DNA of 64,000 nt from Mytilus trossulus (taxonomy: Eukaryota): positions 67,518,001 through 67,582,000 of the forward strand of contig NC_086374.1 of the NCBI RefSeq assembly GCF_036588685.1, in the 5' to 3' direction. Below, piece by piece: positions 1 through 64,000 of the stretch. The notes beneath the pieces were generated by a model that saw only the letters and a list, made by a program, of their open reading frames with translations, did no database searches and was not told the origin of the DNA. Position numbers and translations under genes: made by a program. Within the stretch, counting starts at the first letter, position 1. Each line of letters starts with the position of its first letter.

Positions 1-705
1 GCACAATGGACCTGTTCAGTATAAACTAAGGGTCCAAGCCCAAAATTCAGAAGCTTGGGCTACTCAGAGACCCTGCACATCTCTATTCCTTGTAAATTTA
101 ATTGGTAGTTAAATAATATAGCAACAATTTTGAAACATGTAGTATTGTGAAATCAGACTCCAAGACAATTTTGAACCAGATCAATAAGTTTTGCAGTGTT
201 GATGGGTTGCTACTTCAATGTGTATTAAAAGTAGAATTCTGCAAAAATTTTGAACTGTTTTTGATATAAGGATTTAATATCCTGCTATAATGACTTTCAA
301 TTCTGATGTTAGTTTTCACAGTTCTGTTTAATCCCAAGTTATAGTTTTGCGTCATATCATAACATTCAACACAGAAATCTGCTTGTACAGAAAATGTGTT
401 AATTTTTCAACTTATATATATTAAATAGTGATTTTATAGGAAGTAGGTTAAAGTGTCATAAATGGCTAGAACAGCAGAGTCTGGACTTGTTTCTTCAGAA
501 AACAATATTTATGGTAAAATGTACTATTTTTTATGATGATGAGACAGTTTATAAGTTATTTTTTAGGGGATGTTTATGTAGTACTGCTCAATACATGTAT
601 TTTTACACATGACACATTTATTTGAATTTTCACAAAGAATGAAAAATTATAGACGTTCTAATTATGATTGTTCTATTCTTTTTATTTTCAGACTATTTTT
701 TCCAC

Positions 706-24698
<23,993 letters not shown>

Positions 24699-27600
24699 GA
24701 ACTTATATTTATTGATATTTTGTGATCTGTTCTGTACTTTTTTATTTGAAAAAAAATAGATAAAAATTTTATGATATTTTACATAAAAAGTATATTCTCT
24801 GTTGATCTGTTAAGAAGATGAAAGGAAAAAAAACAAATCTATGTTTCCCTGTTTTGTTTTTGTGCCATTTATTATGAATGAGAAAATTTGTTACATTGAA
24901 ATTGTTATAATGAGAAAATTGTGTAGGTTGTTCAGATATGATCTCTGTTGGCCATCTTGAAATAGATATTGGATTTTCTCATCATCAAAAACAAACTTCA
25001 CTATGGATAAAAACGTTTTCTTTATCTTCAACTTGAGATATTTGAAGACTTTTCTTGATTTTCTATTTTGTAATCTTGATAAAAAGAAATCAGGAAATTT
25101 TGGTTGTCAGATATCTTTCTTAAAAGTCAATCAATAGAAATGGTTTGAAGTGGGGGGAAATGTTAGATGAGAAATTAAATATTTGTTTCAGTGGCCTCAC
25201 ACTGCAAACATTTAGACCTCAAATTCTTATTGATATTGAAGGAAAATAATGCCTTAAATTATGGAAATAATGAAATTTCAAAAGATATTTTTATAGATTG
25301 TTTTCCACATGAAAGTTGTTAGTATGGATAAGATATGGTTCTCAAAATTAAAACAACTTTAATAATACATATCATTTAAGAAACAAAGAGGCCTTTATAT
25401 GATTTTTTTTTTTAAAGGAGAATAGAAGGTTCCATGTTTGCAGATGCTGTGCCAGTCAGAGCAAAACATTCATTTTACTTTGGCATTATTTGACCTTTAT
25501 TTGATTTGTTTCACAATGAAGGTAAACAAACTTTTAAATGATTCCCTAATTAAAAGAAATTTGTTTTTTCTTCATGAAGCTTAAGAAAAAGGCATGATGA
25601 GAGAATATATTGCTCTGCTGGGCTCCCATTGTTTTTGTGTAGTTATTTAGGGGCAAGCTTGATGCAACCAGTGTACACTACTGAATACATGACCAATATA
25701 AAAAAAAATTCTCTAAGACAGAAATGATTTTGATCATATATGATAAAAGCAACTGAAACAAATCTTTGATTTCTGTTGCCTATCAACACATTTTAAAATC
25801 ATTATAATTATAAGAATAGTTTTATTTTCAAATTTTATAAACCATGTTTATTGGCTTTATTAAACAGTTTTTTTTAAGATTGTAATATGTGTACACTGGT
25901 TTTGTCCTAAGTGTTCATTCCTTGAATTCAAATGTGAAGCTATCTCCCGTACTCTTACCTTTGTTTACCCATAAGACACTATGTTTACCCATAAGACACC
26001 ACACCTTGTTATCTGCACATTGTATGTGATAAGATTTTTATAGAATTATTTAGATTTTGATAGCATACTTTTCATTGTAGTTTCCTCCTCTTGACATGTT
26101 TAAGAAGGAAAAAAACATATTATAAAAAGCAGTTTTAGATGAAAAATACAGAATGTGTTGCTGTGTTATAATTGACACCCTATATAGTATACTCTGTAGT
26201 AACTAACAGTACCTACCTGTTATTCTTGAGGCATTGTGACAAATCACTCAAACATACATTATTTTTTCATATATTGGAAAAAAAATCTTTTGAAATAGAT
26301 ACGGCTAGAGCCAGAGGCAGTTTTGCATACCAGTCACTTAAATAAATATGTTTTTGTCTTTAATTTTAGTCAATGAGATGTAATTTAGTTCTGAAATAAA
26401 AAATATCTGAAGCCATTGAAAATGTATCCTCATATTGTGTTGATCAGAATCCAAATTAACTTCTATACACAGTGAAGAGTTTGATAAACACAAATTTTGA
26501 CTTGAGAACGAAGGTCTTAAAGCGATCTAGAATAAAAATGTGTGAAATATTTAAGTTGCAATTTTGTATTTGGTTACATCAATTTTCTTACATATAATTT
26601 GTCATTATATAGTAACTGCTTGATTATCCTGGAATCCTCAATCAAATTTAGGTTTTTTATATCCGGTGAAATACTATTTTTACCAACATGTGCCTTACAA
26701 ATTGTATGTAACTCCTTAACATAAATACTGTGCTTAGTTTTCAAGAAATTTCTGTGTAAGTAAAGTGTGGGAAAAGTGTGGCTAAATATCTTCTACTTTT
26801 TATAACTAAATTGTCTGTGTATGGATACTGAAAGGAATAAGTTTTATTATAAATTTTCCTTGATCCTTTAGGGTTAAATCTATACAAAATCTGTTAATAT
26901 GTTTAATATGATTTATAGATACCTCATTGATTCCATCATTAAAAAAAAAAAAAATACAAAATTTAAACACATCCAATTATAAATCGAAATAAACATCTAC
27001 TTCCCATTTAAACAAAAGATAAGGGACCAAAGACTGTTGACATTTAGTTTTCTTTAGTTTTGATTTTGTTTGAAGGAAGGATCCCACATAAGGAATTCTT
27101 CCTGAAAGAAGTTTCGACCATTTGATTTTCTTTTATTTTTTCGTTAAGTGTTTTTTTCCTTATTTTGTTAAAAGAGAAACTATTATGGTCAGATTAAGTT
27201 TGAAGTTTATTGAAACATACCTTTCATCTCTTTATTTTCTGTTGAAGTTTTAAATCTTTATTAATTATTTTTAAGGTTGTAGACTTGTGTTAATATATAA
27301 GAATATTCTGTTATATGTAATCTTATTGGATTGTGTAAACAAATGTCTAAAACGTATTTTGTAAAAAATATGGAAGTACATCAAAAATGTTTACAACCCT
27401 ATAAAATTATAAGAAAAAAGACATTTCAATTCTTATAATTACATTTTAAGCTACAACCATTAATTTTTAGTTCTATCAATATTTTCCTTTGTTTATCTTT
27501 GCATATTTGTGACATTGTTATGGAGAAAACAAAAAAGGTCTGAGATGTTCCATTTCATTATAAATGAAACATAATTATGGGCCGACACGAAATAGCCCAA

Positions 27601-28431
27601 AAGTGGTGCTTAAAATTGGTGTTAGAACACAATCAATCAATCAGTAGATGCCAGACTTGACATGAAGAACAATAATGGACTACACCAAAATATTTTGATA
27701 TAACTGACCTTTCAGTATGCCAGCGCAGACTATTTTACATCTGAAGCTTAATTATTGATCTAAATTTGAATAGTTTGTACGGAATTGGATGGAGGACATT
27801 TTCACACCAAAAAAGTCTTCAGTTTGTCCATTCATAATTCTGCAGCCACATGAAATGATACCACTCTATATACTAGCCTTTAGATATATGTACATAAAAT
27901 ACCAGTATAGTTACTTCTGTAGAAACTTTCTCTTAGAGACTTCTAAGGAACTGTTACATTGTAAGGAATAAGTTTATTACGTTTTATACGATAACCAATA
28001 TGCCCTCTAAAAACTATAGTATTCTTTCATACCTAGATTTTTTACAACAATGTCAGAATGTATAGTGCACTAATTATTAAATACTATTAGTATTGTATAA
28101 AAAAAAAATGTAGTCAATTCCTTTGTATTCAATGTTGCCATGGTGATAATATTCAAGTTGTGTAAAACTTTTCTATAATTCTTTCTTATATTTACACCAA
28201 AAACTGGTGTCCACTGAAAAACAAGAAATGTGTTTCCTTTTATACCTAATTAATGATTGTGTGATGAAAAGGTTACTCCTTATCATGAGGCAGTGTTTAA
28301 ACTGCCTAGATGTCATTTAGGTACTTTTGCAGATACATAAATTTTCTATATTTTTATAGAATTCAAATAAATTATACAGAATAGAGTAAGCATGAAACGA
28401 ACTTCAAAATTATCATACAGAATGTATTTAT

Positions 28432-28682
28432 AGATTATCGTTGATTATCTCAACGAGATTGATTTTCACGCTTGAGCTGGTACAGCAAAAGTGAGAAAAG
28501 CAATCAAGTTGAGATGACCAATGATAATCTGTTTATCGCTATTTTACCATTTATATTTCGTTAGCAACGCCACGTGGCCACCTTAGTTTCTAGCGATAAT
28601 TTTTCCATCTCAAGCGAGAAGCATGATATGAAAATTATCACAAAATAAGATCAAATAAAAAATGTACAAAATAGCGATAATT
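28432..28682. mobile_element. Element with two adjacent inverted repeats (hairpin 28432-28530)
   Basis: agattatcgttgattatctcaac ... gttgagatgaccaatgataatct; then ttatcgctattt ... aaatagcgataa. Confidence 0.55.
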
Positions 28683-28870
28683 TTGATTATTGATTTAAGT
28701 AAATAAACTGTTCTTGAAAGTAGCCATTCATTGTATACCTTCCAGAGTAAACTTTCCAGTGTTTCTGTACCCAATTACCTAATCTACGGTGTTGTTTCCA
28801 TGACCTTCCAAATCAGTGCTTCACATGTTGTAGATGTTCTGTATATTCTGTTAAATTTTCTCAGTGTTTT

Positions 28871-28910
28871 AATAAAAACATATCTATAAAGTTATTAGTT
28901 GTGTTGTTAT
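28871..28910 (+). terminator. Candidate distal polyadenylation signal of the R3HDM-like gene
   Basis: AATAAA at 28871 followed by a GT-rich tract (gttgtgttgtt); repeat density rises downstream; several other AATAAA lie upstream. Confidence 0.3.
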
Positions 28911-29264
28911 TTAATACATTTTAAATGTGTTTACCTGTGCATGCAAAAACTTGACCATACATTTATATTATCTGTGGGTCCATCTTATCATGTTAGAGTT
29001 AGTTTATTGTGATGAAAAAGTGTTAGAATGTAATCTTGTCAATGAAACTGTGAAAATTTTAACTAACAAAAAAATATTGCTAAAAGATGGTGTGACCTCA
29101 ATTTCATGAATAACAGATAAGGAGATGCTGATTATTGCATTATCTCTAGATTCCAGACAAAGAGGTTAGGGAAAGGGGTACGTTCTGTAAGGGTCATATT
29201 TGGCCCAGATTATAAAGTTCAATGGTACAAGATAATGTATCAAGTTGTCTTAAAAGACATGTGA

Positions 29265-29658
29265 GAAGGTCCCAAAGGACCAAGTGAGCTTTTCTCATCA
29301 CTTGGCGTACGTCGTCGTCGTTAACTTTTACAAAAATGTTCTCCTCTGAAACTACGGTGCTAAATTTAACCAAATTTGGCCACAATCATCATTGGGGTAT
29401 CTAGTTTTAAAAATGTGTCCAGTGACCAAGCTAACCAACCAAGATGGCCATCATGGCTAAAAATAGAACACTAAAATGTAGATTATGGCTTATAACTTAT
29501 TAAGCATATAGAGTAAATCTGACAAGGGGTTAAATTGTTTATTAAGTCAATATCTATCTGCCCTGAAATTTTTAGATGAATTGGACAACTGGTTGTTGGG
29601 TTGCTGCCCCCATTGATGAATAGACCAAGGTGAGCGACACAGGCTCTTTAGAGCCCCT
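29265..29658 (+). mobile_element. Pearl/HINE-like element
   Basis: gtgagcttttctcatcacttggcgt, (gtc)n, 3' ggtgagcg plus hairpin ggctct-tt-agagcc. Confidence 0.6.
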
Positions 29659-30220
29659 TTATTGTTCCCTCTCTTTAATCGTCATATCAGCGTCTTAAAA
29701 TTTATGTTTATTATCAAGAAGACAATGAAAGATTGAGACACCAGATGGAGCTAAAAAAACTCATCTTCTTTCCTTTTGCACCAACAATGAAGGTTACTTA
29801 TGAGTTAATATCCAGAAATGATAGTTAACCAATAGGCGGTTGACTGGAATCCCTGTAAAAAAATCTTATATCATGTTTGTCTCCCCTGTGCAGTATGCGA
29901 TACATAGGGATTACTATCCGACGGCTATGGCTGAGTGATAGATTTAGTATAAAGTTTTATATTTAAGAAGGTAGACGACCCGGATCCCTCATACTTTGTA
30001 TGCAGATTCCTTATTGTCTGTCATATGTCCATAGTCATTGACTTCATCATCATGCTTCAGAGACTTTTTGAAAAAATCCTTCTTTTTTTTGTCATTTGAA
30101 TTTCTCACTATTATGAGTTCTAGGATAAGTATGTTTGATATAAGGGCCTTGCAACATCTACATCCTTTACCTTGGCCTCATTTCATGGATCAGTGATAGA
30201 GGTTAAAGTTACTTGATAAG

Positions 30221-30870
30221 TATAAAAAAGAAGATGTGGTATGATTGCCAAAGAGACAACTCTCCATAAGAGACCAAATGACACGGAAATTAACAGAATG
30301 ACCTTCAACGATGAAAAAAGCGCAAACTGCATAGTCAACTAAAAAAGGCCCAAAATTACAAATGTGAAAAACAATTAAAACAGACCAATTAATGTACAAA
30401 AAATGAATGTAAAACAAATATGTAACACAGCAACAACCACTGAATTACAGGCTCTTGACTTGGGACAGGCACATACACACAGAATGTTGCAGGGTTAATC
30501 ATTTTAGTGGGATCCAAACCCTCCCCATAACCTGGAACAATGGTGTAACAGTAGAACATAAGAACGAATTATAAAACTCAGTTGGAAAAGCTTCCAGTTA
30601 ACTCATCAGATGTATAAATAGAACAAAAACACAAAGTGGTTGTGGATGAGTACTTGTACATATCAACAACAAAAAGACACCAATTGCAGATCTGAGAGTA
30701 CTAGCAATTACTGACAGCTAGTTCAAAGCCAATAGCAATTAATAAAAATAAATATTGCATCTAAGACTAAATTATCAATTAGTTCACACCCAGCATCCAA
30801 TGGATTTAGTGTAAAGACGTAATAAACAGTCCGAGAAAAACATGACCTTGTGCAATGCCAAGATACAGAT
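30221..30870 (+). mobile_element. Interspersed repeat family A2, long copy
   Basis: Matches 2603-2785 and 33343-33495 (reverse) and internal fragments near 8870-9240 and 16660-16840. Confidence 0.75.
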
Positions 30871-33342
30871 CTGTGAAAGTACATATGTATTTAACAAAAA
30901 TATTTAGTTTGCTTTTAATTTACTGATAACAAAATCAATATTAATACCAATAAAAACAATATTCAAAGATCTAATGACAGTGTTGAATTGGTAACCTTTA
31001 GAATAATATTATTTTAGAATCGATAAGTTTACCAGAATTGTTTCTAGATATCTGGGCACGGTAACACCGTAAGATGGTACAAAAGGAATACTAACTACGA
31101 AATCAAATCTCTGTTATTTTGGCCGTAAAAGCTTTGTGAAGGCATGAAAGTTTAACTCGGACATTTCCGCAAGACATTGCAAATCTATTGTTTTGAATTG
31201 AATATGTAGCTCAATTCATTTTTCAATTCGAATATTGGTAGCTTACACTTAGTACTAAACTATCACGCTTACAATTTAATGAATTATCAGTCAAAATTTT
31301 ATTTTTGGACTGAAATGTTTCAAGTTTCCAAATTAAATTTCCGATGGGACATTTCCGTACATCATATTCTTTTGAAAATATGTATGCAAATTTTAAATAG
31401 AGACAGTCATGTTCACCAATACTGAAATATATTACGTAATAGAATGTTCATGCAAAATTTCGATGAGTTGCGTGAACATTTCGTGAATTGTTCGAGTTTT
31501 ATGTTTTGAGTCTGTTACATGGGACAACGCTAAGTAAACGTTTTTTGGATAATCTGTGTCTTCCTAAGCCATGGATATTATATTTTTATTCTTTCTCTAT
31601 CATAATGTGAAAATTTAAGAATCAATCTTTATTTTCATGTATAATTTGAAATATTTATTTCAGCATTTCTATATAAATTTTCCCGTCAAATGTTTACTTA
31701 ACGCTATTTTTCATGGTAGTAGCAATATCTAACGTTGCGTCTACTATAAAAAAAAATAAAAAAAAGGAAAATTAACAAAAGGGAACGAAAATCCTTAGTT
31801 ATAAAAAGCGTGGAGTTTTCTGTGAAAAACAGAAATATTTTAATCTAGGAAACGACAGTTATTAGCATTAACATTTGATTTATTTAAAGTAAGTTCCTCG
31901 GGGTTAATTATTAACGTTTACATTTGATTTTTTTAAAGTTAGTTCCTTGGGGTAAAAATCAGCTATACTTTGTGTATGGAATGATTGTAAGGTACATGTC
32001 ATTCTGGTACGTTTTATCAGACCTTAACCTTATTTTCACGGTTCATTAGTCAAAGTTAAGTTTTTAGTTTTGGTTCTTTTTATCAAATACTACTGGCACT
32101 TTTATACTACAATGTTAGTATAATAGTCCCAGAATACTATATATAAGCAATGGGTCAACTATATGTGGTGTAAGGAATGAATGTAAAGTGTACGTGTCAG
32201 TCAGGAAGGTACTTTAGTATTGAATGTTTGAATGGTTTAACACCAGTTATTTTTGGAGCCCTTTATAGCTTAACTGTTGTTGTTCAGAGTGAGTCAAAGC
32301 TCCGTGTTAAAGACTACTTTGACCTGTAATGGTTTACTTATACAAGGCATAGACATTGATTTGGGTGGAGAGTTGTCACAATGGCACTCATACCACATCT
32401 TCTTATATCTATTAGTTTACCGATTTGACTCAAATTCTCATCTTTAATTTATAACATACATAATATACATAGGCATACATATTGACTGTATAACAGAAAC
32501 GCTTTGTTTGTACAGTTAAGGGAAAGATGTAATTTTCAAGGTCCAGACATTCAGTTTGGTCTTTTTACAAGATTTGAAAAACTCTTATGGGTCTGTTTGT
32601 AATTACCTCTATGCAACGTACCATATTAATTTCAAGTTTACTGCCCTTAGTCCTGTTTGTCCTAACCTGTGTAATTTATCTTCTATATTAATTATTATTT
32701 GTTATTATTTATTTGTTCTAGTTTTGCATATGCATGAGACATATTTGCCACTGGACGTTAAAAACTAGCAATAAAAATCAATCAATGATGAATAGTGATA
32801 GATCAACTATCCAATGTTTTACTGGACATTTGCTTCTGATCGATAAAAATGGGTTGACCATTGGTTTTTCTAGGAGGTCAGGAGTATTTTGAAAATGAAC
32901 AACTTGGCCTGTTTATAACTGAATATAAATAACTTTGCACATGACAGGATAAGAATGAATGTTGTGCAACAGAAAATGCAGGAAACAAATTTGGACATTA
33001 GTGAAAATAATTTTTGCTCGGCAAAGCTTTGGAAAAATAAACATGCCTAGCAACAAATGAAATTTAATAATCAAAAATGTTCCTGCCTCCCTCTCAGAAT
33101 ATTAAATAGTATATCTCCTATAGATAGTATAAGGTAAAATTATGTCAATCAATATTTGACTAATATTTCAATCTTTATTTTTTTTTATTTGATGTGTGTA
33201 TCATCAGCAATTGTAAATAGAACCACAAGTAAGTTCATATTAACTTTGAATGTTTAACACTTCAATAGTTTTCATATACTTTAAGGCCTGTGATAACATA
33301 ACTTGCAGTAAGAATGTCTCTAAAAAGAAAACATACTACTTT

Positions 33343-33495
33343 GTCTTATCGGGGCCTTTTATAGCTGACTATGTGGTATGGGCTTTGCTCATTGTTGAAG
33401 GCCGTACGGTGACCTATAGTTGTTAATGTCTGTGTCATTTTGGTCTTTTGTGGATAGTTGTCTCATTGACAATCATACCACATCTTCTTTTTTAT
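33343..33495 (-). mobile_element. Family A2 truncated copy
   Basis: Near-identical to 2630-2780. Confidence 0.75.
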
Positions 33496-34132
33496 ACTAT
33501 ATATAAAAAGTAGGTCGTGTACATTATTTTCTGACAGGTTTCATCTGACGGTAACCTTATTTTATGCTTCATTGGTTAATGATAGGTTTCCAGAACTCTG
33601 GTTAAGTCTGTTTCTCATATACTATTAGCAACGGTCAACTATATATTTTGGTGTTACTTCTGTATGAATTAATTATCTTAAAATTGAAATGCATGGTTGG
33701 CAGTTATCATCTGTCCTTGTACTCACTTTAATATGGTCCAATAATGAATTAAGTTTTGGTGATAAAGTCCGTTTTTAAAAGCAGTAAGTATTAAATGATG
33801 GAAGGGTTTCGATGTCCGTCAGGCCGTCGGGCCGGGTCTATCTAATCTCGAAGTCATTTTTATTGTTGAATATTCAGTTTGTGTATCTAGATCTGCTTCT
33901 CAGATACTGTAAGCAATAACGGTAAATATATATGTTGTGTACCCGGTAAGGCATAATGGTAAAATGTAGAGTGTCTGTCAGGATTCATCTGACCGACCTT
34001 GAACTCTTTTGAACAGATCATTGACAACAATATTTTAAGAGTTAATCATTTCGTAGATATGAATTTACTCTGCAACTTTATTAAAGTTTAGAATAATCAT
34101 TGTGTAAGGACAAAGTCTTCCCGCTGTATGCA

Positions 34133-34880
34133 AATAAATTGAGAATGGAAATGGGGAATGTGTCAAAGAGACAACAACCCGACCAAAGAAAAAAACAACA
34201 GCAGAAGGTCACCAACAGGTCTTCAATGTAGCGAGAAATTCCCGTACCCGGAGGCGTCCTTCAGCTGGCCCCTAAACAAATATATACTAGTTCAGCTAGT
34301 GATAATGAACGCCATACTTATTTCCAAATTGTACACAGGAAACCAAAATTAAAATAATACAAGACTAACAAAGGCCAGAGGCTCCTGACTAGGGACAGGC
34401 GCAAAAATGCGGCGGGGTTAAACATGTTTGTGAGATCTCAACCCTCCCCCTATACCTCTAGCCAATGTAGAAAAGTAAACGCATAACAATACTCACATTA
34501 AAATTCAGTTCAAGAGAAGTCTGAGTCTGATATCAGAAGATGTAACCCAAGAAAATAAACAAAATGACAATAATACATAAATAACAACAGACTACTAGCA
34601 GTTAGCTGACATGCCAGCTCCAGACTTCAATAAAACTGACTGAAAGATTATGATTTCATCATATGAACATCAGGCACAACCCTTCCCGTTAGGGGTTTAG
34701 TATCATACCATCATAACATATATGAGAAGAACATAACCCGTCTCATGCCAACAACTGTTTTTTGAATAAATGTGTTTAGTTCCGATGCAAAGACCAGGTA
34801 TAAGTGAATCAATATTAACGCCAAAATATGCAATCTTTAATGACCTGACAACAGTATCGTAACTATACCCTTCTTAATAA
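34133..34880 (+). mobile_element. Interspersed repeat family C (aattgagaatggaaatggggaatgtgtcaaagagacaac...), long copy
   Basis: Other copies at 15431-15695(-), 34915-35260(-), 41622-41861(-), 56460-56628(-), 63762-64000. Confidence 0.85.
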
Positions 34881-35401
34881 GTTTTAAGTTTTAATTTTTA
34901 ATAAGTTTTCATTGCTGTGTTGTTTATTCCACATTGGCTAGAGGTATAGGGAAAGGAATAATATCTTTCAAAACATGCTTAATTTCGCCGCATTTTGGGC
35001 CTGTTCCAAATCGAGAACCTCTAGTCTTTGTTAGTCTTGTGTGTGTGGTTTTTGTTTTTGTTGGTTCATTTGTATGTTTCGAAGTTTAGTGTTGTGTCAT
35101 TTCGATAATGTACTAGTATACATTAATGTTATGGGCCAGCTGAAGCCTGCTTCCGAATGCATTATATTCACGGTTTGTTGAAGGCCAATTGATAGCTTTG
35201 TTTTGTTTTCTGGTCTTTGATTGGGTTGTTGTCTCTTTAACACATCCTACGTTTCCATGATCTTCCATGAACTCGTCAAAACTGGTCTTGGTGAAATTAA
35301 TAAAGATATGGTTGAAATATTTTATTTCAATCTGGATGACATCACATTCAGAATAATTTTAACTTTTGCTATAAAATGATTACATGGGTTCTCAGTTGAT
35401 A

Positions 35402-35723
35402 GATATAGGAAGATGTGGTGTGAGTGCCAATGCGACAACTCTCTATCCAAATAACAATTTAAAAAAAAAGTAAACCATTCTAAGTCAATGTACGGCCTTC
35501 AACATGGAGCCTTGGCTCACACCGAAAAACAAGCTATAAAGGGGCCAAAAATTACTAGTGTAAAACCATTCAAACGGGAAAACCAACGGTCTAATCTATA
35601 TTAAAAAAAAAAGAAAAATGAGAAACACGTATAAATTACATAAACAAACGACAACTACTATACATCAGATTCCCGACTTAGGACAGATGCAAACATTTGC
35701 AGCGGTATTAAACGTTTTAATGG
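35402..35723 (+). mobile_element. Family A1 copy
   Basis: High identity to 7142-7452. Confidence 0.85.
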
Positions 35724-36245
35724 TACGATACAACATTTTACAATGATGAACATTTTAACTAACCAGTTTTTAAAATGATGCGTACAGACAAATTTTCACG
35801 ATTTCCGGAGTCGTGGACTGGTCTATGTGACACCCTGCTGCATAATCCTTTACCATACTTTCCTCACTCAATTACGGATAACTAAGTGAGAAACTAAATT
35901 CAATGTGGAGTGCTGACAATGGCACTTTTGCATCATCTTGTCATTCAATTGACCTATACAGTATTCCATTTAAAGCAGCAGCTGAAATACCATTTTTAAC
36001 ACGAACGTTTAAACGCTCTACAAGAAGAAGTCATGGAAAATGTGTTACAAAGGCATATTTATTTTTAACTCCTTACATCAAGACGATATCTAAATAAAAC
36101 ATTATTCTTGTTCAGTGCAGCTGTATTCAGGTAAACAACGATGCTGGTTGGATTAAAATAGTCTGATTAAATATCCTTTGTCCTATGCATTCATTTTTCA
36201 CATGTCCAGGGGTTGGATTTAAACGAAATTGATATTTTTAAACAA

Positions 36246-36629
36246 TCATTCATCGTCTCGTTTGTTATGTAAAGATCGAGAAAACATCTTGAATACGATT
36301 TTACAAGTCGATAATATAAGTACCATAATCACAATCCCAAGCACTGCTAATCTTATCATTCCGAATTCCCTGAACAAAAAACTGTCTTCGTACTTGTCTC
36401 CAGAAAATGTACCATTTGTGTAGCTGCCGTTTATACGAGATAAACTATCTGTGTTACCATTCCGTAATTGGGAAATACTAAAGTTGGTGCTGTTACTGAT
36501 GACGTTACTGTAGTTAATGTTGCTGTCCATTACATCTATGTTTTCGTTTGGGTTCATATTCCCTGGTGAAATGATGGTATTACTCTGGTCTGTGGTCTTC
36601 GTTGTTGGCCTGGCGTAGCAAGATGGCAT
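36246..36629 (-). CDS. Small single-pass (probably type III) membrane glycoprotein, 127 aa from MPSCY, family unknown
   Basis: Stop-free frame; minus-strand acceptor tattttttag places an exon start at 36676; N/S/T-rich N-terminus with sequons NYS, NST, NFS, NGS, NGT; hydrophobic LAVLGIVIMVLILSTC followed by a basic tail. An upstream coding exon is not excluded. Confidence 0.7.
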   Translation of the reverse strand: MPSCYARPTTKTTDQSNTIISPGNMNPNENIDVMDSNINYSNVISNSTNFSISQLRNGNTDSLSRINGSYTNGTFSGDKYEDSFLFREFGMIRLAVLGIVIMVLILSTCKIVFKMFSRSLHNKRDDE

Positions 36630-39600
36630 TTTTAACTCGATCACGTTGTTCCTGTCAATTACAAGTCTACCATACACTAAAAAATATAGATCAGTAAAAT
36701 CCGAGAGCAAAATGCTAAGCTTACATACTAGTATTTATTACACAAAACAATTATAGTTTCTTTAATTTGATATCAAAGATGGTTTTTTTTTTACAAATAA
36801 TATTTGTCTCATTTGCCATCCTACCACATCTCCTCATTTCTATATAATACATATGCTATACTTATTCTTTTATTGAATTTCAGTATGTAAACTCATGACT
36901 TGAGTATAAATGACATTGACAATGACGTCAATGAATGTATCAAGTTTTTTTTAGTCTGGACCTTAATTCGACTGTTATATAAAGAGAAAACATGACCGTA
37001 AATTGGATATTTCATCAAATATGGCTAGCATCGAGAGCACACAAGACTGTAAATAATGACCGAAAAAAAGATTATTTAGTATTAGGTAAAAGTTAAAAAA
37101 AAAAAAGAGTACCTTTTGATGAAATTATTCCCTCTCCCCTTGTAATTTCTTGTATATTTAATTCTGTAGGAAACAAAGAACACTTATTTTTTGCTTTTAT
37201 CTTACAAATAATTTTAGTCGATCATCTCGTATATATATATATATAATCGAAGCACGAAACTGAGACTTCTATAACATAAATGAAGTCAGGCTCACTGCGG
37301 AGACAGGATTTATATTTTGATATAATTGTGTGTCGTATCTTATAACGTAGAAAAAAAGTTTTCCATTGTGATTTAAAAAATGATCTTTATGGTCGTGCTT
37401 TCATAGAAGATCTTAACATTGCACGGACAACGACCGTGAGATATAAATGGACGATACAAAAAAAAACTATATGGAAAGAATGTATTAAAATATTTGATCG
37501 ACTTAATTTTCTCTATCTTAGCGTCGAAGATGGACACTTCCTGCGTCAAGATGATTTGTTTTTGTTTCTTCAAAATGCTATTACAGTAAACATTTCAAAA
37601 GTAAAGTTATGCAAAATCGTTAAACTATAAAGGTGACCAAAAGGCTGCTAATAGTTTTGTTGTGTCGGCGTATGAAGCACAATCCAACGTTTTCGTTTTT
37701 TAAACCTAAGTAACATCATAAAAAAATGCCAAAAATTAGGATCACTCATTCGAACACGTTCATACTTACAACTTCTTATTAAGATTAAATCTTAAGTAAA
37801 TATGCCCGAAAGTAGAATTGAAATCTACTACTGATAACCAACCGCAAGATTCACACTAGATATTGGCATCATTAAATGCATGCGAAACCTTCACTATATT
37901 TTGTTTTAAATCTTCACCAAGAATATAGTTTTTTTTATTCGTGTTCTTAAATCTGTAAAGGTTTACTGAAATATTTTGATATACCTTATTGTAATATTAG
38001 CGTCTCGTCGTTGCTTTTTAAAGTTTTCCATGTAACAATTTTCATGGCGTTACGTTTTGTATAAGTGAATGAGTGTGTTTCCATCTGACTTCCATATTGC
38101 TTACCATCTAATTCTACATGCCCTAGAATGTATATATATATATAATTAATCTAAGAATGTTTTTTTCATCTCTGTGTTGTAAGATGAAATTACTGGTAAA
38201 ATATGCGATGTGTAATTATTTTGATTAAATTAGTAAATATTTTCGAGAAGTTGGTAATCAGTTGCGTTGATTTATATTCGTCTGGATATATCTGTAACAC
38301 TTGTTTATGTAGTCTGTGAACCTCTCTTATGTAATAAACAGTCAATGGTGACAAAACCCAAATTAATCACTAATAATAGACACTATAATATGGTGGAAAG
38401 GGGGGGGGGGGGGGGTCGAATGATATTTGTCAGGGGCGGATACATTCATTTTTAAAGGGGTTCCAACCCAGGAGAAAGGAGGGTTCCAAATATATGACCC
38501 CTTATACCTATCAAATGCACTGATCGTTCCAACCCCCGGAGCCCCCTGGATCCGCAGAGCTCTGTATTTGCATTTTTCGTGTCTAGTTCCATGGTCAATA
38601 AAAGTTTATGACTCGCAATCTGCCTACAATTTGTGATGTTCTTTGTGAACACGCTAATCATAGTATACAGAGCTTAAAGATAGAGCACATTCTTCAATTT
38701 AAAACACTACATGGAGCTAATAAAAGTATTTTGGTATTTTAGGAAATATTGATGTCTCCAGTCTATTCAATTCCTTCTCAACATTCCTTATCTTTGAAAC
38801 ATTTTTATGGATACCTATATACTAGATACTAGTATAGATTTGTCTATACTAATTGATGATGTTCTATGAACAACTCAAGAGGTCATTTTTTTGCGTTGTT
38901 AGTTTGCTGTCTCGTTGACTTATGAATTGAAAAGAAAAGGAGAAACGAATAATTGTACCAATCTCTCTTAATTTATGAAAGTGTGATTTGTAAATCATCA
39001 AAAATCACCCGCATTACATTGATATAAAAAAAAAATGGGTCAAGTGATCGAGAAACCCTTGTAACAATTTCTGCCTCCTCTAAAAAAAATGAAAGCCTTA
39101 GTTAGGTAAATTAATTTTATCGAGACTTTAAAGGGAAATTTTCTAAACTTTATCGGTGACCGTGTTAAGTTTACCAAATGTCAGTTTATATATAGGGCAG
39201 TCAAATGTTAATGTCATCCTAGTGTGTCGATTCAGGGTAGGTAAGAAGATCATATCTGTAAAGTGTTTATCCAATATAACATCGTACTACTATAAAAGAC
39301 TGTAACATCTGAACCTCGATCTGAACTTAGAACTATTCCGAGATCCTTGATGCATTATTAAAATTTTAACAGCGTTTCATTAAACATAGTTCAAAACCTG
39401 AATTTTATAACCGACCAGCAACATTTGTGGTATCTTCCTTCTTTGTTTTTACTCTTTCCTGAGATGGGAGGATAGGACAATATTCTGCCCCCTTAAGAGA
39501 ATGTTAGGTGAATTATCAGCTACAACAAATGGAAGTTTTTAACGACCTTGACAGGCTATACAGCCCTTGCACGGTCGGTAAAATTATCAGCTTTTCTTTC

Positions 39601-41099
39601 TTCTCGCTCTCCATCGGACATTTAATAAAAAAACTTTAAAAAAAATGAATACATGTATATATATTTCTACATTAAACGAGAAAGTTTAGTTACTGTATCA
39701 AAACTAGCATGAGATGGGTGTTAGAAAGTGATAACTGATACACAATTTTAAAATTAAGCAAACAGCTATACTATTGAACTACCAATACTTATACTTACGG
39801 TCCTTACATATCATTCCTCGCTGCATGTAATATAAACTAGTATATCCTTGCACAGATCCGTACTACTTCAAATGTTTATTTACCTCCGATTTTAATCATA
39901 GCTTCATTTTGTATCACAAATTAGTGTAACACTATAAACAAGCTCTGACTTTTAGTATTAATCTTGATCATAGTACGTGATTATCGTGTATGTTTCCTAA
40001 ACGATATTACTGAATCATTGGTCAGTTAGGTACAAAACTGACATACTGTACGTGATCATCATGGATGCTTCCAAAACGAGATTAATCATTGGTCAGTTAG
40101 GTACGGAAAAAAGTAAAAACACAAAAATACTAAACTCCGAGGAAAATTCAAAAAGGAAAGTCCCAAATCAAATGGCAAAATCAAAAGTTCAAACACATCA
40201 AACGAATGGATAAACTGGATTGGATTGTAATCTTTAAGGGTAAAATATCTAGGATCGTATTATACTCCATATTCAATTAAGTCGATTGCTTTCAGATTTG
40301 TAGTATTGTCTCAGGAATAACCATCATAGCAGATTGGTTTTGACAATAAGTTTTAATTTGACTTCGTACAGAATTTAAATCGATATTTCCCCATGTTAAG
40401 GGAATTGGTTTTAGGAAGAATCAGACGTTAATTCAAGAAATGACAAAAAGTAGATATGACTTCAAATTGATTAGTCTGTGTTTTCACAATTAAAATATTG
40501 CGGCCTGATAAAAAAAGTTGTTTTACAATATAATTTCAAATCACATACTAATCAGGATTGGTTTTTAATTAAGATTAAACCACACTCACCATGGTTAAAA
40601 TGTCGCTTTGTATTCTATTAAAAATCTAAATGATAATTTCTTACATAATTAATATACAAGTTTTGCGTGAATACATGTATTATAGTTCTGAGCATTATAG
40701 CTTCTGTCTAAAGCATAGTTGAGCCCAATCTTCGGGAAGACACGGGAGGCTCGTATCCAAAACAAAAATCAAAAACAAAAGACAATTTCATTATAAACTG
40801 CAAAGTTGACAGATTTAAAAAAAAAAAAAAAAAAAAGTATAATGCCGATTAGTTTAACAGACAATATTATTTTGACAAAAATATTTTGACAAAAATACAT
40901 GCTGGTAACCTTCCATCCATTTTGTTCAATATACATTTGGGGGGGGGGTGGCTGGATCGACTTTATCCCCACATCTTGGATTGTCAAAGAGCAGAACCAT
41001 TTGGTCTAGATATTAAATGAGATATGTACATTCTGAGATTCGGAAGAACGTAATTTATTTTTAAGAACAATGTGTAATAAACTTGACATAAAGAGTTAT

Positions 41100-41870
41100 T
41101 TTGTTTGAATCAACTTGTAAAATTTTAATACTGATGATAGTACCATACTATACTCTCATAAGAACCCAGAAGATATATCTCAGAAACTGGGTAGGGAACC
41201 TTAATCTTGCAGCAAATGGCCCGCTAACCGATAATGCATTATCACTTCATTTGGGGAAAACCGAAACTATTCTGTTTGTGTCAAAACGTAATTGTCTAAA
41301 ATTCGTTACTTTTACGTTACTTGTAAGCCTTGTAATAATCACACAATTTCCGCGCAAAATTGTGTGAAATATTTAGTCCTGAATATTGATGATAATCTTT
41401 TTTTTGTGGAGACAGAATATTAAATGATTATATTATTTAAAAGATACATTAAAGATTGAAGTTCCTATACAGCATGTACAGACAGGCCAACTGTTAACCA
41501 GAACAATCTAAAAAGACTTTAGCTACAGCTTCAATGTCATTTTGACTGCCTGTTCTGCAAAGTATGCTGATGTCAGCAAAAAATATAAAGAGTAAGGTAC
41601 AAGTAGTACAAAACAAATGTGTTAGTCTTGTATTATTTTAATTTTAGTTTCTTGTGTACAATTTGGAAATTAGTATGGCGTTCATTATCACTGAACTGGT
41701 ATATTATATATTTGTTTAGATGCCAGCTGAAGGACGCCTCCGGGTGCGGGAATATCTCGTTACATTGAAGACCTTTTGGTGACCTTCTGCTGTTGTTTTT
41801 TTCTATGGTCGGGTTGTTGTCTCTTTGACACATTCCCCATTTCCCGATGATTCTCAATTTTAGGTTTATA
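41100..41870 (+). mobile_element. Ancient CR1/L2-type LINE reverse transcriptase relic interrupted by a family C copy
   Basis: Fragments LSLHLGKTETILF, CVKYLVLNID, RLKFLY, QCHFD, VVQNKCV|RFI with frameshifts. Confidence 0.6.
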
Positions 41871-43318
41871 AAAAAAAACCTGGATAATATAGATCCGAAA
41901 AGTTGACAATAATAGCATTGGTTATGTTATAATCAAAATCGAGTTATACTTTGAATAATTGAGATTTAGCCATTTTGCTTTAGATCCCAGCTATGTACAT
42001 ATAAATGTTTTATAAGTGCCTTTAATTATTCAGCATGTAATATGATCTAATATACCTATTGCAGGTCGTCGCTATCAACATTTAATCATTAGCCTCAAAT
42101 CACTAAATAACTTCATTTCAAGAGTTTAATGTCATGGTCTTAATGTAACTATTGCCAAATATATATGTTAACTTACTTCACTACACACTCACACTTATTA
42201 TGATTATACCTATTTCGAAAATTAGTACGTTTTGGTTTACTGCTTTCTCCTTAGTGGTATTTTTTATGGTATTTGTTTATTCCAGTTATACGCTCTCTAA
42301 CACTGAGATACGTTTAGTTGCAGAAAAAATCGCGGCAACAACAGAGAAAATGTCAAGATAAATCTGTCAATCTTTATAACAAAACAGAAAAAATAAACGA
42401 CACATCTATTGTAAATAACCCTTCAGATTACTTTCTTCTATAATTCAAGGAAACAGGCAATAGATAATTTTATTGGTATAAACATTAAAAGAAGAGCGTC
42501 AACAGGTTGTTTTCATCAACTTTAGGGATGTTGCATAATCACTAAACTGATGATTTTACATTTTCATTTTAGTACAGACTTGGTTTCTTTAATGATGGTT
42601 CTTTTCTGTTTTTTATCTATATTTAAATACATGAAAATAAAAATCAGCCGACATCTATCAAAAGAATGTAGTTTTGATTGTAAATGTATGCATGATCTTT
42701 TGTCACAAATTATACACCTCATCGCTATTTGGAAAAACAAATATGTATTATGTTTTTGACCTAATCGTCATTTTGGGCTATTATACTTAGTAACAATAGT
42801 GAATGATACCACCTGTATGATACCACCTGTGGTGGAGATTTTTCAAATAAAGTTATTATTTGGGGCATAGCTGCCGTTAGGCACTTAGGCACATGCCAAC
42901 ACATAATTTATAACAAGCCTTCGACTTTAGTCGAAAAAAGCGAGACATAGCGATCCTACATTCCGTCAGCCTGGGTGTCTTCAGGGGCGTCCACAAATAT
43001 TCACTCTGTCATGTCTGTGGTTAAAGTTTTTGAAATTTTAATAACTTTCTAAAACTATACTTGATTTCTACCAAACTTGGACTGAAGCTTGTTATGATCA
43101 TAACATGGTACCCAGAAGTAAATTTTGTGAGAATCAAATTCCATTTTTTCCATATTTTACTTACAAATGGACTTAGTTTTTCTGCCGGGATTACTTTCTT
43201 AAACTATCCTGGGTTTGTTCCAAACTTGAGCAGAAGCTTGTTTATGATCATAACATAGTATCCAGAAGTAAATTTTGTAAAATTAAATTCCATTTTTTTG
43301 TATATTTTACATATAAAT

Positions 43319-43517
43319 GAGAGGGGGTTGGAGGGATCCTTATCCCAAAATCCCGGGCTTAAAAACACGAGATCCCAAAATCACGTACTTAAAAACACGA
43401 AATCCCAAAGTCCCGAAAGTCGAAAAAAAAATTCCAGATCCCGAAAGGGTCAATCCCGAAATCCCAGGCTTAAAATCACCCGATCCCGGAGACCCGATAA
43501 AGGTCCTATCCCCCCTC
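43319..43517. mobile_element. MITE with G/C-rich TIRs and 6-bp TSD ATAAAT
   Basis: gagaggggg...ccccctc inserted in a satellite unit; related reverse sequence at 45930-46080. Confidence 0.7.
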
Positions 43518-43935
43518 ATAAATGGACTTAGTTTTTCTGCCAAAAAATATTACATTCACTCTGTGGTTAAAGTTTTAAAAAATTTAACAACTTTCTTAAA
43601 CTATCCTGGATTTGTACCAAACTTGGACAGAAGCTTGTTTATGATGATATGATAAGGTAGTATCCAAAAATAAATTTTGTGAAAAAGAGAATCCCTTTTT
43701 TTCTGTATTTTACTTTAAATGGACTTTAAATTCACATTCACTCTGTAAGGTTAAAGTTTTTAAAATTTTAATAACTTTCTTATACCATTTTGGATTTGTA
43801 CCAAACCTAGACAGATGCTTGTTTATGATCAAAAGTTTGTGTCTAAAAGGAAATTTTGTTTAATTTTGTACCTGTACGTGTATCTGTATAAAACTTATAG
43901 ATGGACTTAGTTTTTCTTCCAGTTAACATTACATA

Positions 43936-46924
43936 CAGTACAGGTAGGGACTTATTTTTATGGAAGCCTTAATCCGTCTAGATGTCAGACTGGTCGGACA
44001 GTTGTCCCAGAGTAATAAACACCTGCTGTGCAATATCCAAGTGGAAGGTCGTAAATCAATCTGTACCAGCTAGAATTATATTTTACCTGTACAGCTATAT
44101 TTGTATTTATGGAGAATAGATATAAAATGTAAAATATTGTTTTGTATATAAAGAGAAAGAATTGAAATTAAAATTAAATAAAAGAATTTAAATTAAAAAT
44201 TAAATAATTAGAATTAAAATTGAAATTTAATATCATGAATGTGGGATATTTTTTTTTTATAATTTGAAAATGAAATAAAGACGATTTTTAACAATATATT
44301 GTGTTGCCAATTATTATAATAGTTTTGTGCCAATAAACTATTTTTTATTTGCATTTGTATTTGTAAACCGTAAATATTTCATCTAATTCAAAATAATAAG
44401 CCTAATAACAACCAAGACTGTTTTCAATCGAAGTTTTAATCAAATTGTTGAGACATCAATCCCGTAAATGATACGAGTTTTCATTGATGGTTATATTATT
44501 TCCCCCTTTTAACGGCCTGTTCCTTTATATGTTATTGTTGGAAACACAATTTTAAGTATAAGGCCAACATATCGTATTTATAAAATATGTATAGGCATTG
44601 TGAATAAAGTTATTTTCCTTTTGATACAACTTTCCCCGTCGGAGCCTCTACATCAATTCACACCTGTCAATCATTTCTCGCAAGTAAAACATTTTGGTCA
44701 GACAGATCACTCGTGCTTTCTATTTTGACATATTTCCCGTTAATCTCTTTGAAAGTCAAACAATTGGTTTCTTTAAATACAATATTTATAACGCCGTGAT
44801 CATATTTCGATTCCTATTTTTTATTTAACAAAAAAATGTTGACATTCGAGAAATTGCCTTTCTATCTTCATGTCTCGACTCTTTTATGAAAATCGCCGGT
44901 GTTTTTATGGAGCGGAGCTACCGTTTGATTTTTATGGGGGGGGCTAGGATGAAATTTGAAAAAAATAGGCAGGACAGAAGTTTTGAGTAAAAAAAAGGCA
45001 GGATGAGACACTTGCAAAAAAAAAGTCAGGACGACAATCTAGGTAAAAAAAAGGTCAGGATAATCTAAAAAAAAAAAGGCAGGACCGAAGAGTGAAAAAT
45101 AAAAAGGCAGGACAGAGATTACAGCTAAAAAAAAGGCAGGACAAAATTTCTCATCCTAGCCCCCCCCCCCCCCCCTTAAAAATCAAATGGTAGCTCCCTT
45201 ATTATAAATATATTTTACGAATCGATACACGAAAATCAAAATTTAACCTTGTATAGTTTATTGAATAAATGCACATTTATACCCCAATGGGGTTGAAAGC
45301 TAATCGTACTAGTCATGATCAGCTGTCTTTACTTTTTCGTCGTATTTCTAGTCATTCTATAGCTCGTGCAGTCCGTAAGAATTTTTAAATCGATGTTGTA
45401 TTATTTCCGAAGTTTAAAGGAGTTCTCCAAAGTAGAATATTTAAATGGAAATCCGGGAAATGACTGATAAAAATAAAACAAAAAATAGTTAAAGAAGACT
45501 AAATCTTGTTTTGATTTTACATGTATGTAAATCGATTAAATTTCTATTCTGGTCAATCGATCAAGAGCCTCAAAACTAACGCACAATACTGTCAATCATT
45601 CCACATCAAATTTAATCATGAATGGATTTTCCCACGGTCGTTCTGTAAGGTCACCTGAGTTTACTGTTACGACATTTCCCGCCATATAAAAATCTCGTGC
45701 AGTGGACAAAATCGATCTTTAACGTCTTTAATTAGCATTCAATAATATTGTGAGTGGAGTCAAGTTAAAGTTCAACCACGTGCACACGCTGTTGATCACT
45801 AATATGTGTATCATGGAATTATCTTTTCACGGCAAATTTTTCATAACAAATTGCTGTTAAAAATATATAACATACAAGTTTCCTTTTTTAAATGGATTGT
45901 GCGTAAATTAATATTACGCAATTAATTTAAGTTCGGGATTTCGGGATTAAGACTTTCGGGATCTGGGAATTCTTTTTTTCGCGATGTCGGGATTTTGATT
46001 TATTTAAATTCGGGACCTTGGGACTTCGTGTTTTTAAGCCTGGGATTTCGAGATCCGGACCCTATTTACCCCTTACCCCCAAATGCAGATCAATCATATA
46101 AATTTAGCATAATGAACAAACACGAAAATCTTAAAATAAACTTATGTCCGGGAAGAATCAATATCTTCTTCTAGTGATATTATTTGCGTTCTATTTTATT
46201 GATACATCTCCAACTTTGAAGTTTCGGACAATAAATTGTCTACAGCAAAAAGTAAAAACTACAAAGAATCAGCAAGCTAATAATATACAAGTATTGCTCA
46301 CTGTAATTATTTTTATCTCGGAACTGACCCAACACAGACTGAATATTAAATACATATTATAGAAATATTTTGCATGTGGCCGCGTCAAACTAACCCCGGA
46401 GACAGCATTCTGCTAATGGATTTACGAGTAAAATCAAAAATAACCGTAAGCTTCCAGAAATAGAATACATGTAAAAATATTTATGTTTGAAAGTTTATGC
46501 AAACAAATAAGAAACAGATACACAAAAAAACAAAAAATAAACAACAAAGAACATAGAACAAAAATAATTTTGAGGAACAAATTAGAAAATAAAAAGCAGT
46601 TGATATATAAAAACCATAATTAAAAAAATAGGCTATTTTTATTAAAACAAAGTTTTCTCCAGTACTTCACCTGTAAAAATATTTTATGTCAAAAACGATG
46701 TAATCAATAAAGTGACTGAGAGGTTAAAATTACAGGTAACCTGATTCTGAAATCAGTGAACCGTAATTCTAGCAGCACGGATTAAGATGAAAGGACAAAT
46801 ATATTGCCAATCACACCTGGATTTGTTGATTAATGACCATACTACCTACCATAAAAATGTCGGATTATTCATATCCGACTAGACGGATTAAGACTTCCAT
46901 AAAAATAAGTCCCTACCCGTACTG
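43936..46924. mobile_element. Non-autonomous Tc1/mariner-type element, about 3 kb, 46-bp TIRs, TA TSD
   Basis: cagtacaggtagggacttatttttatggaagccttaatccgtctag versus ctagacggattaagacttccataaaaataagtccctacccgtactg; no transposase ORF. Confidence 0.85.
44914..45197. mobile_element. MITE nested in the Tc1-like element, about 40-bp TIRs and internal aaaaaggcagga repeats
   Basis: ggagctaccgtttgatttttatgggg..ctaggatga versus tcatcctagcccc..aaaaatcaaatggtagctcc. Confidence 0.8.
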
Positions 46925-47233
46925 TACATGTAAAGTCTGCAGTTAAAATTTAAAAAAAACATTTATTAGATTCATAAACTAACGCTGGATTTTTATCAAA
47001 CTTGGACAGAACATTCATACAATCAAAAGAAAGTATTAAAAGGAATATTTTTAATGTTTTTTTCATCATTTTTGTTGAGCCTGTGATTAACAGCAAAATA
47101 GGCGAAACACTGGGTTCCGCGGAACCCTTATGATTTTTTTCACAAATATTTACATGTAAATGTTTAATATAAAATGTGTTTAAATAGTTCTCATGAATAT
47201 TAATTATACCTGCTTTCAGACTATATTTTTGCT

Positions 47234-47811
47234 ATGGAAACAGAGAGTCTACTACAGGAAAATGATACTTCAAACCATGATGTCAAGAAATTCAAAGTAC
47301 AGAATGGACAAAAAAGTGAAGAGGACAATGATCATGAAAAATTAAATGGAAAAGGGGAGACCACTGGGAATAGTTTAAGTATGAACAATGGAACAGATAA
47401 TTCATTAGGTCAACATAGGTCAGTACTGTCCCAGATATTGAACTCTAAGGAAGGAACTGTTATTCAGGTTGAACAAAATAACAAAACAATGCTCTCACAA
47501 AATTTGATAGCGCCAAATGTCAGTCAAATGAACCAATCTATTCAAATGTCAACGATGCCTCCTATGTTAGCCTCTCAAATGATCAATTTAAGCCAAATAA
47601 CTAATGGATCTTACCAATCACCAGTTATGATGTCAAATGGATCACCAATGATTCCCGTACATCCAATATTGCAACAAATTCAAACACTAAATGGATTGTA
47701 TCCAACTAATGGTTTAATTGTACAGCAGACACCAAAACCACCAACAGTTGATCTAACTGAACAGGAAGAGATTGGAAAAATGAAGGATGATGGGCTTGAA
47801 GAAAGTGTCAG
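47234..47811 (+). CDS. SBNO1: SBNO-like coding exon 1 (low-complexity N-terminus)
   Basis: Acceptor ctttcag ends 47219, ATG 47234, donor gtaagg. Confidence 0.85.
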
Positions 47812-50800
47812 GTAAGGTTAAAGGTCACTAGACAATATGGTTAGATGCATTATTATACTGTTATTTTCATACATTGTGTAACAAGGGTCCGGAAACGGTC
47901 ATATTTGCCAGTCATGTCCTAAACTGAAACTATAATGTCCTAAACTTTTAATTGGGATTTAGGTCAAATTTTATTTTTCAACCGTTATAAATTCGGTCAT
48001 TTCTTTGAGATCAACTTTCAAAATCGCAATTTTGAACATATTTTTGTTTAGTTATCAACTTCCTGTAATTAAACTGCCACTTCAATAAAGTGTTATACAT
48101 GTAATCCTGAGGGCCCTCGTAATAACTATATTAATGCCTCAGGGAGCTATTGGCTAATGATGGCTTTACCTGTGTTTTTAATTCACACCTGGCGATAAAT
48201 CACAAGCTCCAAACTATTATTATAAAGAAATAAAAATTCCATACCAACTGGCTTCATTATTTAATTACTCAACAGGTCAGACAATTGTCAATTATGATTT
48301 AAAATTAAATTAAAACTTGGTTTAATCTATGCAGAAATTTATTTTTTTTACTTCTAACACACGTGCTTTGTTTACTACGTAATACGCATGCTTGAAATTC
48401 TCTTCCACAGATTTAGACAATTAATTGTAAATTAAGAATAATTTCATCCTAAATAAAGCTAGTGCAACTATTTTAATTAATATTCTTACACTATTAAAGG
48501 TAAAATATTAAAAAGCCGATGCTTTCCTGTTATTTGGATAAACAAAACTAATCCCGGAAATGAGTCTGGAATTGTTCGTTTTAGTATTGTCGCAGTACAT
48601 CCCGTTTGAATTTTGACTTCAGAATCAAAGGAAACGTAAGCGATAACTGAAAAAATTATCGTTTTGAGCCATTAAAATCATTTTATTTTTAAACTGTTGC
48701 CTTTCCTAAATTGCTCTTGATTGATTTTTGGAAAAGGGTAGGACAAATCATGAAGTAAATGCGATGCAACAGTGAAACAAGTTTGTTGATGCTACGAACA
48801 TGACAATCGAGTGCATACTCATAATGAGTCTCATGCAGTAATGTGATTTTAACAATCATTTTTTGAAAAGGGGCATCAACTTTTAAGTTGTATGAAAATG
48901 ACCGAAATTAGGTGAACAAATTTCCGGATCCTTGATTGTGTATGTATGTTCCGATTAGATATGACCAATGAACTAGGATTCTATTTAAGAAAGTTTATCT
49001 TTTTATGATTGAAAAGTCCATTGTTCAAATTACTATCTATGCAAAATATAGAGTGACAATATATTAGAATGTAATACAGGGAAGCCAAATGTAATTTAAA
49101 AATTGGCTTTGATTTTCATACACCATATATTTTCCTTTGATGATTAAACACACTTCTGACCTTCAACCTGTCCAGATTATTGATTATTGCAATGCATTTA
49201 TTCAGAGTGCAACATAATTCAGTAAGGTGCTTATCATTTCTATTTTCAGTACTGAAGTATTTTCAAAGTATCTCCACAGAGAGATTGTACCAGGATGTAT
49301 GCCCCACCCAGGGGATATTGTAGAGGCTGGACCTCTTGCAGTAAGTATTGGAATAATATGTACATGTTCTTTGAATCTAACACATTGAAATTTAATTTGA
49401 GTTTGTGATGTGTAAACTGTATAATCATAGATTACCTGTGTTATTTGTTTGTTGTTTCTTACTTATTCATCCGATGTACTAAACTGCATATCTTGTCTTT
49501 GTTAGTCTGATTAATGGTCAAAATGTATTTTCTTTTGATGGATTTTTTTCTTTCAGAAATTAAACACCTTAACATTGAGATTTTTCCTCCCAAATAAACT
49601 CATCATAGATACCAGGACTAAATTTTGTATATACTCCATACGCGTCTACAAAAGACTCATCAGTGACGCTCGATTCCAAAAAAAATGTTGAAAAGGCCAA
49701 ATAAAGTATGAAGTTGAAGAGCAGTCTATTTGTCTTTAGTTTGATAGTATTAGTACCTGTATGACAATATTTTGTTGTATTTTGCAGGAATTACTACCTC
49801 CAGACCCTACCTACCCAGTTGTTGAAGGTATAACATCTGACATAGTAGCTACTGGAAAACTCAGTAGTTTACAATTAGAAGGGGTGCTATATGCAGTAAG
49901 TATGTAAAGTAATATATTGTTTATTTACAGTCCCAGAAAAAACATTGAACTTTTGTTCACTTCTTCACAGTACCTATGTACTGACTTGTATGCTGTGAAT
50001 TCATTGTAATTTGTTGGATACCAATTGTTGTGGATTTAGTTGGTACAGGATTTAAATTTATTTAAATTTGGTATTTCATGTTTATAAGCCTGGGATTTTG
50101 GGATCAGGCCCCCTCTTACCCTCTTCATACAAGGCAATGTTTAATTTTAGCCAGATACAAGCAAAAAATTTTCAATGACACACTAAATAAAATACATTTT
50201 ATAATTATTCCAACTGAATATATAAACTGCAGTATTAAAAGAAGAAACCTATATGTATCAATTCTCATCTTTTAATTATTGAATAACATTTTTATTTTAG
50301 TGTCAAAGACATCAGATGATTTTAACTAACGGTCAGCGAGCAGGATTCTTCATTGGTGATGCCGCTGGTGTGGGAAAAGGAAGACAGGTAATTTTCTTAA
50401 GAAATTTGGGATATGTTTATGAAATTTAAAGCAATCATATCAATAATGTATTTTCAATCCAGTTTGCTAATAAGGACAGAAAAAACAGAAATTAAAGATA
50501 TTATAGCACACAAATCCAATAGGGCTCTTCACGGTTACTTTGGTCATATTGGATAGGGGCTGATTTTCATAATGGAGGTACAAATGGTGTGAAAAATACA
50601 GGAACACATCATTAAAACAGAGCTGTTGCTTGGAAACACACATAGGATTTCCCATACTTTCATACTATTTCCACCTCTTTCTAAAAAATCTACCCCTATC
50701 CAATATGGCCAAACTAACCGTGAAGAGCCATATTCTCAACAGACAGATTGCTTCTCTGCAGAAACCAAAGATGAATGTCTCAACAGAAAATTCAACGGAT

Positions 50801-53800
50801 AAATTATCCAATGATATCAATTTTCTTAATTACACCATGTAGGATCTTTTGAGTGCTTGAACTGGCTGCTTGAACTACTGTTACAATGCCATAAATTATT
50901 CATTTTGTAGATAGCAGGTATTATTCTTGACAACTTCTCAAGAAAAAGAACAAAACACATATGGTTTACTATTTCTTCTGATCTAATTGTGGATGCACGA
51001 AGGTTTGTAGTCTTAACTCATTTTCATACTTTTGACTTTTAAGATTTAAATGTTGTGACAAGTTTTTTTGTAGACACAACAACACAACAAGTGTCTTCTG
51101 AATAACGTTATTATCTTTGATGATTTTTTTAAAACAACAAGGCCAATGCCACTTCTAATGAACATTTCCTCCCTGAGGGTATCACCAGTCCAGTAGTCAG
51201 AACTTCTATGTGGCCTTATATATCATTGATATGGTCATATTTATTAAACTTTGAATTGTTAGAGATTCTAAGGACTTTCTACTCCAGGAAAATATTACCT
51301 TAGCTATTATGGCAAAACTTGGGGAAATTTGGGTGTTCAATGCTCTCCAACTTCATATTTTATTTTGCCATAAGTTTTTTTTATAAAAGGAAACTGATGG
51401 GTCTTTTATAGACCAAACATGCACTGATAAACAAAAGTATATTATGTTTTATAAAGCCACAAATTTTGTGGATCTCATGACTATAAAGAATTTTATTGAA
51501 AAAAGATTTTACTTGAACATTTTTCAACATCATATATTGTAATTTGATTTTGCAAAGTTATTCCTTTATACAGCAGAAATTCAAATGTGACCAATTTGTG
51601 ACAATCTAGATGTTAATGCATAGATGCCAACCATTACGATTTTTCCGTAGTTTTTCCGATTTTGCATTAAAAACTATGCTATTACGGTCAAAGTCGAATA
51701 GTTACGGATTCCCAATCATTGCCGTTTAATTTTGTAAAACGCGGATTATTATCATTACTTTTCCGTCTTGGTCCGGTATTTAGAAAACGTCAATGTAATG
51801 CTTCCTGTTTCTCGGGAGCTATCAACCTACTTTTGGGTAACTTACTGACTTCGGAAGAAGCAAATTTGCATTTTATGAAGTAGCTTTCCCCCTTTCTCTA
51901 CTTCTCCTTTAGAAAACGAAAATGTACGAGTCAAAAACATCTGAACAATTAATGAATGGAATACATACTACAGACAACATGTTAAACGACAAATTTTAGT
52001 GCACATTATTTTCAACCACTCGTCAATAATTTTTATTGGGAAATGCACGTTTATGAATGATTACTGAAAACTTTTCAAAAATACAGAAAATTTGATAGTT
52101 TGTTACTGATTGTGTCAAAAAGGGTTGGCATCTATGTTAATGCCTTTATTATCTGAATACAGAGTTTTAACTAATTTTTTCAGAGATCTGACAGATTTAG
52201 GATGTCACATAAGAGTTATAGATGGGTGTCAAGAACTTGACAAGGAAACAAGGTAAGTCTCAGTGGTTTTCTTTTGTTGATGTGGTTTATAAGTGTTTTT
52301 CATATAACAGTTTTTCATATAAATTAGACTGTTGGTTTTCCTTTTTAAATGGTTTTACACATCATTTTTGGGACCTTTTTAGCTTGCTGGTCGGTGTGAG
52401 TCTAGTCTCCATGTTGAAGGCCATATTTTGACCTATAATTGTTAACTTTTTTATATGTTGTGACATGGATGGAGAGTTGTCCCATTGGCACTCAAAACCA
52501 CATTTTCTTATTTATATTAGATATTGCTGAGGTGAAGATAGATTGAAAAGTAAAGGCAAGAAACATTGTAGTGTGTGTTTGACTCGCATATCTGCCAACT
52601 TTTCAAAATGCCCATGGGGGTTTTACGTGCAAGATGACCGTCGTAGTCCTAAAAAACCTTCAAGGGGGCCTGCAAATAAATTTGAATGTTATTTTTTTGC
52701 TTCTCCATACTTTTATAAGTCTAAGTCATTGTAAAATTAATTGTTTTGTTTAAAATTGTGGACAAAACTGCTCTTTCAAAATTTCAATTTGGGAGCCTCC
52801 ATGGGGGAAATCCCCAACAAATAGTGACAGTTGGCAGGTATGGACTCACGTGATTTGACTCCTTCAATATGCAACACAAAAAATAAATCTAAGTCTATTG
52901 TTGGAAACCATTTTTCACCTGGTTTGGCAACAATTAATTTAATTAATTATTTTTAAGGGTTGGTAGGTGTTATCAATATGAAATAAGCATAGTGTAAAAA
53001 GTAAAATATTATAATGTTACAGGAATTGTTGTTAAATTATAATTTAAATTAGTTTTGTAGTGTTTGCCTTTAATTTGCTTAGTGATTAGAAATTAAGGAA
53101 TACTTGTACATGTTTTTACTGTATTCCTTATTTTATTACAGGGTTCTAGGTTTACCTGCTGATTTTAAAGAGGGAGTTGTGTTTAGTACTTATGCAACTT
53201 TAGTTTCTTCAGTACAGCGTGGAGGTATACATATTTACATGGAGTACATTTGTTTTTTTCTAACATCAACAGCTTTGTTTAAATGAAGATGAATGAAGCT
53301 TCATATGCCCCTGTGACTGTGAAAGAAGTTGCAATACACATAACCAAGGTGGGGACCTTGGTGGATAAGTGGTTTAAGTAGTTACTACTAGCCAGTCAAT
53401 CCTGAGGTTATGACTTTTGAACCCTGCTTGTTTGGGTGCACTTGACTAGGATTGTCAGTTTTCCTGTCTAAGGTCTCGGACTTCTTGCATTCCTACTGCC
53501 TTTAGCAATAAAATTGGTTACCATGACATAGCCCAAGTGCAGTGCTTAAAGTGGCGTTAAAAATTCATAATTTATTAGAATCATAACTCATAATCAAGGA
53601 TCAAGTTATATTTTGTAGTTCTGCAATAATACATATTTTAAATTTTAACATTTATTTTTCTTATTTTAAGAGTATTCAGTACATCTAGGCATAGTAGAAT
53701 ACATCAGATCTTTTGACATATTTAACATTAATGTATGTTATTTTAGGAGTATTCAGTACATCTAAACACAGTAGAATACATCAGATCTTTTGACATATTT

Positions 53801-56800
53801 AACTTCAATGTATCTTATTTTAGGAGTATTCAGTACATCTAAGCATAGTAGAATACAACAGCTTGTAAACTGGTGTGGTGGTGATAAATTCGACGGATGT
53901 CTTATATTTGATGAATGTCATAAGGCAAAGAACTTTGTTCCTGTGAGTAAGATATTATAAGTACTAATCTTTATAAACTAACTTTTTAACTCATTTTGCC
54001 TATTAAATGTTTTTATTTTGTAACTGTATACCAACTAATTTTTGCAGGCAATTTATTTCAGTGAATTTGGCGAGTAGAAAATAATGGGAATATAAATCCT
54101 CATGAATATATAAAATTTAGATCTTTTATTATCCAACTATATCCAGTAAATTTGTAAATTGTGAAATTAAATCGCTGCACATTGGGCTTGCAAGGGCTAA
54201 GCAAAATAAAGTATTTCTGAAAAAGAATATGGTTACAATATTTAAAAGATACCAGGCTTATAATTTTGTATGTCAGGCTCACTTCTTAAGCTCATCACTG
54301 ATGCTCAAATAAAAAAAAGTTAAAAAGGCCATATAAGTTTCAAATTTATGAGAATCAAGGACCTTAAATTCTGAAAGGTTTTGTCAAATTCAGCTAAGGT
54401 AATCTATTCCTGCGAAGAAAATCCTTAATTTTTCATACAAATGTCCATATTAATGATAATTCATGTCAACACAACTGCTGATTATTGGGCTGGTGATAAC
54501 CTCTTTGAGAGGAAACCTCCACCAGCCTCCACCAGCCTCCACCAGCAGTAGTATTGACTAGAATAGTTTTAAATATCTGCAACAAATTCATATCTGGATA
54601 TAGGAAGATGTGGTGTGAGTGCCAATGAGACAACTCTCCATCCAAATAACAATTTAAAAAGTAAACCATTATAGGTTAAAGTACGGCCTTCAACACGGAG
54701 CCTTGGCTCACACCGAACAACAAGCTATAAAGGGCCCCAAAATTACTAGTGTAAATCATTCAAACGGGAAAACCAACGGTCTAATCTATATAAACAAAAC
54801 AAGAAATGAGAAACACGTATATATAACATAAACAAACGACAACTACTGTACATCAGATTTCTGACTTAGGACAGGTGCAAACATTTGCAGCGGGATTAAA
54901 CGTTTTAATGGATCCAACCTTCTCCCTTTTTCTGAAACAATAGCATAACATCACAACATAGAAAAACACACGATAAAATATCAATTGGCAGACTTAACTC
55001 AATCAAAAAACGTATGATGATTATTATACTGGAATGTATTCTAGTATTTGAAAAAGATTTTCATGATGAAGTATAAATCCTCTACTAACCATATCAAGTT
55101 AGCAGACCTACCATGTATGATTGAGTTTAATCAAATTATTTTTTTATTTTTATGACAGGGTAAAGAACAGAACAGTACTAAAGTAGCTTTATCTGTAGCC
55201 ACTATACAGAGGTATGTGTTTACTCTAGATTGATGTATTTTATCATATGTTTACTTCATACTATGGTTTAATTTAATAGTTATATTTATGCAATTTATGC
55301 CATGTTAGTACACACCACTAAATTCAGCCAAAATTACTATATCTTCTCGGTGATGCATTAAAGAACTGACAATAGCATGTGGTTTTGCATTTTTAACTAA
55401 AAGTATTTCAACAGTGTAAATTTAATCTTTTTGCATGAAAGTCACTTGTCAACTTTGTCTGCATTTTATAAAGATTTCCTTTCTTTTTATAGGTTACTTC
55501 CTAAAGCCAGAGTATTATACTGTAGTGCTACTGGTGTCACAGATGTTAAAAATATGGTACTGTACTTAGTATATTAATAAAAGAATTGCACTAATGTTAG
55601 CCTGATAGCTTTTGTTCCTGCCATTTTTCTGAAATAACAAAAGTGCATAGAATTTCTAGTATGCAATATCTATAGATAACTGGCTGAAGGACTTAGAGAG
55701 AACTAAAAGAAGTCCTACACTTAACACAACAACTTGAATATGGAAACGAAACAAGAATTTCTTTTTTTTTCTTGTCACAAATTGTGATCTTGATCATAGA
55801 AATTTGTGAATGTCATTAAATAATTATAAGTTGATGTCCATTATGAATAAATAGAATTTAAAAAAATGTGTGATGAAGGATACAAAAATACAACCGCTAT
55901 AAAAAAAAAGATGGCTTTGTCATACTTCTCCAATGGTACCTTAAGCTATATTGAAATTGTCCAGCCTTTATTTCACGGGCTTAAAAAGATTAAGTAAAAC
56001 AATATTTTTTTTTATTAAATTCAGCTGTTTAACCAACAGAAAAATCATGTATATCAGTGGAGTAGAATTTTACTGAATGTTAATTTTTCTAAAGTTCCTG
56101 TAATGCCTGTTGTTAAAAAAATGTGTTTTAGGCATTTATGGAGAGACTTGGATTGTGGGGAGAGGGAGCACCATTTAAGACATTTGAAGGGTTCCTGGAC
56201 ACGGTACACAAGAAAGGTCTTGGTATGGCAGAGATGCTGGCGATGGAGATGAAGATGTCGGGAATGTATATCTCCAGAGGGCTGAGTTACAAGCAGGCAG
56301 AGGTAAATTTTCAGTCCAATGAAGAAAACAAAATTAATTTGAAAACTATGTAGATGTTGTGCATGGTTCACTGAATATAATTTTATAGTGTAATTAGGGC
56401 ATTGTGTCTATTCATGTTTTTGGTGAATCTACCTTAAAATGTACAATCACATTCTCCTTCATTATCACTGAACTAGTATATATTTGTTATGGGGCCAGCT
56501 GAAGGACGCCTCCGGGTGCAGGAATTTCTCACTACATTGAAGACCTGTTGGTGACCTTCTGCTGTTGTTTTTTTCTATGGTTGGGTTGTTGTCTCTTTGA
56601 CACATTCCCCATTTCCATTCTCAATGTTATTCTTACTTTATTTTTATTTAAGACATATTAAAACATTGGTTCTTTAGAACAGCTTTCAGGGGCTATACAC
56701 CAAAGATTGTGCCATTATATTTTTGACATATGACATGTTAAACCATTGGTTCTTTTGAACTGCTTGGTATTATTTGATATTAAGTAGAAAACTCTATAAT

Positions 56801-59800
56801 TAAACAAATAGTTGAAATGCTCATTATTAATGCTTGAAAGCTTTTAAGTGAAGCTCTGACTGTAGAAATAATCATACTTTTAATTCTTCATTATCTGTAT
56901 GCTTTTCCCAAAGGATTTTTTTTTTTTTTTTTATCATTTTGTGTAGTTTGTGACAATAGAAGCACCACTGACCACAGAACAGAAGAAGATGTTTGATGTG
57001 GCTGCCAAAGTATGGTAAGATAAACAATGAATCCATCATAAGATGTATGATGTAGTTGCCAAGGTATGGTAAGATAAACAATGAATCCATCATAAGATGT
57101 ATGATGTAGCTGCCAAAGTATGGCAAGATAAACAATGAATCCATCATAAGACGTATGATGTAGCTGCCAAAGTGTTGTAAGATAAACAATGACTCCATGT
57201 CAGATGCTTACAAACACATCATTAAGGAAAAGAAATCAATTTCTTGTGACTCAGACTAGGAGAGTAGATAACAAACACTGGCAGATCTTCATAAGTGGGG
57301 GCCCACTGATTGCCTAAGAGGGGGCCCGCTCCAGTCATGCTTCAGTGATTCCCTATATAAGCAGCCAAATTTTTTCCCTAAATCCTCCTCTGACAAATGT
57401 TTTAAATGCAGGGAAAATTTCTCTCTTTGTATTGCAAAATTTACTATTAAAAATGTGCTTTCACCAGTTCACCAGACTTAAATGTTAAATTTTGCACATT
57501 CACCGTCTAAAAATCAGAGACGTAATTTTTGGTCACAGGTTCTCATTTGATATGATGATAAAACTCAATGTAAATGTTATACCTCAGGGGTTAAGAAATT
57601 TTGTTATAGCTCACTAGCCCAGGGCTAATTGGTAGCAGGATTTTACTAGCCCTGTTGGAAGAACTATTAGCCCAACAAAACTGACCTGCTAGCCCAAGTA
57701 TGCCTCACAAATTCAGAGTTTGCTGCAAAATATAATGAATTCTATAAACTTAACCATTTTTATCCGTTGTACAGTAGATTTTAGCAAATTGGATACCCAA
57801 AACTTATGTCAGCAAAAAAAATATCCCATTAGCAGACACATTCAATTAGTCAATAATTGAATATTCATTGACTATTCTGTAATAATAAGTTGACCAAATC
57901 CCGATATGGTACAACTCTTGTCCACTGCTATAGTATATGGGTATTTAAAGGATTAGAGACTCCGAGTGATTTTTATCAGATACATCATCATGTTTGTGTA
58001 AAAGACCTCAAATATTTATGCAGTGGCGGATCTAGAATTTTTCATAAGTGGGGCCCACTGGCTGCCTAAGAGGGGGCCTGCTCCCGTCACTCTTCAGTGA
58101 TTCCCTATATAATCAACCAAATATTTTTCTCCACCCCCCTAAATCAGCCTCTGTTATGTGAATAAATATCACCAACCATAGTTGCGTCTTTTATAATTGT
58201 TTCATAAACGAAGTACAGTAATATCCATATTTACATTTATCACAGGTAAGCTAAATTTTTTGTTACTAGTCTGTTGGGCATATTGGGTTACAAGATTTGG
58301 TTGCCTGAGGCCAAAATGCTGTCGTCCCGGGCGTTGGGCTTGTTGATTTTTTAACCCCTGTACCTCTGCACCTCCTTTCAAAAGGAAGGAAGTGATAGTG
58401 GTTTACCTGTGTTCACCTGTCCTCTACACACATCTGTCATATACCGTATAGCGGGTCATTTTCGTGGGTGTAAAATTTCACGATTAAAAATTATATCAAT
58501 ACCTTTGCATGTGCTGTTTTAAATTGGTGGAATTTATTTTAGCGATTTTGTTCTATCCGCAAAAAAAAGGGGAAAATTTACATCCCACATAAATAAACCG
58601 CTATACACGGTATTTGTCAGCAACCACAGTTGCTGAGTGGTCTAAGTAGATCAGCTACTGTAATCACCAGCCAGTCAACCCTGCTTGTAATGGTGCCCTT
58701 AAATTGTGAACAAGCACTTTAAAAATCTATCTAACAGTGCAATCTTGTCTCACTACCAAATGTCAGTGTCTTCCTCCACGAAAAACTTACCCTAACAAAA
58801 TAGAACAATAGTGTATTGTTTGGTGTTCAACACTAATCAGTCAGTAACCACAAGTCATAGCTCCTTGATATATATATGGTAACAAACATACACAAACATC
58901 ATATATTGTGAGGTTTTTCCAGTTTTACAATGTTTTTATATCACTGTTTGCTTAAATCTTATATTGTGAAAATGCCATGGACAGATATGAAATTTTGTCA
59001 CTTTTTTTCTTAGCATCTACAAATAATGGAATGTTGATATATGGCACTAAGCTTTACCTGGATATGCCATATCATGTGGAACAATAACAGTTCCTTTGAT
59101 GTTCTTCATTTTGTTTTTTAAAAATCTAGAGCATAAAAATTACTACATTTTTTTTTTTATAGGAATGAATTAAGGAAGGCTCTAGAGAGTCCAAGTAAAA
59201 GATGTTATAGTAGTAACAATATAGATACTACAATGTTTTATCTTTACAGGAATGAATTAAGGAAGGCTCTAGAGAGTCCAAGTAGAAGATATTATAGTAG
59301 TAACAATATAGATACTACAATGTTTTATCTTTACAGGAATGAATTAAGGAAGGCTCTAGAGAGTCCAAGTAGAAGATGTTATAGTAGTAACAATATAGAT
59401 ACTACAATGTTTTATCTTTACAGGAATGAATTAAGGAAGGCTCTAGAGAGTTCAAGTAGAAGATGTTATAGTTGTAACAATATAGATACTTTTATCTTTA
59501 CAGGACAGAATTAAAGAAGGCTTTAGAAAGTGCCAGTAGAAGGTGCAACAGTAGCAACAATCGACTTTGGGGCCAGTATTGGTCAGCCCATCAAAGGTTT
59601 TTTAAACAACTTTGGTAAGTGTACTTTATTGTATGTAAACACAAGTTCATATATTTAGTTGAAGAACACTGTGATTTTTTTAAGTAACTTTGATTGGAAC
59701 ATTAAACTGCCTTCTAAAGAAGTCTTGTGGTAGCATGTTTGCCTGAAGTGCAGGAGTTCATGTGTTTTAACCGTGGCTGGATTAAATGAAAAACTTTAAA

Positions 59801-62714
59801 ATGATATTTGCTGCTTCGCTGATAAGTAAGAGCACACATTGGTCAGCCTAGAGTAAAGCTAATGTGTCTTTGTAATGTAACTTGTCTTTCTTCAGACTGT
59901 TATCTTGTGAACTAACACGATCAATTCTGGCTCAAGAGTGTAGGTCTAGTACAAAGAAGGGTAAATATTAACCACGGGGGGGTCTCTTCCTATTTAAAGG
60001 TATATACATATATGCCGCTGGAATGGGTCCCTTTTTTGATCCATCAAATATATCAATGGGGTGCAATTTTACCGAGGAAATATATCAATAGGTAGTAATT
60101 GACCAATTGTGATATATCAATGGGTCATAAATATATGAATGGGTTATGATTTCGCTGTGAAATATATGTATAGGTAGGGATTTCACAATTATTCAATATA
60201 TGAATGGGGGGTGTTTTTAAAATCCCAGCTGCACACCTGTACCCAAAATCCCATGTTGAGACCCCCCCCCCGTGATATTAACACTGCATTAATATGTTCT
60301 TGTCTTGAATATGCAAAATAATTTGTCACCAGAGGTTAAGCAGCCATTCGTCATCAGCCTCAATTGATTTCATCCTTTAGAATTTTTGAAGTTATAAATG
60401 CCACAATGCCCCATAGCTGATTTCATCCATTAGAATTTATGAAGTTATAAATGCCACAATGCCCCATAGCTGATTTCATCCATTAGAATTTATGTAGTTA
60501 TGAATGCCACAATGCCCCATAGCTGATTTCATCCATTAGAATTTATGAAGTTATAAATGCCACAATGCCCCATAGCTGATTTCATCCATTAGAATTTATG
60601 TAGTTATGAATGCCACAATGCCACATAGCTGATTTCATCCATTTAAATTAAGGAAGTTATAAATGTCACAATGCCCCATAGCTGATTTCATCTATTAGAA
60701 TTTATCAAGTTATAAATGCCACAATACCCCATAGCTGATTTCAAGCTCTTTTTTTTGTGACCAATGGGAAACAATCTTTTGAAAATGTTGATTTTGTTGA
60801 CATCTGCGATTTTGGTATCTTTCAAGAGCTTTAATCTTTGAAACAAGGTTAAATTCTGTACCATTATTTACATTTTGTATTATAGGGTATATTAATTAGA
60901 AACCATATGATTTTCAGAGCATGAAATGTTGAGTCTTGTGTTATTACTGCATCTGTCTTGTCTGTCCTGTTTCAGGCTTGAAACTTAGTTCATTATGAAA
61001 TGTTCTAAATACCTGCTAATAGGGGATTTTAACAAGATTTTGTAGTTCAATGAACATAGAAAAGTGATGGTGCAAGCTGAGCTTAGTGTTTCTTTAAATA
61101 GATATTCTCGCTTAAAAAATTAAGCATGAAATTTCAGAGTTGTAAGTCCAACAGTTTTATAATTTAATGTTTCAGCATGGGAATGAAGGTACCAACCATT
61201 GTAAAAGAGACCAAGGAATCATTAGAGGCAGGTTGCTGTGTTGTTATAGGCCTACAGACCACTGGAGAGGTATACATGCACTGACTAATACATCTTCCAC
61301 TTTTTATACGCCCATCAAAATTTTAACTGGACGTATTATGGTACAATGTGGTATACAAATGTCTGGCATCCGTCTGTCTGGTGTCCACATGTCGCATCGT
61401 AAGTTGAGAACCGCTTATCCAAATTTCATGAAACTTAATATAGTTGTTTTTTATTATGGTCAAACGATCCGTAAACTTTTTGGTGAACATAGGCTTTAAA
61501 CTTTTTGAGGTACAGGACTTTATAACTAAAACAGCGATGTGTATTTTTTACATGTCGCCCTGTATTTCAAAAACGATTTCTGATTATTGCTATAATTTTT
61601 ACACAATTTTTTAATTATATTAATCCAAAGATCTGTATACTTTTTGTTGATTTAAAATTTTATTTTAGAGTTATTGAGTATTTTTGAGGGGGGAGGGGGG
61701 GGGGGGGGGGGGGTATGGTGTCACATGTTGCATTGTATCTTAAAAACCATTAATGACTATTGCTTAAAACTTTACACACTTCTTAGTTATATTAATCTTT
61801 AGATCTGTATGTATTTTGGTGATGATTCAAAATTTTAATTTTAGAGTTATTGTTTTTTTTTTTTGTTCACACGTCGCGCTGTATCTCAGAAACTATTTAT
61901 GATTATTGCATAAAACTTCTCACACAAGACGAAGGGCGTATCATGGGCTCATGGCGCAGCTCTTTATTAGCACACTTGGTTGGGTAGGTTTACATGTTTT
62001 CCTGCAGAATTCATTGTTAGAATTGTGTACAAACACATTTAAAATCCAACTCACCATGACGGTCTTCTTCAAAGAAGGGTAAATATTCATTTTACCTGAA
62101 CATGTCCTTGCGCTGAATACTGACGTTTCATTTATTTTTGTGGGTTGAGAAAAACTTGCATGTTCGTGGATATTTGATTTTGTAATTTTGTCAAAGTCTG
62201 CATACAAGTCTATCGAAAATGTGTCATTTGTTGAATATTTAGTTTCGTGGTCCACCTATACCCACCAAATCCACAAAAATTGGTGTCCATGGAATATTAA
62301 TGAATCCACAGTATGCATTTAATATGCAGCGTGAGGTAAAGCGACCATCCATCATCATCCTCATCATCATGAAACAACTGATCCAAACTGATACCAAACT
62401 TTTATCTTTTTGTTGAATTAGATCTTGAAGGTAGTATGTTGTAATATTTTCATTTTCAAGACATTGAAACGAAAGCTTAAATCAATGTTAGAATTTTCAT
62501 TGGTTGAAGTGTATGATTTGTATGATAGTCAAGTGCTTTGACTTTACAAATAAGTCTTGGTTATTCAGATGCTGTAAAACCCTGTTTTATATTTTAGGCT
62601 AGTTTAGACAGTGAGCTGACAAAGAAAGGCAATCTGACTGGATTTATGTCATTATGTAGAGAAATCCTCACAAGATTTATAAATCAGTACTTTCCTGTCA
62701 TGATTGAAACTAAG
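47234..62714 (+). CDS. SBNO1: Strawberry notch-like DExH helicase-like protein, 5' part, 15 coding exons, incomplete. Join 47234-47811,49250-49340,49788-49895,50301-50387,50911-51002,52184-52252,53142-53224,53824-53942,55159-55211,55493-55556,56132-56302,56947-57014,59504-59614,61176-61269,62598-62714
   Basis: GT-AG introns with consistent phases. Motifs [41 protein letters not shown] (Walker A), [75 protein letters not shown]. The symbol denotes the family. Confidence 0.93.
47882..48934. mobile_element. About 1-kb non-autonomous DNA transposon (P/hAT-like termini)
   Basis: TIR caagggtccggaaa / tttccggatccttg; attgtgta on both flanks, offset by one base on the left. Confidence 0.7.
49250..49340 (+). 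CDS. SBNO1: SBNO-like exon 2 (HPGDIVE)
   Basis: ttttcag / gtaagt. Confidence 0.88.
49607..49722 (-). mobile_element. Hammerhead-repeat relic, GAAA strand deleted
   Basis: Minus strand GCGTCA-CTGATGA-GTCT(TTTGT)AGAC-GCGTA-TGGAGT; flanks match 14432-14553. Confidence 0.6.
49788..49895 (+). CDS. SBNO1: SBNO-like exon 3 ([12 protein letters not shown])
   Basis: ttgcag / gtaagt. Confidence 0.9.
50301..50387 (+). CDS. SBNO1: SBNO-like exon 4 (Walker [12 protein letters not shown])
   Basis: ttttag / gtaatt. Confidence 0.93.
50520..50732. mobile_element. MITE with about 45-bp TIRs
   Basis: ggctcttcacggttactttggtcatattggatagggg / cccctatccaatatggccaaactaaccgtgaagagcc. Confidence 0.8.
50911..51002 (+). 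CDS. SBNO1: SBNO-like exon 5 (IAGIILDN...DLIVDARR)
   Basis: ttgtag / gtttgt. Confidence 0.9.
51165..51435 (+). mobile_element. Hammerhead-repeat relic, plus orientation
   Basis: CTGATGG-GTCT(TTTAT)AGAC-CAAAC at 51394; body matches the reverse complement of 54330-54510. Confidence 0.5.
51619..52136. mobile_element. MITE, TIR catagatgccaacc, 6-bp TSD TTAATG
   Basis: Perfect 14-bp TIR and direct repeat. Confidence 0.8.
52184..52252 (+). CDS. SBNO1: SBNO-like exon 6 (DLTDLG)
   Basis: ttttcag / gtaagt. Confidence 0.88.
52587..52842. mobile_element. MITE, TIR catatctgccaact, 6-bp TSD GACTCG/GACTCA
   Basis: TIR related to 51619-52136. Confidence 0.7.
53142..53224 (+). CDS. SBNO1: SBNO-like exon 7 ([10 protein letters not shown])
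   Basis: ttacag / gtatac. Confidence 0.9.
53350..53565 (+). mobile_element. Decayed tRNA-derived SINE
   Basis: A-box-like tggataagtgg, B-box-like ttgaaccc, tail atagcccaa..gtgcttaaagtggcgttaa; related sequence at 27580-27643 and 58620-58850. Confidence 0.55.
53630..53862 (+). repeat. 3 x 77-bp tandem repeat spanning the acceptor of SBNO-like exon 8
   Basis: ttatttta(a/g)gagtattcagtacatcta at 53661, 53738, 53815. Confidence 0.92.
53824..53942 (+). CDS. SBNO1: SBNO-like exon 8 (DECH box)
   Basis: ttttag / gtgagt. Confidence 0.92.
54249..54590 (-). mobile_element. Near full-length (about 340 bp) decayed hammerhead-repeat unit
   Basis: Begins ataccagg.ttataattt.gta like the 14432 and 49607 copies; core heavily mutated. 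Confidence 0.5.
54597..55017 (+). mobile_element. Family A1 copy (longest)
   Basis: High identity to the 7142 and 35402 copies. Confidence 0.85.
55159..55211 (+). CDS. SBNO1: SBNO-like exon 9 (STKVALSV)
   Basis: gacag / gtatgt. Confidence 0.87.
55493..55556 (+). CDS. SBNO1: SBNO-like exon 10 (SAT motif III)
   Basis: tttatag / gtactg. Confidence 0.9.
56132..56302 (+). CDS. SBNO1: SBNO-like exon 11 (RLGLWGEG...[10 protein letters not shown])
   Basis: ttttag / gtaaat; ORF 56138-56353. Confidence 0.93.
56947..57014 (+). CDS. SBNO1: SBNO-like exon 12
   Basis: gtgtag / gtaaga. Confidence 0.85.
56986..57198 (+). repeat. 4 x 54-bp tandem repeat spanning the donor of SBNO-like exon 12
   Basis: Donor-equivalent positions 57015, 57069, 57123 (GC), 57177. 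Confidence 0.92.
57585..58360. mobile_element. MITE, TIR caggggttaa, 5-bp TSD TACCT, with a nested short MITE at 58021-58153
   Basis: TIRs and TSDs visible. Confidence 0.75.
58444..58610. mobile_element. Small Tc1/pogo-like MITE, TA flanks
   Basis: taccgtatagcgg ... ccgctatacacggta. Confidence 0.65.
59150..59561 (+). repeat. 87-bp tandem repeat (4 copies plus the functional exon start) spanning the acceptor of SBNO-like exon 13
   Basis: Exon-start equivalents at 59163, 59250, 59337, 59424; true exon at 59504 (last spacing 80). Confidence 0.95.
59504..59614 (+). CDS. SBNO1: SBNO-like exon 13 ([15 protein letters not shown])
   Basis: ttacag / gtaagt. Confidence 0.9.
59973..60274. mobile_element. 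MITE, TIR cacgggggggtctc, 8-bp TSD ATATTAAC, internal atatatcaatggg repeats
   Basis: Perfect TSD and TIRs; sits within a decayed SINE-like stretch. Confidence 0.85.
60365..60744 (+). repeat. Minisatellite, 53-bp unit, about 7 copies
   Basis: gctgatttcatccattagaatttatgaagttataaatgccacaatgccccata. Confidence 0.95.
61176..61269 (+). CDS. SBNO1: SBNO-like exon 14 ([11 protein letters not shown])
   Basis: tttcag / gtatac. Confidence 0.92.
61302..61968 (+). mobile_element. HINE-like element with internal ~170-bp repeats
   Basis: Subterminal IR atacgccc/gggcgtat, gtct microsatellite, repeated cacatgtcg..tgtat.tca..aac.att.atgattattgc units. Confidence 0.7.
62598..62714 (+). CDS. SBNO1: SBNO-like exon 15
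   Basis: ttttag / gtaaaa, 117 nt open. Confidence 0.85.
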
Positions 62715-62912
62715 GTAAAACACTTTTTATTTGTATTTTGAAATAATGTCTGAATAAATGAAGCTTTCTCTTAGGCTCTTAGCAAAGGTTTATGTAAGAT
62801 TGATCCTTAAAAGTTGAACCTTGACTTGTAGTATCAATGGGGTGTATATGTGTTCATCTAAGCCCACTTTGTACTGAAAATAAGTTAAATCATTTCATTA
62901 GTTATACTTTAA

Positions 62913-63504
62913 GGTAGATCACCAGTATATATTTTTTGAGACAGATTTTTTTTATAATTTGCCAAAATGAAGATTTTACTATGCTCTTTTCAAAAATTTA
63001 ATAAAAAGTATGGGTCACCGTGCTATTTTTCAAGCAATGAGTCGTTGAAAATTGCAAAAATTTGGTTAGTTTGTTCATGAAAAAAACACATTAGTGTGCA
63101 TAAAAAAAATTCTATGAGATAGAATTTTGAAATAAATTGTGAGAAGAAGGGTTTCATAATATGTTTGAAGAAAATAAAAAGAAAACATGGTGTCACCGAA
63201 CTTGTTTTCTTGCTACAAGTAAAAATAAAAAATTCCCCTATTAGCCCAGTATAAATTTTGTACTAAAAGAGTTATCTCCCCTTAAATGGCTTATTTGAAA
63301 AAAATAGTTTAAAACCCCCAAAAAATGATATTTGATAAAATATTTTGAATGAATCCATTAATAAACAGGTTTTCTTCAAATAGAAAAACAGTCTAACTAT
63401 TGAATTACAATTCTGTCTCTAAATTGGCAGATTTAGGCAAATAACTAGACCGATTTTGTACTGTGATTGTACAATCCAAGATGGCGGTATACCATCAATC
63501 TACC
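62913..63504. mobile_element. Kolobok-like MITE, TTAA TSD, GG termini
   Basis: ttaa-ggtagat ... atctacc-ttaa. Confidence 0.7.
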
Positions 63505-64000
63505 TTAATATTATGTTCTGCAAAAAAATTGTCTTTGGGATCAGATGCAGTCTGGGATATTGCTTTTTACTGAGAAATAAAATATTACCTATATAAACAT
63601 TAAGATAGCTGTCTGCCAGAGTTATGGAACCTCTCTCCAAACATTGATGTTATATAACTATTTATGAATAAAAAGTAGATGTGGTGGTGAATAAGACAGA
63701 AGAAAATTTAGAAAAACCAACTTAATTGTTTGACTAATTGCTGCAATAATGTTAAAGAATGAATAAAGTTGAGAATGGAAATGAGAAATGTGTCAACAGC
63801 AAAAACAGCCCATGACCACCAAAAGGTCTCAAACACTGTGAGAAAATTTTGGACCCTGACTTGGGCTTCTGCTGGTTGAAAAAGACAAATAGACACACGG
63901 GTTATGTTCTTCTCATATATGTTATGATGGTATGATACTAAAAACCTTACGGGAAGGATTGTGCTTGATGTTCATATGATGAAATCATAATCTTTCAGTC

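Follow-up and report, generated by a model that had tools for sequence, protein, structure and literature searches.

A mirage minisatellite at a splice acceptor and a hyper-diverged exon in the strawberry notch gene of Mytilus trossulus

Minisatellites whose units span an intron-exon boundary, termed mirage minisatellites, have been described in amphioxus in Adh3, the globins BflGb6 and BflGb9, troponin C and PGBD5 (PMC3087553, PMC3902484, both from the available parts of their texts). The array reported here, from the mussel Mytilus trossulus, shares with them tandem copies of an intron-exon boundary complete with AG signals and a similar unit size, together with homogeneous inner copies, an end unit outside the homogenisation, and a presence that varies by haplotype. 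Units of the amphioxus arrays are 81–100% identical, and the available parts of those reports describe neither a derived working exon nor exon divergence beyond the repeat (PMC3087553, PMC3902484). A further system is the 37-bp VNTR in intron 7 of human F7, where the end unit is the real splice site and the pseudo-sites are silent, as in a 54-bp donor array of the same mussel gene. The F7 repeat, however, sits at a donor and not an acceptor, its pseudo-sites are identical to the real one and its mechanism was worked out by experiment, whereas the mussel array is known from sequence (PMC1557585, likewise from the available part).

We analysed a stretch of 64,000 nucleotides of the M. trossulus genome, hereafter the window. 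The first 15 coding exons of a Mytilus strawberry notch gene lie inside it, and the gene extends ~39 kb beyond its end. When exon 11 was used as query in a protein search, the matches were SBNO/FORGETTER1-like and carried PF13872 and PF13871; the nearest of them belongs to a cluster that holds P0060 (M. trossulus), P0061 (M. californianus), P0062 (M. galloprovincialis) and P0063 (M. edulis). By precomputed domains, both PF13872 and PF13871 are present in the cluster representative P0002, as expected of the SBNO family, with orthology judged by sequence. The window exons reproduce the cluster member P0060 exactly; P0060 probably comes from the same assembly as the window and is then not independent support for the exon model. 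P0001 is presumably the M. coruscus protein. Mapping of P0060 to the window placed 59504-59614 as the 13th coding exon, 111 nt in length. Upstream of the gene, ~640-24700 of the window has open frames that resemble exons of another gene, glutamine-rich in places (e.g. 20549-21466); an R3H-domain-like identity for it is our guess.

47234..62717 (+): strawberry notch (SBNO/FORGETTER1-like) gene, coding exons 1-15 (protein matches, P0060 mapping)
56948..57014 (+): coding exon 12; its last 10 codons are residues 519-528, the start of an amino-acid hotspot (P0060 mapping)
59504..59614 (+): coding exon 13, residues 529-565 of P0060, the hyper-diverged segment (P0060 mapping, related-mussel contigs)

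The array at the exon 13 acceptor

A sequence-only reading of this DNA had noticed four copies of the exon 13 start ahead of the real exon, and TRF and alignment bore out the array, its coordinates and its 80-bp last unit. TRF placed a repeat of period 87 and 4.9 copies at 59141-59561; each of the four copies joins the end of the intron to the opening 58 nt of coding exon 13.

59141..59503 (+): acceptor-spanning mirage minisatellite at the 3' end of the exon 12/13 intron, three 87-bp units and one 80-bp unit (TRF, alignment)
59163..59220 (+): copy 1 of the exon 13 start (58 nt); adjoins unique upstream intron, with its AG after a T-run (alignment)
59250..59307 (+): copy 2 of the exon 13 start (alignment)
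59337..59394 (+): copy 3 of the exon 13 start; nearest to the copy consensus, with 12 differences from the exon (alignment)
59424..59481 (+): copy 4 of the exon 13 start, within the 80-bp unit (alignment)
59487..59503 (+): true acceptor, in terminal position and shorter by 7 nt than those inside the array, with the same short form in array-less samples X13 and X18 (contig tables)
59512..59514 (+): TAA reached in frame from every upstream acceptor, 100 nt before the exon donor (frame scan)

The array is not an assembly artefact, because contigs of sample X3 are identical to 59335-59451 and 59422-59641 and an 87-nt back-joint is found in X2 and X6, the contigs of these last two not spanning exon 13. 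A search of the species' own genome (G000) found the array at this locus only and at no second site. It is present in X2, X3 and X6 and missing from both contigs that reach upstream of the acceptor in samples of the other exon class (X13 and X18), in which the upstream flank joins the short 17-nt acceptor directly; the contig of X12 starts at the acceptor and is silent on the array. The near-identity of X13 and X18 to the window at 59487-59503 was judged from the number of unlisted differences. The short last unit had earlier been put down to a 7-nt deletion that disabled the decoys, an account that was not supported: since the array-less X13 and X18 already have the short acceptor, the extra 7 nt are more likely an insertion in the 87-bp copies than a deletion in the last unit. 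Units that span the boundary, an AG kept in 4/4 of them, concerted inner units with the boundary unit excluded, and variation between haplotypes were all found here, as in mirages.

The upstream AGs lie just before 59163, 59250, 59337 and 59424, all four units ending in TAG or CAG. Exons begun at these decoys would measure 452, 365, 278 and 191 nt, where the true exon has 111 nt; none of them would keep the frame, and the reading frame stays open through the copies until the TAA at 59512-59514, in agreement with the previous account. The copies differ from one another at 1-3/58 positions and from the exon at 12-13/58; that they are near-identical and stop-free also agrees with that account, and a stop-free 87-mer is unsurprising, since 10 intron-derived codons would lack a stop with probability 0.56. 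Twelve of the 58 sites separate the exon from all four copies (seven at codon position 3, three at position 1 and two at position 2), the recount matching the 12 differences and seven third positions counted before. Three of the seven sit in residue-changing codons, however, and purely synonymous codons number only five beside four residue-changing ones. By itself the third-position excess is weak: tested against a share of one third it gives P = 0.066, and against one half, as expected of a synonymously drifting exon and a decaying copy, P = 0.39.

As controls we took another four splice-site arrays, of which three belong to the same gene and one to a paralog.

56986..57198 (+): 54-bp donor-spanning array, 5' end of the exon 12/13 intron (TRF, alignment)
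53644..53861 (+): 77-bp acceptor-spanning array at coding exon 8; copies nearly equal to the exon, the first without the AG (TRF, alignment)
L005 6086-6296, beyond the window by 6 kb: 54-bp array of 3.9 copies at an acceptor, the fourth among the splice-site arrays of the strawberry notch gene
L074 1814-2209, contig C8 of G000: 89-bp acceptor-spanning array in a distant strawberry notch paralog

Pooled, these arrays gave 8/151 shared differences from their exons, a count that includes some overshoot past the homology ends, compared with 12/58 at exon 13 (Fisher P = 0.0015). The paralog's array, nearly the same in build, had 0/58, and in the L005 array both shared exon differences within homology are synonymous. 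Codon 519, with which the hotspot opens, is precisely where the donor array starts; Tyr521, the ancestral residue, survives in the array copies, and exon 12 has a derived Phe there. In a 944-kb survey for mirages, 98 arrays were found and one of eight inspected candidates was tied to an exon, with a filter that missed two known arrays of the strawberry notch gene. Two intronic minisatellites of the window, at 60365-60743 (53-bp, 7.2 copies) and 11376-11912 (60-bp, 9 copies), showed no tie to an exon boundary. Elsewhere in the genome, L083-L089 (G000:C2, ~67.13-67.20 Mb) hold two long 174-bp satellite blocks of 176 and 126 copies in opposite orientation.

Divergence of exon 13 and of the protein segment around it

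Exon 13 was compared with the intron that follows it in contigs of related mussels; contigs from eight sequencing runs were used in all.

59615..59712 (+): opening part of the following intron, with ~95% likeness to X13 and X18, used as the neutral-divergence control (contig comparison)

X18 differs from the window at 22/98 exon positions open to comparison and at 3/68 positions of the next intron (P = 0.0008), and X13 at 24/98 and 4/68 (P = 0.001), with one 2-nt insertion in each beside those counts and an intron control that is short, at 68 nt. In X18, 18 of the 22 exon differences are synonymous; they fall in 16 of 27 degenerate same-residue codons (hand count) and on 17.0 synonymous sites. 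Exon 13 is saturated at its synonymous sites against relatives of the X13/X18 type while its flanks are nearly alike. Net synonymous divergence of M. edulis from M. galloprovincialis has been put at 1.89%, and the split of M. trossulus at 3.5 MY ago (PMC7045717, from the available part). The diverged block runs from the first codon of the exon to 8 nt before its donor, 59607-59641 being free of listed differences in X13 and X18, and 10 of the X18 differences fall in 59562-59606, outside the array cover. What the sequence-only reading had overlooked is that the working exon is itself the outlier, with divergence that reaches the exon 3' end past the array cover. Between X13 and X18, both without the array, divergence is likewise higher in the exon (11/98) than in the intron (2/68; P = 0.044). 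DNA of other exons could be compared over 30 nt of exon 14 only, with one difference, in X7/X22, which there possibly have the window's haplotype. Farther into this intron, at ~59970-60290 of the window, lies a high-copy dispersed repeat (depth in thousands in DNA runs).

In the likely-RNA contigs of X7 and X22, from one study of organism C, an exon 12 end of edulis-like type is joined by splicing to a window-like exon 13, which differs from the window at 6 positions in 107 nt, five of them unplaceable, and has Tyr at residue 529. Organism C therefore has both exon 13 classes, the window-like one in X7/X22 and the other in X13, so that the class crosses species labels and recombines with its neighbours; introgression fits equally. 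Sample X3 (organism B) carries the window haplotype across the last copies, the exon and the intron, and in addition a second, X18-like intron haplotype (59612-59712); both together are as expected of a hybrid or heterozygote. Of the eight letters that only the edulis-type allele has, seven fall in codons with a changed residue (by hand count, with one site taken from P0063). The changes of the window allele are mostly silent, and its new residues T529, K532 and F521 are found in other orthologs.

At the protein level, residues 519-556, 38 of the 984 in the core, hold 12 of the 28 columns that vary among the four edulis-complex proteins, and 0/20,000 random placements were equally clustered; P0003, in which residues 428-448 look mis-predicted, was excluded from this count. 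P0061 and P0001 differ at 0/38 hotspot residues. Searches of shorter and full-length proteins gave no further Mytilus alleles, and P0064-P0070 are without the segment. The exon 13 proteins are 83-94% alike over 35 residues. In the model of the Lottia ortholog, which resembles Snf2-type ATPases, the segment forms a long helix, a short loop and a second helix (mean pLDDT 73, ~89-96 here); a sequence search for a solved SBNO structure found none. The changes at 529, 532, 536 and 539 are spaced as along a helix, leave the conserved W528, L535 and A538 untouched and interleave with conserved hydrophobic positions, a pattern which suggests that the changed positions may lie on an exposed face.

Which side changed, and the origin of the divergent exon

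The copies encode N529 and R532, as do the M. californianus and M. galloprovincialis proteins, where the exon has T and K; among 41 non-Mytilus orthologs these two are also the commonest residues, N529 in 30 and R532 in 27. X12 and X18, with galloprovincialis-type residues, carry the copy's letter at 59523, 59528, 59543, 59546 and 59555, and X13, with edulis-type residues, carries it at four of the five and a third letter at the remaining one. At 59506, 59507 and 59515 the exon appears derived from the orthologous N529 and R532, as judged from the proteins and from the count of unlisted differences: the contig tables seem to list only differences at least 31 letters from a piece end, so that 59504-59516 is not shown, and the five differences that go unlisted in each of X13 and X18 agree with the N and R/W codons expected from the named proteins. 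Polarised against close relatives only, the exon is derived at 8/12 sites and the copies at 4/12, with synonymous sites polarised against sister taxa alone; scans of metagenome contigs for outgroup DNA gave no match. Were the exon to drift at silent sites only and the copy to decay at an equal rate, the expected exon-derived share would be ~1/5 or less, and 8/12 departs from it (P = 0.0006 against 0.2; P = 0.018 against 0.33).

Two residues are changed by the four copy-derived letters; at one of them, Ala538, the change is A-to-P. Ala538 is invariant (41/41 non-Mytilus orthologs and 5/5 Mytilus proteins), so A538P is likely decay of the copy. The comparison supports the view that the copies retain letters of an older coding allele. 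A once-coding allele had been proposed as their source, and that proposal survives in so far as older coding letters, the orthologous N529 and R532, seem to have been kept, whereas the present copy, with A538P, was probably not itself once-coding. A paralog, the other source proposed, found no counterpart, since none close was found in the species' own genome. Relatives do not match the exon at nearly all 12 sites, the outcome that would have spoken against the sequence-only reading. Overall, the original observation was confirmed and its interpretation supported in part, with the direction reversed.

Several ready sources of such a pattern were rejected. The exon-derived changes are directionless (four A/T-to-G/C, three G/C-to-A/T and one T-to-A, by hand count), which speaks against GC-biased conversion. 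A foreign codon style was rejected as well, because the exon's GC3 of 0.35 is ordinary for a gene whose exons range from 0.14 to 0.51 and composition thus gives no sign of foreign origin. In diversity-generating retroelements the variable repeat differs from its template at template adenines; that pattern was rejected, only 3/12 differing sites being A in the copies. A paralog or retrocopy as donor was also rejected: searches of the own genome gave only this locus and the distant C8 paralog, and the window allele equals the C8 paralog at 5/7 X18-differing motif sites (hand count), which is not significant and forms no tract.

We give a probability of roughly one half to the reading that the copies froze a native exon-13 allele and that the working exon is an old divergent version acquired or retained through exon-limited recombination under selection. 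On this account, the array would have arisen by local duplication of the acceptor and exon start and been tolerated, its copies no longer coding and keeping the lineage's native allele apart from four later changes. The working exon would have evolved long under ordinary purifying selection, with saturated silent sites and three conservative residue changes, as an anciently separated sequence (an old allele, or a lost or dispensable paralog) able to recombine only where homology remained. Selection on the helical hairpin 515-582 would then have kept this exon, and the decoy acceptors would be mostly ignored, any use of them leading to a premature stop. Exchange with an old sequence within the exon bounds is suggested by the saturated silent sites, the conservative residue changes and the coincidence of the block ends with the exon ends; selection on the hairpin surface is suggested by the edulis-type allele, which changed the same surface by point mutations.

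Several observations weaken this reading. Among the best-scoring candidates, protein and DNA searches of the own genome for a donor of exon 13 gave only this locus and the distant C8 paralog, which encodes a different protein sequence, and the protein search gave no other Mytilus cluster; the source may have been a dispensable or lost donor. That no donor was found counts against it, as does the excess of exon divergence between the array-less X13 and X18. One swap does not account for the end of exon 12 differing too, and very old balanced alleles are less readily expected given that P0061 equals P0001 throughout the hotspot.

The four alternatives that we weighed fit worse. The hotspot is continuous in the mRNA and is split in the gene by a 2.5-kb intron with arrays at both internal splice sites, the donor array starting exactly at its first codon, and of the four shared differences within homology that the donor array and the 54-bp acceptor array farther downstream have together, three are synonymous and one is exon-derived. 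These features would suit recoding in place, in which selection favoured an exon 12-13 stretch of the mRNA that departs from a complementary sequence, such as small RNAs arising in the arrays or in a captured fragment, or that outcompetes the decoys, with rapid fixation of synonymous changes. Divergence outside the array cover (10 in 53 nt) is, however, about equal to that inside, X13 and X18 diverge without an array, X13 mostly by residue-changing letters, shared differences number 0-1 in the 77-bp array and in the C8 paralog's 89-bp one, and searches of the own genome gave no captured or processed copy. We consider recoding rather unlikely, and doubtful too its fuller form, a ~130-nt mRNA stretch in a nucleotide-level arms race that would have been recoded to saturation in a few MY beside static introns, with the flanking arrays as snapshots, and perhaps the source, of the escaped sequence.

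The remaining three fit worse than recoding as well. An ordinary history of one duplication, neutral decay, amplification and normal exon drift, the excess being noise or the effect of an unusually conserved or introgressed intron flank, accords with the position of 7/12 differences at third sites (P = 0.39 against one half), with the decay-like look of the four copy-derived letters, A538P at an invariant site among them, with the abundance of mirages in the genome (four in the strawberry notch gene, one in its paralog) and with the shortness of the intron control. That reading is already weakened by the 8/12 exon-derived sites, by the 16/27 codons synonymously different from X18 (16/29 at a 20% background, P = 3e-5) and by an amino-acid hotspot that is independent of the intron control, and we think it quite improbable. 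Slightly less credible still is local hypermutation, by error-prone repair at a fragile site, that after filtering by purifying selection made both the substitutions and the tandem duplications. Many codons do differ at positions 1 and 3 together, and the same intron is flanked by two arrays; yet repair mutagenesis is not expected to stop at exon ends, no difference is listed for X13 or X18 at 59607-59641, the exon changed more than the copies did, and the exon-derived changes have no direction. That the array is a functional decoy device, diverting part of the transcripts to an early stop and so to decay, and that selection shaped the 80-bp unit so that no decoy is productive, would explain why four upstream AGs all lead to the TAA 100 nt before the next junction. 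Against it, the short acceptor is the form of array-less relatives, chance alone would put two of every three unit lengths out of frame, the X13 and X18 contigs are without the array, and the likely-RNA contigs X6, X7 and X22 show no spliced loose end at a decoy acceptor, in assemblies from which rare forms are dropped. X7 and X22 splice exon 12 to the terminal exon and may be array-less, and X6 does not cover the exon. We regard such a device as very improbable.

Significance and comparison with known systems

In the literature searched, mostly without subscription journals, no paper on this locus was found; 'strawberry notch' and 'Mytilus' occurred together only in an oyster expression study that, from its available part, may concern the other paralog (PMC3348941). 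A conserved helicase-like gene is not expected to have the silent sites of one exon randomised across ~3.5 MY beside an intron ~95% alike. Whether by import of an old exon or by recoding, the result would be a sharply bounded target of selection in a hybridising species complex, which makes the exon 13 segment a candidate for a host-antagonist interface or a hybrid incompatibility. Mirage arrays can hold a snapshot of an earlier allele, and comparison of exons with their copies, extended over the many mirages of mussels, could find such exons without outgroups. If other exons prove equally diverged, only an ordinary mirage is left.

Introns of MHC genes are less diverged than synonymous exon sites. 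The trans-species MHC alleles likewise form deep classes of a single exon that cross species labels and recombine with neighbouring exons, whereas the mussel exon combines few residue differences with saturated synonymous sites (PMC3434948, from the available part). In Anopheles, conversion fed by paralogs at APL1 and TEP1 has similarly raised synonymous and non-synonymous diversity at one locus through exchange; there the donor paralogs are known and the products are immune effectors, whereas in the mussel no donor was found and the protein is intracellular and helicase-like (PMC9222773, in the part available). The accelerated exons of snake venom genes (ASSET) also have surface exon segments far more diverged than their introns, with the mechanism left unexplained in the available part of the report, but they involve replacement by unrelated sequence in multigene families with mainly non-synonymous change, while the mussel protein stays ~80-90% alike and its window allele differs mostly at synonymous sites (PMC2711939). 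Set against the ASSET pattern, the mussel exon has a flanking intron far more alike than the exon itself and no replacement by unrelated sequence. The array is thus of a known kind, a mirage minisatellite, and the hyper-diverged exon that it exposed is the part worth following.
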